Below are positions 1 to 64,000 of a stretch of DNA of 64,000 bases, piece after piece. Position numbers and translations under genes: made by a program. Every line of letters starts with the position of its first letter. Position 1 is the stretch's first letter. The stretch covers positions 25,822-89,821 of the forward strand of contig JBDRLL010000020.1 of the NCBI GenBank assembly GCA_043813075.1, in the 5' to 3' direction. The stretch comes from Candidatus Altiarchaeota archaeon. GTDB lineage: Archaea > Altiarchaeota > Altiarchaeia > IMC4 > SCGC-AAA252-I15. The notes under the pieces are model-generated. The model had not been told where the DNA came from, did no database searches, and was given only the letters and a program-made list of their open reading frames with translations.

Positions 1-561
1 GAGCCTTCTACTAGCATCAACAGCATCCGAATTCTCGGAGCCATTATCCCTAAGCTGCAGGTTGGCGGTGTTGGTGTAAAGGCTTCCGTCGACCAGCAGG
101 ATGTCCGCATCCAAGCCATCCTTCACTTCCAGGAGCGCTGAATACTCCCTAGCGACCCTAAGTGCGTTAGCCCGCTCTTCAATGTCAGAATAGGGTATGA
201 AGACGCCGAAGTCGACGTAAGACTCATACTTAAGCTCCCTGTAAGGTAGAGTGCCCTCCCCCACTAGCGGGTCACTGTTCTCACCACCATCGTATTCCGC
301 ATAGACGACTACCGTGTGCAAACCCCATAAAGCGTGATACCTCAACTCCCTCTTAATCATGGAAGAGTCGCACGCCAGCATCCTTATGACACCAGCATCA
401 TCATTGATGGATATCCTCTTGAAATCTCCTCCGGAACCCTCCACCTTACGTCTTATCTCCCCCCTATCAAGATTTCTATGCGAGTCAAGACCCTCAATCA
501 AGGCGGACTTCGACTTTAGAACCGATTCATCTAGGGAGAAGTCTGGTCTTAATTCCCTCAT
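1..561 (-). CDS. nurA: NurA-domain nuclease (partial, runs off the window start)
   Basis: Not in the ORF track. Manual translation from ATG at 561: MRELRPDFSLDES...RMLACDSSMIKREL...DILLVDGSLY, matching the two NurA acidic motifs (AxDxS and hhDGSL). Start overlaps the stop of the upstream gene. Confidence 0.7.
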   Translation of the reverse strand, partial: MRELRPDFSLDESVLKSKSALIEGLDSHRNLDRGEIRRKVEGSGGDFKRISINDDAGVIRMLACDSSMIKRELRYHALWGLHTVVVYAEYDGGENSDPLVGEGTLPYRELKYESYVDFGVFIPYSDIEERANALRVAREYSALLEVKDGLDADILLVDGSLYTNTANLQLRDNGSENSDAVDASRRL

Positions 562-1451
562 TGTAACCCGTATTCCTTGAGCTCCCTCTTCAATAAGTGC
601 ACCTGCTTTTCATCCAGCGCAGAAGGGTCTATGGATACGACAAGCCTGCTATCGTGCTGTACCACAACATCCTTTACCGATTGTATCATCCGTATCACGT
701 CCTCAAACTTGTTGTGCATTATCAGGTATTCAACACCATCCAAGAGCACAATCCCGTCATCTGTCGTTGACACAAACTCCTTTATGGTCTGGCTCAGTCC
801 TATCATGCTCGTGGGCTCTATACTATCATCATAACCCTTCTCCCTGGTCAGCCATATGATGGGCGTCTTCAATAGATTGTATTTATCCCTGATTTTTGGC
901 GGGTAATTGCGTGTAATACATAGTCCGTGTATCCCGTGTTTCACAAGGTCTGAGAACAACTCCAGCGCGGAAATGCTCTCAGGACTAGACTCCTCTATTA
1001 TGTGGCTTGAACCAGGATTCACCTTATACTTGGCTTCACCGAGACCCTCCTCATCATTCGCACTCTCCACCAGCATGAACTTGTATTTCACCTTACTATC
1101 CCCCATCCTACTGTAGAGAAGGTAGCCTCCCACTGTTATCGACACCGCTATCAGCGTCCTGCTAACAGACCCTATCATGCTGAACGTGGAGACATTTACT
1201 CTGAAGCTCTGGTAAAGCCCCAAATTCATGTTGGCGCTGCTGAACATCATCGGAAGGTCTGAGAGATTCAACAACAGTATCATGAGGACAGACACGAATA
1301 TCCACACCCACCCTATGTTCTCCTTCCCAGAGAGGTTGAAGTGCTTGAAAAGCCTGGTCCAATAAACCACGGCGAGAAAAGACAAGAGTATAGTCAGAAT
1401 ATTAAAGTACAATTCCGTATTCGACAGAAGCAAAGACTTGTATACTATCAT
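558..1451 (-). CDS. Membrane protein with C-terminal DUF835 domain
   Basis: Three N-terminal hydrophobic helices, then GLCITRNYP...IIWLT...VLLDGVEYLIMHNKFE, typical of DUF835. Confidence 0.8.
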   Translation of the reverse strand: MIVYKSLLLSNTELYFNILTILLSFLAVVYWTRLFKHFNLSGKENIGWVWIFVSVLMILLLNLSDLPMMFSSANMNLGLYQSFRVNVSTFSMIGSVSRTLIAVSITVGGYLLYSRMGDSKVKYKFMLVESANDEEGLGEAKYKVNPGSSHIIEESSPESISALELFSDLVKHGIHGLCITRNYPPKIRDKYNLLKTPIIWLTREKGYDDSIEPTSMIGLSQTIKEFVSTTDDGIVLLDGVEYLIMHNKFEDVIRMIQSVKDVVVQHDSRLVVSIDPSALDEKQVHLLKRELKEYGLQ

Positions 1452-1484
1452 CCCATATTAATTTTAACTTGAACATATTTAAGC

Positions 1485-2111
1485 ATGAGCTTGATAATAG
1501 CCTTAGACTTTGACGGCACCCTCGTGGATTCAGTTGAAAGCATATGGCTAGAGTTCCAGCGCGTCATTGAAGCAATGGACCTGCCCAAAATATCCTATGA
1601 TGACTTCAAACAACAACTCGGCAAGGTATGGGACAATGTACTGACTGGTTTGTGGCCTGGCATAAACATCCAGGAATTCAACAGGAATTACCGTGTCGAG
1701 GCTGAAAAGCCCATCCCCATCCGCGGGGTCCACACTGCGTTAAAAAAGCTTGAAGACCATTATCCGCTCGTAATACTGACGTCGAGGGGCGAGGACACTC
1801 TAATCAAGCACCTCGAGCTTACGGGATTCACCACAACCGCCTTCGACGGCATATACCACCGCGACAACCTACCCTATCACAAGCCTGACCCAGAGGCCTT
1901 GCTGTCTGTCTGCGGGGACTACTCTGTTGATGCGGAAGACCTGTTGTATGTTGGGGACTCGCTAGTCGACTTCGAGTGCGCTATGAATGCTGGAACGCGT
2001 TTTGTCGGAGTGCTTACTGGCGCGGCATCAGGCAGCGACTTCACTGAAAAAGGAGTGGCTGACGTCATAGACTCTGTCACTTACCTGCCCGGGTTTCTGG
2101 GCCTGGAATGA
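1485..2111 (+). CDS. HAD-superfamily hydrolase (phosphoglycolate phosphatase-like)
   Basis: DFDGTLVD motif I, LTS motif II, KPDP motif III, YVGDS..D motif IV. Confidence 0.85.
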   Translation: MSLIIALDFDGTLVDSVESIWLEFQRVIEAMDLPKISYDDFKQQLGKVWDNVLTGLWPGINIQEFNRNYRVEAEKPIPIRGVHTALKKLEDHYPLVILTSRGEDTLIKHLELTGFTTTAFDGIYHRDNLPYHKPDPEALLSVCGDYSVDAEDLLYVGDSLVDFECAMNAGTRFVGVLTGAASGSDFTEKGVADVIDSVTYLPGFLGLE

Positions 2112-2569
2112 TCCCTCACAGGCTTTCCCCCAGCTCCATCAATGCACCTACTATCCACTCTACCCTCAGAGCCCTCGAAGATTCTCATAAACTCGCTAGG
2201 CTTCACTATCCTCGCTCCAGAAAAAACATCCAGGTCAAGCAGGTGATGGTCGCTAGTCACGATATAATCCGCCCCGGCTGCCTCAGCCGCCTCCAGGAAA
2301 CGGTTGTCGCTCTTGTCAGGGCATAAACTCACCCTTCTGGCAGGAACTACCTTCCTCGCATGCTGGTAGTACCTTATCACCTTGTCCAGGTACTCCTTCC
2401 CCGGCTTCACCTTCTCCAGTATGAACAGGTTCTCATCTTTTATCTCAAAAGTGTAGACAGCGTTCACCTTATCCTCAAGGACAAGGTCTATTATACTGTT
2501 GCTGCTGCTCCTAGGATTCCACCTGCCTGCGATGAAGAGATTAGTGTCCACCACGATAATCGGCTTCAC
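2081..2569 (-). CDS. PIN-domain protein
   Basis: VVDTNLFI N-terminus; CPDKSDNRFLEAA and IVTSDHHLL acidic PIN motifs. Confidence 0.85.
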   Translation of the reverse strand: MKPIIVVDTNLFIAGRWNPRSSSNSIIDLVLEDKVNAVYTFEIKDENLFILEKVKPGKEYLDKVIRYYQHARKVVPARRVSLCPDKSDNRFLEAAEAAGADYIVTSDHHLLDLDVFSGARIVKPSEFMRIFEGSEGRVDSRCIDGAGGKPVRDHSRPRNPGR

Positions 2570-3657
2570 TTCAAAACACCCTTCAAGTCATTAACCGTCC
2601 CCTCGGTCTTCACGCCATTCATGTTATAGTGAGTCCTAAAAGACTTAAAACCGGCCTCTTCAAGACGCTCGAAGATAACATCCCTCCGGGGGACAGACAC
2701 TCCCGCATTAGAAGCGACCTTATGGACGTCGTAATACGGCTTGAACACGCCCTGCTCCCCACTCACAAGGCCGACAATCCCAACGGCATCACGTTTAGTG
2801 GCGTACTCGCATGCGAGAAGCTCCTCCATCACGCGTTCACAGAGACTCTCATCAGCCGTAGCACCAGCCCATAAGGGCCCCGCAAAACCCGCTCCACCGC
2901 ACGAGCAAACAGAATCCCCCCAGCCCAAATACCCCCTCTCAAGGCATTTAAAGCAGTGCTGGAGGTACATCATCGACTTTAGCGTGCCGTCCACAACACC
3001 ACCCCGCCGTGAAACCTGGATTATCGACCTCATGTAATGCCTTGTCGAATGCGAGAACAAGACTCTCACCCCGAAGCCATGCCTCAAGGCAGTCCTCGCC
3101 GCAAAGCCCACCAGTATCCTCAAGCCAACCTCGTTATAACAGTCACTCCTGAGGGGCTGCGCGTCATACTTCCTCCTGCAGGCCCTAGGGTACGTCCCAG
3201 ACAATGCCGACGTGTCAGTGGCAGTGAAGGCAACAAAACCCCTGTCCACGATGGACTGGAATACTGAATCCATGAATCCCACTGGAGGTCCGAAAGGGTC
3301 CACGTCGATGAAGCTGAACCTCCTACCCGCGAGAAGCTGCCGAGCGTCCAGCCGCGTGACTTCAGCCTCCACGCCATTCAACGACAGGTTATCCTCAGCC
3401 AGCTTTACGGCGCTAGGGTTAAGGTCGTTTATGACCGCTGGTATCCCAGCCTCGACAACAGCCCTGACGCCCCTCGCTCCTGACGCAGAGAGCAGGTCGC
3501 AGTAGTCCACCGGCTTCAACACCTTCAATGCGGCGACTGTGATGTCCCTGCTCAACTGCATCTCCGGGTTGTAGAACACTTCATTGCTCTTCAAAAGCCT
3601 GTCCGCTACAGGAACCCTCAGCCTCGTCCCCCCTTCAACGACCGTCGCGTACTCCAT
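2566..3657 (-). CDS. trm1: tRNA (guanine-26-N2)-dimethyltransferase
   Basis: VFYNPEMQLSRD, LSASGARGVR, IDVDPFGPP, TATDTSALSG motifs. Start moved to ATG 3657 (MEYATVVEG). Confidence 0.92.
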   Translation of the reverse strand: MEYATVVEGGTRLRVPVADRLLKSNEVFYNPEMQLSRDITVAALKVLKPVDYCDLLSASGARGVRAVVEAGIPAVINDLNPSAVKLAEDNLSLNGVEAEVTRLDARQLLAGRRFSFIDVDPFGPPVGFMDSVFQSIVDRGFVAFTATDTSALSGTYPRACRRKYDAQPLRSDCYNEVGLRILVGFAARTALRHGFGVRVLFSHSTRHYMRSIIQVSRRGGVVDGTLKSMMYLQHCFKCLERGYLGWGDSVCSCGGAGFAGPLWAGATADESLCERVMEELLACEYATKRDAVGIVGLVSGEQGVFKPYYDVHKVASNAGVSVPRRDVIFERLEEAGFKSFRTHYNMNGVKTEGTVNDLKGVLK

Positions 3658-3699
3658 CGCTATTATTCTTATACTAACCATTTTATATACTAGTTGCAT

Positions 3700-4266
3700 A
3701 TGAAAATCGTTGTTGCGATAACAGGAGCTTCAGGCGTTGTGATAGGCCAGCGTCTTCTGGAAGAACTCTCCAAGAAGGGCGTCGAAACCCACCTAATCGT
3801 GTCTTCAGGAGCCGCTGATGTCGCTGAATTCGAGGAATGCGTTGGCGTGGAAGAGATAAAGTCACTTGCCTCCTCAGTATACGACGAGCACGACCTTACG
3901 TCCAGGCTCGCGAGCTCCTCCTTCATAGTCGACGCCATGGTCATCGTGCCATGTAGCATGAAGACGCTTTCCGCTGTAGCCAACGGCTTCTCAGACAACC
4001 TGATAACCCGCGCGGCAGAGAACGTGTTGAAGATGAAGTGGAAGATGATAGTGGTCCCGAGGGACACCCCACTATCCCTAGCGGCCATAGAGAACATGAG
4101 GAAACTCAAACTTTCAGGTGCGATTATAATGCCCCCAAACCTCGCGTACTACAGCAAGCCCAAGACGATGTCTGACGCAACCGACTTCATTGTCGGCAAG
4201 ATAATGGATGCGCTCGGCATAGGGCACAGCCTCTACCTAAAGTGGGGTGATTCAGACGAGCCCTGA
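3700..4266 (+). CDS. ubiX: Flavin prenyltransferase UbiX
   Basis: IVVAITGASG, PCSMKTLSAVANG, NLITRAA, PRDTPLS motifs. Confidence 0.92.
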   Translation: MKIVVAITGASGVVIGQRLLEELSKKGVETHLIVSSGAADVAEFEECVGVEEIKSLASSVYDEHDLTSRLASSSFIVDAMVIVPCSMKTLSAVANGFSDNLITRAAENVLKMKWKMIVVPRDTPLSLAAIENMRKLKLSGAIIMPPNLAYYSKPKTMSDATDFIVGKIMDALGIGHSLYLKWGDSDEP

Positions 4267-4837
4267 AGAAAGGTTCAGGCTCCTGCTTGAGAAGGCGGAG
4301 ACAGAGTCAGCGAAGGCGGAGCACATATCACCAGCCCACGGCGCAGACCACCTACAGAGGGTGTGGAACAGGTGCATGACACTGTCAGAGAAGTTAGGGG
4401 GAGACCTTGAAGTCCTGGCTGCAGCGGCAGCACTACACGACCTAGGGCGGCATTATGGTCTGGAAGTCCACGGCGAGAAGAGCGCTGAACTCGCCGCTCC
4501 AATACTGTCTAAAACCGGGTTCCCGCGCGAGAAGACTCTCCTCGTCTTGGATGCCATACGCTTCCATGACGTGACCACCCCGCCAGGGAGCCGTAAGAGC
4601 ATGGAGTCCAGGATACTATACGACGCTGATAAATTGGACAGTTTCGGGGTTCTAGGTGTGATACGGCACATAGTATTCTACTACCAGAAGGGGGCTGGAG
4701 TCGACTACATACTGGACACGCTCTCAAAGAGGTGGGTGAACCTGCATTTCGAACAGACGCGTGAGATGGGGCGGGAAGACTACGAGTACGTCCTGGACTT
4801 CTTCAAGAAACTCGGTGACATAGAGGGTGGATGTTAA
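4247..4837 (+). CDS. HD-domain phosphohydrolase
   Basis: HGADHLQRV, AALHDLG, ILYDADKLD motifs. Confidence 0.85.
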   Translation: MIQTSPEERFRLLLEKAETESAKAEHISPAHGADHLQRVWNRCMTLSEKLGGDLEVLAAAAALHDLGRHYGLEVHGEKSAELAAPILSKTGFPREKTLLVLDAIRFHDVTTPPGSRKSMESRILYDADKLDSFGVLGVIRHIVFYYQKGAGVDYILDTLSKRWVNLHFEQTREMGREDYEYVLDFFKKLGDIEGGC

Positions 4838-5498
4838 GGCGGTAGTGTTTGACCTTGAGGGAACGCTCGTCGACATGTTCGACTCCCACGTCAAAGCATT
4901 CAACGAGGTTATGGCCCGGCATTACAACCTCGGGTTCAAAAGCCAAGACCTTCTCATTGGATACGGGATGCATGCCGGCGACATAATGAGAATATTCCTA
5001 AGGCGTAATGGCGTGGATTGTGCTGACTGCACCACTCTTGTAGAAGAGAAGCAGGGGATACTGCGCAGCAAGTATGCTGGCGACCTCAAAGTGCTGCCGG
5101 GCGCCAGACAAATATTGGATGCCCTAAGAAAATCCGGTTTTAAAATCGGCCTGGCATCCAGCTCGCCAGGCAGGAACGTTGAATTCATGCTCAGGAACCC
5201 TGGCTTAAGGCCTTACTTCGACGCTGTTGCGGTGGCGGAGGACGTGGAAAAAGCCAAGCCCAACCCGGCCGTATTCCTCAAGGCCGCTGAACTGCTTGGC
5301 TTGAACCCCCGTGAGTGCGTGGCTGTGGAAGACTCTGTTCATGGCGTTGAAGCAGCCAAAAAAGCGGGGATGATGGTTATAGGGGTAACAACCGGGCAGG
5401 GCACGATGGAAGAGCTTGATGCGGCGGGCGCAGACTTGATTGTAGCGTCCCTAGAGTCCCTGACAGCCGAAGCGGTGGCATCCATCGGCTTTAAATAA
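4827..5498 (+). CDS. HAD-family phosphatase (beta-PGM-like subfamily IA)
   Basis: VVFDLEGTLVD, ASSS, KPNPAVF, VEDSVHGVEAA motifs. Confidence 0.85.
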   Translation: MDVKAVVFDLEGTLVDMFDSHVKAFNEVMARHYNLGFKSQDLLIGYGMHAGDIMRIFLRRNGVDCADCTTLVEEKQGILRSKYAGDLKVLPGARQILDALRKSGFKIGLASSSPGRNVEFMLRNPGLRPYFDAVAVAEDVEKAKPNPAVFLKAAELLGLNPRECVAVEDSVHGVEAAKKAGMMVIGVTTGQGTMEELDAAGADLIVASLESLTAEAVASIGFK

Positions 5499-5521
5499 AC
5501 CCGCTCTCATGAATTAACACA

Positions 5522-5671
5522 ATGGCTTCTGACAAATCAGTAGTCGAACCCTGGAAGTGTTCATTCTGCGGGAACACCAACCCTCCAGGCTCCAAGACTT
5601 GCGGCATATGCCGGTCAGGCAAGGACGAGTCAGACAAGTATGTGAGCAAAGGTGGTGTAGGCCGTTTCTAA
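5522..5671 (+). CDS. 49-aa RanBP2/NZF-type zinc-finger microprotein
   Basis: Not in the track. MASDKSVVEPWKCSFCGNTNPPGSKTCGICRSGKDESDKYVSKGGVGRF fits W-x-C-x2-C-x3-N-x6-C-x2-C exactly and fills the intergenic gap. Confidence 0.8.
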   Translation: MASDKSVVEPWKCSFCGNTNPPGSKTCGICRSGKDESDKYVSKGGVGRF

Positions 5672-5707
5672 CCCTTTTATTACCATATCATCCAATGGTT
5701 AATCGTC

Positions 5708-6184
5708 ATGGAGTTCAACGCCCTTGAAGTCCTCGAGACTGCTATGCGTCTGGAAAAGGATGGACTTAGATTCTACAAGCAGGCTTCTGAAATGTTCGAC
5801 GACACGCTCGTGAAGTCTGTGTTCAAGAAGCTCGCGGAAGACGAGAAGCATCATCTCGACACCCTCGAAGCCCAGTACGAGTCGCTCGCAAGATTCGAGA
5901 CATGGATGGTGTTCCAGGAGTTGTACAAGGGTGATGAGGAGTCTGAGGCAGTGAAGCCTAAGATACTAGACGAGGAAAAGCTCCACCACATGATAAGCGA
6001 CGGAATGACTCCCAAACAGGCCGTTAAGGTGGGTATCAAGCTGGAGGAGGATTCCCTACACTACTACTCTAAGAATGCCAGGGATTGTGACGAGGAGCAG
6101 GGCAGGGAGATGTTTAAAAAGCTTGTCGAATTCGAGAAGCAGCATCTGGATGAACTGAAGAAGCTTCTTAAGAAGATGGGGTGA
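5708..6184 (+). CDS. Rubrerythrin/ferritin-like di-iron protein
   Basis: Two E...ExxH halves (LEKDG..FY..EDEKHH; LEEDS..YY..EFEKQH). Confidence 0.85.
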   Translation: MEFNALEVLETAMRLEKDGLRFYKQASEMFDDTLVKSVFKKLAEDEKHHLDTLEAQYESLARFETWMVFQELYKGDEESEAVKPKILDEEKLHHMISDGMTPKQAVKVGIKLEEDSLHYYSKNARDCDEEQGREMFKKLVEFEKQHLDELKKLLKKMG

Positions 6185-6412
6185 TCACTGCCCCTTCTCA
6201 GCCACCACATGTCCTTCAGACCATTTTGGCGCTAATTTCTCCATCTTACCGGTGAATCCTTCGGTTCTGACAGGCTTGGAGTCTGGCCTAGTCACGTTCC
6301 TCAAGTCCATCACATAGTGGGTCTCCTCTGTCTCCGGAACGTTCTTAAGCTTGTCTGAGAACTCGTCTATTATCCTCATGCCCTCCTTCCTTATCTTCTC
6401 AGGATCTAGCAT
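6185..6412 (-). CDS. gatC: Asp/Glu-tRNA amidotransferase subunit C-like protein
   Basis: IIDEFS...EETHYV..RNVTRPD...LAPKWSEGHVVAEKG resembles archaeal GatC-related proteins. Confidence 0.65.
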   Translation of the reverse strand: MLDPEKIRKEGMRIIDEFSDKLKNVPETEETHYVMDLRNVTRPDSKPVRTEGFTGKMEKLAPKWSEGHVVAEKGQ

Positions 6413-6441
6413 CAAATACTTATCGCAGTGAGCGTTAAAAA

Positions 6442-6684
6442 CTATTCGTAGATTATTCTGTCGATGATGCAGTCGCTCCCATCAACCAGCTCTATGCTCA
6501 AGGAGACCCCATCCAGCGGAGTGTCATGTGCGACTAGCTTGTACGCCTCCTCAAGTTCGCTGGCGTCAGTGAACACGCGTCTCCCGCATTTGACTCGTAT
6601 CTCCCTTATCCTCCTGCCGCCCGTATCCCTACACCCACCAATCACTTTCCTGACAAGTTCCTCGGCTATGGAGAATCCGTGCAT
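6442..6684 (-). CDS. hypA: Minimal HypA-like nickel metallochaperone lacking the zinc finger
   Basis: MHGFSIAEEL N-terminus, I.V.CG, TPLDGVSLSI; no CxxC pairs; next to the hydrogenase protease. Confidence 0.65.
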   Translation of the reverse strand: MHGFSIAEELVRKVIGGCRDTGGRRIREIRVKCGRRVFTDASELEEAYKLVAHDTPLDGVSLSIELVDGSDCIIDRIIYE

Positions 6685-6717
6685 GGTATTTAATGGGTGT
6701 GTCGTTAAATAAAGTCT

Positions 6718-7185
6718 ATGACTGATTTGGAAGTCCTCTTCTCAGGGAGGGTCAGCGTAGTGTGCGTTGGCAACGAGTTGAACGGCGACGACGCATTCGG
6801 GCCGCAAGTCTTCAGATTACTCCAACCAATCGATGATGATGAAATGCAGTTGATACCCGCATCAACTGTTCCCGAGAACTTCATCGGCGAGATAATGGAC
6901 TTCAAGCCAGCCCGTGTTGTGGTAATCGATGCTGGCGACTTTGGCGGCAGTCCAGGTGAATTAAGGTCCTTTGAAGTGGGCGAGCTAGAGGCCTTCAACG
7001 TGTCCACCCACAGGATGCCGTTGAAGCTGTTTACAAGGCGTTTCACTGACAATGGCATAAGCGTCCACTTTATCAGCGTCCAGGCCTCCAGGACTGTCGT
7101 TGGAGAGCCTCTGAGTCATGAAGTAGGGAAATCAGCCGCGATACTATCGGATTTGATCGAAAAAACAAGGGAAAAGCAGCGGTAG
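6718..7185 (+). CDS. hycI: Hydrogenase maturation endopeptidase (HycI-like)
   Basis: CVGNELNGDDAFG, TVPENF, VIDAGDFG, STHRMPL motifs. Confidence 0.9.
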   Translation: MTDLEVLFSGRVSVVCVGNELNGDDAFGPQVFRLLQPIDDDEMQLIPASTVPENFIGEIMDFKPARVVVIDAGDFGGSPGELRSFEVGELEAFNVSTHRMPLKLFTRRFTDNGISVHFISVQASRTVVGEPLSHEVGKSAAILSDLIEKTREKQR

Positions 7186-7231
7186 AAGCCATCCGGGTCA
7201 TTTATTTTTTCTTAATTAAATACTATCTCAG

Positions 7232-7957
7232 GTGATTGAGATGACTAATCTATCAGACATATCAGGATCCGGGAAACTGGTTGAAATACTGCGTGAACAC
7301 GTCGTAGAGCCGATAAAAAACAACGAACCCGGCGCCGGAAGGAGGATTATAATATACGGCCCGCCTGGAACCGGGAAGACGTTTGTCGCAAAAGCGATAG
7401 CAGGCGAACTCGGGCTTGAATTCATGAGGATAAGCCCCTCAGACAGCCCCCAATACGTCGGCGACACTGTAGCGTCCGCGTCAAACAGGACACTCCTCTT
7501 CTACGACGAGATTGAGAAGGTAATGGATAATCCCCTGCTCACCGACTCCATACGGCAGATGCCCAAGGATGTCACAGTAATCGGGGCCACAAACTTTCCC
7601 TGGAAGATAAGCAGACTCGCCAATGAAGGCTTCAACAGCCTAGTCTTCCTGCCTGAACCAGACTTCGAGGCCCGTAAAGGCATACTGAAACACTTCCTGA
7701 AGGATGATGCGGAATCCGTCGACTTGGACCGGATAGCTGAGATGACTGAAGGATGCACTGCCGCAGGCCTATACAAGATATGCAACCTGGCTAAAGGCAA
7801 GGAAACTATAATCTCCGAGAGCGTGTACGAGACGGCTTCGAACTACACCCCGACCACCATAAAGAACTGGCTTATCGAGCTGAAGGCTAACAAGGGAAGC
7901 ATGGACGAAGAGTCTTTCAAGCCAATGTTCGACTGGCTTAAAAAGAAGTCCGGCTAA
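7232..7957 (+). CDS. AAA+ ATPase (classical clade, degenerate)
   Basis: Walker A GPPGTGKT, Walker B LLFYDEIE, sensor-1 GATNFPW; arginine finger absent. Confidence 0.75.
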   Translation: MIEMTNLSDISGSGKLVEILREHVVEPIKNNEPGAGRRIIIYGPPGTGKTFVAKAIAGELGLEFMRISPSDSPQYVGDTVASASNRTLLFYDEIEKVMDNPLLTDSIRQMPKDVTVIGATNFPWKISRLANEGFNSLVFLPEPDFEARKGILKHFLKDDAESVDLDRIAEMTEGCTAAGLYKICNLAKGKETIISESVYETASNYTPTTIKNWLIELKANKGSMDEESFKPMFDWLKKKSG

Positions 7958-8009
7958 ACCATCCTTACTGAAGCGAGATAAGAGGGGGCGGTCCAAAGCA
8001 TAGTGTTCA

Positions 8010-8303
8010 CTAGCAGCGAGGCGGACCAGTATGCCCATTGCATGCTGACCCCGACGACAGAACCGCATAATTTATCGAATGGAATACCACAACTCCCGTA
8101 AGCCCTGGAGGGAAGAATAACGCCGGCAAGACTAGACTGGCGTAACCCCCCATGCTGCAGGCGCTAGACAACCTAAGTGCAAAGCTGTCAAAGACGATGC
8201 CCGCGCAGTCTGTCATGAAACGGTTCCAGAATACTAGAAAACCAAGCAGACCATACAACCCGCCGAACAGCATGTAGAACCTAGTCCCCAAGACGTTCAC
8301 CAA
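8010..8303 (-). CDS. Small membrane protein, last gene of the hydrogenase operon
   Basis: Two hydrophobic segments; overlaps the EhbP-like gene on the same strand. Confidence 0.5.
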   Translation of the reverse strand: MVNVLGTRFYMLFGGLYGLLGFLVFWNRFMTDCAGIVFDSFALRLSSACSMGGYASLVLPALFFPPGLTGVVVFHSINYAVLSSGSACNGHTGPPRC

Positions 8304-8550
8304 CCCTAGCCTTCATCCCATCCAGCTTGTCTTTAAGCGAATCACCATCCCTCACGTATTCGACCAGAAGGCCCTTATCCGCCAAGTCGTCTATCATACG
8401 CCTGCTCAGCATCGGGGCGTCAATCTTCACGTCCTCCCCCAACGGGTTTCCGACGACCACGTCTATGAAATCCATGTCGCTTATCCTGCTTTCAATAACA
8501 TATCCCCCCAGGTTGAAGACCAAACCAGATTCAACGATAATCTTGGTCAT
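8281..8550 (-). CDS. ehbP: Energy-converting hydrogenase B subunit P
   Basis: NLGGYVIE...VVGNPLGEDVKIDAP signature; directly downstream of the NuoH-like gene. Confidence 0.75.
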   Translation of the reverse strand: MTKIIVESGLVFNLGGYVIESRISDMDFIDVVVGNPLGEDVKIDAPMLSRRMIDDLADKGLLVEYVRDGDSLKDKLDGMKARVGERLGD

Positions 8551-9542
8551 AATACCCCTCCAGTCAAAACTGTCAGCAGCAGTGCAATCAAGCCCACTAA
8601 AGTGGATGCAAAAGATACCTTATAAATCTGCTTGAATGTGAAGACCGGGCTGAACGCCCTCATTACTGCAGAGCATGCTGGCAGCATGATGACCAGGAAA
8701 AGATGGGGTAACAGCAGCCCCGGCGACATGAAGTCAAGCGGGATGCCAGCGAATATAGTCACAAAGAGGCTGGACAGGGTGAAGGATAGCAATCCGCTGA
8801 ACAAATAATACATGCCCCTCCAGGATGCCGCATACTCCATTAGAGGGCCCTCTATGATGTCGACCTTCGGCTTTATGATGTCGAACGGACGGTTGTTCGT
8901 GAGTATGTTGAATCCTATGAAATACACTGCCGCAGCGATGATGCCTGGTAGTGAAACAATTGCTGGAGCATCCAGTGAGAGAACGTCCGGAATGCTGACG
9001 CTTTTAGCCATCACAAAAGGCACGAATAATGCGATGTAGAACGGGAAGGAGCCCAACGTAATCATCTTAAGCGCCCTCGAAGCCCCAACCTCCTCGAAAT
9101 ACCTCGAAGGCACGCCAGAGAACGAAGCGTGCTTGGCCCTGTCGCCACAAGACATTCCCGCGGACATGACAGACCTTGAGAAGGAGCCCATGGAAACATA
9201 GGATGCCTCCTCCACCTTGAGAAGGCCGACCACCCCCAGTATTGAGGAGAAGCCGAGTATGCCCCACCAGTAGGGGGTTGAGAACAATAGCACCAGGGAG
9301 ATGCACAGCATCGAGACGATGAGCGAGGCATAGTATACCACTGCATTAGGTGAATTAATCCTAACCCCCCTCTTGAACATGAACTTGAGGATGTTCCAGA
9401 AGCCTGGCGTAGTTATGGGCGGGCCGTAACGCCGCTGTATCCTCGCGTGTATCTTACGCTCTACCCCCGGGATAATGGTGGCATAGGCGATGCCGACGAC
9501 CATCGTCATCACAGAACCTGCTATTACGCTAGCCAGATTCAT
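8547..9542 (-). CDS. ehbO: Ehb membrane subunit O (NuoH/HycD family)
   Basis: GVERKIHARIQRRYGPP, RPFD...EGPLMEY motifs; multiple TM helices. Confidence 0.85.
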   Translation of the reverse strand: MNLASVIAGSVMTMVVGIAYATIIPGVERKIHARIQRRYGPPITTPGFWNILKFMFKRGVRINSPNAVVYYASLIVSMLCISLVLLFSTPYWWGILGFSSILGVVGLLKVEEASYVSMGSFSRSVMSAGMSCGDRAKHASFSGVPSRYFEEVGASRALKMITLGSFPFYIALFVPFVMAKSVSIPDVLSLDAPAIVSLPGIIAAAVYFIGFNILTNNRPFDIIKPKVDIIEGPLMEYAASWRGMYYLFSGLLSFTLSSLFVTIFAGIPLDFMSPGLLLPHLFLVIMLPACSAVMRAFSPVFTFKQIYKVSFASTLVGLIALLLTVLTGGVL

Positions 9543-10684
9543 CCTAAAGCACCCCCGTTAAAGTCCACGATCCTCTCGCCTCCAGTCTTAGCGTCCACTA
9601 CGATAGCCCGGTTCGCGCAGCAGAGGCACGGGTCGCATGAGACCACTGTGAGCATGCCATCAGTAAGATGGTCTCCCACACAAGCCTTCTCCACTGCGCC
9701 GAGATTGGTTGTCGTCGGAGTCCTGATGCGGTAGTTCCTCACTTTCCCGCCGGCATCAACCTTAAGCGAATGGTACAGCTCCCCCCTCGGAGCCTCCATG
9801 TATGATGATGCGAATTCAGTGTCTAACTCTGGTTTATCATAGCTGACTATCGGGCCTGACGGAACACCCTCCAACACCTGCCTGATGACCTTCATGGACT
9901 CCATCATCTCAAGCCCTCTGGACACTATCCTCGCCTTGTTGTCCCCCTCCTTCAACACCACCACGTTGAAGTCGAAGTCCTCGTACTCTGGAATCTCCTT
10001 CCTCCAGTCGTCCTTTAAGCCCGAGGAACGCGCCACCGGCCCAACTGCATGCGTCTCATCAGCAATCTTCCCGCTCAAGACCCCGGTCCCGGAAACCCGG
10101 GACATCACCAGCGGGTCGTCCAGAACCCTTTCGACAAACGACTTTAGTCCAGACTCCAGGCCGTCCACCATCACCCCTATCCTCTTGACTAGCTGGTCAT
10201 CCAGGTCGCACCTGGGTCTTATACCTCCGATGACCGGCACCGCATAGTGGACCCTGTTTCCTGAGAACTCGTGCATTATGCCCATAACCGACTCCCTGAG
10301 CGCGAAGGAACGGTAGGAGAACGTCTCCTGACCAAGGACTTCGAACGCATGCCCGAAGAAAAGGAGGTGCGAGTGAAGCCTCTCAAGCTCCGCAGCCATC
10401 ACCCTCACGTAGTTAGCCCTCTCAGGCACGTTTATCTGGCAGGTCTTCTCAGTCACCCTGCATGAACTCCACAAGTGTATGTGCGAGCATATCCCGCATA
10501 CCCTCTCCGTCACGATGTTCGCGTTTTTTATGGGCAGACCCTCCAGTATCCTCTCAACACCCTTGTGGGCTGCGTTGAATGTTATCTCACAGTCCTCTAT
10601 GACCTCGTCTTCCACGAGGAAGCGTATCCTGAACGGCTCAAGCAAAGCCGGGTGGACCACTCCAACAGGCACGTCAATCTTCAT
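9539..10684 (-). CDS. ehbN: [NiFe]-hydrogenase large subunit (group 4, Ehb N)
   Basis: L1 [12 protein letters not shown]2 [15 protein letters not shown], and a C-terminal extension for proteolytic maturation. Confidence 0.92.
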
Positions 10685-11142
10685 CCCTCATCCTCCAGAA
10701 TCTTCGGCAAAGCCGCGACAACGCCAGCTATCATGTCTTCAGGCCTCGGCGGGCATCCTGTCACATTCCCGTCCACCGGGATTATCTTCGCTAAAGGCCC
10801 TTCAATATGGTCTCCAGGACCGAGTTCCCCGTACACGTTCAAGTACACGCAGCCCTTTATCGCGCACGATCCCACAGCCAACACCGCCTTAGGTTCTGGT
10901 ATGCTCTCATATATCTCCTTAAGTGGTTCGAGGGTTCTCTTTGTGACAGGTCCTGTGACAGCCAGCACGTCAGCCTCCCTGGGATTCCACGTCAGGAACA
11001 CCCTGTACTGCTCCAGGTCATAGTACGGCGACAGAAGGGCGTTAACCATCTCTATGTCACAGCCGTTGCATCCGCCAGTGTACACGAGCATCACGTGAAC
11101 CGACCTCCTTCTCGAACAATTCTTAAGCATTCGAATCACCAT
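10681..11142 (-). CDS. ehbM: [NiFe]-hydrogenase small subunit (Ehb M)
   Basis: [27 protein letters not shown] Fe-S ligand motifs. Confidence 0.92.
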
Positions 11143-11554
11143 CCGCCCTCTTGAAGAGGTCCCTGGCCTTAACGCCAGTCACCTTCACACCCCTCGGGTG
11201 TATCGAGCCCGCAATCTTGTGGAGCGTGAACGTCGGGCAGTTGTCATGGCACTGGAAGCAGTAAACGCACTTCATGTGGTCTATCTCCGGCACCTTCTCC
11301 TTAAACCTCTTGTCAGTCAACTCTATCCTCTCTTCAAGCGGCCTCATTGTTATCGCCTTTGTGGGGCATATGTGGCTGCAGACCCCGCAGCCCAGACAAA
11401 GGTCTTCATCAACTGTCACAAGGGGGGGTATGCTGTTGGACAGTATGTTCCTCCTCATCTCCATGTCTGTGAGTCTTGAGGTGCCGAAGAGTATCTTCGG
11501 TATGTTATGCACTCCGAATGCCACGTGCTTCAATATCCTCAGCAGAGACCTCAT
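11123..11554 (-). CDS. ehbL: 2x[4Fe-4S] subunit (Ehb L)
   Basis: [12 protein letters not shown] and [12 protein letters not shown] motifs, ending in IHPR. Confidence 0.85.
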
Positions 11555-11769
11555 CTTCCCCTCCGAATCATTGAGCCCAAAGCCAGGCCTGCGAGAGCAG
11601 ACAGTATTATGCCTGAAAAAGGATGCTGCCCATAGTACGGGTAATCCTTGACAAGCAATGCCATGGTCAAGGACAATACGGCGAGAGCACTGCCACTGCC
11701 CTTAAACCTTATCCTGCTGCCGTATAAAACACCGATTCCCGCTGATATGATGAATGGCGCGATAATCAA
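11551..11769 (-). CDS. Small membrane subunit (Ehb J-like)
   Basis: 72 aa, three hydrophobic segments, YPYY motif; position within the operon. Confidence 0.6.
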   Translation of the reverse strand: MIIAPFIISAGIGVLYGSRIRFKGSGSALAVLSLTMALLVKDYPYYGQHPFSGIILSALAGLALGSMIRRGR

Positions 11770-12515
11770 TCCCTCACCTCCAGCAGAACTAGTAGTATGG
11801 TCATCAAGCCAGCTGAAACCTTAAGCATTATGGCGATATTCAGGTACGGGAGTATCCCCGACTTCAGCGAGTCAGGATAATCGAGGAGGTACTCGACAGA
11901 AGAAGGAGCGACACCATATATGTCCGAGCCAACGTTATACAAATAGTAGCCTCCAGCAAACAATCCAACAAGTCCGAGAGTCAGGTATGCGAGCAGGCCA
12001 AACGACTCCATCAAGACGAGGAACTCATGCGTCATCCTATACATATGCCCCCTCCCGTATACTACCAGGGATATCAGCCCGCCTGCCGCTATTATCGCAC
12101 CGCCCTGGAAGCCGCCTCCAGGCGTTATATGCCCTCCGAGCGTCACGTATATCCCATACGCGGTAGTCAACACTATCATGAACGGCGTCGCATAGTCAAG
12201 TATTACGCCCGGCTTAACGTCTTCACCGGTATCCCCCCGTTTCTCAACAGCATCAACCAGCCCCCCTCTACCATACAACATCGATACTGCGAGAACTCCT
12301 GTAACCAGCACAAGGCACTCGCCCAGGGTGTCGAAGCCCCTCCAGTCGAGTATGACCGACGCCACCACGTTAGGCGATATCCTCGTGCCCTCCAGTATGT
12401 ACACGAGATTAATGCCTGGATCAACCGTCACCATAGACAGGCTGTACATGAGGGTGAAACACAAGACGCTGAAGAAAACAAATGCGACGATACTCCTGTC
12501 TACCATGGCCTCCAC
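11766..12515 (-). CDS. MnhB-domain subunit (EhbH/EhbI-like fusion)
   Basis: NVVASVILDWRGFDTLGE followed by GHITPGGGFQGG in one polypeptide. Confidence 0.8.
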   Translation of the reverse strand: MEAMVDRSIVAFVFFSVLCFTLMYSLSMVTVDPGINLVYILEGTRISPNVVASVILDWRGFDTLGECLVLVTGVLAVSMLYGRGGLVDAVEKRGDTGEDVKPGVILDYATPFMIVLTTAYGIYVTLGGHITPGGGFQGGAIIAAGGLISLVVYGRGHMYRMTHEFLVLMESFGLLAYLTLGLVGLFAGGYYLYNVGSDIYGVAPSSVEYLLDYPDSLKSGILPYLNIAIMLKVSAGLMTILLVLLEVRD

Positions 12516-12805
12516 CCCACGAGCAGCACGACAGCAGTAATGGCAGCGAGGAAGTAGAACAACAGGTTCTGGAACCTGTCGTTGTTCTCACTGAAGACGC
12601 TGAACGAGAGGACGCTGCCCCTCAACATGAGTAATGTTACTGCGGAGGCGATGACACCCCCAACCAATCCGAAGAGAACCCTGAACAACAGGAAAACGAA
12701 CAGCACGAGTGCGGTGGCCAGCTGGAATTCAGTCGCCAAGACCGAGGACACTCTAGCAGAGTCCTTCACCCCCTCCCCCCCGTATAGCTCATCGTAGCCC
12801 ATCAC
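12500..12805 (-). CDS. Membrane subunit (Ehb G-like)
   Basis: Hydrophobic, 101 aa, coupled between the MnhD-like and MnhB-like genes. Confidence 0.6.
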   Translation of the reverse strand: MMGYDELYGGEGVKDSARVSSVLATEFQLATALVLFVFLLFRVLFGLVGGVIASAVTLLMLRGSVLSFSVFSENNDRFQNLLFYFLAAITAVVLLVGWRPW

Positions 12806-14262
12806 TTAACACTCCACAACAATCCTACCTCCTCAGCAAGAGGCCGTATGTATTGCACCGCAAGCTCAGGGTAAACCCCCAGTATGACGCACAATGCCAC
12901 AAGCACGAACAATGCTACCACATGAGTGACCGGCACTCCCTCATCAATGGACTCGACGTCATTCCTCCTCAAGTATATCATGTAGAACGCCTTCATCATC
13001 GACACGAACGTCGCTATGCTGACGAGGATCATCACTACAGCGATTTCAGGGAGGCCGACGTCCAACGCGGACTTCAGCAGCAGCAGCTTGCTCTGGAAAC
13101 CGTTGAAAGGCGGTATCCCAGATATCGCGAACTTGGCGCCAAGAACGAGAACACCCACAAAAGGTATTGCCGTCAAGGCGCCACCCAACCTGTGGAAGTC
13201 GGTTGTCCTGCTCCTGTACTTGACGCACTCACACCCCACGAACAACGCCGACTTGTACAGTGCGTTGTTGACTGCGTGAAATATCCCTGCGACAATCCCC
13301 AAGGGCGTGCCGATGCTCAGTCCGGAGGCAACGTAGCCTGCCTGGCTTACGGCGTGATAAGAAAGCAGCCTCTTGTAGTCGTCCTGCCTCAATGCCATCA
13401 CGACGCCGAAGACCATGGCGCCCATTGACAGCGCGAGCATGACGGGCCTCACGGAATCCACCCCCCTGAATAGCCTCAAGAGTATGAGCGCGAAGGAGAC
13501 GAGTATGAACTTGGTCTGCGTCTGTATCAGGCCTGCCGCGTGGGGTTCTGCGCTGCCGTACAACTCAGACTTGATGTTATGGAACGGGTACAGGCCTGAA
13601 GCGTAAGCCCATCCAAAGACCAGCAGTCCGCAGGCAAGCATCAGGACAGGGCTAGAGTATATTCCAGGGCCCATCGACTTCAGATGGTTCTCTATGTCAG
13701 TCACGTTGAGGGAGCCTGCTGACGACAATAGGAGCGCTGCACCCAACAGTATCATGTTGGCTGCTATGTTGCCGACCACCAGGTATTTGAGCGACGCCTT
13801 TATGGACTCCAGTGTCCCTGTGGCTATCACCAAGGCGACCTGCGTTATGAGTGCTATCTCAAGGAACACGTAGAAGTTGAATATGTCGTCGGTCAGCACT
13901 GCCGCAGTGCAGGATGCGACGCCCAGCACCATAAAGCTAAGGTAGACTCCAGACGGATTCTTGAAGGCCCCCAGGTAGGAGACTACCGACAGATAGGCGA
14001 TAAGGCACAATACAAGTATGACAATCATCTTCTGCGTGTTGAACAGGTATACTATCCCCGGAACGATGCTCGTCCCATAAGCCTCCCTCGTGTGGGCGCC
14101 GAACGTATGGCTCCCATAGGCGATGAACAAAGGCAGGAGGACTAACACAAACCCGAGGGACAGTATGACGTGCTTGACGAAGACCCTACCGTGAAGGAGG
14201 TTCAATATTACCGCGGTTATTAGGGGGAACACGACCATCAACGGTATGAACGTGGATTCCAC
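12802..14262 (-). CDS. ehbF: Antiporter-like subunit (Ehb F; MnhD/NuoN family)
   Basis: DIFNFYVFLE, KRLLSYHAVSQAGY, FHAVNNALYKSALF, GIPPFNGFQSK motifs. Confidence 0.88.
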   Translation of the reverse strand: MESTFIPLMVVFPLITAVILNLLHGRVFVKHVILSLGFVLVLLPLFIAYGSHTFGAHTREAYGTSIVPGIVYLFNTQKMIVILVLCLIAYLSVVSYLGAFKNPSGVYLSFMVLGVASCTAAVLTDDIFNFYVFLEIALITQVALVIATGTLESIKASLKYLVVGNIAANMILLGAALLLSSAGSLNVTDIENHLKSMGPGIYSSPVLMLACGLLVFGWAYASGLYPFHNIKSELYGSAEPHAAGLIQTQTKFILVSFALILLRLFRGVDSVRPVMLALSMGAMVFGVVMALRQDDYKRLLSYHAVSQAGYVASGLSIGTPLGIVAGIFHAVNNALYKSALFVGCECVKYRSRTTDFHRLGGALTAIPFVGVLVLGAKFAISGIPPFNGFQSKLLLLKSALDVGLPEIAVVMILVSIATFVSMMKAFYMIYLRRNDVESIDEGVPVTHVVALFVLVALCVILGVYPELAVQYIRPLAEEVGLLWSVK

Positions 14263-14619
14263 TCACCCCTCACCCCACATCTTCCTAGCGCTCAGGCTGT
14301 TGCACTGGCAGTAGGCCTTGATGCACAAGCCCAGTATAAGCGTGATGGTTGAGACGCTGATGACTATGGCGGTCAGCACCAGAGCCATCGTCAGAGGGTA
14401 TGCTGAGAGGGATGTGAAAGTGGCGCCACCAATCTCTGGGGTCAGTATTGGCACGATGCCCCCCTCTCTGTAGCCCATCGCTATGAGCACGAGGTTAACG
14501 CCGTCTGAAATGAACACGAGTCCCATAACCTTCTTTATCATGTTGTCTATGAACACGACTGCGAACAATCCTATGGCAATTAATGCTCCTGCGGTCATGA
14601 AAGACGCCGTCTGTATCAC
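14263..14619 (-). CDS. ehbE: MnhC-like subunit (Ehb E)
   Basis: NMIKKVMGL...GVNL...PLTMALVLTAIVI. Confidence 0.82.
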   Translation of the reverse strand: MIQTASFMTAGALIAIGLFAVVFIDNMIKKVMGLVFISDGVNLVLIAMGYREGGIVPILTPEIGGATFTSLSAYPLTMALVLTAIVISVSTITLILGLCIKAYCQCNSLSARKMWGEG

Positions 14620-14852
14620 TCCTCAAACCTCCTGGTCTTGTACACGGTGATCACGAATATCGCCGGCAGTATGGTCGAGCAGATTATGGCCTGCGTCAAC
14701 GCGACGTCGGGTGCCAGCAGCTTCTGGAACAGGAATGCGAGTGCCAGACCCTCTATGCCGGTGCCTATTATCACCGCCTTCATAAGGTCTTTCGGCAGCA
14801 GTGAGGCTATCGCCACTATCACCGCTGAAAACATCAGCACGTACTCTATCAT
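14616..14852 (-). CDS. ehbD: DUF4040/MnhB-N-like subunit (Ehb D)
   Basis: LLAPDVALTQAI motif. Confidence 0.8.
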   Translation of the reverse strand: MIEYVLMFSAVIVAIASLLPKDLMKAVIIGTGIEGLALAFLFQKLLAPDVALTQAIICSTILPAIFVITVYKTRRFEE

Positions 14853-15103
14853 GCCTCAACCTCCCTATGGTATCTGGTGTTAGCCACCGCGTGAGCGACG
14901 ATGGGGGCCAGCAGCAGGTAGGACAATGCTATAAGATAATACCCCATGCTGGCCATAGCTATGATGCATGCCACGTCCACGACTCCCGCAATATGGAGTC
15001 TAGCGTACTCTATGTTCCTCCTCTCTCCGAACCTTATCAGTCCGACCGACCCTATCAGGACGCCCATCCCGCATGCTATCAGCACCACATCAACAACAGT
15101 CAC
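14849..15103 (-). CDS. ehbC: MnhG-like subunit (Ehb C)
   Basis: GLIRF...YARLHIAGVVD...APIVAHAVA. Confidence 0.8.
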   Translation of the reverse strand: MTVVDVVLIACGMGVLIGSVGLIRFGERRNIEYARLHIAGVVDVACIIAMASMGYYLIALSYLLLAPIVAHAVANTRYHREVEA

Positions 15104-15357
15104 TTGAACAACCCTCCCCTAAGCATCTTAGCGTACATTATGGAGCCTACGGCTCCCGGAAGTATGAGTACGAAGGCTATGTCGGAGCTGAAGCCCAATC
15201 CATAGTACTCCTGCAGCAGCGCAAGCCCTGTGACAGCGCATATCAGGGCGACGTTCAAGCCGATTATGGAGTTCTCACTTCTTCCAGTCAGAACCAGTTG
15301 GGTTCCGGCTATGACCCCCACCGCAAGGCAAGCCATCAGGAACAGCGCTGGTATCAC
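15100..15357 (-). CDS. ehbB: MnhF-like subunit (Ehb B)
   Basis: Three TM helices, DIAFVLILPGAVGSIMYAKML. Confidence 0.7.
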   Translation of the reverse strand: MIPALFLMACLAVGVIAGTQLVLTGRSENSIIGLNVALICAVTGLALLQEYYGLGFSSDIAFVLILPGAVGSIMYAKMLRGGLFK

Positions 15358-15665
15358 TCAAACACACCCCCTATAAACCGTTCGAACGGTATGACTTCCA
15401 CCTGCTCTTTAGGCTTTATGACAGCGACCTTAAGGACCCTCCTGCTGGAGTCCACTTCGACAGTCAGGGTGCCAGGCGTGAGGGTTATCGAGTTTGCTAG
15501 GAAGAAGTGTGAGATAGGCTTCTCTAGGACGGTCTTGACCTCCATAACCTCCGGTTCCACATCCCCCTTCAAGACAAGGTAGGATACGTTAAACGCTGAT
15601 TTAAGTATATTGTACCCTAGGTTAAGCACATACAGGACTGCATAGTATAATCTCTTGACAATCAA
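15354..15665 (-). CDS. ehbA: MnhE-like subunit (Ehb A)
   Basis: LANSITLTPGTLTV motif; first gene of the operon. Confidence 0.85.
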   Translation of the reverse strand: MIVKRLYYAVLYVLNLGYNILKSAFNVSYLVLKGDVEPEVMEVKTVLEKPISHFFLANSITLTPGTLTVEVDSSRRVLKVAVIKPKEQVEVIPFERFIGGVFE

Positions 15666-15721
15666 TTTGATATTAATTAGAATCCTAATAGAAAAACACT
15701 ACGGTGTCTTCCGGGAAACCG

Positions 15722-16924
15722 TCATGAAAGGAATTTCCTGGCCAACGGCAGTAGTTTAGGCGCCTTTGCCACGAAAATCTTGAGCAGGTACTTGTAGTCT
15801 CCGGACATGACCTTCAGCACATCCTCTCCCGACACTATGTCTGCTATGCCCTCAAAGTCGTTGTCATCGCACTTCTCGAGGAAGAGCCTTATCCTCATCA
15901 GCTTCTCCAGGTATGCCCCATCCTTCTCGTGCCAGACCCTCTCATACTCTGAAAGCCTCTCCCTAGAAACATCCCCCTCCCTTATCGCCTCTGCTGCAAT
16001 GCCCGCAGCCAGTTTGGCGGCGTCCATGGCCAAGCCTATGCCGCCACCGTGTATGGGGTTTACCTGCTGTGCCGCGTCCCCGACCACCATGAATCCGTCA
16101 AGTACGAACGTGTCTACCGCGGCGCTGACCGGTATGCCTCCGGCGTTAACCTCAATGGGGCTGGCTCCCTCGAATATCTCCGGATGATTCTCTATGAACC
16201 TGTCCAAATAGTCTCTCGCACGACTGCCTTCATCTGACCTGGTGCCGACTATCCCTATCCCAACGTTCGCCGTACGGTTGCCTTTCGGGAATATCCACAC
16301 ATAACCCTTCGGAGCCACATCATTCCCGAAATATATGGCGAGAGTCTGCTCGTCAAAGTTCTTCAACCCACCCATCTCATACTGGAATCCGGAATGATAG
16401 TCCTTCAGGTGGTTTAGAGTGTTTATGCCTGCCTTCTTCGCCATCAGGGAGTCAACGCCGTCGGCGGCTATGACTATCCTCGATGAGACGCTGAACTCCT
16501 CACCCAAGTATTCCGCCCTAACACCCCTAACGCCGCCGCCGTCAATAACCACGTCTGTGACAAGCGTCTTGACCATGTACCTCGCCCCAGCCTTTATAGC
16601 TTCCGCAGCCAAATGCTTCTCAAAATTCTTCCTCTCCAGCACAAAACCCTCCGTAGTCTGGTTCTGGACGAGTATCCTCTTACCACTCGGAGAATATAGT
16701 GAAGCACTCACAATCCTCTGCACAGCCCAACGAGGGTTAGGATCAATACCATGCTTCTTCAAGCTCATTATGTTCAGGCCTTCCGCACACCTCTTGGGTG
16801 CGCCTATCTCCTGCCTCTTCTCCAGGACGAGCACGTCGACGCCTGCCTTAGCCAGGTTGACTGCCGCGATGCTTCCAGCAGGGCCTGCACCCACTATCAC
16901 AACGTCTACAGTAAGGTCTTTCAT
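15722..16924 (-). CDS. Digeranylgeranylglycerophospholipid (geranylgeranyl) reductase
   Basis: VVIVGAGPAGS, PKRCAEG, AADG, APKGYVWIFPKG, VGDAA..VNPIHGGGI motifs. Confidence 0.92.
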   Translation of the reverse strand: MKDLTVDVVIVGAGPAGSIAAVNLAKAGVDVLVLEKRQEIGAPKRCAEGLNIMSLKKHGIDPNPRWAVQRIVSASLYSPSGKRILVQNQTTEGFVLERKNFEKHLAAEAIKAGARYMVKTLVTDVVIDGGGVRGVRAEYLGEEFSVSSRIVIAADGVDSLMAKKAGINTLNHLKDYHSGFQYEMGGLKNFDEQTLAIYFGNDVAPKGYVWIFPKGNRTANVGIGIVGTRSDEGSRARDYLDRFIENHPEIFEGASPIEVNAGGIPVSAAVDTFVLDGFMVVGDAAQQVNPIHGGGIGLAMDAAKLAAGIAAEAIREGDVSRERLSEYERVWHEKDGAYLEKLMRIRLFLEKCDDNDFEGIADIVSGEDVLKVMSGDYKYLLKIFVAKAPKLLPLARKFLS

Positions 16925-17097
16925 CTCTTACCCTCCTTGACCATTGCACCTGCAGGACAGAACTTAAAACATAGTCCGCAGTCGTTGCATTTATCCTGGT
17001 CTATGTCGATGAGGGTCTCCCTGAGTTCTATGGCATTCTGGGGGCATACTCCAACGCACCCGCCGCAATACAAGCATACCCTCCTGTTGACTTGCAT
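16921..17097 (-). CDS. 2[4Fe-4S] ferredoxin (58 aa)
   Basis: Not in the track. MQVNRRVCLYCGGCVGVCPQNAIEL...KCNDCGLCFKFCPAGAMVKEGKR; its stop overlaps the GGR start (ATGA). Confidence 0.9.
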   Translation of the reverse strand: MQVNRRVCLYCGGCVGVCPQNAIELRETLIDIDQDKCNDCGLCFKFCPAGAMVKEGKR

Positions 17098-17204
17098 TTT
17101 AGTCTATAAAATAGTTTTATACCTTATTAAGCTTGCTTATAATATATAAATAATCGTATTATGGGTGTCTTTTACACTCTCGTCAGAAGGGTTGGTTGAA
17201 GAGA

Positions 17205-17933
17205 ATGAAGCATGATGTTAACATAATACTCCTGGGTTTGGTACTGTTCCTCGTAGTCTCCATGATAGCGTTGGTCGTGTACTACAGGATAACATACGAG
17301 CAGTTGAACGAGGACTACAGGACAAAGAAGACGGAACTCCAGAATCTGACGTACTCCCTAAATTCCACAATGATGCGGGTTCAGGCCCGGGATGAGGAGC
17401 TTGCAAGGATCGAAAAGCAGCTGAGGGACTTCGCAGACCAGTTGAACCTGTCCAAGACGAGGGAGTCCGCCCTCGGAGAGCATTTCACTGAACTGAAGGG
17501 CGAGAAGGGGGAGCTTTCAGACGATCTGAACAAGACTATGACCGAGCGTGCGAGATATGAGAAGCTATACAACCAGTACTACACCGACTACCGGGTATGC
17601 AAGCAGGACTACGAGCACAAGGTGACTGAACTCACCAACGCGAACAACCGTATGAACACGATGATATCGCAGGCAGCTCAGATAGACGAGAAGGCGTACT
17701 ACCTTGACACCAGGATTAACAGCATACCAGACAAGCTGAGCGCGATATACAAGAAAGCGGACGACATAGACGACCTCGCTGGCGGGATAGCCAACAAATC
17801 GATTAAAGGCGACATAGAAGACTCTGCGAGAGACATAAAGAGCCTTAGGGGTGAGGTAAACGACGTTGTGACCTCCATAGAGGGAACGTCCAACGCCATC
17901 GCGACGCTAGCAGCTGCCATAAAGAATGGATGA
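17205..17933 (+). CDS. Membrane-anchored coiled-coil protein
   Basis: N-terminal TM helix followed by long heptad-rich sequence; first gene of the MoxR operon. Confidence 0.7.
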   Translation: MKHDVNIILLGLVLFLVVSMIALVVYYRITYEQLNEDYRTKKTELQNLTYSLNSTMMRVQARDEELARIEKQLRDFADQLNLSKTRESALGEHFTELKGEKGELSDDLNKTMTERARYEKLYNQYYTDYRVCKQDYEHKVTELTNANNRMNTMISQAAQIDEKAYYLDTRINSIPDKLSAIYKKADDIDDLAGGIANKSIKGDIEDSARDIKSLRGEVNDVVTSIEGTSNAIATLAAAIKNG

Positions 17934-18837
17934 CCTCATAAGCAAGCTAAGGGAGGCTACCGCCGTATACGCGGGCCTCAGGGCATACAAGCTGGTGTTA
18001 GACCTCGCCATCAGCTTCCTCGCCGCATCCATACTGCTGCAGATAATCGGCTTCCAGATGATATACTCCCTCATACCCGCAGGCATATACGTGCTAATCC
18101 AACTGGCCTTAGAACTCAGGAGGATGAACGTCATCAAGAGGATAGGCGGCAGGTACCATGGCCTCGACGAGAGCCTGGAGACCGCCTACGAGTACCGGGA
18201 CGCTGACAACATAATCGTCCAGAGCCTTATGTCAGACGTCTCTAAGGAGATGGACAACGTGGAGTCGTCCACCTTCTTCGACCAGCGTGAGATAACCCGG
18301 CGGGTGATTGTGACGATAGTGCTATTGTTCGTGATGATGACGATAACAGTACTGGACTTGAGGGGTGCTTTGATAGATTTCATGGTGGACAACACAAATC
18401 TGGGCAGGGACTTGAACGACAAGTACGGTGATGCGAAAAACCAGTTCCAGACCATGTTCGGGGACCGGTGGGAGCAGAGCAACTGGACTACCGACAAGGA
18501 GAAGGAGAAGCTTGGCGCGGAGTCAGGGGGCGACAGGCCTGGGATAAGCGAGGGCCCAATACCCGGCACTGGAGGTGGTGTAGGCAGCGACTCTGGTAAA
18601 GACATATACGGGAAGGCTTCTTCAGCCAACATAAACGGGGAGAACGTACAATTTCAATTGCATCCCGAGTATGGTGGTGAGATAGAGATACGCGAGTCCG
18701 GGGGTCGTATAGTGCAGAACAAGTTCGAGCTCGCGACCGTGGAATCAGCCGAGACGTGTGATGAATGCGTTATAGGGCCTGAGCACGAGGAGGTTGTGCG
18801 CAAGTACTTCGAGAAGATACTCGCGGAAAATAAATGA
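17926..18837 (+). CDS. Membrane protein of the MoxR/VWA operon
   Basis: Three TM segments, LDESLETAYE motif, Gly-rich linker, C-terminal VVRKYF. Confidence 0.7.
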   Translation: MDDLISKLREATAVYAGLRAYKLVLDLAISFLAASILLQIIGFQMIYSLIPAGIYVLIQLALELRRMNVIKRIGGRYHGLDESLETAYEYRDADNIIVQSLMSDVSKEMDNVESSTFFDQREITRRVIVTIVLLFVMMTITVLDLRGALIDFMVDNTNLGRDLNDKYGDAKNQFQTMFGDRWEQSNWTTDKEKEKLGAESGGDRPGISEGPIPGTGGGVGSDSGKDIYGKASSANINGENVQFQLHPEYGGEIEIRESGGRIVQNKFELATVESAETCDECVIGPEHEEVVRKYFEKILAENK

Positions 18838-18865
18838 GGTTAAATACAATTATCATAGGTGTTTA

Positions 18866-19921
18866 ATGATGGCAACTGGAGGAAAAAGCATCTGGGATTC
18901 GGCAGACGACTCCCAGACTTCGAAGCAAAGGAAATCAGAGAGACGGGAGGAGGAGCTGGATTTAAAGGCAGTCTACTCCCAGATGGGCGGTACCTACTCG
19001 AGCATCAAGGAGGAGGTAGGCAAGGTGATAGTCGGTCAGGACGACATATTAGAGCAGCTTCTGATAGCCATATTCACGGACAGTCACGCGCTGCTGGAGG
19101 GATTCCCTGGGCTGGGCAAGACCATGATGGTTAGGACGCTATCGAGCGTGATGGACATGAAGTTCCGCCGCATACAGTGCACTCCAGACCTGATGCCTTC
19201 AGACATCACCGGAACCCACATAGTGGAGGAGGACGCGGACGGCAGGAAGCGCTTCCGATTCGAGGAGGGTCCGGTGTTCACCAACATACTTCTGGCGGAC
19301 GAGATAAACCGTGCGACGCCAAAATCACAGTCCGCCCTGCTCGAGAGCATGCAGGAGCGGCAGGTTACCATGGGCAACACCACCCACAAGCTGGACCGCC
19401 CGTTTTTCGTGCTCGCAACCCAGAACCCCATAGAGATGGAGGGAACATACCCGCTGCCCGAAGCCCAGATAGACCGTTTCCTGCTGAAGATCATGGTGGG
19501 CTACCCGACGAAAGACCAGGAAGACAGGATAATAGAACGGTATACCAGTGAGATATCCCCCACAGTAAGGCGCGTCCTAAAGAAGGAGCAGGTCCTGGCC
19601 ATACAGGAGCTGGCTAAGAAGATGCCGATATCCCGGGAAGTGAGGGAATACGCCCTTAACATAGTGACTGCGTCAAGGCCTGACAACGACGGGGCAGCGT
19701 CATCCTACCTCGACTACGGCGCCTCACCGAGGGCTTCCATCGGCCTCGTCCTAGCCGCAAAGGCGATGGCGCTGCTGAGGGGCAGGAACTACGTGAGCAG
19801 GGATGACGTGAAGGCCATGTCCTACCCTGTCCTAAGGCATAGGATAATCCTGAACTTCGAGTCCGAGAGGAAGGGCATGAGCACCGACGACGTGATAAAC
19901 GAAATCCTTAAGGAAGTATAG
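18866..19921 (+). CDS. MoxR-family AAA+ ATPase
   Basis: LLEGFPGLGKT, RIQCTPDLMPSDITG, LADEINRATPKSQSALLE, ATQNPIEMEGTYPLPEAQIDRF. Confidence 0.95.
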   Translation: MMATGGKSIWDSADDSQTSKQRKSERREEELDLKAVYSQMGGTYSSIKEEVGKVIVGQDDILEQLLIAIFTDSHALLEGFPGLGKTMMVRTLSSVMDMKFRRIQCTPDLMPSDITGTHIVEEDADGRKRFRFEEGPVFTNILLADEINRATPKSQSALLESMQERQVTMGNTTHKLDRPFFVLATQNPIEMEGTYPLPEAQIDRFLLKIMVGYPTKDQEDRIIERYTSEISPTVRRVLKKEQVLAIQELAKKMPISREVREYALNIVTASRPDNDGAASSYLDYGASPRASIGLVLAAKAMALLRGRNYVSRDDVKAMSYPVLRHRIILNFESERKGMSTDDVINEILKEV

Positions 19922-19926
19922 CCAGA

Positions 19927-20805
19927 ATGATTGACCCGTCCTTCCTTGACGAGCTTAAGGAGCTTAACTTCATGCTTAAGAAGAGGGTTTCCTCAGCATA
20001 CTCTGGGGGAAGGCCTTCAGTAAAGCATGGGAAGGGCATTGAGGTGGTCGACTACCGGGAGTATTTCCCTGGAGACGACTTTCGCCTGATAGACTGGAGG
20101 GTTTACGGAAGGACTGAGAAACTCTACATCCGCCGTTTCGAGGAGGAACGCAACCTTGTCCTCCACATAATGGTGGACTGCAGCTCCAGCATGGACTTCA
20201 AGACCATAGCGATGAGCAAGTTCGACTACGCCGGCAGCCTGGCTGTCGGCTTCGGATTCCTCGCAGTCAACCACCACGAAAAGTTCGCGACAGCACTTTA
20301 CTCCAACAGGCTGAAGTTCGTCCAGCAGCCGAAGAAGGGGAGGAAGACGCTATTCGACACCATAAACCTTATGAACAACATGAAGCTTGAGGGCGAGACC
20401 CGTTTTGGGGAGTGTAGCGGCCAGTACAGCAAGATGATAAAATCCAAGGCATTCAGTGTCGTGATATCCGACTTCCTCGAGCCGATAGAATCCATCAAGG
20501 AGGGCATATACCGGATGGCGAAGCACAGCAAGGAGTTGTTCGTCATACAGGTCCTAGACCCGTGGGAGGTCGACCTCGGATGGAGGAATGACATAGAGTT
20601 CGAGGACATAGAGACAGGAGACCGGAAGAGGAGCTTCCTAAGCCCCTCATTCAAGAGGGACTACAATAGGAACCTCAGGGAACACATAGCCAGTATACAC
20701 GAGACTTGTGATGATGTGGGCGTCAACTTTGTTTCAGTTACGACCAATGTACCCTTGATAGACACTTTCGTTAACCTTGTGGGTGGAGGTAGGAGGCATG
20801 GCTGA
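19927..20805 (+). CDS. DUF58 domain protein
   Basis: DYREYFPGDDFRLIDWRVYGRTEKLYIRRFEEE, VDCSSSM, VISDF. Confidence 0.92.
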   Translation: MIDPSFLDELKELNFMLKKRVSSAYSGGRPSVKHGKGIEVVDYREYFPGDDFRLIDWRVYGRTEKLYIRRFEEERNLVLHIMVDCSSSMDFKTIAMSKFDYAGSLAVGFGFLAVNHHEKFATALYSNRLKFVQQPKKGRKTLFDTINLMNNMKLEGETRFGECSGQYSKMIKSKAFSVVISDFLEPIESIKEGIYRMAKHSKELFVIQVLDPWEVDLGWRNDIEFEDIETGDRKRSFLSPSFKRDYNRNLREHIASIHETCDDVGVNFVSVTTNVPLIDTFVNLVGGGRRHG

Positions 20806-22750
20806 CCTGCCCCTCTCGTCCATATTGGGGAATCCCATGGCGCTCGCAGCCATGAGCCTGATACTACCCGTCATAATACTCTACCTCCTGCGTCCCAAGC
20901 CGAAGCACGTGATATTCCCCTCCACAATGTTCATATTCGTCACCGAAAAGCAGAAGAGGTTCTCAAGCTTCCTGCAGAAGTTCATACGGGACCCTCTCCT
21001 ACTCCTCCAGGTCATGATAATAACTGTAATAGTGCTCTCCCTCGCAAACCCTTTCACGACTTCCATGGATGTCGTCCGTGGCAAGGAGTCGATAGCGATA
21101 ATACTGGATGCGTCGGCGAGCATGCAGGCCACGGACACGACCCCCACACGTTTCTCCAATGCAATTGACTCTGCCCAGAGGATAGTCTCTGACATGCAGC
21201 GTGACGATGAAGTCTCAATCATACTGGCGGAGAACATACCTGTCTCAGTATTGTCGAGGGGCGAGCGGCAGGAGGCGAGGAACGTTTTAGGAGACCTCTA
21301 TGCGTCAGACACGCCATCCAACGTCGGGGACGCCATACTACTAGCCAGGGACCTGCTGTCAACGTCAAAATCCAAGAAGAAGATATACGTGATATCTGAT
21401 TTCGCTGACTCGGACGGCCTGGACCCTGTTTTGGCCAGGAAAATTGCTGCCCTCAGGGGAGTTGAGGTCGAATTCATACGCGTCGGCGGCAGGTCTGATA
21501 ATGTGGGCATAGTCAGCTTTAGCGCGAGGAGGTCTGTCGTGGATGAGGACCGTTTGTTTGCGACCGCCAGCGTCAGGAACTATGGCGCAAGGAAGAGCGT
21601 TAAAATCGACATCCTGTCCGGGGATAAGGTGTTGAATTCTTCAGAGAAGCTCATAGAATCCGGCAGCGAGGAGTTTTTCACTTTCAGCCCGGAGATAAAA
21701 TGGGATGAGCAGGTGATAACAGCGAGGATAGACGGCAAGGACTATCTGGCTGTCGACGACAGGGCGTACAGTTACGTGCCTTCAGTGAGGGTGATAAAGA
21801 TACTGTTGATAACGGGGGAGGCTGACACCGACAAATACCTCCGGCTCATGCTCCAGTCTCTAAGGAACATTGAGTTGTCCGTGAACATACCGCCGCAGCC
21901 GCTCAGGGACTTCAGCAACTTCGACATAATCATCCTGGGTAACGCTGAGAGCGACAACATACTGCCCGGCACATTCATAGACATGAAGCCGTCATTGAGC
22001 AGGGGGTCGGACCTGATAGTCCTCGCGACAGGCAACCTGTGGACTCTGACAAACCAGAACCTCTGGAACATGATGCCCGCAGGCATAAGCGACTGGGGTC
22101 CTCCGGAAGCGGAAGTCCATGTGCTGGAGGAGCATGAGATACTGGATGACGTCGTATTCGACAACCTGGTTGCGAACAAGTACTTCAAAATCCAGTTGGA
22201 TGATGAGAGTGCCGCGAGGATACTGGGCACAGGCGGTGACAATCCGACAACACTCTTCGCATACCGGATGATGGGGGAGGGCCACGTGGTGTTCATGGGA
22301 TTGAATCCTGATCCGGAGTGGACTAACATGTACTACAGTTCTTCATTCCCCATATTCTGGTCCCAGCTCATCAAGTACCTTACTAGGGACGTTTACTCAG
22401 AGTCCATGCAAGACTATGTTTCAGGAGTATACCTGCCGTTGACGGAGTCTACGGAAGTTAGGACGCCTTCAGGCATGACCGTCAACACCAAAAACATTTT
22501 CCTGGACAAGACCGGCGTCTACGAAGTCAACCACCCCTCAAAGAAGTCCAAGATAACAGTCAGCCTGCTGAACACCAGGGAGTCCAACATCACTTCAGGA
22601 GAGGTTGAGAAATCCATCAACGAGGACGAGTTCACTACCGAACGCGAGAAGATCGAGGTGAAGCACGAATACTATAGGATACTGTTGGCGGTCATGCTCG
22701 TAGTATTCATGATAGAAATGCTGGCCTATCGTTGGAGGGGTCTGCTATGA
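20798..22750 (+). CDS. BatA-N plus VWA domain membrane protein
   Basis: PVIILYLLRPKP..FPST BatA N-terminus, MIDAS DASASM, VISDF, C-terminal TM. Confidence 0.85.
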   Translation: MADLPLSSILGNPMALAAMSLILPVIILYLLRPKPKHVIFPSTMFIFVTEKQKRFSSFLQKFIRDPLLLLQVMIITVIVLSLANPFTTSMDVVRGKESIAIILDASASMQATDTTPTRFSNAIDSAQRIVSDMQRDDEVSIILAENIPVSVLSRGERQEARNVLGDLYASDTPSNVGDAILLARDLLSTSKSKKKIYVISDFADSDGLDPVLARKIAALRGVEVEFIRVGGRSDNVGIVSFSARRSVVDEDRLFATASVRNYGARKSVKIDILSGDKVLNSSEKLIESGSEEFFTFSPEIKWDEQVITARIDGKDYLAVDDRAYSYVPSVRVIKILLITGEADTDKYLRLMLQSLRNIELSVNIPPQPLRDFSNFDIIILGNAESDNILPGTFIDMKPSLSRGSDLIVLATGNLWTLTNQNLWNMMPAGISDWGPPEAEVHVLEEHEILDDVVFDNLVANKYFKIQLDDESAARILGTGGDNPTTLFAYRMMGEGHVVFMGLNPDPEWTNMYYSSSFPIFWSQLIKYLTRDVYSESMQDYVSGVYLPLTESTEVRTPSGMTVNTKNIFLDKTGVYEVNHPSKKSKITVSLLNTRESNITSGEVEKSINEDEFTTEREKIEVKHEYYRILLAVMLVVFMIEMLAYRWRGLL

Positions 22751-25326
22751 ACGTAACAACCGTATTGACCGGCGCCATGAGCATGGCTGGCAGGGTTTCA
22801 AGTGTTATACCCTCAGAGTACGGGTTCAAGAACCCAATATACCTCCTGTTCTCACTGCCATTCATACTATTCGTACTGATGTACGTGAGGAAGGGTGGCG
22901 TGTCCAGGAGGCATATCGCGTTCATGGCAGTCCGCGTACTTGTGATAATGCTTGTCGCTATTGCCATAGCGTCTCCAGTCGAGTATTCGAGCCGGACTGA
23001 GGTTAAGGAATTCTCCCCCATAGTCGTCGTCTCAGATGTTTCAGGAAGCATGTCCCTGTCTAACGGCTCCAGGGATGTCTCGACAATGGTTTTCAACGAC
23101 ATACGTGGTCTGGTGGGCAACATCACCGGGAAGACGGACAACATCCTCATAGACTTTTTCGGTGACGGAAATTCGACCGGGATAGGCGATGCGTTGAACC
23201 GGAACCTGGTCCAGAGCGAGGGCAGTTCCACAATAATGGTGTTGGTGAGCGACGGGAGGAACAACATCGGCAGGAACCCTGTTGACGTCGCCAAGGCGGT
23301 GGCAGAAGCGAATTCAACCATCTATGTGGTGAAACCGCATAAGACAGGGGACGACGTCTCCATACAGTATGTCCTGGGAGACCGTAAGATACCGTCGAAC
23401 ACCGAATACGAAATCCTGATTGGAGTAGGCAACACAGGCTTCGCGAGCATCAGCTACGATCTTGAGGTCAGCGTAGACAACGTCAGGAAATTCAACAAGC
23501 ATCTCACGCAGACAGAGTTCGAGAAGCAGGTCCAACTCCAGTTGAGGTTCGAGAATCCGGGCGTATACCAGATACGCGTCGACCTGAGACCAGAGTCCGA
23601 CACGATACCGGAAAACAACGTCTATTACAAGACTGTGGAGGTCGTTGAAAAGCCGTCCATACTAGTCATCACGTCGAACGTCACATCACCCCTGACGAAC
23701 GTCCTCTCGAGACTATACAACGTCGACATAAAGAGCCAGGTGAACGTCGACTACAAGCCATACTCCGCAGTATTCCTGGACAACATCCACGCAGACAATC
23801 TTAACCGTGACCGCGTCAACAAGCTGCGGGAATACGTTCTTCAAGGAAACGGCCTAGTCGTCGTCGGCGGCAAGAACAGTTACGAGTACGGCAAGTACAA
23901 CAACAGTTTCATAGAAAACCTGCTGCCAGTAAAGTCCACTGAAAAGCCGGAGGAGAGGAGGAAGAGGATAGCGGTCCTATTCCTCATAGACATCTCACAG
24001 AGCACCGAGTACGGCATGGGCGAGGACTCTAAGATAGACGTTGAGAAAGCGCTCGCACTCAACATGCTGAGGAACCTGGACAACAACGATACTGTGGGCG
24101 TAATAGCCTTCAACACAGTGCCCTATGTTGTCTCAGGAATGAGCCCCCTGGGGCCTAAACGGGCTGAGGTCGAGGATAGCCTGCTCAGACTGCGTTTCGT
24201 GGGCGGTACGGACATGGTCCCTGCCCTCGAGTCTGCCATAAGGACGCTGGACGGCTACACCATACCAAAATACGTCATACTCCTGTCTGACGGCGTCATA
24301 CCCCGTTCAAAAGCACCGATAGTATTCAGCAAAGTAACCGCTTTGAAAGATATGGACGTCACCATATACAGTGTTGGGGTGGGTTTTGACACTGACGTCC
24401 AGTTGATGAGCGAGATAGCCCGTACTGGCGGTGGCATATACTTCCAGCCTGAAGACTATCAGCGGCTTAAGATAGAGTTCGGCGACAAACTAGAGGAGGA
24501 TAATCCGGAACGTGTGCCGATAATAGTCAGGGACCAGCACCACTTCATAACAAGGAGCATAACAGGTTGGAATGATGAGAGGCCTCCCTCAAGAGGATAT
24601 AACCAGGTTTACGAGAAGTCTGTCGCCCAAGTACCGTTCTCGACGAAGGGTGGGAGTCCCGCCCTCGCGGTCTGGCGTTTCGGACTCGGCCGTGTGGCTT
24701 CACTACTCATCGACAACGGGCTTGTGTGGGGTCGCGACGTTTACGCCGCGAAGAATGGCAAGATGGTTTCAGCCATGACGAACTGGGCTATCGGAGACCT
24801 TGAGAAGACCAAGAAGGTGCGCATAACGACTTCAGACATCAGCATAGGCGAGACCGCGTCACTCGACGTCCGCTCATCCAATAAGCCTGACATCCTCTTG
24901 CAGGGTGGGGTCATAGGTGGCGCGCCAAAGATTTCCGTCACAAGGACTAACGTGGAGACGTATACGGCAGTGTTCACTCCAGAGACCGTCGGCTTCTACG
25001 GCGTGAAGGCGTCTTCAACCGACGGCCAGGACCTGGATGCTGTCGCAGTCAACTATCCGCAGGAATACGCTTCTCTGGGCGTTGACGACGCAGTGCTCGA
25101 GAGGATGGCTTACGTGACAAACGGCCGCGTCTACGATTCAACCCAGATGAGTCAGCTGGAGGATGACTTGATAAAGCACGCCACAATGGAGGCCACTCAG
25201 GAGATCATCGACGAACGGGAGTTATGGCAGTATTTCGCGGCAATAGCGCTGATAATATACTTCATTGATGTGGTGGTCCGCAGGATAGTGGAGATCGTAC
25301 TCTTGAGCAGGGCTCCTAGGGAATGA
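22747..25326 (+). CDS. Double-VWA membrane protein with a GATase-like domain
   Basis: DVSGSM/VSDGRNN and DISQST/LLSDG MIDAS motifs; GLVVVGGKNSY...LLPV; C-terminal TM. Confidence 0.85.
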   Translation: MNVTTVLTGAMSMAGRVSSVIPSEYGFKNPIYLLFSLPFILFVLMYVRKGGVSRRHIAFMAVRVLVIMLVAIAIASPVEYSSRTEVKEFSPIVVVSDVSGSMSLSNGSRDVSTMVFNDIRGLVGNITGKTDNILIDFFGDGNSTGIGDALNRNLVQSEGSSTIMVLVSDGRNNIGRNPVDVAKAVAEANSTIYVVKPHKTGDDVSIQYVLGDRKIPSNTEYEILIGVGNTGFASISYDLEVSVDNVRKFNKHLTQTEFEKQVQLQLRFENPGVYQIRVDLRPESDTIPENNVYYKTVEVVEKPSILVITSNVTSPLTNVLSRLYNVDIKSQVNVDYKPYSAVFLDNIHADNLNRDRVNKLREYVLQGNGLVVVGGKNSYEYGKYNNSFIENLLPVKSTEKPEERRKRIAVLFLIDISQSTEYGMGEDSKIDVEKALALNMLRNLDNNDTVGVIAFNTVPYVVSGMSPLGPKRAEVEDSLLRLRFVGGTDMVPALESAIRTLDGYTIPKYVILLSDGVIPRSKAPIVFSKVTALKDMDVTIYSVGVGFDTDVQLMSEIARTGGGIYFQPEDYQRLKIEFGDKLEEDNPERVPIIVRDQHHFITRSITGWNDERPPSRGYNQVYEKSVAQVPFSTKGGSPALAVWRFGLGRVASLLIDNGLVWGRDVYAAKNGKMVSAMTNWAIGDLEKTKKVRITTSDISIGETASLDVRSSNKPDILLQGGVIGGAPKISVTRTNVETYTAVFTPETVGFYGVKASSTDGQDLDAVAVNYPQEYASLGVDDAVLERMAYVTNGRVYDSTQMSQLEDDLIKHATMEATQEIIDERELWQYFAAIALIIYFIDVVVRRIVEIVLLSRAPRE

Positions 25327-25330
25327 GAAC

Positions 25331-25615
25331 CTAGTCGTCTACGCAACCGATCACTCCCGGCTTGGGAGTGTATATCAGGCCCTTCTTCTCTAAGTCCTTC
25401 AGGATAAGCTTCAGTTCGCTGGATTCGATGTCCGCCTTCTCGACCTCCTCCCTGAGGCTCCTAATCCTAAGAGAGTGGAGTCTGTGGATGATGTTGTACA
25501 CCGTCTGGCGTTTGCCGGCGTTCTGGAGAGAAGTGTTCCTCCTCACAGCAGGCCTTTCATAGCGTGTCCTCGATGGCCCGCCATTATTATTAATTGGTTT
25601 TTTGTTAGAAACCAT
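25331..25615 (-). CDS. Small winged-helix protein (resembles the MCM C-terminal WH domain)
   Basis: VYNIIHRL...LREEVEKADI...ILKDLEKKGLIYTPKPG. Confidence 0.55.
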   Translation of the reverse strand: MVSNKKPINNNGGPSRTRYERPAVRRNTSLQNAGKRQTVYNIIHRLHSLRIRSLREEVEKADIESSELKLILKDLEKKGLIYTPKPGVIGCVDD

Positions 25616-25704
25616 GTTCCACCCCGTACACATAATTGAACGTCGTAGCTTAAATACTTTTTGCCGACAACATTGCTTTTATACTTGTTTGCATATGTGT
25701 CTGC

Positions 25705-27942
25705 TCACTTCCTGTAGCCTGTGTATGTGAGGTTGTGTCCAAGCCTGCGTCTAGTCGTCTTTATAATGCCCTTATTCCTGGGTTTCTCCTCGGCGGGTGG
25801 TTCTTTCTCAGCTGGTGGTGGCGTGGGCTTTCTATCCTCAACAACCTTTCTCCTTACCGTGGTATCTGTCTTCTTCTCTGCGGGAGCATACGCCCTCCTC
25901 CTTGGAGTATGCTTATTATCCAGTGGCGTATGTTTCTTCTCTGTCGGCGTATGCTTCCTCCCTGTTCCATCAACCTTCGACTGCGCATAAGCCCTATTTC
26001 TCGGCTTGTCCAGCTTAAGCCGTGGCATCTTGAGCCTCTGCCATGCTATGATGGATATGGCAGTCAGCACGCCTATCATGCTTATGAGTATTATCACGCC
26101 AAGTACGTACGAAAGGCTTATGTACTTCATGAATGAAGGCATCCCCAGGCGATTCCCCCCCTCATCCACCTTATTAGCGTCATCTCCCACGCCTGCCGCA
26201 ATGGTTATGTTCTCAACGAGTAGTGCGGCTTCATCGGCATTTTCCCTGTCGCCGGCAAGCCGGTATAGGCTCTCCGCCTTCTTTGCATTCATCAAGGCTG
26301 ATTCATAATTCTTTTCCTTGTATTCGGAGAGTGACTTATTGTAGATGATGCTTGCATTAAGTCTTAGCACCGCACCCGACTCGTTTATCCTCCTATCGCA
26401 TTCGTCTATCGCGAGCCTGTCGTTCAGCTGTGGCGACGCGTACTTGCTGCGCGCTATGCTCGCGTTCCGTATCGCGCTCTCATAGTCCTGGTTGATGTAC
26501 GCGTGTTTGGAGAGGTTGAGGGCGCTGTCAGCCTCCCGCTTCAAAGACTCCACCTGCTCTCCTATGCTGTTTAACCCGTCCAACTCGTTTATGCAGTCCG
26601 AGACCCTGTCCATCAACCCAAGCTGACTGTACAGGCTCTTCGAGTCCTCAAGGCATTCGATGGACAACTCGATGTTCTTCTGGCTCTTGTACGCCATCGC
26701 CTTGCTGAACAGCTCGTCCGCCCTCAGCTTCTTCGCATACTCCTGTGTCTTGAAGTAGTAAACGTTTTTCACAGCACCTGCTACAATCTCCCCGTAGTTG
26801 TCTGCGTCCATGTCCCTCGCATGGACGTAGTCTACTGTCGTGAGGTAGGCGCTCTCCCACTTCGGCTTACCGTCCCTGTCGAACACGTACACTTTGTTCG
26901 AGCCGACGACTATCTCAGGGTATCCGTCATTATCCAGGTCTCCCGCGTCAATCGAGTACACCCTCGACCCGGTTAAACCCACCCACTTGCTCTTGCCCTT
27001 TGAGTCCAAAACCTTCAGATCGCTCAAAGCAAGGCCTATCTCCGCTTCCCCGTCCCCATCCAGGTCTTCCACAATACCCGCTCCCGCGGCGTCGTTCACG
27101 TCAGTCTGCCATATATGGGCTCCGTCCTTGCTTAGCGCGTAAACGTAGGGTTTCGAGGATACTATGACGTTGTTGTCGCCGTCACCGTTGATGTCTGCAA
27201 TCTTCACCCATGTTACTCCGCCCGCGGTGCCGGACTCCCACATGACCTCCCCGGTATTGCTTAAGGCTATGATCTTTGAAGGCAGGTCGATGTTGGGGTT
27301 GCATGACGACTTGTAGGTCACCTTCGCCCTGTAGATCAAGCCTACTACCACGTCCGCCTTACCGTCCCCGTTCAAGTCTCCAGCGTCAATCGCGACTGGA
27401 AGGTCGTCCCCGCTCAGAGTGTGCTTCCAAATGGTGTTCGGCGGATACGTTGACGCGTCTATCGCGTATATCGTCGCGCTCTTGCATTCGTCCTTCTTGT
27501 AGGTTGATACCACGACATCATTCTTCCCGTCTCCATTCAAGTCCGCATGATCTATGACCTGCACGTGCTTTAATGAGGTGGAGTACTTCCAAAGTTCGGA
27601 ACCGGACTCTGATATGCCTATTGCGTGGCTCCCATACCCTGCTATAACCTCGCTCCTCCCATCGGAATTCAAGTCCGCTGCAGATAATTCAAAGACGTAG
27701 CCCGACATCCTGTACGGCTTACTCCAGTACTCTGTTCCCCTGTTGTTGAGACTGTATACCGCACCCTCCTGCGATGTTGCCACTAGTATCTCGTAAACCC
27801 CGTTACCATCCAAGTCTGCGACGTCAAGCCCGCTTATCACCTCCTTGGCCGTGTAATTCCACATTGACTGCATGTACTCGTCAGAGAAAGAGGATGCCGT
27901 AGTGGCCAGGCATACGAGCAGGAGGGCTGTGACATACTTCAT
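25705..27942 (-). CDS. Cell-surface FG-GAP/beta-propeller protein with TPR-like helices, a TM helix and a basic tail
   Basis: Signal peptide; repeated DxxxDGxxE/D-hhh Ca-binding loops; helical repeats; TM near aa 610-635. Confidence 0.85.
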   Translation of the reverse strand: MKYVTALLLVCLATTASSFSDEYMQSMWNYTAKEVISGLDVADLDGNGVYEILVATSQEGAVYSLNNRGTEYWSKPYRMSGYVFELSAADLNSDGRSEVIAGYGSHAIGISESGSELWKYSTSLKHVQVIDHADLNGDGKNDVVVSTYKKDECKSATIYAIDASTYPPNTIWKHTLSGDDLPVAIDAGDLNGDGKADVVVGLIYRAKVTYKSSCNPNIDLPSKIIALSNTGEVMWESGTAGGVTWVKIADINGDGDNNVIVSSKPYVYALSKDGAHIWQTDVNDAAGAGIVEDLDGDGEAEIGLALSDLKVLDSKGKSKWVGLTGSRVYSIDAGDLDNDGYPEIVVGSNKVYVFDRDGKPKWESAYLTTVDYVHARDMDADNYGEIVAGAVKNVYYFKTQEYAKKLRADELFSKAMAYKSQKNIELSIECLEDSKSLYSQLGLMDRVSDCINELDGLNSIGEQVESLKREADSALNLSKHAYINQDYESAIRNASIARSKYASPQLNDRLAIDECDRRINESGAVLRLNASIIYNKSLSEYKEKNYESALMNAKKAESLYRLAGDRENADEAALLVENITIAAGVGDDANKVDEGGNRLGMPSFMKYISLSYVLGVIILISMIGVLTAISIIAWQRLKMPRLKLDKPRNRAYAQSKVDGTGRKHTPTEKKHTPLDNKHTPRRRAYAPAEKKTDTTVRRKVVEDRKPTPPPAEKEPPAEEKPRNKGIIKTTRRRLGHNLTYTGYRK
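25904..25956 (-). repeat. Three 21-nt-spaced coding repeats (KHTP)
   Basis: GGAGTATGCTT, GGCGTATGTTT and GGCGTATGCTT at 25904, 25925 and 25946. Confidence 0.7.
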
Positions 27943-27979
27943 GACATATATTATTTACCGTAGATTATTTAAGGATACA

Positions 27980-29926
27980 ATGTCTAGGGGCTTTTACAAG
28001 GGCTTCATATTCATGGCCGTGCCTTCACTTTTACTTGCAGCATATGTCACTCTCACGGCTGTCGCATCTCCCGGATTGACGGTCATACTCTTAAACACTC
28101 TTCTCGTGAATCTGGTGGTCCTATCCTACTCATCAATCCCCCTCTACTTCTACTTCCGTCCGTCTGGCAGGCTGTCTGGCAGTTTCCGCAGGCACGTCAC
28201 GGTGATAATGGTCTACACGAACCTTGCTTTGTTGATGACGTACCCTCTGGTAGCGCATCTCCACGATGCCGTTCCTGGGGAGGATGACGTGTGGAAGATG
28301 ATGTGGTACCTATGGTGGGGCGGGGAATCCCTCTCATCCTTCAAGAACCCGTACCACACCGACCTATGGTTCGCACCATACGGGAAAAGCCTGGTCTTCC
28401 ACTCTAACATACTCTCCCTATCGCTGCTATCACTGCCCTTGCAGCATCTCCTCTCGCTTGCCGCGTCATACAATATGCTCTGCATAATGGCCTTCGCATT
28501 CTCAGGGTACGGTATGTACCTGTTGGTCCGGCGTCTGACCGGGAATGACAAGGCATCTCTCGTTTCAGGCCTGATATTCGCCTTCACGCCCCTCCGTTTC
28601 ACGCGTTTGCTCGGCCATCTGAATCTTGTAAGCACCCAGTGGATTCCGTTCTACATACTCTTCTTACTGAGGACGCTCGACAATGATGACCGCAGGGACC
28701 CGGTTCTAGCAGGGATATTCTTCGCTCTCATCTCGGCCACATTCCTCTTTCAGTCTGTGGTCGCATTCATCATCACCCTGGCGCTAATCGCGGAAAGGAT
28801 TGTGTGGGACAGGGAAAAAACCATGAAAACGGTTATTATACGGCGGTTGGGTTTTGCGGTCTTGACAGCATCAGTACTGATCTCCCCCTTAATCCTGGAG
28901 GTGTTCTCGAATTACGGCCGCGGCATCATGCCTGGTGCTGGCGTATCATCTGTCTTCAATTCCGCAGACCTCCTGGCTTACGCCACACCCCCCCAAAGCC
29001 ATCCCATACTATCCGGCTTTTTCTCAGGTAGGCGGGTGTTCTACAGTGGCGGCAGCATGGAGTCTCAAGTCTTCATAGGGTTCACTGTGATAAGCCTATC
29101 CCTCCTTTCAACGTTCCTGGTGTGGAAGTCACGTCAACTGAGGGTGTGGCTACTCATAGCAGTAATCTTCATTACGCTGTCTCTCGGGCCTTTCTTGAGG
29201 ATGGGCGGCGTCGTGGTAGTATACAAGAACCAGGTTCCTGACGGAGCCTTCATGGGTGACAAGAAGGTTTCCTCCAGCATGATATACGGATTCTACCGGC
29301 TTTTGGGTGGACTGGCGGAATATCCTGAAAGCTATTCCCCCACCAGTGAATACTCCTACGCCTACCTGCCGTACACGCTGGTTGACGGCCTTCCTTTCAT
29401 GGACCTGTCCCGCACGCCAAGCCGTTTCAGCCTAGGTCTCATAGTGGCAGTCTCAGTTCTCTCCGGATTCACCCTATCATGGATTCTCGGGAGGGGCGGT
29501 CGCCCCTGGCTGATGCCGCTTATCACCGCGCTAATACTCTTCGAGTCACTGGCCTTGCCGATACCGTTATCCCATCTCCCTGAGACTTCTGGAGTATACG
29601 GGATAATCGGGGATGATCCTGGCGACTTCATAATCCACGAGAAGCCTTACGGCAACTTCTTCCACACCCAGACATTGCACGGCAAGAAGATACTGTCCGG
29701 CTACGTTAAGTCAGAGGCTCCCTCAAAGGCACGGATTCTATCCGGCAACGCCGACGAATCAGTCTATCCCAGCCTAAACGATTTCTGTGCTGAAAAGAAT
29801 GTGAGATACCTCATAGTCCATAAGGATGTGCTCTCTGAAAATGAGGTTTCACGCATCATGGCTTCGATGAATAACCCCCCATTTTATAGTGATGGTCTGG
29901 TGGTCGCCTACCGTATTGAAGCCTAG
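27980..29926 (+). CDS. Multi-pass membrane protein, GT-C-like glycosyltransferase
   Basis: More than ten TM helices; WYLWW..NPYHT..FAPYG, GMYLL, SGLIFAFTP, GHLNL, RTPSRF motifs. Confidence 0.65.
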   Translation: MSRGFYKGFIFMAVPSLLLAAYVTLTAVASPGLTVILLNTLLVNLVVLSYSSIPLYFYFRPSGRLSGSFRRHVTVIMVYTNLALLMTYPLVAHLHDAVPGEDDVWKMMWYLWWGGESLSSFKNPYHTDLWFAPYGKSLVFHSNILSLSLLSLPLQHLLSLAASYNMLCIMAFAFSGYGMYLLVRRLTGNDKASLVSGLIFAFTPLRFTRLLGHLNLVSTQWIPFYILFLLRTLDNDDRRDPVLAGIFFALISATFLFQSVVAFIITLALIAERIVWDREKTMKTVIIRRLGFAVLTASVLISPLILEVFSNYGRGIMPGAGVSSVFNSADLLAYATPPQSHPILSGFFSGRRVFYSGGSMESQVFIGFTVISLSLLSTFLVWKSRQLRVWLLIAVIFITLSLGPFLRMGGVVVVYKNQVPDGAFMGDKKVSSSMIYGFYRLLGGLAEYPESYSPTSEYSYAYLPYTLVDGLPFMDLSRTPSRFSLGLIVAVSVLSGFTLSWILGRGGRPWLMPLITALILFESLALPIPLSHLPETSGVYGIIGDDPGDFIIHEKPYGNFFHTQTLHGKKILSGYVKSEAPSKARILSGNADESVYPSLNDFCAEKNVRYLIVHKDVLSENEVSRIMASMNNPPFYSDGLVVAYRIEA

Positions 29927-29970
29927 TTTTTAATCGTGGGGAGTATATTCTAAGCAGGTTAGGTGATGCA

Positions 29971-30459
29971 ATGGTTTTAGGCAAGTCTGAGATACTGGCT
30001 TTGGTGGAGGGCAAGGGCCTCATCGATAATTTTTCCCCAGAATCGCTTGGCGGAGCCGGCTATGACCTGCGTTTGGACAGGATTTACCGGCTTACGTCCG
30101 ACAGCTTCCTCGGAGTCTCTGACCGTAGGACTCCTGGCGTGGAGGAAGTTGAGTTCGACTCATATGCCATGAAGCCAGGAGAGTATGTTCTGGTGGAGAC
30201 GTTGGAGAGAGTCAACATGCCTTCCAACGTGGCTGCGAGAGTTCTTAACCGTTCGACACTATTCCGTTGCGGGTGCAGCCTATACAATGCGCTAGTGGAT
30301 CCCGGATTCATGGGGACTCTCACGTTCGGCATGAAGAATCTGTCTGAAAAAGAATTCACGGTTGAACGCGGCGCGCGGATAGCGCAGATAGTCTTCGAGA
30401 GAGTCCACGGGGAAGCAGAGGAATACGACGGAAAATATCAGGGCGGGAAAGTCGTCTAG
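29971..30459 (+). CDS. Trimeric dUTPase/dCTP deaminase family protein
   Basis: GYDLRL, NRSTLFRCG, VDPGFMG, RIAQIVF, YDGKYQG. Confidence 0.88.
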   Translation: MVLGKSEILALVEGKGLIDNFSPESLGGAGYDLRLDRIYRLTSDSFLGVSDRRTPGVEEVEFDSYAMKPGEYVLVETLERVNMPSNVAARVLNRSTLFRCGCSLYNALVDPGFMGTLTFGMKNLSEKEFTVERGARIAQIVFERVHGEAEEYDGKYQGGKVV

Positions 30460-30483
30460 CATACGGGGTGCGTATTATACTAC

Positions 30484-31737
30484 TTAATCTATGTCTATGC
30501 TCTCCCCTATCTCTGGCACGTGCACGTTGAATCCTGGCAGCATGGATGCGAGCGTCTCGCAGGATTCGCCGTCACCATGCACTAGCACCACATCCTCGGG
30601 CTTCATGGCCTCTATTGTCTTCACCAGGTCCTTCTGGTCGCTGTGTGCGCTGAAGTCGAATTGGGAGAGCCTCATGTTGACCTTGAACTTCCTTCCTGAA
30701 ATCTCGTCCACTATGAATCCTTCGTCCATTAGAAGCCTGCCGTTGCAGTCCTCAACCTGGTATCCCGTAAGTATGACACTGCTGTTCGCGTCCCTGTGGA
30801 GTCTGCCAAGGTAGTCGAGCACAGGCCCTCCCTCTAACATTCCTGCAGTGGTGACTATGACACAGGGTTTCTGTGTTATCTCCTTCCTCATCTGCCTGCC
30901 CTTCACCCATATGCTGTTGCTCACAACCTCATGCAGCTTATCGTATTCCTTGACGCATCCCTCATGGTTTAATATGGTCTGGGACGCCTTTTTCGCCATG
31001 CCGTCAAGGTATATGTCGTATCCTATGTCCCTCAGCACAAGCAGCAGCTCCTGGGCTCGTCCTATCGCGAATGCGGGAATCAATGCTATACCGTCCCTCT
31101 CAAGCGTAGACTCTACTTCAGCAAGGAATTCCCTTTCAACATCCCTGCGGTCAGTGTGCGTCCTATTACCGTATGTGGACTCGCATATCAGCACGTCAGT
31201 ACTTTCAGGATACTCTGCGGCAGGCTGGAGTCTCGTCTCAGTAGCCTTAGTGTCTCCCGTGTAGAACACCCTCTTCCCATCCACTTCCATCTGTATCCCT
31301 GCGCTGCCTGGAATATGGCCTGCGTCGTAGAATGTCATGATGGCGCCTTCAGGGATGGTGTATTCCCTCCCGTATTCCACTAACTTCTCTTTTGTTGCTA
31401 GGTCTTCAATGTCATCGTCGATGTATCTGAGCGGATGCCCCTTCAGCTTGTCTATCTTCAGGGAGTCGTGTTGTAGCATGTGGCTCAGCTCCTGGGTGAC
31501 TCCCGTAAGGTATACTGGCATGTGTTCCTGCCTGAATACCGTCGGTATGTTCCCGCAGTGGTCTAGGTGAGCGTGCGAGAGTATGAGGGCGTCCACCTCT
31601 TCCACAGGCAGAGGGTATGTGGGAGGTTCGTCGAGTTTCAACCCGGAATCCATGATGAGTTGCAGTCCGTTGGATTCAAGGAGTATGGATGATTTGCCGA
31701 CTTCTCTGGCGCCTCCGAGGAATGTGAGTTTGACCAT
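30484..31737 (-). CDS. beta-CASP metallo-beta-lactamase ribonuclease
   Basis: LGGAREVGKS, SHAHLDH, AGHIPGS, YTGD, ESTYG, FSAH, LVHG motifs. Confidence 0.92.
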   Translation of the reverse strand: MVKLTFLGGAREVGKSSILLESNGLQLIMDSGLKLDEPPTYPLPVEEVDALILSHAHLDHCGNIPTVFRQEHMPVYLTGVTQELSHMLQHDSLKIDKLKGHPLRYIDDDIEDLATKEKLVEYGREYTIPEGAIMTFYDAGHIPGSAGIQMEVDGKRVFYTGDTKATETRLQPAAEYPESTDVLICESTYGNRTHTDRRDVEREFLAEVESTLERDGIALIPAFAIGRAQELLLVLRDIGYDIYLDGMAKKASQTILNHEGCVKEYDKLHEVVSNSIWVKGRQMRKEITQKPCVIVTTAGMLEGGPVLDYLGRLHRDANSSVILTGYQVEDCNGRLLMDEGFIVDEISGRKFKVNMRLSQFDFSAHSDQKDLVKTIEAMKPEDVVLVHGDGESCETLASMLPGFNVHVPEIGESIDID

Positions 31738-31772
31738 GTCTACTAATCTGTTTCACCGTATTTAAGCATGTC

Positions 31773-32651
31773 TTGGAAAGACTATTGACGATGGATGATG
31801 TTGACTCCATTCTGGGCGAGTTAAGCACCCTCCTGTCAAGCGCGGTCGAGGGGTTGTGTGAGGAGAAGACGGGGGTGGTGTTCTCGTCAGGTGTTGACAG
31901 CGCGTTGATAGCCTCCCTGGCGGCTGAATGCTGTGAAATCATGGCGTATGCTGTTGGATTCGAGGGTTCGCCTGACGTGGACTGCGCGAGGTCGGTTGAG
32001 TCTGAATTGGGATTCCCTGTAGAGTACGTTAGTCTATCCCATGATATGATCGAGGATGCTGTTCCGGAAATCCTGGGGATTGTCGGCGAGCCTAATCCGG
32101 TTAAGGTGGGCGTCGGCATACCCTTCTATTACGCCTCTAAAAAGGCTTTTGAGGACGGTTTCAGCGTGATGCTGTGCGGGCAGGGTGGGGACGAACTTTT
32201 CGGCGGCTACTGGCGGTATGTGGACGCATATGTGTCTGAAGGTGGTGGAAAGGTCGTTGAGATGATGAAGAGCGATGTCAAGACAGCAGATGACGACAAC
32301 CTGGATCGAGACCGCGCTGTATGCAGGCACAATGGCGTGGAACTGAGGATACCCTACATAGGGGAAAAATTCATGGAGTATGTTGAGGGCCTTCCCATCG
32401 ACTTGAAGGTTCGCGAGGTCGACCAGTCTTTCAGCGAATTCACGTGCATAGACGAGGTTGAAGGCCGTAGGTTTGTCCGCAAGTACGTGCTCCGTCTTCT
32501 CGCACGGAAGCATGGTCTGCCCGAGCGGGTCATCAACAGGAGTAAGAAGGCTGCGCAGTACGGTAGCGCTGTGAACAAGCATTTGGAGAAGATTGCAAGG
32601 AAGAACGGTTTCCAGCACACGCGGGAGTACCTGGAGTCATTCAAAATATAG
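31773..32651 (+). CDS. Asparagine synthase C-terminal (synthetase) domain protein
   Basis: FSSGVDS PP-loop, GQGGDELFGGY, ELRIPY, RKYVLR, KKAAQYGS; no Ntn glutaminase domain. Confidence 0.85.
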   Translation: MERLLTMDDVDSILGELSTLLSSAVEGLCEEKTGVVFSSGVDSALIASLAAECCEIMAYAVGFEGSPDVDCARSVESELGFPVEYVSLSHDMIEDAVPEILGIVGEPNPVKVGVGIPFYYASKKAFEDGFSVMLCGQGGDELFGGYWRYVDAYVSEGGGKVVEMMKSDVKTADDDNLDRDRAVCRHNGVELRIPYIGEKFMEYVEGLPIDLKVREVDQSFSEFTCIDEVEGRRFVRKYVLRLLARKHGLPERVINRSKKAAQYGSAVNKHLEKIARKNGFQHTREYLESFKI

Positions 32652-32663
32652 CCGGCATATTCC

Positions 32664-32933
32664 TCATTTCATCCCGAATGAGCCTTTTGTCATACCATCC
32701 AAGATTCTTTGCGCGTCATTCAAGTATCCCATGCGTCCCGCATAGTACAATGCTGCCAAGAGTATCAGCAGGAGCACTCCATAGTACGCCATCGTCCGCG
32801 CGGTCTTCCAGCCATCATCCCCGCTATTATCGGGCTGTTCTTCATCTCCCATCACTGTTCCCTTCTCATCAGCATCTGTTTTCAATGGTTTTTCGGTTTT
32901 TTCAGGTTCTCTAACGTCCATGCCATTATCCAT
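32664..32933 (-). CDS. Hypothetical single-TM protein
   Basis: Acidic N-terminus plus one hydrophobic helix; fills the gap. Confidence 0.55.
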   Translation of the reverse strand: MDNGMDVREPEKTEKPLKTDADEKGTVMGDEEQPDNSGDDGWKTARTMAYYGVLLLILLAALYYAGRMGYLNDAQRILDGMTKGSFGMK

Positions 32934-32943
32934 TCCACCCGCA

Positions 32944-32999
32944 CATATTTAATAATATGCTCCCCCCATATTACTCTAATAATATCAGGATAATAACAT
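32944..32999 (+). promoter_or_regulatory. Promoter with candidate operator repeats upstream of the RHH/que operon
   Basis: Inverted repeats CATATT-N4-AATATG (32944-59) and ATATTA-N6-TAATAT (32968-85); TAATAA(T/C)AT occurs three times. Confidence 0.45.
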
Positions 33000-33168
33000 G
33001 GCTAAGGTTAGCGTTGATATACCCCGGGAGATACTCGACGACATACGGAATCATGTAGGGCCTGACAAGAAGTTCGTGAACGTGAGCGACGCGATACGCA
33101 CCGCATGCAGGAAACTACTGGACCAGCTGGACGAGATAGACCGAAAGCACGGGAGGATAAGAGAGTGA
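32998..33168 (+). CDS. Ribbon-helix-helix (CopG/MetJ-like) regulator, 56 aa
   Basis: Not in the track. MAKVSVDIPREILDDIRNHVGPDKKFVNVSDAIRTACRKLLDQLDEIDRKHGRIRE: alternating beta-strand, two helices, SDAIR. Confidence 0.85.
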   Translation: MAKVSVDIPREILDDIRNHVGPDKKFVNVSDAIRTACRKLLDQLDEIDRKHGRIRE

Positions 33169-33176
33169 CCAACACA

Positions 33177-34088
33177 ATGAGAACGCATTCAAGCAAACCG
33201 CTGGTGGTCATGCTGTGCAATGATTCCGGCCGACGCTTCAGGGAGAGTATTGGCGAGGAGATAAGGGAGCATAAACTGCCTGTTTCAGAAGGCGAACTCA
33301 GGGACATGCTGGACAAAGAGCTGGGGGGGCTAATGGAAAAACCCAAACTCATGGTTCCCATCGGCCCGATACCTGTGCTAGTCCATTCCATGCGTTCCTT
33401 CACATGGCAGCAGCATTCCAACTTCATGTTCCTGACGACAGAGCCCAACGCCCCACTCCAGCAATACCTTTCCACAGGGGAATTCGCTGGGACAGGTAAG
33501 GAATTCATAAATCAGGAAGCAGGCAAACCAACCCTAGACGTTCTTATGGGAATCAAGGACCGTCTGGGCGGACACTGCATAATCGCAATGCCCGACGTCC
33601 TATCCGACACTGACGCAAACCAGTTAATGCGCGTCCATGTCGCGCAAGGCAACGACGTCACCGCGGCAGTGCTCGGCGACAAGGCCGTAACCTTTGCAGG
33701 CGTTGCCGCGCTAAAGACAAGCTCCCTAACACCAGAGCTAATCGAAGGCATAGAGCGGGGGGCGGCAGGACATGAATCCAGCGTAGTCCAAAGCCCGAAC
33801 AGCAGCCTGCTCAAATTGTTGCGAAGCGGCCGCACCGCCCGCTGTCAATGCGCATCCCATGCCCAGAGGATGTCCAACGCGGAAGACCTGATTAACCTGC
33901 GTTTGATGTGGGTTAGGGGCGACGCCTTCTGGCCTGGCGCATACTCATCCCTGCCTTCCAAGCCTGACGGCCCTGATCAATTCCCCCTCCGGCTCTCACC
34001 CCACGATTTGATGGCTAAACTTGGTGATGACGCACGGCGCCTGGGGGTGCCATACGAATACAAGAATCTGAGGAGGACCACGCAATGA
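33177..34088 (+). CDS. Degenerate sugar-phosphate nucleotidyltransferase-like protein
   Basis: VVMLCNDSGRRF...KPKLMVPIGPIPVLVH and IIAMPDVLSDTDANQLMRVH..GNDVT follow the NTP_transferase layout, but GGxG is lost. Confidence 0.55.
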   Translation: MRTHSSKPLVVMLCNDSGRRFRESIGEEIREHKLPVSEGELRDMLDKELGGLMEKPKLMVPIGPIPVLVHSMRSFTWQQHSNFMFLTTEPNAPLQQYLSTGEFAGTGKEFINQEAGKPTLDVLMGIKDRLGGHCIIAMPDVLSDTDANQLMRVHVAQGNDVTAAVLGDKAVTFAGVAALKTSSLTPELIEGIERGAAGHESSVVQSPNSSLLKLLRSGRTARCQCASHAQRMSNAEDLINLRLMWVRGDAFWPGAYSSLPSKPDGPDQFPLRLSPHDLMAKLGDDARRLGVPYEYKNLRRTTQ

Positions 34089-34426
34089 AGGCATGCAGGA
34101 CATTCTATTTTGACGCAGCACACCATCTGCCTGACTACAAGGGGGGTTGCGAGCACGTGCACGGGCACACCTACCGGCTGGAGGTGGAGGTCGAAGGCGA
34201 TATCAAGGATGACGGGATGGTGTTGGACTTCAATGACCTCAAGAAAGTCGTGAACAAGGAGGTTATAGACGAGTTGGACCACAGCGACCTGAACAAGATA
34301 CTGGACAATCCGACCGCGGAGAACATAACGCAATGGATATGGGACTGTCTTGAAGGCAAAATCATGGTCTCGAGAATAAGGCTTTGGGAGGGCGACCGGA
34401 AATGGGTGGAGAAGCAAAGGCAGTAA
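34085..34426 (+). CDS. queD: 6-carboxy-5,6,7,8-tetrahydropterin synthase
   Basis: FDAAHHL, CEHVHGHTY, GMVLDF, LDH, NPTAEN, LWE motifs. Confidence 0.95.
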   Translation: MKACRTFYFDAAHHLPDYKGGCEHVHGHTYRLEVEVEGDIKDDGMVLDFNDLKKVVNKEVIDELDHSDLNKILDNPTAENITQWIWDCLEGKIMVSRIRLWEGDRKWVEKQRQ

Positions 34427-35079
34427 TCCTGCTGTCTGGGGGGATGGACAGTGCAGTGACTGCATACAAGGCAAAGTCCGACGGCAACATGATACACGCA
34501 CTGACCGTGAACTACGGGCAACGCCACACGCGCGAGCTGGAGAGTGCTGTGAAGATAGCGGAGTCGCTTGGCGTGGAAGAGCACAAGATCGTTGAAGTAG
34601 ACCCCACGTTATTCAGGGGCAGCGCCCTCACAGACTATAAGATAGACGTCCCAGAGCAAGCAGGCTCGGGAATCCCTGTCACATACGTTCCAGCGAGAAA
34701 CACGATCATGCTGTCACTCGCCCTCGCATACGCGGAGACCATTAACGCTGGAAGCATATACGCTGGAATGAATGCGGTAGACTACAGCGGATACCCTGAC
34801 TGCAGGCCCGAATACATCCAAGCATTCCAGGAGCTCGCGAACCTGGCGACGAAAAGGGCTGTTGAAGGCAACCCAGTTCAAATACGCGCACCCCTAGTGA
34901 AACTATCCAAGAAGGACATAGTCAACCTGGGTTCAGAGCTTAACGTACCCTTCCAGCATACGTGGAGCTGCTACAACGGCAGGGATAAGGCGTGCGGCCG
35001 ATGTGACAGCTGTAGGCTCAGGCTAAAGGGCTTTGAGGAGGCGGGTATGAAGGATCCGGTAGACTATGAGAGACATTAG
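34402..35079 (+). CDS. queC: 7-cyano-7-deazaguanine synthase
   Basis: LLSGGMDS, YGQRH, TYVPARN, YPDCRPE, TWSCY, CGRCDSC. Confidence 0.96.
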   Translation: MGGEAKAVILLSGGMDSAVTAYKAKSDGNMIHALTVNYGQRHTRELESAVKIAESLGVEEHKIVEVDPTLFRGSALTDYKIDVPEQAGSGIPVTYVPARNTIMLSLALAYAETINAGSIYAGMNAVDYSGYPDCRPEYIQAFQELANLATKRAVEGNPVQIRAPLVKLSKKDIVNLGSELNVPFQHTWSCYNGRDKACGRCDSCRLRLKGFEEAGMKDPVDYERH

Positions 35080-35548
35080 GCCAGACTCTGATGACTGTTG
35101 CGTGCGCGCCGAAGTCTTCATGAGGCGTGGTGAGATGGGTTATGCAGTCGAATACTATCTGAAGGCACTTGAGCTCGACCCCAAGTCTGTGGCAGCTCAT
35201 CTTAACCTGGCCATAATCTACGAGGACAATGACATCTCCAAGAGCATAGTCCACTATAATGAAGTCCTTAAGGTGGAGTCAAAGAATGTTGAGGCGCTTT
35301 ACGGCCTCGGCAGGGTCTACGGCATGGAAGGAAACATAGACGAGTCCATAAAGTACTTCAAGGAGTGCATACGATTCGACTCATTCGACAGCAGGCCGTA
35401 TTGCGGTCTGGGGGTGGCCTACAGCATACAAAAGGATTACGGCAAGTCTATCGCATCTTTCGAGAAGGCGCTGGAGTTAAACCCATTCGACTTCAAGGCG
35501 ATGAAACTGCTCGGCCAGGTCAGGGATGAGATGGGTGATGTGGAATGA
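35066..35548 (+). CDS. TPR-repeat protein
   Basis: About four canonical TPR motifs (YLKALELDP, ALYGLGRVY, FEKALELNP). Confidence 0.85.
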   Translation: MRDIRPDSDDCCVRAEVFMRRGEMGYAVEYYLKALELDPKSVAAHLNLAIIYEDNDISKSIVHYNEVLKVESKNVEALYGLGRVYGMEGNIDESIKYFKECIRFDSFDSRPYCGLGVAYSIQKDYGKSIASFEKALELNPFDFKAMKLLGQVRDEMGDVE

Positions 35549-36171
35549 AGGGTCGATGGTATGAAAAATTCAGGGATGACGGTAAACTATACTTCAACGA
35601 CGACTCCTACCCCCTCATTGAGTCCATGATGGACGAGGACATGGTGGTATACTCCAAGCATGTCCCTGAAGGCGGGAGCATCCTCGAATGCTGTTGCGGT
35701 CCGGGATACACTGCGATACCATTGTCCAAGCACTATGACGTGACCGCGTTCGACAGGGATGACATGGTACTGGATGCTGCGAGGCAGAACGCATTGAAAT
35801 ACGGGGGCGACGTAAGGTTTGATAAGGAAGAATTCTCCAACATATTGGTGAGGTATGGTCCGGACAGTTTTGATGCAGCGAGTTCTGGCGGAGTGCTCGA
35901 GCACTTCACGAAGCCTGAAATACGCGAGCTAGTAAAGCTGCAGTTGACTGTCGCGCCCATAGTATTCGCCCAGATGCCTCTGCATGATGAAGGCGGTGGC
36001 AGGCCAATAGAAATGGGTCATGGCATCGGCTTATACGCTTATGGCCGGGAAGACTGGCTTAACGACATACTCGCAGGATTTAACCTGCTTGACTCGCGTA
36101 GGCTGCCTGAAAAGCCTGAGATAGCGCGATTCAGGGAGTTTATGGTGGTCATAGGGAGGGATGGAGAATGA
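35545..36171 (+). CDS. Class I SAM-dependent methyltransferase
   Basis: ILECCCGPG motif I, VTAFD, SFDAASSGGVLEHF. Confidence 0.85.
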   Translation: MKGRWYEKFRDDGKLYFNDDSYPLIESMMDEDMVVYSKHVPEGGSILECCCGPGYTAIPLSKHYDVTAFDRDDMVLDAARQNALKYGGDVRFDKEEFSNILVRYGPDSFDAASSGGVLEHFTKPEIRELVKLQLTVAPIVFAQMPLHDEGGGRPIEMGHGIGLYAYGREDWLNDILAGFNLLDSRRLPEKPEIARFREFMVVIGRDGE

Positions 36172-36773
36172 ATGTGATAGAGATATTCTCAAGCATACAG
36201 GGAGAGGGCAAATACATCGGAAAGCCGACAGTATTCATAAGGCTTGCGGGATGCAACCTCCGGTGCGTATGGTGCGACACAAAATATGCGCTAACAGGCG
36301 GCACAGACATCAGTGTCCCGGAGATAATCCGGCTTGTGAACCAGCAGGGCATAGGCACGGTCTGCATAACCGGGGGAGAGCCGATGCTTCAGATAGACGA
36401 GCTGAAGAAACTGGTTAAGGGGCTTAAAGACGTTGGATACCGCATTGTCTTGGAGACCAATGGCACGCTATACGATGAATGGGTTTTCGAGAACGTTGAC
36501 TGCGTCAGCCTAGACATGAAGCCCCCCAGCAGCGGGATGAAGAGCAGCGAGGGAATACTCAAGAAGCTGGTTGAAAAAGACCAGGTGAAGGTTGTGATCT
36601 CAGACGACAGGGACTACGAGTACGCGAAGGAAATACTAAAGAAGACTTCAGTGGAAGTCATAATACAGCCTCTAGGCGGCACAAGACTGGAGGAGATAGC
36701 CGGGAAAGTTGTCGCGGAAAAAATAGATGTGAGGGTGCTGCCGCAACTCCACAAGATTATTGACGTGAAGTAG
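36168..36773 (+). CDS. queE: 7-carboxy-7-deazaguanine synthase (radical SAM)
   Basis: EIFSSIQGEG, FIRLAGCNLRCVWCDT, ITGGEP, LETNG, PQLHK. Confidence 0.95.
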   Translation: MNVIEIFSSIQGEGKYIGKPTVFIRLAGCNLRCVWCDTKYALTGGTDISVPEIIRLVNQQGIGTVCITGGEPMLQIDELKKLVKGLKDVGYRIVLETNGTLYDEWVFENVDCVSLDMKPPSSGMKSSEGILKKLVEKDQVKVVISDDRDYEYAKEILKKTSVEVIIQPLGGTRLEEIAGKVVAEKIDVRVLPQLHKIIDVK

Positions 36774-36774
36774 G

Positions 36775-37575
36775 ATGAATAAAAAAGACACTCAAGACGA
36801 GAAGCCTGATGTCAGGGAAGACCTGCACAGGGTGGGCGTAACACACCTCAGGACGATAGTCCAGACCGAATGGAGGGGCCACAGGTACAAGTTCATACCA
36901 AGGATACGTTTAACCGTCGACCTGCCTAAAGACCGGAAGGGGGCTCACATGAGCCGTCTGGTGGAGGCGATAACCGAGTCGATTGAAGAGGAGAGCGGTC
37001 AAGTCTACGGCAGCCTTGAACTGCTAGAGCGCCGGATACTCGAAAGGCTGCTGGAAAAACACCCTTACACTCGCGGGGAGGTCAGCTTTAACACAGAGCT
37101 TGTTGTCGAACGCAAGACCCCCAAGACTGGGAGGAAGACGATGGAAGCCCACGACGTTTTTGTGACTGTGATAAAGGAGAATGGCGTGTTCAAGAAAAAA
37201 CTAAAGGTTAGGGTCGTCGGCAATACGGTATGCCCCCACAGCATGGAGAATACCGGCGGTAAGCCCCACATACAGCGTGCTGTCGCCGAACTCACGGTGG
37301 AGTCAGACATAAGCTCTGACATACCCTTAGAGTCTATGATACGGGTCTGCGAGGACTCATTCTCAAGCCCCGTATACACGCTTCTCAAGACCGAGGATGA
37401 GGCGAAGGTGGTTGAAGACATGTATGCGAACCCCAAGTTCGTGGAGGACGTCGCCCGCGAGATCATAGAGTGCGCTAGAACACAGTTCAAGAACGCTAAT
37501 ATACTCGCCCGCGTCACAAGCATGGAGAGCATACACCGACATGATGTGATGGCTGAAGGAAGAATACAGACCTAA
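36775..37575 (+). CDS. GTP cyclohydrolase (FolE2/MptA family)
   Basis: KGAHMSRL, TVCPHS, PHIQR, LLKTEDE, NPKFVED, ESIHRHD. Confidence 0.92.
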   Translation: MNKKDTQDEKPDVREDLHRVGVTHLRTIVQTEWRGHRYKFIPRIRLTVDLPKDRKGAHMSRLVEAITESIEEESGQVYGSLELLERRILERLLEKHPYTRGEVSFNTELVVERKTPKTGRKTMEAHDVFVTVIKENGVFKKKLKVRVVGNTVCPHSMENTGGKPHIQRAVAELTVESDISSDIPLESMIRVCEDSFSSPVYTLLKTEDEAKVVEDMYANPKFVEDVAREIIECARTQFKNANILARVTSMESIHRHDVMAEGRIQT

Positions 37576-38687
37576 GCCTCATAGGACACGACATCCTTCC
37601 TCTGGGCCATCTGATATCCTATAACAACCCTCTGGTAGCCGCTTAATTCCTTATCCAGGCATGCATCTCCAGTATCCACCCTCAAATACCTTGTCTCAGA
37701 TAGTTTGTGGGGTGTCGCCACAATGATTATGTTCCTAACACCAGCCTTCCTTATCACTTCAGGGCTTATCTGCTGGTTTCCCCTGCCGAACACGAAACCC
37801 TGAGCGCCAATGGGGCTTACCATGATCTTCACCCTGTCAAAACCCTCCATCAATCCAAGCAGCTCTCTCTCACCGACGTCTCTAGCAATCAGCTTACCGT
37901 CCTTCACGACATCAACGCCGAGAAGCGTCTTTTCAACTCCTAGCCTGTCGGCAATTGCATTAACCGTTGTTCCTGCACCGAGTATGTATGCGGACCCGTC
38001 TCTCATGAACTCTGCCGCAAACTCTGCGATACCCCTCTTAGCCTCCTCCTCACCCCCGCCAGAGTAAATAGTCTTCGAGTCCTGGACCAGCATCGGCTTA
38101 TACGGTGTCACTGCATAGCCGTAAACCCTTGTCTCCAGCCTATTGCTCCTGTACGCCTCCTCGTCAACGTCCATCACCTCTGACTCCTTCAAGTCAGCAT
38201 CGCCATTCAGGAACTCCAATACCATCTCCCCAGCAGCCTCCGGGTTCACCGCAAAAACGCTTGAATGCATCTTAACCCCTGCAGGTATACCTAAAACGGG
38301 GATATCGTCTGAAACCACCTCGTAAACGTCTCTCGCAGTCCCGTCACCACCGCAGAAGAGTATCAAGTCAACTTCATTCCCCAAGAACACCCTACAGGCT
38401 TCAATGGTATCCGCCCTGCTGGTGTCATCTCCCGGCTCGTAGACCACGTCACATCCAACACCCGCGTCACCCAAAACGCATGCGCCCATTATGCCGCCGC
38501 AAGACAGTATCATGATGTCCCCGCAACCAGCCTTCAAGACTCTCACAGCCCTCAAAGCCTTATCTGCGGCATGGGGGACAGCACCCCTCCCCACCGCCTC
38601 TCCGACCAGCTCGTCAGTACCCTTAAGGCCCACCGAACCCCCCATGCCTGCTATCGGGTTAACGAGAAAACCTAGCTTCTTCATCAT
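37572..38687 (-). CDS. ATP-NAD kinase family protein
   Basis: LVNPIAGMGGSVGLKGTD, GGDGTARD, GIPAGVKMHS, GRGNQQIS. Confidence 0.88.
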   Translation of the reverse strand: MMKKLGFLVNPIAGMGGSVGLKGTDELVGEAVGRGAVPHAADKALRAVRVLKAGCGDIMILSCGGIMGACVLGDAGVGCDVVYEPGDDTSRADTIEACRVFLGNEVDLILFCGGDGTARDVYEVVSDDIPVLGIPAGVKMHSSVFAVNPEAAGEMVLEFLNGDADLKESEVMDVDEEAYRSNRLETRVYGYAVTPYKPMLVQDSKTIYSGGGEEEAKRGIAEFAAEFMRDGSAYILGAGTTVNAIADRLGVEKTLLGVDVVKDGKLIARDVGERELLGLMEGFDRVKIMVSPIGAQGFVFGRGNQQISPEVIRKAGVRNIIIVATPHKLSETRYLRVDTGDACLDKELSGYQRVVIGYQMAQRKDVVSYEA

Positions 38688-39775
38688 ACGCCCACGCACT
38701 CCCTATACTCTCTCGCAGTCTCCTTCCCTACCCTATCCCATCCGTACTCCCTAACCCTCTGATAGTTGCGCTCCCCCATCGCATTCAAATCAGCTTCTAA
38801 TGACCTTATCATCCCATCTAAAAGCCCTTCACTGTCAGAGGGGTCGTATAGGATGCACCCATCATCGCCGAGCATGTCACTAACGTAACCCATCGCTGGC
38901 GTGATTACCGGCTTCCTGAATGATGCTGCAAGAATAAGCGACCCTGAAGTCAGGGTCTCCTTGAACGGGAGTACGACGACGTCCGAGGCATTCATGTACA
39001 ACTGGACTTCATCGTTTCTCACGCGTCTGAAGACTGTCTTAATCCTATCATCGTCCCCCACACGCTCTTTCACTTCATCCACAACCCAGCGAGTATAGTC
39101 CTCACCGACAATCAATAGCCTTGTTCCAGGAGCATCCATCCTCCTGAAGGCTTCAACCAGTTCTGGAACCCCCTTATACGGTTTTATGGACCCGAAATAG
39201 AGGAAGACAATACCACTCCCCTCAACACCTATCCTCCTCCTCGCCTCCCCCCTGGAAACGTCATCCCCATAATAACCTATATAATTCCCATGGGGTATCA
39301 CTCTTATCCTACCCCTACCCCCTAGCCCATACAACTCCTCTACCGTCTCCATGGCACTGGGGTTGTGGACTATAATCCTATCGCACAGCCTCGAGAAAAC
39401 CCTCCTCAAGAAGCACTCCACCCTCTCCTTGTTGTCCTGATCTACCTCATACGTCGTCAAGTCATGCACAGTCCAGAATATCCTGACCCCCAGAATCCTA
39501 AGCAAAAAAACCTGACTAAGGAATATGAACGATTTCACCCTGCTAATCCTCCTCTTCCCACGGGATAATGCCACAAAAAACGTATACACCCAGTGGAAGT
39601 GCATGACGTCCGGCCTGTAATTCCTTAAATACGCGGATATCGGCGCTGATATGTACGAAGAGAAGACATAATTGTATTCCACCACTTCAACACCCTCCCG
39701 GGCTAGCGAGTCGTTGAGCAGCCTATTGTACGGATTCACTTCCGGAAGGCAGCATGGCATGTGAATGACCTTCAT
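38684..39775 (-). CDS. GT4 glycosyltransferase
   Basis: NPYNRLL, WTVHD, IPHGNY, FGSIKPYKG, SDVVVLPF..TSGS. Confidence 0.88.
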   Translation of the reverse strand: MKVIHMPCCLPEVNPYNRLLNDSLAREGVEVVEYNYVFSSYISAPISAYLRNYRPDVMHFHWVYTFFVALSRGKRRISRVKSFIFLSQVFLLRILGVRIFWTVHDLTTYEVDQDNKERVECFLRRVFSRLCDRIIVHNPSAMETVEELYGLGGRGRIRVIPHGNYIGYYGDDVSRGEARRRIGVEGSGIVFLYFGSIKPYKGVPELVEAFRRMDAPGTRLLIVGEDYTRWVVDEVKERVGDDDRIKTVFRRVRNDEVQLYMNASDVVVLPFKETLTSGSLILAASFRKPVITPAMGYVSDMLGDDGCILYDPSDSEGLLDGMIRSLEADLNAMGERNYQRVREYGWDRVGKETAREYRECVGV

Positions 39776-39855
39776 ATAATCCCCTCAAACCCTTTTTATA
39801 AACCTAATAATTATCCCCCTGAATAGTTATTAACCTGGTTTATACATTTATTACG

Positions 39856-40143
39856 ATGGATATCGAAGCCATATGGCTGCTGTTCGGCCTGGCCGCCCAG
39901 TTCCTATTCTTCCTGCGTTTTTTCGTCCAATGGATTGTCTCAGAGAAGCAGGGGAAGAGTGTTATGCCAATACAGTTCTGGTACCTCAGCCTGCTGGGAG
40001 GGGCTTCGCTTTTCATATATGCCGTCCACATACGGGATCCGGTTTTCATGATAGGGCAGGGAGGAGGTTTATTCTTCTACGTGCGGAATCTCATGCTCAT
40101 ACGCAAGAACAGGAAGGGGCCTGTCGGCCATGGCCTTAACTGA
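39856..40143 (+). CDS. LAB_N-type (lipid A biosynthesis N-terminal domain) small membrane protein
   Basis: FFLRFFVQWIVSEK..KSVMP..FWYLSL.G, DPVF..GQ, YVRNL. Confidence 0.85.
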   Translation: MDIEAIWLLFGLAAQFLFFLRFFVQWIVSEKQGKSVMPIQFWYLSLLGGASLFIYAVHIRDPVFMIGQGGGLFFYVRNLMLIRKNRKGPVGHGLN

Positions 40144-41347
40144 GCTTTATGCTCTCGTATATCCTAACCAGTCTCTCACTTAGCTTTCTGATGTCGTACT
40201 TCTCTTCAACGACTTCCCTGGCTTTAATGCACATGCCCTCCCATATCCCTGGATTATCCATGAGGTAGGCGATTCTCTCGGCGATGGCGTCAGCATCCCT
40301 CTCTGGCACAAGTAACCCGTTCACACCATCCTCTATAATCTCCGGTATCCCCCCGTGCAAAGTCGCTACTACAGGCAGCCCTATTGCGGAAGCCTCCTTT
40401 ATCGCGCTGGGTATGCCCTCCTCATCCCCTAACTTGGACATGTGGCTTGCGAGTACGAAAACATCCGCCTCATTCATCATCCCCGCCACTTCATCATGGC
40501 TCGCCTTCCCCTCGAACCTGACCCTGCCTTCCAGGCATAGTTCAGACACGAGTGACTCTAAAACCCTCCTACCATCTCCGTCACCAACTATGGTGTACTC
40601 AACATCCCTGCCTTCTGAAACCAGCTTTCCAACCGCCCTGATGGAGTATTTATAACCCTTCTTGTCTGTGAGCCTTCCGACAGTTATTAAACGAAGCCTT
40701 CCACCAGGCTCATAAACAACACCCCTATACCTGAATTTATCCAAGTCGACTCCCATAGGGTGCACGATAATCCTTCCCTCGTCACAGCCCAATTCAACAA
40801 GCCTGTCCTTGAAATGCTCTGACACCGGTAGAAACAAGTCCCCCTCCCTGAACAAATCACCGTAATCTACAATACCCTGCCGAACCAGCATTGATATGTC
40901 ATACCCGTGGAATGCCGTCACAATCTTGCCTTTCACCCCCATCTTCTTAAGGCATAGGGAAAGACTTCCATTGAACCCGAAGTGCGCGTGTATGACGTCA
41001 AACCCCCTTCCACATGACTTATGGAACAAGTAGACTGGTTTCGTGGACTTATCCCTAAGACAGCACAAGGCCAGGTGGAAAGGAATCAATGGATTCATAA
41101 GGCTCATGAATCCTGACATCAAAACCGCCTTTAAAACACGCTCCAGCATGCCGTCAGGCATTTCAAGGTATTCTGTCTTCTCAATAAGCGAATAACGATC
41201 CACCTTCCCATTAACATAATGCTTACCGGAGTTTCCGGTCGAGAATATCCTAACATCACAACCCTCTTCTATTACGCCCACAATCTGGTCGATTATGAAA
41301 GACTGAGAAACCACCGGAAATTCAGATACTACAAACGCTACCCTCAT
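40136..41347 (-). CDS. GT4 glycosyltransferase (WcaL-like)
   Basis: FPVVSQSFI, IHAHFG, FHGYD, VGRLTDKKG, EGIPSAIKEA, HGGIPE. Confidence 0.9.
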   Translation of the reverse strand: MRVAFVVSEFPVVSQSFIIDQIVGVIEEGCDVRIFSTGNSGKHYVNGKVDRYSLIEKTEYLEMPDGMLERVLKAVLMSGFMSLMNPLIPFHLALCCLRDKSTKPVYLFHKSCGRGFDVIHAHFGFNGSLSLCLKKMGVKGKIVTAFHGYDISMLVRQGIVDYGDLFREGDLFLPVSEHFKDRLVELGCDEGRIIVHPMGVDLDKFRYRGVVYEPGGRLRLITVGRLTDKKGYKYSIRAVGKLVSEGRDVEYTIVGDGDGRRVLESLVSELCLEGRVRFEGKASHDEVAGMMNEADVFVLASHMSKLGDEEGIPSAIKEASAIGLPVVATLHGGIPEIIEDGVNGLLVPERDADAIAERIAYLMDNPGIWEGMCIKAREVVEEKYDIRKLSERLVRIYESIKLS

Positions 41348-41390
41348 TACGTTATCTTTTATGTGGACATGATTATATTTAACAGCAAAA

Positions 41391-41552
41391 ATGAGGATGC
41401 ACTACTGCCGCCAATGCAAGGCATACACTCTTAAGGAAGCCTGCTCAAAATGTAATGCGGTCACAACCAGCATCGGCCCGGCAAGATACTCCCCGCAAGA
41501 CCAATACGGGAAATACCGGAGGATGATGAAAAAACAGATGGGTGAAGCATGA
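41391..41552 (+). CDS. nop10: H/ACA RNP protein Nop10
   Basis: Not in the track. MRMHYCRQCKAYTLKEACSKC...PARYSPQDQYGKYRR; directly upstream of PAC2 as in the usual archaeal operon. Confidence 0.92.
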   Translation: MRMHYCRQCKAYTLKEACSKCNAVTTSIGPARYSPQDQYGKYRRMMKKQMGEA

Positions 41553-42319
41553 TGGAAGCGGTGATACTGAAATACTACGAGAAACCGGAACTAAAGAACA
41601 CCGTGCTAATCGAGGGTCTCCCCGGCATAGGCCTCGTGGGCAAGCTTGCGGCAGACCACATGCAGGACGAGCTCAAGGCAAAGAAATTCGCCGAGATAAT
41701 ATCCCCTTTCCTCCCGCCACAAGTATCCATCCAGGATGACGGGACAGTCAAGCTTGTTAAACTGGAGTTCTACTACTGGAAGGGCAAGAAAAATGACGTC
41801 ATACTCCTCCTCGGGGACTTTCAGGGCATATCACCCGACAGCCAGTACCAGCTTGCTGAGAAGACGCTGGACTTGGCTGAGGAATTCAAGGTAAAAAGAG
41901 TCTACACTCTCGGAGGGCTTGGCACAGGAGCCATAACCCACAAGCCACGCGTTTTCGGGGCTGCGACAGACAAAAAACTTGTGGAATCCCTCGAGGGATA
42001 TGGGATAATCTTCAAGGGTGGTGGTGCAATCTTCGGAGCCAGCGGACTTCTATTAGGGCTTGGCATGGAGCGCGGCGTAGAGGGGGTGTGTCTTATGGGA
42101 GAGACGCACGGCCAGATAATCGACGCTAAAAGCGCTGAAGCCGTCCTAGACTCCCTAACCAAGATACTGGGGATTGAAGTCGATATGGCTGAACTGGCGA
42201 AGAAGGCTAAGGATACTGAAGAGCAGATCAACAAGATGAGCCAGATGATATCCACCTACAAGGAGGCTGCCGACCGCCAGCAGGAACTTCTTAACGAGCC
42301 TCCCTCATACATACGCTAG
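41549..42319 (+). CDS. PAC2-family proteasome assembly chaperone
   Basis: EGLPGIGLVGKL, PPQV, GDFQ, TLGG, GASGLLLG, CLMGETHG, D.KSA. Confidence 0.92.
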   Translation: MMEAVILKYYEKPELKNTVLIEGLPGIGLVGKLAADHMQDELKAKKFAEIISPFLPPQVSIQDDGTVKLVKLEFYYWKGKKNDVILLLGDFQGISPDSQYQLAEKTLDLAEEFKVKRVYTLGGLGTGAITHKPRVFGAATDKKLVESLEGYGIIFKGGGAIFGASGLLLGLGMERGVEGVCLMGETHGQIIDAKSAEAVLDSLTKILGIEVDMAELAKKAKDTEEQINKMSQMISTYKEAADRQQELLNEPPSYIR

Positions 42320-42888
42320 TCACGCAGCCTCGCGCAGATGTTTTCAGCAAGGTTTAAGACAGTCGTCATGCCCACATCATCATCCAAGACGCTGCCTGGC
42401 GCGTGTGCGGTGGCTATACCTCCGAAGTGGGCTGTCCTAGAATCCCCCACAATCATCATCTCATGGATCAGCATTGCCGCGTGTATCTGATGTATCACAT
42501 ACTCCTGGCCTCCATTCCTGCTTCCACCAACGGCGAGCGCTCCACCTATCTTCCCCGAAAGCATCATCCCGTTCCTCCTTAAGGGCAGTGTCCTGTCGAA
42601 CAGCGTCCTGAGCCTGCCGCTCACTCCCCCAAAATATGTTGGGCTAGCGATTATGATGGCGTCCGCCCCACGCATCCTGTCAAGCAATCCAATCCCATCG
42701 TCTTCCTGGCTGCACGCGTACTCCTTCCTGCATGCGTCGCACACAGTGCAGTACCTGACGTCATAATCAACCAAGTCCACCTGCTCCGTCTCCAAGCCGT
42801 TTTTAACGCAGACTTCAAGGGCCTTGCACACCATAACACTGGTGTTCCCATCCTTCCTGTGGCTTCCGTTTATCCCTAGAACCTTCAA
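42316..42888 (-). CDS. Iron-sulfur flavoprotein / NADPH-dependent FMN reductase family
   Basis: GINGSHRKDGNT, CTVCDAC..C, ASPTYFG, GGSRNGGQE. Confidence 0.88.
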   Translation of the reverse strand: MKVLGINGSHRKDGNTSVMVCKALEVCVKNGLETEQVDLVDYDVRYCTVCDACRKEYACSQEDDGIGLLDRMRGADAIIIASPTYFGGVSGRLRTLFDRTLPLRRNGMMLSGKIGGALAVGGSRNGGQEYVIHQIHAAMLIHEMMIVGDSRTAHFGGIATAHAPGSVLDDDVGMTTVLNLAENICARLRD

Positions 42889-43697
42889 TTTAACCCCAAA
42901 ACATCGTCCATGCCATAGACGCCCTTCTTGCCGTCAATGAATCTGACTGCGAGTATGACGCCGTTCACGAACGCGTCCCTGCTGTGCGCACGGTGCGTCA
43001 ACTCCAAATGCTCTCCAACAGACCCAAAGTACACCGTATGGTCTCCCACAATATCCCCTGCCCGTATGCTGTGTATGCCTATCTCACCCTCCTTCCGCGG
43101 GCATAGGCCTTTCCTACCGTAGACGCCACAGTCTGAAATCTTCCTTCCAGTGGCTTCCGCTATTAATCCAGCAGTCTTCATGGCGGTTCCTGAGGGAGCG
43201 TCCTTCTTGAATCTATGGTGCGCTTCCACAACCTCCACGTCATAGTCCTTCAGCATGCCGGCCGCCTTCTTCACTATGTTCCAGTACACGTTGACTGCTA
43301 TACTCATGTTCGGGCTTATCACCGCGCCCACGCCATTGTCTCTTATGACGTCTTCCAGCTTCTTGCGTTCATCGTCGCTGAAACCTGTCGTCCCGATGAT
43401 CAGGTTAACACCCTTGCCTGCGAGCACTCCAGTGTTCTGGCAGCAGGCTTTCGCTATCGTGAAGTCCACTGCGACGTCAGGCTTTGACTTAGCTAGGGCG
43501 CCCTCCAAATCCTCTATGCTAGATACTTTCACGCCTAACTCTCCAACGCCCGCAAGCAAACCCACGTCTAACCCCACATCTCCACTTCCCTTCTCAGCGA
43601 ACGCTGCCACAACATCCAAGTCATCCTCCCTCATCATCCTGGCTGCTATCAGCCTTCCCATCCTTCCCGTGCCGATTAACGCTACTTTTATGACCAT
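42885..43697 (-). CDS. dapB: 4-hydroxy-tetrahydrodipicolinate reductase
   Basis: GTGRMG, VDFT, IGTTG, EAHHRFKKDAPSGTA, IRAGDIVGDH. Confidence 0.96.
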   Translation of the reverse strand: MVIKVALIGTGRMGRLIAARMMREDDLDVVAAFAEKGSGDVGLDVGLLAGVGELGVKVSSIEDLEGALAKSKPDVAVDFTIAKACCQNTGVLAGKGVNLIIGTTGFSDDERKKLEDVIRDNGVGAVISPNMSIAVNVYWNIVKKAAGMLKDYDVEVVEAHHRFKKDAPSGTAMKTAGLIAEATGRKISDCGVYGRKGLCPRKEGEIGIHSIRAGDIVGDHTVYFGSVGEHLELTHRAHSRDAFVNGVILAVRFIDGKKGVYGMDDVLGLN

Positions 43698-43713
43698 ATT
43701 CCGATAAACTATT

Positions 43714-44097
43714 ATGGCAGATGTTTTAATAATCGCCGGCAGCAAATCCGATAAGGAGGTTGTCGAGAAGGCGGAAGGCGTGTTGAAAGAATCCGGCGTA
43801 TCCTACGCGGTCGAGTACTGCAGCGCCCACCGGGAGCCTGAACGCCTCGACGAGATAATCTCCAAGGCCGGCGCCAGGGTGTTCATCTGCATAGCCGGCC
43901 TCAGCGCAGCACTACCCGGGGTCGTCGCATCCAAGACCAAGAAACCGGTAATCGGCGTGCCAGTGAACGTGAAGCTCAACGGCCTCGACGCACTACTCAG
44001 CACAATGCAGATGCCGCCCGGCGTGCCGGTCGCGGCTGTGGGGATAGATAATGGCGCGAACGCCGCTTATCTAGCGGTTAGGATTCTTAATGCGTAG
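43714..44097 (+). CDS. purE: N5-CAIR mutase / AIR carboxylase
   Basis: [33 protein letters not shown]. Confidence 0.95.
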
Positions 44098-44109
44098 TTT
44101 GTTTTAACT

Positions 44110-44163
44110 GTGGGGTGAGCATATCGAACCCCACTCATTCTGATCGACCTTTTGTTAAAAGGT
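44110..44163. repeat. Two adjacent inverted repeats between purE and its duplicated 3' end
   Basis: GTGGGGT/ACCCCAC (44110-34) and ACCTTTT-GTT-AAAAGGT (44147-63). Confidence 0.7.
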
Positions 44164-44169
44164 TGGCAT

Positions 44170-44256
44170 ATGCCGCCAGGAGTCCCAGTAGCCGCAGTCG
44201 GCATAGACAACGGCAAGAACGCAGCCCACCTAGCGATACGTATACCCAACGCATAA
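44170..44256 (+). pseudogene. Duplicated, recoded 3' fragment of purE
   Basis: [28 protein letters not shown] versus pur[29 protein letters not shown] (24/28 aa identical, only 7/28 codons identical). Confidence 0.85.
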
Positions 44257-44265
44257 CCCACGTTA

Positions 44266-44868
44266 TTACCTACACATTCTAGCGAAGTTCTCAAGTATCT
44301 TGAGGCCGGTTTCCCCGCTTTTCTCCGGATGGAATTGGGTGGCGTGAATATTGTCCTTGGATATTATGGCCGGGAAAGTGGTGCCGTATTCGGTCTCCCC
44401 TGCGATTATGCTCCTGTCCACAGGCTCCGGATAGTAGCTGTGAACAAAATAGAAGAATGAATCGTCGCCAACACCTTCAAGCAGTGGCGTGTCTTTCAGT
44501 ATCCTGACGCTGTTCCACCCCATGTGCGGGACCTTCAGGACTCCGGCGAATCTCTTGCATGTTCCATTGAACAAACCGAGACCCCTTGCTTCCGGGCTCT
44601 CGCCGCTGGAATTGAAGATAAGTTGTATCCCCAGGCATACTCCCATGAACGGTATCCCCGACTCGACGACGTCCATTATCACAGGCCTGAATTCCTCAAC
44701 CCTCTTCATAGCGTCCCCAAAGCTTCCGACGCCCGGGAGTATGACCCCTGAAGCATCTTTTAACGCCTCCGGGTCTTCCGCCATATCCACAGACACTCCT
44801 ATCCTCTTGAACCCATTCCTGATGCTCCAGAGATTACCTGCCCCATAGTCTATAACCCTTATGCTCAT
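44266..44868 (-). CDS. hisH: Imidazole glycerol phosphate synthase glutaminase subunit
   Basis: DYGAGNL, LPGVGSF, GVCLG, PHMGWN, YFVHSY, QFHPEKS. Confidence 0.96.
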   Translation of the reverse strand: MSIRVIDYGAGNLWSIRNGFKRIGVSVDMAEDPEALKDASGVILPGVGSFGDAMKRVEEFRPVIMDVVESGIPFMGVCLGIQLIFNSSGESPEARGLGLFNGTCKRFAGVLKVPHMGWNSVRILKDTPLLEGVGDDSFFYFVHSYYPEPVDRSIIAGETEYGTTFPAIISKDNIHATQFHPEKSGETGLKILENFARMCR

Positions 44869-45599
44869 CTCTTAACAGCCCCTATTATCTCACCCAGCTT
44901 TAAGGGATCCTTTTCCGCTATCGTCCCTGTGACAACAACGTCAGCTCCAGCATCAACAACCGTATCCGCAGCACCACCACTCCTTATCCCTCCGCCGACG
45001 ATTACTGGCACGCTTACAGCATCCTTGACGGAGCGTATCATCTCTGCTGGCACAGGCTTTTCAGCTCCGCTGCCAGCCTCCAGATAGACGCAGTGCATAC
45101 CAAAATACTCTGACGCAAGGGCGTATGACACCGCCTTCTCAAAGTCCACATCCCGTATCCTGTCCACTTCACCGACTTTCTCGACTTCAGTGGGCGTGCC
45201 GCTGGTGCTCACAACTATATACCCCATGGGAATCGGCTTGACGTTTGTCTTACTGAAGGGTATGGCAGCCTTAACCTGCTCTCCCACAAGGAACCTTCTG
45301 TTGTTGGAGTTCACGAGCATCATCCAGAATATGTAGTCAGAGTTGGTGGATACCCCGGCTGCAGTGCTTGGGAACAGTATGGTGGGCAGCCTTGAAGCCG
45401 TCTTGACAGCCCTTACAGTGTCGTCCACTATCCCGCCCTCTATTGTGGAGCCTCCGACCATGATGGCGTCGCTGCCATACTCCTCAGCGACCGCGGCCAG
45501 CCGGCCGGCCGCCTCAGGCTCCTGTTTTTCAGGGTCTATTAGGGTGAAATGCAGCCTGCCATTGTCCCTAACCCACTTGCCTATGACGTCCTCCATCAT
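44865..45599 (-). CDS. Geranylgeranylglyceryl phosphate synthase
   Basis: TLIDPEK, IMVGGS, ILFP, YLEAGSGA, VGGGIR, GADVVVTG. Confidence 0.93.
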   Translation of the reverse strand: MMEDVIGKWVRDNGRLHFTLIDPEKQEPEAAGRLAAVAEEYGSDAIMVGGSTIEGGIVDDTVRAVKTASRLPTILFPSTAAGVSTNSDYIFWMMLVNSNNRRFLVGEQVKAAIPFSKTNVKPIPMGYIVVSTSGTPTEVEKVGEVDRIRDVDFEKAVSYALASEYFGMHCVYLEAGSGAEKPVPAEMIRSVKDAVSVPVIVGGGIRSGGAADTVVDAGADVVVTGTIAEKDPLKLGEIIGAVKR

Positions 45600-46606
45600 A
45601 TCACTCCCGTGGACTCAGCAGCCTCCCTCGCTTTCTCCTCGCTGAGACCTTCCCTTAATATGGTGTACCTGTCTCTCGTGTCCTGCGCTTTCGTCAGCGC
45701 CTCAACTATAATATCCCCCTGAATGCCCAGCTCTTTAGCGGTGGTGGGGGCGCCACACCTCTTCAACGCACCCTTAATAGCCTTCCAATCCGCCTCATGC
45801 AGGTATGCAGACATGATCGCTCCAACACCACATTGTTCCCCATGCAGTGCGGGTTTCTCGCAGATAATGTCGAGCGTGTGGCTGAACAAGTGTTCCGAAC
45901 CGGAGCACGGCCTAGAGCTCCCTGCTATCCCTATAGCCACCCCACTGCTGATCAGGGCCTCGACAAGTATGCTGACGTCAGCCATAACCTTCTCCCCGTT
46001 GTCCATGATTATCCTAGCGCTCATCTCGCTGAGGGCTGAAGCGTAGTCGCCGTAATACTCTCCCTTCTCCCGGTGGGCCAGCTTCCAGTCCAGTACGGCA
46101 GTATAATTGCTTATCGCGTCCGCGCATCCGGCAGACAGCAGCCTCTTCGGCGACTCTGATATTATCCTGGTGTCCGCGATGATTCCCAGCGGACTGTGCA
46201 CCCGGAGTGATATGGGCTTGTCCTTCTTGAGGGAAGCCTGCGGTGACGCTATGCCATCGTGGCTCGCGCTGGTGGGGACGCTTATGAACGGCCTCCTGGT
46301 GTTGAACGCTATTATCTTCCCTGTGTCAAGTACCCTGCCCCCCCCGACGCCTATGACATACCCTATGTCCTCCCCCACGATGCTCGCCTCCAGGAGCTCC
46401 AGCTCCTTCCCGCTAGAGTCCTCTGTAATCACCGTCCCAGAGTCGAGTTCGTCTGCGACAATATCGCCGGCAATCTTCTTGGTCGTCGGATCGCATAGTA
46501 TGAAAGGGTCGCCTTCCAAGCCGAGCTGGTCTACGAGGTCGTCTATCTCATACACCGCCTTCTCACCTATCAAAACCTTTCTCGGCAGTTCAATATCCTT
46601 CATCAT
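45596..46606 (-). CDS. egsA: sn-glycerol-1-phosphate dehydrogenase
   Basis: GVGGGRVLD, VPTSASHDGIASP, SSRPCSGSEHLFSH, LHGEQCG, RDRYTIL. Confidence 0.96.
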   Translation of the reverse strand: MMKDIELPRKVLIGEKAVYEIDDLVDQLGLEGDPFILCDPTTKKIAGDIVADELDSGTVITEDSSGKELELLEASIVGEDIGYVIGVGGGRVLDTGKIIAFNTRRPFISVPTSASHDGIASPQASLKKDKPISLRVHSPLGIIADTRIISESPKRLLSAGCADAISNYTAVLDWKLAHREKGEYYGDYASALSEMSARIIMDNGEKVMADVSILVEALISSGVAIGIAGSSRPCSGSEHLFSHTLDIICEKPALHGEQCGVGAIMSAYLHEADWKAIKGALKRCGAPTTAKELGIQGDIIVEALTKAQDTRDRYTILREGLSEEKAREAAESTGVI

Positions 46607-46902
46607 TCCCTCATATTCACTATCTGAGCGTGCTTCAGACCGCACAACTCCACTATACTATCCTTACCTATCACACCCTCCTCTACTAAAGCGTCGACAA
46701 CCCTGTTCCCAAGCACGTTGACTATCGTACCGGAACCTATCTCCCCAATGAGGCCTTCAACTCCCATCCTATCTCCGCCATAGAAGCCGTGCCCCACATT
46801 TACCTCCAGTTCCCCATCAGAAAAAACCTTTCCCAGAATCTCCGCGTCACAGGCCGCCACAACCACTTCACCGTCCAGCTCATGGACTTTAACGCAAAAC
46901 AT
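46603..46902 (-). CDS. DUF424 family protein
   Basis: VVAACDAEILGK, FYGG, NVLGNRVV, HAQIV. Confidence 0.88.
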   Translation of the reverse strand: MFCVKVHELDGEVVVAACDAEILGKVFSDGELEVNVGHGFYGGDRMGVEGLIGEIGSGTIVNVLGNRVVDALVEEGVIGKDSIVELCGLKHAQIVNMRE

Positions 46903-46905
46903 GAT

Positions 46906-47271
46906 TCAATCCTCCTTCGGGAACGCCAGCGCCCTCAAACGCAGGTAAATCTCCCTGACGACCTGCATCTTGTCAGGGTCCGATGAACTGCCCCTAGCCT
47001 CCTCAATCGACCTGTCGAGGAGCTTAACGTCATCCCCTTGTTCAGCGTCTAAGCCTCTGCCGCCGGACCACTTTATGGGTATTACCACGTTCGCAGCATC
47101 CTCATATCTCGTGCCCATCCTCCTGGCAGCAGTTATGGTCAAATCAGCTATCCTACCCACCTTATCCCCTGGAGTCAACTGCATTAGCGAGGAAGTGTCC
47201 AACTTACTAAGGACGTCCTCCCCTCCAGGAGGCAGATTAACTCTGCCAGAATCCCCCTGCTTATAAGTCAT
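46906..47271 (-). CDS. Orphan hypothetical protein
   Basis: Fills the gap between aIF-2beta and DUF424 on the same strand; no recognisable motif. Confidence 0.55.
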   Translation of the reverse strand: MTYKQGDSGRVNLPPGGEDVLSKLDTSSLMQLTPGDKVGRIADLTITAARRMGTRYEDAANVVIPIKWSGGRGLDAEQGDDVKLLDRSIEEARGSSSDPDKMQVVREIYLRLRALAFPKED

Positions 47272-47276
47272 GGTCT

Positions 47277-47690
47277 CTATTTGAGGCGCCTCATCGGCCT
47301 CCATCCGCCGCACGCGTCGCACTTGATTATCTTATGGCCTTCCAACTCTGTTATGGTGGTGTCCGGCCTCTCGCACTCGTGGCATAGGACGTACTCCTTC
47401 CCGTACTCCTCTATCTTCTTGTCTATGATATGCTTCTTAAGCACCCTCTGGATTACGACCCTGTTGCCGTCATTGATGCCTGGGGCCGCCAGCTCCTTCA
47501 GCAGGAACTTGAACAGGTGGTCGGGCTTCCTGTTGAGTATGTCAGCTATCTCGTTGAAGTTCTTTATTATCGTCGTGTTGCCTTCAACAAAAGTGACTGC
47601 CTTCGGCATCTCGAACCTCTCGTGCTTCCTGAGCTTGTCCGGGAGATTCGCCCACGCCCTCTCCAGCAGCTTCTCGTAGTCGTAATCCAT
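47277..47690 (-). CDS. eif2b: Translation initiation factor 2 subunit beta
   Basis: YEKLLERA, ERFEMP, NF.EI...LNR, YVLCHECERPDT, CDACG. Confidence 0.96.
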   Translation of the reverse strand: MDYDYEKLLERAWANLPDKLRKHERFEMPKAVTFVEGNTTIIKNFNEIADILNRKPDHLFKFLLKELAAPGINDGNRVVIQRVLKKHIIDKKIEEYGKEYVLCHECERPDTTITELEGHKIIKCDACGGWRPMRRLK

Positions 47691-47699
47691 CGTATGTCC

Positions 47700-48149
47700 T
47701 TATGGTGTGAGGAATTTCCTGTTCACGTCCATTATGAGTGTGTCACAGTCCTGCTTTATCTTCTCGAGTGTCGCGACAATCCTCTGCCTCTCCTGCTCGA
47801 CCTCATCTATCATCTCATAGGGTTCTATCGCAGTCTTGAAGTCGTCGATCTCGACCATAGTGTACTCGCTCTGATTCATCTTCTGGGAGATCTTCCTGCA
47901 CAATACCTCAAGCCACAGGTTCATGCCCTCCTTCACACGCCTCCGTATCATCTTGTCTTCATCCATCTCAGCCTTTATGATGCGGACTATGGGCGCCATG
48001 GGGAATGCGAACTTGGATTCGTCCTCTTCAGTGAATTCATCAGATTCTGATTCTACGGGAGCATCCTCAACCGCATCTACAGGTTCATCCTGAACCTCCT
48101 CTAAGGGTTCTTCACTCTTTTCTTCCGTCTTATTCTTCTTCTTCGCCAT
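47700..48149 (-). CDS. Histone-fold protein with an acidic N-terminal extension
   Basis: FPMAPIVRIIK...VKEGMNLWLE...TMVEIDDFKTA fits the histone fold; C-terminal coiled coil. Confidence 0.7.
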   Translation of the reverse strand: MAKKKNKTEEKSEEPLEEVQDEPVDAVEDAPVESESDEFTEEDESKFAFPMAPIVRIIKAEMDEDKMIRRRVKEGMNLWLEVLCRKISQKMNQSEYTMVEIDDFKTAIEPYEMIDEVEQERQRIVATLEKIKQDCDTLIMDVNRKFLTP

Positions 48150-48190
48150 TTTAAACTAACCTCTCATACAATACAAAAATAACTTTTAAT

Positions 48191-48346
48191 ATATAAGATA
48201 TTCTTATATTTTACAAACAATTTTTGCCCTACCCAACCACACGGAAAACACGTATTTCCGGCAGAAAAGGGCCTTAAATTATTAAAATACGCGAATAAAA
48301 ATGCCTGAAAACACGGGAAAACCTTATTAACGATAAACGCGAATAC
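48191..48346. promoter_or_regulatory. Divergent promoter region with palindromes and tandem TATA-like units
   Basis: ATATAAGA-TAT-TCTTATAT (48191-209); CGGAAA-N7-TTTCCG (48242-60); two CCTTA..TTAA..ACGCGAATA units. Confidence 0.5.
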
Positions 48347-48430
48347 ATTACTCCAAACATCATACTCACGCCACAGTGCGGCTAAGCGGAGCGCACACCG
48401 CACCCGCATGTGCACTGGGCGTTGTAGTGC

Positions 48431-48589
48431 GCAGGGGTTGCCTAGCCCGGTCCGGCAGTCGGCTGCAGCGAACCTTTTTTCTTTCTTTGGGAAAGAAAGA
48501 AAAAACGTTCACGAAAAAAGAAAGAAAAACGTGAAAAACACTTGGTTCGCGGTCACCGACGTACGGGAGTTCAAATCTCTCCCCCTGCT
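48431..48589 (+). tRNA. tRNA-Cys(GCA) with an 86-nt intron at 37/38 (48469-48554)
   Basis: Acceptor GCAGGGG/CCCCTGC plus U73; D-stem GCC/GGC; anticodon stem GTCGG/CCGAC with CT-GCA-G|intron|A; T-arm GGGAG-TTCAAAT-CTCTC; BHB motif (CTGC/GCGG helix, 3-nt bulges AGC and TCA, outer helix GAACC/GGTTC). Confidence 0.92.
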
Positions 48590-48641
48590 ACAACCTTTTC
48601 TTTCTTTCAGAAGAAAGAAAACGTTGACGAAAAGAAAGAAA
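48471..48641. repeat. Two copies of a pyrimidine/purine palindromic element (in the tRNA intron and just 3' of the tRNA)
   Basis: AACCTTTTTTCTTTCTTT-GGG-AAAGAAAGAAAAAACGTT-CACG-AAAAAAGAAAGAAA (from 48471) and AACCTTTTCTTTCTT-TCAG-AAGAAAGAAAACGTT-GACG-AAAAGAAAGAAA (48592-641). Confidence 0.85.
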
Positions 48642-48645
48642 CGAT

Positions 48646-48708
48646 GTGGGGGAGGTATCGGAACCGTGGGTTCTGATGTGTCAGATCTCTCCTCCACCAA
48701 CCTTTTTT
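48646..48708 (+). terminator. Nested stem-loop followed by a T-tract
   Basis: GTGGGGGAGG/TCTCCTCCAC outer stem, ATCGGAACC-GTG-GGTTCTGAT inner stem, then AACCTTTTTT. Confidence 0.5.
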
Positions 48709-49996
48709 AGTTGTTTTTCTTGCAGCAGCAGAATCGATCTAATCCTCCATCGGTTTTCGGGCAGATTGCATTGCATTCACGCACATACTTGGAATCGTAC
48801 ATCCCGCATATGTAATGCATGTCAGCGCAGAAACCGGTGTCGTATCCGTTGGAAGTGCAGTATCCTGCAGGTGAGTAATCGAATGAAACCTCCTTCTTAA
48901 GGAGTGTTGTGGTTGTCTGTATCTTGGTTGTTGTTTCATCATTGTATCTAATCGTGAAGTAGTCTGAAAAATCCTTGTAATTGTCGTCCTCGACATTGTA
49001 ATCATAAATGCCCGGTCCCTCTGGAGTGAAAGAAACCTCTCCATTCTTATCAGTATATCCTACATAAACCTTTCTACCATCCTTATACACAGTGACCTTC
49101 GCCCCGTAGACTATCGCTCCCGTACCCCATTTCCGGCTAATCTTGATATTATAATCTCCTCCAGACGTTTTCCTGATGCCATGCATTACATGGACTTTAT
49201 TCTGGAATGACCCGCCGCCAATACCCCTAGTCTGCTGGACCGTCGTAGAAGTAGACGACGTAGTAGACGTGGTTGTGGTAGAGGTACTGGGGGTTATTGT
49301 GGTAGATGTGGTTGTGCTTGTTGTGGTTGTTGAAGTAGTGCTCGTTGTCGTTGTTGTGCTCGTGGTTGTTGTGCTTGTTGTGGTTGTTGAAGTAGTGCTC
49401 GTTGTCGTCGTAGTCTCTATTGTAACTGACGCGTCATCAAAGCATGTTCCATAAAAACCACCCCAATAGCCTGCATCTTCACCCCCAAATTCAAAGTAGG
49501 CGTAACGAACCCCGGTACCGTAGCCGCTAAAGGTATGATTTTTTTCAAGCCAAGTCATGGTTTCCTCGACACCCAAAGGCGATCCCTGGGTGCCGAGATT
49601 ATACGTCGCGATAGGGTTATTAGGATCATTGTCAGACCCAAGCAGGCTGTATCTCACATAGTATAGCCCCTCCATATCAAATCGTTCCGCCAGCCAGATA
49701 CTGAATGTAATGTCTGGCTGAGCATCTAACTCTTCCTCAGTATATCCTGCAGCCACCAGATTAACCGTTTGCTTGGATGTGGCCATCGAATAAGACGTCA
49801 TGAAGGAGTAACTCCCACTTCGTATTAAAGAAGCCCAGTCGAAATCCCAGCTCCCCGTCTGCGTCCACCCGGTCGCATCGTTTGTCTCAGCTCCAGGATT
49901 AGTTAATAAATTAGCCGACACGATAAGACACGTTGAGACTATGCTAAGGCCTATGAGAAGATAGAATATCCCTCGAACCACCAACCTCTTCCCCAT
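48707..49996 (-). CDS. Secreted protein: FBA (F-box-associated) lectin-like domain, Thr-rich linker, beta-sandwich, 8-Cys C-terminal domain
   Basis: NLLTNPGAE...FMTSY...KQTVNL..GY.EEELD.QP...W...HTFSGYGTGVRY..FE.GG.D..YWGGFYG matches the Fbs1/FBXO2 sugar-binding domain pattern. Confidence 0.8.
   Translation of the reverse strand: MGKRLVVRGIFYLLIGLSIVSTCLIVSANLLTNPGAETNDATGWTQTGSWDFDWASLIRSGSYSFMTSYSMATSKQTVNLVAAGYTEEELDAQPDITFSIWLAERFDMEGLYYVRYSLLGSDNDPNNPIATYNLGTQGSPLGVEETMTWLEKNHTFSGYGTGVRYAYFEFGGEDAGYWGGFYGTCFDDASVTIETTTTTSTTSTTTTSTTTTSTTTTTSTTSTTTTSTTTSTTITPSTSTTTTSTTSSTSTTVQQTRGIGGGSFQNKVHVMHGIRKTSGGDYNIKISRKWGTGAIVYGAKVTVYKDGRKVYVGYTDKNGEVSFTPEGPGIYDYNVEDDNYKDFSDYFTIRYNDETTTKIQTTTTLLKKEVSFDYSPAGYCTSNGYDTGFCADMHYICGMYDSKYVRECNAICPKTDGGLDRFCCCKKNN
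49240..49417 (-). repeat. Thr/Ser-rich low-complexity coding repeat
   Basis: GTGGTTGTTGAAGTAGTGCTCGTTGTCGT occurs twice; encodes the TTTTSTT linker. Confidence 0.8.
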
Positions 49997-50027
49997 ATCC
50001 AATTATGTGAGATAATAAATATTAATC

Positions 50028-50204
50028 CTAATTGCATGAGGGCAAGGCATTTAGTATGAGGTTTTCCTCCTCCACCACACCCTCAGTGTTATTTAATCGC
50101 GCGTACATGTCTTTCACCCTTTCAGCATGTTCCACTGCAGTAGGATATTCCTTCATTGTGTACGATTTTAACGCCTCATCATACTCCCTTACTGCATCAT
50201 CCAC
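50028..50204 (-). pseudogene. Probable gene fragment (one TPR-like helical hairpin)
   Basis: VDDAVREYDEALKSYTMKEYPTAVEHAERVKDMYARLNN resembles the helical repeats of the 25705-27942 protein; no signal peptide or clear start context. Confidence 0.4.
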
Positions 50205-50333
50205 GGTAAATCCTACGGCAGGGCATTAACGCCTGTCATCAACGTGGTTTGAATGGTCATGCTTGGCATAGTTGTAGTAGAATTAAATTCTTCTCTATTC
50301 CAATACAATGAACACACCCCTCATTCTTATCAT

Positions 50334-50819
50334 TCACGGGTTCAGCGTCATTATGCTGTAGTTCAGTATCGTGGCGAAACTGACCCACAGGAGGTATGGT
50401 GTGAGGAGCAGTGATGCGGTCCTAGAAGTCTTCTTGAAGAGGATTATCGTCGCCAGTATGACTGCCCATAAGACCATTATCTCCGCGAGCGCTAGCGAGA
50501 TATCCCGCCAGCCGAAGAATATGATGGACCATAGGGAGTTCAACACCAGCTGAATCGCGAAGAGTATTAAACCCAACCTGTTCTCCCCGAAGCCATTGTT
50601 CTTCTTCCAGAATATGTAGAGCGACACTCCCATCATGACGTAGAGCATCGTCCAGACAGGTCCGAAAACCCAGTTCGGAGGGTTGAATGAAGGCTTCTCC
50701 AGGCCAGCATACCATGTTGGGATGGACTGCGTCGTGTAGTATGACCCGATGAAGCCTGCAGTAAGGCATAGTAGGACGCTCGCCACCAGCCTGAACGCAT
50801 CCAACTCCGTCTTGTTCAT
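50334..50819 (-). CDS. tspO: TspO/MBR family tryptophan-rich sensory protein
   Basis: WYAGLEKPSFNPPNWVFGPVWT.LY, LNSLWS..FF, PYLLWVSFA..LN. Confidence 0.95.
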   Translation of the reverse strand: MNKTELDAFRLVASVLLCLTAGFIGSYYTTQSIPTWYAGLEKPSFNPPNWVFGPVWTMLYVMMGVSLYIFWKKNNGFGENRLGLILFAIQLVLNSLWSIIFFGWRDISLALAEIMVLWAVILATIILFKKTSRTASLLLTPYLLWVSFATILNYSIMTLNP

Positions 50820-50897
50820 CAGTACCCTATTCGATTAGGCAAAGATAAAAACCATGCGCTCCCTCTTATACCCTACTATTCTTATTCTATTAGCGAG

Positions 50898-51776
50898 ATG
50901 AATGGGAACGCCATTTACCTGCCGCTGGCTCTTATCTCACTCATACTGCTCTCATCATCAGTGTCCTCCGACCAGGTCGACCCTGACTCTCCATTCGGCA
51001 AGTGCATGTCAGAGCACTGCTGGCCGGCGCAGAAGGCGTGTGCCGACAGCCTATGCAGTAAGCTTGTGTCAGGGTGTGCTGCCCCCTGCAATGACATGTA
51101 TACTACCGTTAATTCGCCGTGTGTTGCGATGTGCAGGGAAATCCAGGGTATGGAGAACATAGACTCCGGGCTTTACTGGAAGTCAACAGACTGTGCGACA
51201 GACTATGCGGGGAGCGTGGTCATGCGACTAAACTCCTGCATTACCTCGCACTCAAAAGAAAATGCATTCAGCATGAAAGACTGCGGCAGCGACGTCATCT
51301 CTAATAAGGCGCTGCGGGATAAATTCGATAAATGCCTGAAGGAATGGGGGGAGGACGCTACAAAGGACGTCAAGCCAGAGGAGGCCCATGCAGTGGTCTT
51401 CGGCAGGGTTCGGGGCGAAGCGTACATCCAGAAGAACGGGTCCGGGGATTGGGTGAAGGTCACGAGACACACGAAATTTGTCGCCGGAGACCGCCTGAAA
51501 ACAGGCTCCGGGCACAAGCTGTGGCTGAGGATACTGCGTAACCCCCAGGACATTGAGGCAGTCATCGGCCAGCAGTATCTCGGTGAGAACTCGGAAATCG
51601 AGTTCACTGAAACTGGTGTGACGGTACTTAAAGGCGAATATCGTACCAACTACTGGTATATGCCCGAATCCTATCTGAGGAAGACGCCCCAGATCGTGGA
51701 GATGGAGTTCAGGATGAAGAATGGTGGGATACAATACGAGGTCAAGCCAATAATGGTGGGGGGCGTTAGGGGATGA
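50898..51776 (+). CDS. Secreted protein: 12-Cys domain plus the N-terminal half of a FecR-like domain ending in GVRG
   Basis: Signal peptide; Cys-rich aa 36-146; VRGEAYIQ...W...GDRLKTG...LGENSEIEF...GVRG-stop. Confidence 0.7.
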   Translation: MNGNAIYLPLALISLILLSSSVSSDQVDPDSPFGKCMSEHCWPAQKACADSLCSKLVSGCAAPCNDMYTTVNSPCVAMCREIQGMENIDSGLYWKSTDCATDYAGSVVMRLNSCITSHSKENAFSMKDCGSDVISNKALRDKFDKCLKEWGEDATKDVKPEEAHAVVFGRVRGEAYIQKNGSGDWVKVTRHTKFVAGDRLKTGSGHKLWLRILRNPQDIEAVIGQQYLGENSEIEFTETGVTVLKGEYRTNYWYMPESYLRKTPQIVEMEFRMKNGGIQYEVKPIMVGGVRG

Positions 51777-52141
51777 ATTCTATCTGGAAGACCGCCGGAA
51801 TATTGATCATACTCTTGTCGGCATCAGAGACTGTTCTTTCCCAAGAAAAATTACAGGCCACCCACAGTATTGTCGTCAAAGTTGATGATAGTCAGTCCAC
51901 GATATACGTCCTCAAAGGATCATACGAAGTCACTTCCGGTGGAAAACAGGTAGATGTCCTGTATGAGGGTGATAAGTGGACTTCATACGCTGTTGGGAGG
52001 CCTCCAGTCAAGACTAGGATGGCTCCAGAAGAGGCGAGTGTTGTTTCAGAAGGCTTCAATGATGAATCTAAATCTTCCTGCTGTTGCATTCCCGCCATAC
52101 CCCTGATTTTATCCCTTCTCGTCGCGGTGATAGCCCGGTAG
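51773..52141 (+). CDS. Secreted protein: C-terminal half of a FecR-like domain plus a CCC-hydrophobic C-terminal anchor
   Basis: Own signal peptide, then THSIVVKV..STIYVLKGSYEV...VLYEG; tail SSCCCIPAIPLILSLLVAVIAR; ATGA-coupled to the upstream gene. Confidence 0.65.
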   Translation: MNSIWKTAGILIILLSASETVLSQEKLQATHSIVVKVDDSQSTIYVLKGSYEVTSGGKQVDVLYEGDKWTSYAVGRPPVKTRMAPEEASVVSEGFNDESKSSCCCIPAIPLILSLLVAVIAR

Positions 52142-52193
52142 CTTATGCCAGCACACGTTTTATACTACCCCCAACATTATTATAGGATACTCT

Positions 52194-53267
52194 ATGAAGG
52201 CTTTTCTCGCGTTGGAGGACGGGACGCTCATGGAGGGCAGGGCGTTCGGTTCAGACAGGCTTGCTGAAGGAGAACTGGTGTTCAACACTTCGATGACCGG
52301 TTATGTCGAGGCTCTGACAGACCCGAGTTACGCTGGACAGATACTCATGATGACGTACCCCCTGGTTGGTAATTACGGCGTCTGCCGCGACGACTTTGAG
52401 AGCGACGGCGTGAAGGCTGAGGGTTTCGTTGTCAGGGAACTCTGTGATAAGCCGAGCAACTGGCGGAGCCATATGAGCCTGGACGAGCTGCTCAAGGAAT
52501 ATGATATTGCCGGGATACAGGGCATTGACACCCGCGCTTTGACGAGGAAGACAAGGGACCAGGGTGCGTTGAAGGCGGTCATAGGCGTGGGCGACCCAGA
52601 CCCGGGGGAACTCATATCAAAAGCAGTCAGCCAGACTCCAATAACAGAAGTCGACGTAGTCGACATGGTCTGCGTCAGAAAGCCGGAGAAGATCGGGACC
52701 TCAGGGAAATACGATGTCGTCCTCATAGACTGCGGCTTGAAAAAGAGCATAGCACGCCATCTAACAGACTCCGGCGTGAACGTCACACTAGTCCCATACG
52801 ATTACCCTGCCGAAAAGATACTGGCAATGGAGCCGGACGGCGTGTTCGTGTCCAACGGGCCCGGAGACCCTGTCAGAGTCAAGCCAACGATAGAAACCAT
52901 CAAGTCTCTCGCCGGGAGACTGCCGATAGCGGGCATATGCCTCGGCCATCAGCTGATGGCGCTCGCGATGGGTGCAGACACGTTCAAGCTCAAGTTCGGG
53001 CATCGTGGCTCCAACCAGCCGGTCAAGGACTTCGAGACTGGGAGGGTGTTCATATCCTCCCAGAACCACGGGTTCGCTGTCGACGAGGATTCCATGCCAG
53101 ATGGGCTGGAGGTAACGCAAGTCAACCTTAACGACCATACTGTTGAAGGTATGCGGCACGCAGACATGCCTTACATTAGCGTCCAGTATCATCCCGAGGC
53201 TTCACCAGGGCCGCACGACACGTTCTTCTTCTTCGACAGCATCATCAGGATGATGGGGGGTCAGTGA
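52194..53267 (+). CDS. carA: Carbamoyl-phosphate synthase small subunit
   Basis: GELVFNTSMTGY, LTDPSY, SNGPGDP, GICLGHQ, SQNHGF, QYHPEASPGP. Confidence 0.98.
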   Translation: MKAFLALEDGTLMEGRAFGSDRLAEGELVFNTSMTGYVEALTDPSYAGQILMMTYPLVGNYGVCRDDFESDGVKAEGFVVRELCDKPSNWRSHMSLDELLKEYDIAGIQGIDTRALTRKTRDQGALKAVIGVGDPDPGELISKAVSQTPITEVDVVDMVCVRKPEKIGTSGKYDVVLIDCGLKKSIARHLTDSGVNVTLVPYDYPAEKILAMEPDGVFVSNGPGDPVRVKPTIETIKSLAGRLPIAGICLGHQLMALAMGADTFKLKFGHRGSNQPVKDFETGRVFISSQNHGFAVDEDSMPDGLEVTQVNLNDHTVEGMRHADMPYISVQYHPEASPGPHDTFFFFDSIIRMMGGQ

Positions 53268-56200
53268 ATGCCCAAGAGGACTGACTTGAGGAAGATAATG
53301 ATTATCGGTTCCGGGCCCATAATAATCGGGCAGGCCGCGGAGTTCGACTACTCCGGCAGCCAGGCGTGCAAGGCATTGAGGGATGAGGGATATGAGGTGG
53401 TGCTCGTCAACTCCAATCCCGCCACCATCATGACAGACCCGGAGATGGCTGACCGCACTTACGTGGAGCCGTTGACTGTGGAGTCGCTCTCAAGGATAAT
53501 AGCGTGCGAGAAGCCTGACGCGATACTCCCAACGCTCGGCGGGCAGACTGCCCTAAACCTGGCCATACAGTTGGGTGACTCCGGGGTTTTGGACGAGCAT
53601 GGCGTGGAACTGATAGGTGCTAGCCTCGAAGCCATAAAGAAGGCTGAAGACAGGGAGCTTTTCAAGGCCGCGATGCAGAAGATAGGTCTGGAGGTCCCCA
53701 AGAGTGGTGTAGCCCACAACGTTGACGATGCATTACGGATAGTTGAGGAGATAGGATATCCGATAGTGGCACGTCCCGCATTCACTCTCGGAGGCACCGG
53801 CGGTGGCATAGCGTACAATCAGGAAGAGCTTATCGAGGTTGTAAAGAATGGCCTAAGCCTCTCAATGATAGGTCAGGTCCTCCTGGAGGAGGGTCTCGTA
53901 GGGTGGAAGGAGTTTGAGTACGAGGTCATGCGGGATGCCGCGGATAATGTCGTCATAATATGCTCTATAGAGAACTTCGATCCCATGGGAATACACACCG
54001 GGGATAGTATAACAGTCGCGCCAGCCCAGACGTTGACTGACGTGGAGTATCAGCGTCTCAGGGATGCTTCCATAGCAGTCATCCGCGAGATCGGTGTTGA
54101 CACCGGAGGCTCCAACATACAGTTCGCACTCCACCCCCGCTCGGACAGGCTTGTCGTGATAGAGATGAACCCCCGGGTCAGCAGGTCATCCTCTCTCGCT
54201 TCGAAGGCCACAGGCTTTCCGATAGCGAAGATAGCTGCAAAACTTGCTGTAGGCTACACTCTAGATGAGATTCCTAACGACATAACACGTGAGACTCCCT
54301 CGAGTTTCGAGCCTACCATAGATTATGTCGTCGTGAAGTTCCCACGGTTCGCTTTCGACAAGTTCCCTAAGGCAGATGCGAGGCTGGTAACCCAGATGAA
54401 GAGCGTCGGGGAAGTCATGTCAATCGGCAGGACCTTCGAGGAGTCTTTGCAGAAGGCTTTGAGGTCTCTTGAGGTAAAGCGTTTCGGATTGGCTGAAGGC
54501 AAGGAAAACTCCTTCAGTGTTGAGGCATCTCTGCAGGCGCTTGAGAAAGCCACTCCCGACAGGGTCTTCCACATGTACCATGCCCTCAGGGCGGGCGTCT
54601 CAGTAGAGAAGATAAACTCCATGACTGGCATAGACCCCTGGTTCATATGGAAGATAAGGAACATAATCGATGTCGAGGAGGAATTACTCAAGACTTCAAA
54701 GCACACTGCAATCGACGCACTGGATGCGGGCATACTACGGCACTCCAAGCAGGCTGGTTTCTCAGACCATCAGCTGGCATCCATCTTCAACTCAACAGAT
54801 AGGCGGGTTAGGGAGGTCAGGAAGAACGCTGGAGTCAACGCGGTATACAAGATGGTGGACACGTGCGCTGCAGAATTCGACGCTAAAACACCCTACTACT
54901 ACTCAACCTACGAGGATGAGAATGATTCAACAGCAACCGACCGCAAGAAGGTGATAGTCATCGGCTCCGGCCCAAACCGGATAGGTCAGGGAGTAGAGTT
55001 CGACTACTGTTGCGTGCACGCCGTCTTGAGCCTTAAGGAACAGGGGTACGAGGCCATAATGGTGAACAACAATCCTGAGACTGTTTCAACAGACTATGAT
55101 ACGTCAGACCGCCTGTATTTCGAGCCGATAACCGTTGAAGACGTGTTGAACATATGCGAGAACGAGAAGCCTGAGGGTGTCATAGTGCAATTTGGCGGGC
55201 AGACGCCACTCAACATAGCGGAAGAGATAAGCGAGCAGGGCGTGCGGATACTCGGCACTAGTCCTGAGAGCATAAATAAGGCTGAGGACAGGAAGCTATT
55301 CAACGAGATAATACGGGAAGTCGGCATACCACAGCCGGAAGGCACGACAGTCACTTCTGTTGGAGAGGCTATGGAGGCTGCGGAGGTCATAGGCTACCCT
55401 CTCATGGTTCGTCCGTCGTTTGTGCTGGGCGGGAGGGGCATGGCGATAATATATGATGAGTCGATGCTTTTAGGATACGCTAAGACTGCTGTTGAAGTGA
55501 CTCCAGAGCATCCCATGCTTATGGACAAGTTCCTGGATGACGCGTTAGAGGTGGAAGTTGACGCCGTCTGCGATGGTGAAGACGTCTACATCGCCGCGAT
55601 AATGGAGCACATAGAACTCGCAGGCATACACTCAGGCGACAGTGCGTGTGTCATACCCTCCCGCAGCATATCCCCGGAGAACATACTTCTCATTGAAGAC
55701 TATACGCGTCAGCTGGCGTTGAAGCTTGACGTCGTCGGATTGATGAACGTCCAATACGCGATACACGACGACACAGTCTACATACTGGAGGCCAATCCCC
55801 GTGCGTCCAGGACAGTCCCGTATGTGAGCAAGGTCACGGGCGTGCCGATAGCGAAGATGGCGACCAAGGTGATAATGGGCGCGAAACTCAGGGATCTGGT
55901 GGACTTTAGGAAGATGGGTTTACGATATCATGCTGTCAAGGAGGCTGTGTTCTCATTCGACAAATTCCCTGATGTTGACCCAGTGTTAGGGCCTGAAATG
56001 AAGTCCACTGGAGAAGTCATGGGCATAGACGAGTCTTTCGGGCTCGCATTCTACAAGGCGCTGGTCGCGTCAGGCAACAGGATACCCCTGGAAGGTACCG
56101 TACTTTTCTCCATAGCAGACAGGGATAAGAAGAAGATGCTGGACGTCGCCAGGAGGATGAGGTCTCTGGGATACGACATAACCGCCACCCGGGGGACTAA

Positions 56201-56492
56201 AGACTATTTCGAGGAAAACGGTGTTGAATGCGGCCTAGCCAACAAGATACACAATTCCCGGCCCAACATCATCGACGACATGGTGAACAACAAGCTGCAG
56301 ATGGTGGTCAACACTCCTACCGGGCGCAGGGGGCGTGGTGATTCGAGCAGCATACGCAGGACCGCCATACGGCTGAGGATACCGTACATAACGACAACCG
56401 CCGCTGCAGTTGCCGCGGTTGAAGGTCTTGAGGCGTTGAAGGCTTCTGAACTACACGTCAAGCCCATACAAGACTACCATTCTGGCTTATGA
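53268..56492 (+). CDS. carB: Carbamoyl-phosphate synthase large subunit
   Basis: [51 protein letters not shown]-terminal MGS domain. Confidence 0.98.
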
Positions 56493-56494
56493 TA

Positions 56495-57958
56495 TCATCC
56501 CCCGGGCATGGTTTCGTCATAAGAGTCTTTCCTAAGGAAGAAGCTAACCTCGCCTTCACCGCACTTAATGCTTTTACTCACGTATCCTCCATCATGTTCT
56601 GTTATATTCGCTGTGAAAAAAGATACGTAGTCCGGTCTTGCAGCCAGGCCATACTCCAGGTCGCATCTGTCGTGCCCTGGGAGTATGTCAAAGACGCCGA
56701 ACCTTGGTTTTTGACCTGCGACGTCAGGCTCAGTTAGGCCGCACATGTCTATCGTCCTCCTGCCTGAATAGTAGGGTATTATCCCCGCTTCCACGACTGC
56801 TATGGTTGAATTCTCGTCGAGGTTTTCACGGATCCATGATCCAACGCATCTTCTCCCAGCCTCCACATCCGACTTCCAGAAGAACCAGGGTCCAAAGTAA
56901 ACCCAGCTCAACAGCAGGGATAATACGGCCACCAGGATGATGTTGTCAACGGATTCCCTCAGATGCCTGACCGATTTTGCCAGTGCAGGGGCCAGTAGGA
57001 TGACGTACATGCTGAAGTAGGGCACGAATAGTCTCCCAGGCATGTGGTCGCCTCCAATTGCGATGTATGTTGCTGCGCCTGAAAGCACCATCATCTTGAT
57101 GTACGTGTTTCCCCTGCTCTTCATAACCTCTTTTCTGTGTTCGAACGCGTTTATCGAGATGATGGTCAGGTTTAACAGGATGAATGCTGCAAGGAACAAT
57201 GCGCCTCTAATGAAGTAGTCCATCTCCAGAGTTACCTTAGCGTGCACTGTGTTCGGCATTAGCTGCCCGTAGTATGAGATCCTCCAGAGGGAGTATGCCG
57301 CGTATAGCGTCAGAGACGTTAAAACCCATGCCTTCGGAATCCTCTTATCATCCTCCTGGAAGCCTTTACGCCCCATTATGATGTAGTGGAATATTGTCAC
57401 TGCCATTATGATGATGCCGTCTATCCGTGTCAATGCCGTTAGGAACAGTGTTAACGGCAGCATTTGATCGAATATTCCCGTCTTCAGTCCCTTCAAATAC
57501 AGGAAAAAGCTTGAGAGCGATAGAATGGCATAAAGGCCGATCTCCATGCCGCTGACGAACCAGAAGACTATCGACGGGTTGGCTGCTATTATGATGCACA
57601 TGATTATCCTGCTCTCAACAGGCCATCCGAACAGTTCCCTTGAAGATGTGTAGACCAGTCTGATAGAGAGTATGCCCAATAATAATCCTAATGTGATGGA
57701 CGCTAGGTTCAAGTCTAACCCAATAAGTGAAAAAACAGATAGTATCAGCACCCAGAGGAAATTGCTGTACCCCTCAACAATCCTGCCCTCATTGTACGAG
57801 AATCCCCTGTTTTTCGCAAGGTTGTCCGCATACCGGAATGAGATGAACGCGTCGTCAACGGCAGTGAAGTTAAAAAGATATGATAGCGCTAGAGTGTGAA
57901 TTATGAAGACGAGCAATACTATCTGAAGCCCTCTTCCATCGTCTAACCACCTATGCAC
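56495..57958 (-). CDS. GT-C-like multi-pass membrane glycosyltransferase
   Basis: DDAFISFRYADNLA..G..YN....VEGYSN.LW, SGME, TRIDG, YYG..MPNT..AK, AGIIPYYS, DMCGL. Confidence 0.75.
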   Translation of the reverse strand: MHRWLDDGRGLQIVLLVFIIHTLALSYLFNFTAVDDAFISFRYADNLAKNRGFSYNEGRIVEGYSNFLWVLILSVFSLIGLDLNLASITLGLLLGILSIRLVYTSSRELFGWPVESRIIMCIIIAANPSIVFWFVSGMEIGLYAILSLSSFFLYLKGLKTGIFDQMLPLTLFLTALTRIDGIIIMAVTIFHYIIMGRKGFQEDDKRIPKAWVLTSLTLYAAYSLWRISYYGQLMPNTVHAKVTLEMDYFIRGALFLAAFILLNLTIISINAFEHRKEVMKSRGNTYIKMMVLSGAATYIAIGGDHMPGRLFVPYFSMYVILLAPALAKSVRHLRESVDNIILVAVLSLLLSWVYFGPWFFWKSDVEAGRRCVGSWIRENLDENSTIAVVEAGIIPYYSGRRTIDMCGLTEPDVAGQKPRFGVFDILPGHDRCDLEYGLAARPDYVSFFTANITEHDGGYVSKSIKCGEGEVSFFLRKDSYDETMPGG

Positions 57959-58063
57959 GTAAGAGATGATGATTAAACCTAATTATAGTATCTGAAAATA
58001 AATCCTCCAGCAGCCATCCTGTTACCCACGCTTTTATTATTTTCAGAATTCCCTATTTCTTAC

Positions 58064-58639
58064 ATGCCCGCGTACGACAGGCGTTTCATCGACCAGCAGG
58101 TCAGCTCCTATGAGCGGGAGCTGAGGCTTCCTGAGGTCTGGGATTTCTCAGACAGGACTGCACGGCACCAGCACTTGCTCGATAAGCGGCTCACTTTTGA
58201 GAGCAACTGGATAGCCTTCCGGAGCATAGGGCTCAGTGAAGAGGAGCTGGCTCGCGCCGAACCCATCATGGCGAGGCGGCAGCGCCTCCTGTACATGAGA
58301 CTCAGGATGCATGATGGCGAGATGCTGGCTGAAGACCCCCAGGTATTCGCCAGAGACCATGCGCAGGAAAAGAGGGAAATCCAATCACACTTGGCTTGCG
58401 GGAGGCAGGTTTCTCAGGAAGTCAGTTTCATCATGCAGATAGACTTGGATGATGCAGTCCGTACTGCTGGAAGAATAAGCGAGCGCGACTTCATGTATGC
58501 AGACCACCTCAATTATGCCAACCTGATGCTTACGTTGGGGGACAGGTTCGACGTGTTCAGGCAGGCCCAACAGTACGCCTACGAGTCCCTGCACGACAGG
58601 ACCCTGCGGGTAATGGAGGACCGTAGAGCCGGCCGATAG
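58064..58639 (+). CDS. Orphan hypothetical protein (helical, Arg/Glu/Gln-rich)
   Basis: 191-aa ORF filling the gap after an AT-rich promoter-like region. Confidence 0.6.
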   Translation: MPAYDRRFIDQQVSSYERELRLPEVWDFSDRTARHQHLLDKRLTFESNWIAFRSIGLSEEELARAEPIMARRQRLLYMRLRMHDGEMLAEDPQVFARDHAQEKREIQSHLACGRQVSQEVSFIMQIDLDDAVRTAGRISERDFMYADHLNYANLMLTLGDRFDVFRQAQQYAYESLHDRTLRVMEDRRAGR

Positions 58640-58643
58640 GCTG

Positions 58644-58892
58644 TCACTTCTTAATCTTCTTTACCTCCCCGCCTATGCTCAGCAGCTTTTCAATCTTCTC
58701 CTGGGGTATTACTCCAATCTCTGCCAGACCCCTCAGGAGTATCATCAGGGCTCCGACTTCGTCGATGTTCCCTATGAACGGCAGGTTGTCTGGGATGAGC
58801 TCGAAGATGCCTAGCCCCGGATTCAAAAGGTATATCGCCGACCCGATAACGATGATCTTCCATAAAATACGTCTGCCCATATCACACCTCAA
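58644..58892 (-). CDS. DUF1232 (YkvA) family membrane protein
   Basis: IYLLNP..GIFELIPDNLPFIGNIDE. Confidence 0.85.
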   Translation of the reverse strand: MRCDMGRRILWKIIVIGSAIYLLNPGLGIFELIPDNLPFIGNIDEVGALMILLRGLAEIGVIPQEKIEKLLSIGGEVKKIKK

Positions 58893-59764
58893 GACTCCTG
58901 AATGTCCTTCTTGTAGACTATCGTCCTGTAGGGGAACGGTATTTCAACACCCTCCCGGTCAAACCTCTCCTTAACGCTCTTGTTCAGATCGCATCCCATT
59001 ATGAATGCGGACTTCGGGTCTTTCGACCACACGTATGCCCTCAGGTTGACTGACGAGTCTCCGAAGCCTATCACCCTGACCTGGACTGGAGGCTCGTTTT
59101 TAGCCTTCTCCTCCCGCGTCCTGTTGTCCACATAGTAAGGGTGTTTCATCGCCTCTTCCTGCATTATGGCTATCGCCTTGTTGATGTTCGAGTCGTAGCT
59201 TATCCCTATCTCAACGAACTTGCACACCTTCTCATCCCCTATGTTCGCGTTCTCAATCACTTTTTCGCTTAGGACTGCGTTGGGTATTATCACCCTCTTG
59301 TTCTCATACGTCTTTATCACGGTGTGCCTGAGTGTTATGTCCTCGACTTCCCCGCTTATCCCTGAGTCTATGCGTATCCTGTCTCCCACCCTTATCGGCT
59401 GGAATATGGCGATGAACACGCCGCTTATTATGTTCGAGAAAGCCTGTTGCGAGGCAAATCCTATGACTACCGCCAGGACTCCTGCGCCAGCAAGGATGGA
59501 CACCGACAGAGCCCTCAGTGACGGTATCGTATATATCGCTATGCTTACCCCGATTATGTATACTACTCCTGTTAGACTGTGCTTTATGAACGTGTAGTGG
59601 GTCTTGTCCACCTCAACTATCCTTGAAGACTTTTTCATAACCCTCTCAAATACTCTCACAAGGAACCTGGCTGAAATATAGGTTAACACAATTATCGACA
59701 CCACAGAGAACACTGTCTCGAACTTATCCCAGTACCTCTCCGCGACATCCACCCACTCAAGCAT
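58889..59764 (-). CDS. mscS: Small-conductance mechanosensitive channel
   Basis: AGAGVLAVVIGFASQQAFSNIISG, PIRVGDRI, GEVEDITLRHT, IIPN, EIPFP. Confidence 0.93.
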   Translation of the reverse strand: MLEWVDVAERYWDKFETVFSVVSIIVLTYISARFLVRVFERVMKKSSRIVEVDKTHYTFIKHSLTGVVYIIGVSIAIYTIPSLRALSVSILAGAGVLAVVIGFASQQAFSNIISGVFIAIFQPIRVGDRIRIDSGISGEVEDITLRHTVIKTYENKRVIIPNAVLSEKVIENANIGDEKVCKFVEIGISYDSNINKAIAIMQEEAMKHPYYVDNRTREEKAKNEPPVQVRVIGFGDSSVNLRAYVWSKDPKSAFIMGCDLNKSVKERFDREGVEIPFPYRTIVYKKDIQES

Positions 59765-59814
59765 ATAATCTATTACTACTGCCAGGTTTTTAATTGATTC
59801 CACACCAATATTCA

Positions 59815-60327
59815 ATGATGGAAAGGGTGATGATGGCCATTCTTTCAGCGGCCTTGTTTTTTGGATGCCTGTCGGAAGGCTCGCCTGCTGATGGCAATGT
59901 GGATGTGTCCCAGACCATCATTAATGTTTCCCCGACTACTACTGTTGCTCCATCAGTGACTGAAACAACCACTACTGTTACCGCCACCACAACGACTCTG
60001 GATTCAACGACCACCCTCCTGGCCACCACAACGAGCCTGGTGTTTGATTACGACAGTCTGACGGTCATGATAGCAGGCTGTGACGATGACTACTATCATA
60101 ACGCGATGATTGGGGGTTATGTGACGAACAACGGCGATCGCACCATCCCAAATGTGGATGTCGTAGTATACCTGGAAGACTCTGACGGGCAGGTTCTTGA
60201 TGGGGTGGGGGAGAGAATCATGGTGGAGTCTCTTAAGCCGGGCGAGCGAAGGCAGTTCAAGGCGACCATCATCAAACCCGGGTCTTGGAGTAAATGCCGC
60301 GCGGAAGCTAAGCCTCCCGGCGAATAG
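59815..60327 (+). CDS. Lipoprotein with Thr-rich linker and FxLYD-like domain
   Basis: Lipobox-like FFGC; TTT linker; GYVTNNG...VVVYLEDSDG...LKPGERRQF. Confidence 0.7.
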   Translation: MMERVMMAILSAALFFGCLSEGSPADGNVDVSQTIINVSPTTTVAPSVTETTTTVTATTTTLDSTTTLLATTTSLVFDYDSLTVMIAGCDDDYYHNAMIGGYVTNNGDRTIPNVDVVVYLEDSDGQVLDGVGERIMVESLKPGERRQFKATIIKPGSWSKCRAEAKPPGE

Positions 60328-60347
60328 GCGCATGCTAAAGCATTACA

Positions 60348-61586
60348 TTATAATGCGTTCTTGATAAGGTTTTTTATGAACCTGACTGAAATCCTCTGCT
60401 TGCGTTTTTTCATCACATCCAACGGCACTTTAGGCTGTATGTCGCTCGCAGGCTTCCCCGGCCTGTCGTCGTATATAAATGGCTCCACCCTGCCGAAGGG
60501 TATTTTGTCTATTATGTCTAGTGTCTGTTGGAAGTCTTCCTCGGTCTCACTAGGAAAACCAACTATGATGTCAGTCCTAATCGATATTTCAGGATCCCTC
60601 TCGAGAATCCTCCCCGCCATGTTTATGTACTCGTCTCTGGTATAGTCCCTCGCCATAAGCTTAAGTATCCTGTCGCTCCCCGACTGCAGCGGCAGATGTA
60701 CGCTCACGACCCTGCCCGGGACTATAGCCTCAACGAACTCCTCCAGTTTGTCCTCAAGGCCTATGGGGTTCAGGTTTGGGATGTCTATGGTGAATCCCCC
60801 TCCTATGCTGAATATCGAATTAAGCAGGTCGATGCAGTCTATATCCTTGTCTCTAACGTCTTTCCCGTATGACGCGAAGTCGTCTGATATCACTGTGAAG
60901 TGGTTGTAGCCATTCTCCAGTGCCAGCCGTATTTCGCCGAGTATGGCATCAAGATCCCTGCTTTTGACGTACCCCTTAGCCAGTTTGATGCTGCAGTAAC
61001 TGCAGTTGTTCGTGCAGCCGTCACCGACTATCACGTAATACGCTCCAGGGGAATAGGGTCTAATGGTCTTCAGGAAATTGTCGAGAGCCTTGTTTACCGG
61101 TGGATACAGGTATTTGAAGACTCTGCTGATGGACGAGCATATCCTCTGGTATACCTTCCATCTTCTGATTCTCACGTGCGTAAGTTCGGTGTCCCCGTAA
61201 TAATGCAGCTCATCCTCACGTATCCTCTTAAGCCTCAAGTGTTCCTCCAGCTTATCCTCCTCATTGAATCCGAAGACGAAGCATCCATAGGTATTCCGTA
61301 TCAACTCGCTGTGGGCGAACACTTCACAACCCGAGAGTATGACCTCAGCATCCTCCCTCTTATTCCTCATTATCTCGTCCATACGGTTCCTGAATATCTC
61401 TTCCGCCTTCGAATGTGATATGCACGTGTAGATGAAAATCACTGACGCTTCTCGATAATCATCCGTCTTCTCATAACCATTCCTCTCAAACAACTCCAGG
61501 TAAAGCGAGCACTTGCCTGTCGCTGAATAGCATCCTGGATTTATCGAAGTAGTGTATATCCTATTCCTGTTATCAGAGCCCATCAT
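60348..61586 (-). CDS. MiaB/RimO-like radical SAM protein lacking a TRAM domain
   Basis: UPF0004-type Cys residues (GC, TC, GC), CTNNCSYC, LPLQSGSDRILKLM.R.Y, DIIVGFP.ETEEDF; ends right after the core. Confidence 0.85.
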   Translation of the reverse strand: MMGSDNRNRIYTTSINPGCYSATGKCSLYLELFERNGYEKTDDYREASVIFIYTCISHSKAEEIFRNRMDEIMRNKREDAEVILSGCEVFAHSELIRNTYGCFVFGFNEEDKLEEHLRLKRIREDELHYYGDTELTHVRIRRWKVYQRICSSISRVFKYLYPPVNKALDNFLKTIRPYSPGAYYVIVGDGCTNNCSYCSIKLAKGYVKSRDLDAILGEIRLALENGYNHFTVISDDFASYGKDVRDKDIDCIDLLNSIFSIGGGFTIDIPNLNPIGLEDKLEEFVEAIVPGRVVSVHLPLQSGSDRILKLMARDYTRDEYINMAGRILERDPEISIRTDIIVGFPSETEEDFQQTLDIIDKIPFGRVEPFIYDDRPGKPASDIQPKVPLDVMKKRKQRISVRFIKNLIKNAL

Positions 61587-61679
61587 TATACCCTAGTTAT
61601 TCCACCAAGCATCCTGGTAATTTTAAGTAGTCAATATATTAATTAAACTTAAATAATTGAGAATACCGCCAGTGTTTAC

Positions 61680-62870
61680 ATGAACTTCGGATACTACAGT
61701 AGGGTTCTTAAGATAATAGCGCGCGACCGTCATAAACTGAAGTCGGTATGGCGTCTTAAGACTGGTGGGGAACACAGGTCTGGCAGGTACCTGGGCGATA
61801 AAACAGGTTTTTCCGCACCACCAATAACCGTCGCCATCAGACGCTCCTTCCGATGTAACCTCCACTGCATACAATGCGGCCAATGGGGGGAACACGGTAT
61901 ATTCAAGGACATCGACCCTGATGACCTGTCAAAGAAAGAGCTGACGACCGAGGAGATAAAGCGTTTCATAACTGAGATAGCCCCCTCCAGGCCATATATA
62001 TACTTTACGGGCGGCGAGCCTTTGCTTAACGACGACATCTTCGAGCTAATCGAGCACGCCTCCTCAAACCATCTCATAACCGGCATGAGTTCCAACTCCA
62101 CCCTCCTGGAGGACAGTGCTGAGAGACTCATCGACGCTGGACTCGACTACTACTATGCCAGTCTTGACGCTCCAGGAGACTTGAACGATGAAATACGGAG
62201 GGGTGAGGATACATTTCAAAGGGCTGTGGCTGGGATAAAGAAACTCATCAGATTGCGTGAGGAAAATGGTGTTGGACTCCCAATAGTGCAGGTGCAGACC
62301 ATAATCGTAAAGGAAAATCAGGACAGCCTCTACAGGATGGCGGAGTTTGTTGAAGACGTTATCGGCGCGGACGTGTGGGGTCTGCAGTTGTGTGTTTTCA
62401 CCACCCCTGAGGCAAACAAGCTGACTGAGGAGATATACAAGAGGGAGTATGGTGTCGACGCTGTGTACTGGAGGGGTTTTATCATGGACTTCACTAGTGG
62501 AGTGGACTATGAGAAGCTGGACGAGGAGTTGAAAAACATCAGGGGAAGGAGCTGGAAGTTCAGGCTTCGTTTATACGATCCGCTAACATACGATAATTTC
62601 AACTTCAAGGACTATTTCGAGAATCCTGAGAAGCCAATGACGAACCCTCCTTGCATGTATCCATACTCTTTCGCTCAACTACAGCCTAACGGGGATATAG
62701 CCTTCTGCGGTAGCCAGCCGGACTATGTGATCGGCAACATCAAAGATAATGGTTTCAATGGGATATGGAACAATGAAAAGGCAAGAGACTTCCGGCTTTT
62801 CATGAAAAAATCACCACTACCAGCTTGCTCTCGCTGTTTTGGTATGTACATATTCTCAAAATACAAGTGA
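61680..62870 (+). CDS. Radical SAM/SPASM(Twitch)-domain protein
   Basis: CNLHCIQC, FTGGEPLL, SLD; C-terminal CMYPY..QPNGDIAFC..GNI..IWN..CSRC. Confidence 0.9.
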   Translation: MNFGYYSRVLKIIARDRHKLKSVWRLKTGGEHRSGRYLGDKTGFSAPPITVAIRRSFRCNLHCIQCGQWGEHGIFKDIDPDDLSKKELTTEEIKRFITEIAPSRPYIYFTGGEPLLNDDIFELIEHASSNHLITGMSSNSTLLEDSAERLIDAGLDYYYASLDAPGDLNDEIRRGEDTFQRAVAGIKKLIRLREENGVGLPIVQVQTIIVKENQDSLYRMAEFVEDVIGADVWGLQLCVFTTPEANKLTEEIYKREYGVDAVYWRGFIMDFTSGVDYEKLDEELKNIRGRSWKFRLRLYDPLTYDNFNFKDYFENPEKPMTNPPCMYPYSFAQLQPNGDIAFCGSQPDYVIGNIKDNGFNGIWNNEKARDFRLFMKKSPLPACSRCFGMYIFSKYK

Positions 62871-62876
62871 TTAATC

Positions 62877-64000
62877 ATGAAAGACTACTATAAACGCGCT
62901 TTATGGCTCATACTCAAAAAACCCAGGAAGATACCTGCGTTAATCCGCCTGCAGACTGGCGTAAAAACTGTTTCAATGAGAAAGAAAAAGGATGGCGCTT
63001 CAAAACCTCCAATATCCATAGGAATAGCAGTCACCTACCGTTGCAACCTAAGGTGCATCCAATGTCCCCAATGGGGGGAGAGCGGCTGGCTTAAAGCAGA
63101 CCCGTCTAAGCTATCACGGGAACTTACTACAAGCCAATTCAAGGAATTCATAGATGATGTCGCGCCATTCAAGCCTTACTTCCAGTTCACTGGGGGCGAG
63201 CCTCTACTCAGGGAGGACATATTCGAGATAATCCATTACGCTGACTCCAAGAACCTTGTCACAGGACTTACCACCAACGGCGTGCTTCTATACGAAAACG
63301 CAGATAAAATCGTCAAGTCAGGCCTGGAATACCTGTATGTGAGCCTGGACGGGCCAATTGACGTTAACAAGAAGATAAGGAAGGGCAGTGAGACCACCTC
63401 AATGAAGACTCTTGAAGGAATCAAGGAGGTCATGAGGGCGAGAGAACGCAATAAGTCTATGCTGCCTTTCATTGAAGTCAGGATGACTGTCGTGCCTGAG
63501 AACCAGGACCAGATATATGAAATGGCGGAGTTCGTTGAGGGGGAGATAGGGCCTGACGTATTCTGCGTTATGCCAGAATTTTATTCTACCGGGCATATGA
63601 ATGATGAGACGCGGAGGATATTCAATGATGAGTTCAACACAGACTTGATATCTCTGAAGGGATATGTCAGGGACCTAGCAGGCCTTAAGGCCGAGCATAT
63701 TGAAGAACAGATTTCCAGGGTAAAGGATGGCCGGTGGAGCTTCAGGTTCCGCCTATGCGAGCCTATCGGAAAAAAGGGGTTTAGTTTCAGGGAATACATT
63801 GATACCCCCGAATCGATCATGTGTGGCATAACATCATGCGGCTCGCTATACACTTTCACACTCCTAGAGCCTGATGGTGACATAGTCACTTGCGCGAGCA
63901 GGCCAGACTATGTTGCCGGTAACGTGCTTGAGAATCGCTTTTTGGACATATGGAATGGTGAACGCTACAGGAAATACCGGGTGAGGGTCGAGGGGGGGCT
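62877..64000 (+). CDS. Second paralogous radical SAM/SPASM protein (partial, runs off the window end)
   Basis: Not in the track. MKDYYKRALWL...PPISIGIAVTYRCNLRCIQCPQWGE...FTGGEPLL...SLDG...PDGDIVTC..RPDYVAGN, parallel to the upstream gene. Confidence 0.88.
   Translation, partial: MKDYYKRALWLILKKPRKIPALIRLQTGVKTVSMRKKKDGASKPPISIGIAVTYRCNLRCIQCPQWGESGWLKADPSKLSRELTTSQFKEFIDDVAPFKPYFQFTGGEPLLREDIFEIIHYADSKNLVTGLTTNGVLLYENADKIVKSGLEYLYVSLDGPIDVNKKIRKGSETTSMKTLEGIKEVMRARERNKSMLPFIEVRMTVVPENQDQIYEMAEFVEGEIGPDVFCVMPEFYSTGHMNDETRRIFNDEFNTDLISLKGYVRDLAGLKAEHIEEQISRVKDGRWSFRFRLCEPIGKKGFSFREYIDTPESIMCGITSCGSLYTFTLLEPDGDIVTCASRPDYVAGNVLENRFLDIWNGERYRKYRVRVEGG

Follow-up and report, generated by a model that had tools for sequence, protein, structure and literature searches.

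Can a domain that cuts itself at a single peptide bond be divided into two genes at that same bond and be put together again outside the cell? This question is raised by a pair of overlapping open reading frames, ORF1 and ORF2, in an uncultured groundwater archaeon. FecR of Escherichia coli cleaves itself between Gly181 and Thr182 and the two halves stay bound to each other (PMC12036975). Self-cleavage at Gly-Thr, which proceeds by an N-O acyl shift, is known for FecR and FoxR only (PMC12036975 and PMC9249621); for these two proteins, the premise of the preliminary description of the locus, that FecR-family domains cleave at this bond and that the fragments remain associated, is thus in print. 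The authors of PMC12036975 set self-cleavage against 'encoding them at separate loci'. Searches of the literature did not turn up any FecR domain described as naturally split.

In this study, we analysed the pair at 50898..52141 of the forward strand of a 64,000-nucleotide stretch of DNA, referred to here as the window. The source genome is a metagenome-assembled genome (MAG) of 41 contigs and is 89% complete. A gene boundary in place of the cleaved bond makes the folding of FecR-type halves in trans after export testable. Should the halves fold in this way outside the cell, the pair would be a small natural extracellular docking module, a split-domain pair whose fold need not be made as one chain, and the widespread, uncharacterised archaeal and CPR proteins of the type 'variable domain - FecR - anchor' would read as non-covalently tethered surface proteins. 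Should the halves be unable to reassemble, the locus would be a pseudogene that mimics such a design.

Organization of the locus

ORF1 (50898..51776, + strand; 292 amino acids and a stop codon) is the putative secreted 'cargo' half, and the sequence contains no in-frame ATG, GTG or TTG upstream of its start. Residues 1-24 (50898..50969, +) form a signal-peptide-like hydrophobic leader, MNGNAIYLPLALISLILLSSSVSS, with a strong hydrophobic core; an n-region without positive charge is its sole failure in our own signal-peptide heuristic. The next part (50970..51362, +) is a Cys-rich module with 12 Cys in residues 36-146, predicted to be helical from a low-confidence model. A module of this kind also heads a 967-residue open frame in the related genome G013 (47% identity over ORF1 residues 13-87). 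Residues 164-292 (51387..51773, +) make up a putative beta region, delineated by hhalign, ESM Atlas and hmmalign, which runs up to the terminal Gly; the protein ends ...YEVKPIMVGGVRG-stop, i.e. ...MVGGVRG-stop.

The start codon of ORF2 overlaps the TGA of ORF1 in the tetranucleotide ATGA (51773..51776, +), and same-strand ORF pairs of this genome overlap by 4 nt more often than they show any other spacing (113 pairs). ORF2 (51773..52141, +; 122 amino acids and a stop codon), the putative membrane-anchored half, is ordered as leader, post-Thr strands, linker and C-terminal membrane anchor. Its N-terminus reads MNSIWKTAGILIILLSASETVLS-QEKLQA-THSIVVKVDDSQSTIYVLKGSYEV and its C-terminus CCCIPAIPLILSLLVAVIAR. 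Alignment A6 and the heuristic define residues 1-23 (51773..51841, +) as a signal-peptide-like leader, with K6, a hydrophobic core and TVLS followed by QE. The six residues QEKLQA (51842..51859, +) lead from the likely signal-peptidase site, placed from the sequence, to Thr30. Residues 30-75 (51860..51997, +; T30-HSIVVKVDD...) correspond to the strands that follow Gly-Thr, according to BLASTP, hhalign, HMM and hmmalign comparisons, and the anchor (52079..52138, +) consists of CCC-IPAIP, a hydrophobic helix and an Arg, as seen from the sequence and by motif comparison. Scans of the locus with sigma-70 promoter and terminator models, which are not applicable to archaea, found nothing, and no RNA run was among the matches listed in a search of public runs. 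Both halves are presumably expressed and exported.

FecR-type character of ORF2

Against a profile of five intact relatives ORF2 scores 26.6 bits (E = 8.8e-7), the match beginning two residues past the family Gly-Thr, and hhalign gives E = 1.5e-5 against alignment A1 and 8.9e-4 against alignment A5. Among 1.84 billion representatives, the sole non-self relative of ORF2 is P0002, which is an intact protein of the FecR family (Pfam E = 1e-14) and has the anchor CCC-MPALP. The BLASTP alignment of the two (3e-13) runs from just past the RGT of P0002 to the C-terminus. The anchor motif C-x-C-[IM]PA[IL]P is common to ORF2, P0002 and an intact paralogue in the same genome (L002), and within this genome it is limited to ORF2 and that paralogue. 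By the profile comparisons, the assignment of ORF2 to a part of a FecR-type domain is confirmed. From Thr to the C-terminus ORF2 has 93 residues, compared with mostly 100-170 in the relatives with a complete frame. A word-based protein search with P0002 returned only P0002 itself, and one with the post-Thr alignment A6 returned only ORF2 and P0003, a 94-residue fragment that starts mid-domain. The profile of alignment A1 had no match among PDB sequences at E<=1. Neither an Exosortase_EpsH match in this 89% complete genome nor an NCBIfam CTERM model on ORF2 was found.

Intact paralogue and relatives

The paralogue (G000:C36, L002 703..1827) is a single protein of 374 residues, carries ...GGVLGTQF... 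and ends in a C-terminal CFCIPALPMILTLL anchor; it was the only protein found by a six-frame Pfam FecR search of the genome. Its model (pLDDT 80) places the Gly-Thr inside strand 95-108 and matches the anti-sigma periplasmic domains 4m0n and 4m0h as well as PupR (6ovk), with E-values of 2e-7 to 2.5e-6 and TM scores of 0.53-0.55. The same intact architecture of signal peptide, variable N-terminal domain, FecR domain and C-terminal anchor is present in all 73 relatives that were fetched, none of which is split. These uncharacterised proteins, among them those found by a scan of genome contigs with alignment A4, come from Altiarchaeota, Bathyarchaeia, CPR bacteria, Chloroflexota and Bacillota (loci L017-L047 and L053-L094). 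Some of the bacterial relatives add a cytoplasmic zinc ribbon.

Position of the split

The Gly-Thr pair is present without exception in 29 of 29 aligned relatives; in an alignment with E. coli FecR it corresponds to Gly181-Thr182. With hmmalign, residues M286-G292 of ORF1 fall on profile positions 105-111, so that G292 occupies Gly111, and T30 of ORF2, which is followed by one additional residue, falls on Thr112. The earlier observation of two ORFs broken at Gly|Thr is confirmed; the ATGA coupling and the separate leader of ORF2, also noted then, are seen in the sequence, and this leader passes our heuristic. Against the profile of five relatives, ORF1 and ORF2 joined exactly at Gly/Thr scored 32.7 bits versus 26.6 for ORF2 alone, with lower scores when QEKLQA was kept (24.2 bits) or the order was reversed (23.5 bits), and the gain of 6.1 bits came solely from the last seven residues of ORF1.

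Relative to the intact proteins, 29 codons (87 nt) are inserted at the break, and the leader that they encode has no counterpart in alignment A6. Our own heuristic, which is not a dedicated predictor, accords as strong a signal-peptide look to 67 of 20000 random peptides and to 102 of 7040 ATG-open windows of the genome (0.3-1.4%). By tblastn (E = 0.15) the ORF2 leader resembles that of a probable secreted protein encoded by a 639-residue open frame on contig C19. Shared ancestry of the ORF1 and ORF2 leaders is not supported: compared with each other, their DNA scored 11, a value that 57 of 1000 shuffles reached.

A gene in decay would also present two open frames if an insertion or a local duplication, together with a change of frame, had broken a FecR-type gene; ORF1 would then be a remnant, ORF2 unexpressed or useless and the look of its leader fortuitous. 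Several facts fit this picture besides the lack of any split relative. Only this one MAG has the pair, with no orthologue found in 60 related genomes, in the word-based protein search or in metagenome contigs (where 73 pattern matches to ORF1 included 0 relatives), and G001, a genome of the same genus, shows no synteny at the locus. Several near-invariant family residues (K45, E48, V51 and W95 in alignment A6 numbering) are altered in ORF2. The DNA at 51666-51688 within ORF1 resembles ORF2 codons 1-8 (score 25, a level matched in 5 of 2000 shuffles and in 0 of 161 window tiles), and this hints at a local duplication, a gene-breaking type of event. Broken relatives do exist, L082 being the one clear case. 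We nevertheless regard decay as unlikely. A random break would have had to hit the one self-cleavage bond in an architecture of ~385 residues, to create an ATG overlapping the new stop and a leader of a quality matched by so few random windows, and to leave both frames open and free of further breaks, in spite of a divergence from every relative that puts them beyond the reach of Pfam. Ordinary decay as in L082 looks different, with frameshifts at other places and no new leader.

A chimeric join or a cluster of errors in the MAG would be a technical cause of the same arrangement. The fragmented state of the genome allows for it, and a groundwater study with three DNA runs, compared at 90% likeness, yielded a single 277-nt contig of depth 2 (51300-51506), from the sole public run with matching words, which stops short of the junction. 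We consider an artefact very improbable: a further stop follows in the ORF1 frame 27 nt past the first, a TAG stands two codons ahead of the ATG in the ORF2 frame and the locus carries 87 additional nucleotides, so no single sequencing error or indel can explain the split by fusing the frames. Moreover, the two flanks share the same rare architecture and jointly make up exactly one copy of it, and the contig measures 89.8 kb, with the junction ~51 kb from its start. Programmed -1 frameshifting was also rejected as a means of joining the frames, since a slip on GGGGGGC ends at once on the TAG just upstream of the ORF2 ATG. The break most likely arose through a real fission of the gene at the site of autocleavage.

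FecR-type assignment of ORF1

A search of each protein with the Pfam FecR model (PF04773) was among the checks named in the preliminary description. Neither ORF1 nor ORF2 matches the model at E<=10 (gathering score 24 bits), whereas the controls pass, with 35.8 bits for the paralogue, 55.2 bits for P0002 and 63.4 bits for E. coli FecR. ORF1 alone likewise has no hmmsearch match to the profile of five relatives at E<=100, reaches only E = 0.22 in comparison with the five-sequence profile and has no match in the word-based protein search. Because Pfam and the five-relative profile miss it, its assignment draws on evidence from profile-profile comparison and from a language model, both weak. The alignment of residues 164-292 with 29 relatives (alignment A5) is weak, with an hhalign E of 0.0046 and 79 collinear columns within 24-110, the part that precedes Gly-Thr. 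Among the ESM Atlas feature neighbours of ORF1, FecR appears in 27 of 30 (score 0.90), and the ESM Atlas models, which at pLDDT about 0.5 serve as leads only, compare with FecR clusters at TM 0.66-0.74. The single-sequence AlphaFold model of ORF1 is too poor for use (pLDDT 47). Thus the FecR-type identity of the ORF1 beta region is only weakly confirmed, and the earlier claim of a split FecR-type domain is supported in part, through profile evidence and the intact paralogue.

It is also conceivable, and to our judgement quite unlikely, that the two genes encode independent proteins: ORF1 would be a complete secreted protein with a shortened FecR-like or DUF7354-like domain, and ORF2 a separate anchored beta protein, co-transcribed with it and not complementing it. 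DUF7354 (PF24045) is in fact the best Pfam match of ORF1 (18.4 bits, E = 0.0019), below the gathering score of 31.4 bits; among the 61 genomes of the class, none had a match that reached that cut-off, and the phylum-level FecR search covered the same 61 genomes. In the ESM Atlas structure search, ORF1 residues 160-285 span the whole of a 149-residue FecR-domain protein (TM 0.67/0.60). In addition, the alignment of secreted proteins of G007 (L005, 235 residues) and G018 (L007) to the FecR-type region is limited to columns 21/28-91/97, the first ~70 columns of that region; no ORF2-like partner gene was found in either genome at E<=1, and a truncated FecR-type domain may therefore stand alone. 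When G001, G005, G007, G013 and G018 were searched for partners resembling ORF2, only weak matches to the anchor region were obtained (E = 0.046 and 0.149). Yet ORF1 extends past the point at which the G007/G018 alignment ends, and its end ...RMKNGGIQYEVKPIMVGGVRG matches the strands leading into the family Gly. ORF2, coupled to it by ATGA, provides exactly what follows, together with an anchor motif otherwise confined to intact FecR proteins. G033, a true FecR protein, likewise matches DUF7354 weakly.

Proposed reassembly of the two halves

Taken together, we favour, with a probability of roughly 0.55, the reading that ORF1 and ORF2 arose by fission of the gene of a FecR-type surface protein at Gly-Thr and that the halves are exported and reassemble non-covalently. 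The ancestor would have been a single gene for a signal peptide, a variable N-terminal module, a FecR-type beta domain, a linker and a C-terminal membrane anchor. Fission would have taken place inside the beta domain at the conserved Gly-Thr, where the characterised FecR and FoxR cut themselves, leaving ORF1 to end at the Gly, while the translationally coupled ORF2 would have gained a 29-residue Sec-like leader ahead of the Thr. The two halves would be exported separately in the unfolded state, ORF2 being retained in the membrane by its C-terminal helix. Outside the cell, some four strands of ORF2 would supply what the partial beta domain of ORF1 lacks, and the Cys-rich module would thereby be kept at the surface non-covalently, the end state that self-cleavage of FecR produces. 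The intact archaeal and CPR relatives may cleave themselves at the same Gly-Thr.

Several points speak against this reading. One extra residue after T30 and six before it would have to be tolerated at the strand junction; the 73 unsplit relatives offer no precedent; and the separately exported halves would have to meet outside, while those of E. coli FecR fold together before export. A complex prediction for ORF1 164-292 with ORF2 24-100 (alignments A2 and A3) scored 0.73, 0.73 and 0.76 in three runs, and two controls with a replaced partner scored 0.02 and 0.01; the control with a replaced chain 1 scored 0.57, which deprives the score of specificity, and we count the prediction neither for nor against binding. 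Functional reassembly is an inference. The suggestion that other GVRG-ending cargoes might dock on the same anchor found no counterpart in the genome: among 3591 M-start ORFs of at least 80 residues, 18 end in [VIT][RLK]G, and GVRG combined with a strongly hydrophobic N-terminus occurs in ORF1 only. More tentatively, the Gly-Thr domain could be a self-cutting non-covalent fastener in many uncultured archaea and bacteria, realised here as a two-gene split with Sec export and extracellular beta-strand complementation; we hold this wider proposal to be possible but doubtful.

Comparison with known systems

The likeness to E. coli FecR and Pseudomonas FoxR, which are sigma regulators of cell-surface signalling, lies in the FecR-type beta domain, as seen for the intact paralogue and the relatives (PupR 6ovk, BDI_1681 4m0n), in the subfamily Gly-Thr aligned with Gly181-Thr182 of the E. 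coli protein and in the two bound products of FecR, a state that a two-gene arrangement would give directly. The differences are several. E. coli FecR has the cytoplasmic anti-sigma domain DUF4880 and FecR_C, neither of which matches ORF1 or ORF2; the topology is reversed, the ORF pair having an N-terminal signal peptide and a C-terminal anchor; and the break is genetic in the pair and chemical in FecR and FoxR. To our knowledge, archaea have neither sigma factors nor TonB receptors. The leaders of the pair are Sec-like and lack a twin arginine, whereas the FecR halves are folded in the cytoplasm and exported together through Tat (PMC12036975). Proteins of the type 'signal peptide - variable domain - FecR - C-terminal TM' share the order of parts of ORF1 plus ORF2, but are single polypeptides across Gly-Thr, in contrast to the split and far more diverged pair.

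Autoproteolytic beta domains such as SEA and GAIN/GPS are cut within a strand or hairpin, and their chains are held together without a covalent bond. The periplasmic domain of RsgI is described as an autoproteolytic tether domain (PMC10328401). The likeness of these systems to the ORF pair is conceptual, their folds and chemistry being unrelated. Gene fission that gives complementary fragments is also known from split inteins and split membrane proteins; their fragments meet in the cytoplasm or membrane, whereas ORF1 and ORF2 would be exported first.

Reading frames and their junction

The two-gene arrangement proposed in the preliminary description was borne out: ORF1 (50898..51776, + strand, 292 amino acids) and ORF2 (51773..52141, + strand, 122 amino acids) lie on the same strand, the TGA of ORF1 being overlapped by the ATG of ORF2 (ATGA), and both open with leader-like sequence. 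ORF1 has a hydrophobic N-terminal leader, 12 cysteines (helical there in a low-confidence model), a strand-rich region after them and the C-terminus ...YEVKPIMVGGVRG-stop. In ORF2 the leader MNSIWKTAGILIILLSASETVLS precedes QEKLQA and T30-HSIVVKVDDSQSTIYVLKGSYEV..., and the C-terminus is CCCIPAIPLILSLLVAVIAR.

An artefact is very improbable as the source of the split. The ORF1 frame has a second stop 27 nt beyond the first and the ORF2 frame a TAG two codons upstream of its ATG, so that no single indel could join the frames. A −1 slip upstream of the junction was also considered; it would lead to immediate termination. The 4-nt overlap is the top junction class among same-strand ORF pairs of this genome (113 pairs versus 50 in the next). 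The source genome is a 1.8 Mb assembly of 41 contigs (89% complete; window on C20), and the sequencing runs that a search listed are all groundwater metagenomes, one of which has words in common with the window.

A 23-nt stretch within ORF1 (51666-51688) nearly recurs 109 nt downstream (51775-51796), at the ORF2 start and first eight codons. The score of this near-repeat (25) was matched by 5/2000 shuffles and 0/161 window tiles, and the sequence is possibly the trace of a local duplication that made the new ORF2 start.

Relatives and the shared anchor

The claim of a split FecR domain stood in part: profile and hhalign comparisons reveal likeness to the relatives, but neither ORF matches the Pfam FecR domain at E ≤ 10 (ORF1 has a sub-threshold DUF7354 match and nothing else), and the pair is a sub-threshold relative of Pfam FecR, no more. 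Among 1.84 billion representatives, ORF2 has one non-self match (E = 2.5e-4), P0002, by Pfam a genuine FecR protein (E = 1e-14) that contains ...GTVGIRGTTFVFHVDETQSTVKVIEG... and ends in CCCMPALPMMLSLLAAAITKIL; the BLASTP alignment (3e-13) runs from just past RGT through the C-terminus. The genome also encodes an intact paralogue of 374 amino acids (C36, L002 703..1827), in which a signal peptide and an N-terminal domain precede a FecR domain (35.8 bits, carrying ...GGVLGTQF...), a linker and a C-terminal CFCIPALPMILTLL... anchor. Its model (pLDDT 80) sets Gly-Thr within a long strand and, with E of 2e-7 to 2.5e-6, matches periplasmic domains of known structure, those of BDI_1681 (4m0n/4m0h) and PupR (6ovk).

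The C-termini of ORF2 (window 52079-52138), the paralogue (L002 about 1753-1824) and P0002 share a conserved signature, C-x-C-[IM]-P-A-[IL]-P, which leads into a short hydrophobic helix with a basic end; in this genome only ORF2 and the paralogue carry it. The signature resembles a signal for sorting or lipidation. Pfam matched no exosortase or archaeosortase in the 89%-complete genome, no NCBIfam CTERM model fits the signature, and the further GVRG-ending cargoes envisaged for the ORF2 anchor found no candidate in this genome.

The intact relatives gathered comprise five from the class, 31 loci on genome contigs (Altiarchaeota, Bathyarchaeia, CPR bacteria, Chloroflexota, Bacillota and others) and 42 on metagenome contigs; G020 (= L023) and G029 (= L024) belong to the host's order, one of them to its family. 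Several (L026, L027, L030, L033, L035, L040 and L011 of G022) bear a cytoplasmic zinc-ribbon-like tail (C-x-x-C...C-x-x-C) after the C-terminal TM helix, all bacterial apart from the archaeal G022 protein. Such tails suggest that some of these 'surface' proteins may signal across the membrane.

Position of the break

Gly-Thr is invariant in 29/29 aligned intact relatives, and G181-T182 of E. coli K-12 FecR falls on it (hhalign E = 0.0014), with which the Pfam coordinates concur. FecR cleaves itself at G181-T182 and its two products stay bound, and in FoxR an N-O acyl shift cuts between Gly191 and Thr192 (PMC12036975, PMC9249621). On a profile built from five intact relatives, ORF2 alone scored 26.6 bits, starting at position 113, and ORF1 alone gave no match even at E ≤ 100. 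Joined in script at Gly/Thr, the two scored 32.7 bits, compared with 24.2 bits with QEKLQA retained and 23.5 bits in reversed order. In turn, hmmalign sets M286..G292 of ORF1 on positions 105-111 (consensus A-V-A-G-I-K-G) and T30 of ORF2 on Thr112, with one additional residue after T30; ORF1 therefore ends at the relatives' Gly and the homologous part of ORF2 opens with Thr. These comparisons show that the gene has undergone fission and at which position, that the site is homologous to the bond at which FecR cleaves itself, and that the anchor is shared.

The weakest link is the assignment of the ORF1 beta region as the putative front part of a FecR-type domain. Residues 164-292 matched a 29-sequence alignment with hhalign E = 0.0046 over 79 columns in the correct order (G-x-V start, GD-x-x-K-TG motif, LGENSEIEF, TVLKG), and a five-sequence alignment with E = 0.22 only. 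In the ESM Atlas, FecR clusters supply 27/30 feature neighbours of ORF1 (score 0.90, but with only 150-162 features in common) and resemble its low-confidence model with TM 0.66-0.71; the structural neighbours of ORF2 are likewise FecR clusters, under the naming bar. By eye, ...RMKNGGIQYEVKPIMVGGVRG of ORF1 resembles ...KKMIKDGTMEVEMNQAVAGIKG of the relatives, with an ORF1 insertion of ~20 residues ahead of RMKNGGIQYEVKPIMVGGVRG.

The Cys-rich module of ORF1 (window 50970-51160) also heads a 967-aa open frame (L003, G013:C9) with a quite different body; ORF1 residues 13-87 share 47% identity with it. The module is a shuffled cassette.

Selected or accidental split

We favour, at a probability of 0.55, a true gene fission at the self-cleavage site whose two products complement each other functionally. 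Both chains would be exported via Sec-like leaders lacking a twin arginine, the C-terminal helix would hold ORF2, its post-Thr strands would complete the partial domain of ORF1, and the completed domain would display the Cys-rich module. Decay of a gene is a less likely account, though one to be taken seriously, and a reading of ORF1 and ORF2 as independent proteins is distinctly unlikely. In favour of selection, the break lies on one particular bond, the ORF2 start is ATGA-coupled, both frames are still open despite divergence beyond the reach of Pfam, and the insert of 29 codons resembles a signal peptide. The ORF2 leader passes a signal-peptide heuristic, as do 125/1280 long-ORF N-termini, 67/20000 random peptides, 122/11571 internal Met windows and 102/7040 genomic ATG-open windows; contig C19 has a 639-aa open frame, probably for a secreted protein, whose leader is similar (...TVISQE there, ...TVLSQE in ORF2; tblastn E = 0.15). 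Against selection, no orthologue of the pair was found in any search made, Gly-Thr is crossed in one frame in 73/73 fetched relatives (with Ala in place of Gly in L069), a different gene lies upstream of carA in the same-genus genome G001, and the local duplication that the near-repeat suggests at the origin of the split may equally be a destructive event.

Also on the side of selection, a metagenome relative of the same architecture (L082 456-2058) lies in three frames, with breaks away from Gly-Thr and no new leader; probably a pseudogene or the product of sequencing errors, it is a useful contrast to the split in the window. Against selection, G007 (L005 1321-2028, − strand) and G018 (L007 826-1785, − strand) encode secreted proteins in which the FecR-type region is limited to its first ~70 columns (hhalign E = 1.9e-6 and 8.6e-5); this front occurs once or twice and the Gly-Thr part is missing. 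A search of the two genomes turned up no ORF2-like partner, and a shortened domain may thus be viable alone. In the G018 protein, a related Cys-rich piece stands ahead of two FecR-front-like repeats.

Comparison with known systems and flanking genes

The halves of E. coli FecR are described as folded in the cytoplasm and exported together by Tat (PMC12036975), whereas separate, Sec-like export is proposed for ORF1 and ORF2. The pair falls outside the cell-surface-signalling anti-sigma family because it lacks DUF4880 and FecR_C, has reversed topology and comes from an archaeal host. Searches of the literature found no naturally split FecR domain.

The neighbouring genes are unremarkable, with a member of the TspO/MBR family upstream (50334-50819, − strand, E = 2.7e-53) and carA-like and carB-like ORFs downstream (52194-56492, + strand; names read from translations). 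A 431-aa open frame nearby (48707-50002, − strand) combines a hydrophobic N-terminal segment with a clear F-box-associated domain (FBA, PF04300; E = 7.4e-27), after which come a long linker rich in Thr and Ser and a C-terminus rich in Cys. The FBA family is best known in eukaryotic glycan-binding F-box proteins, and its occurrence in an archaeon is unusual.
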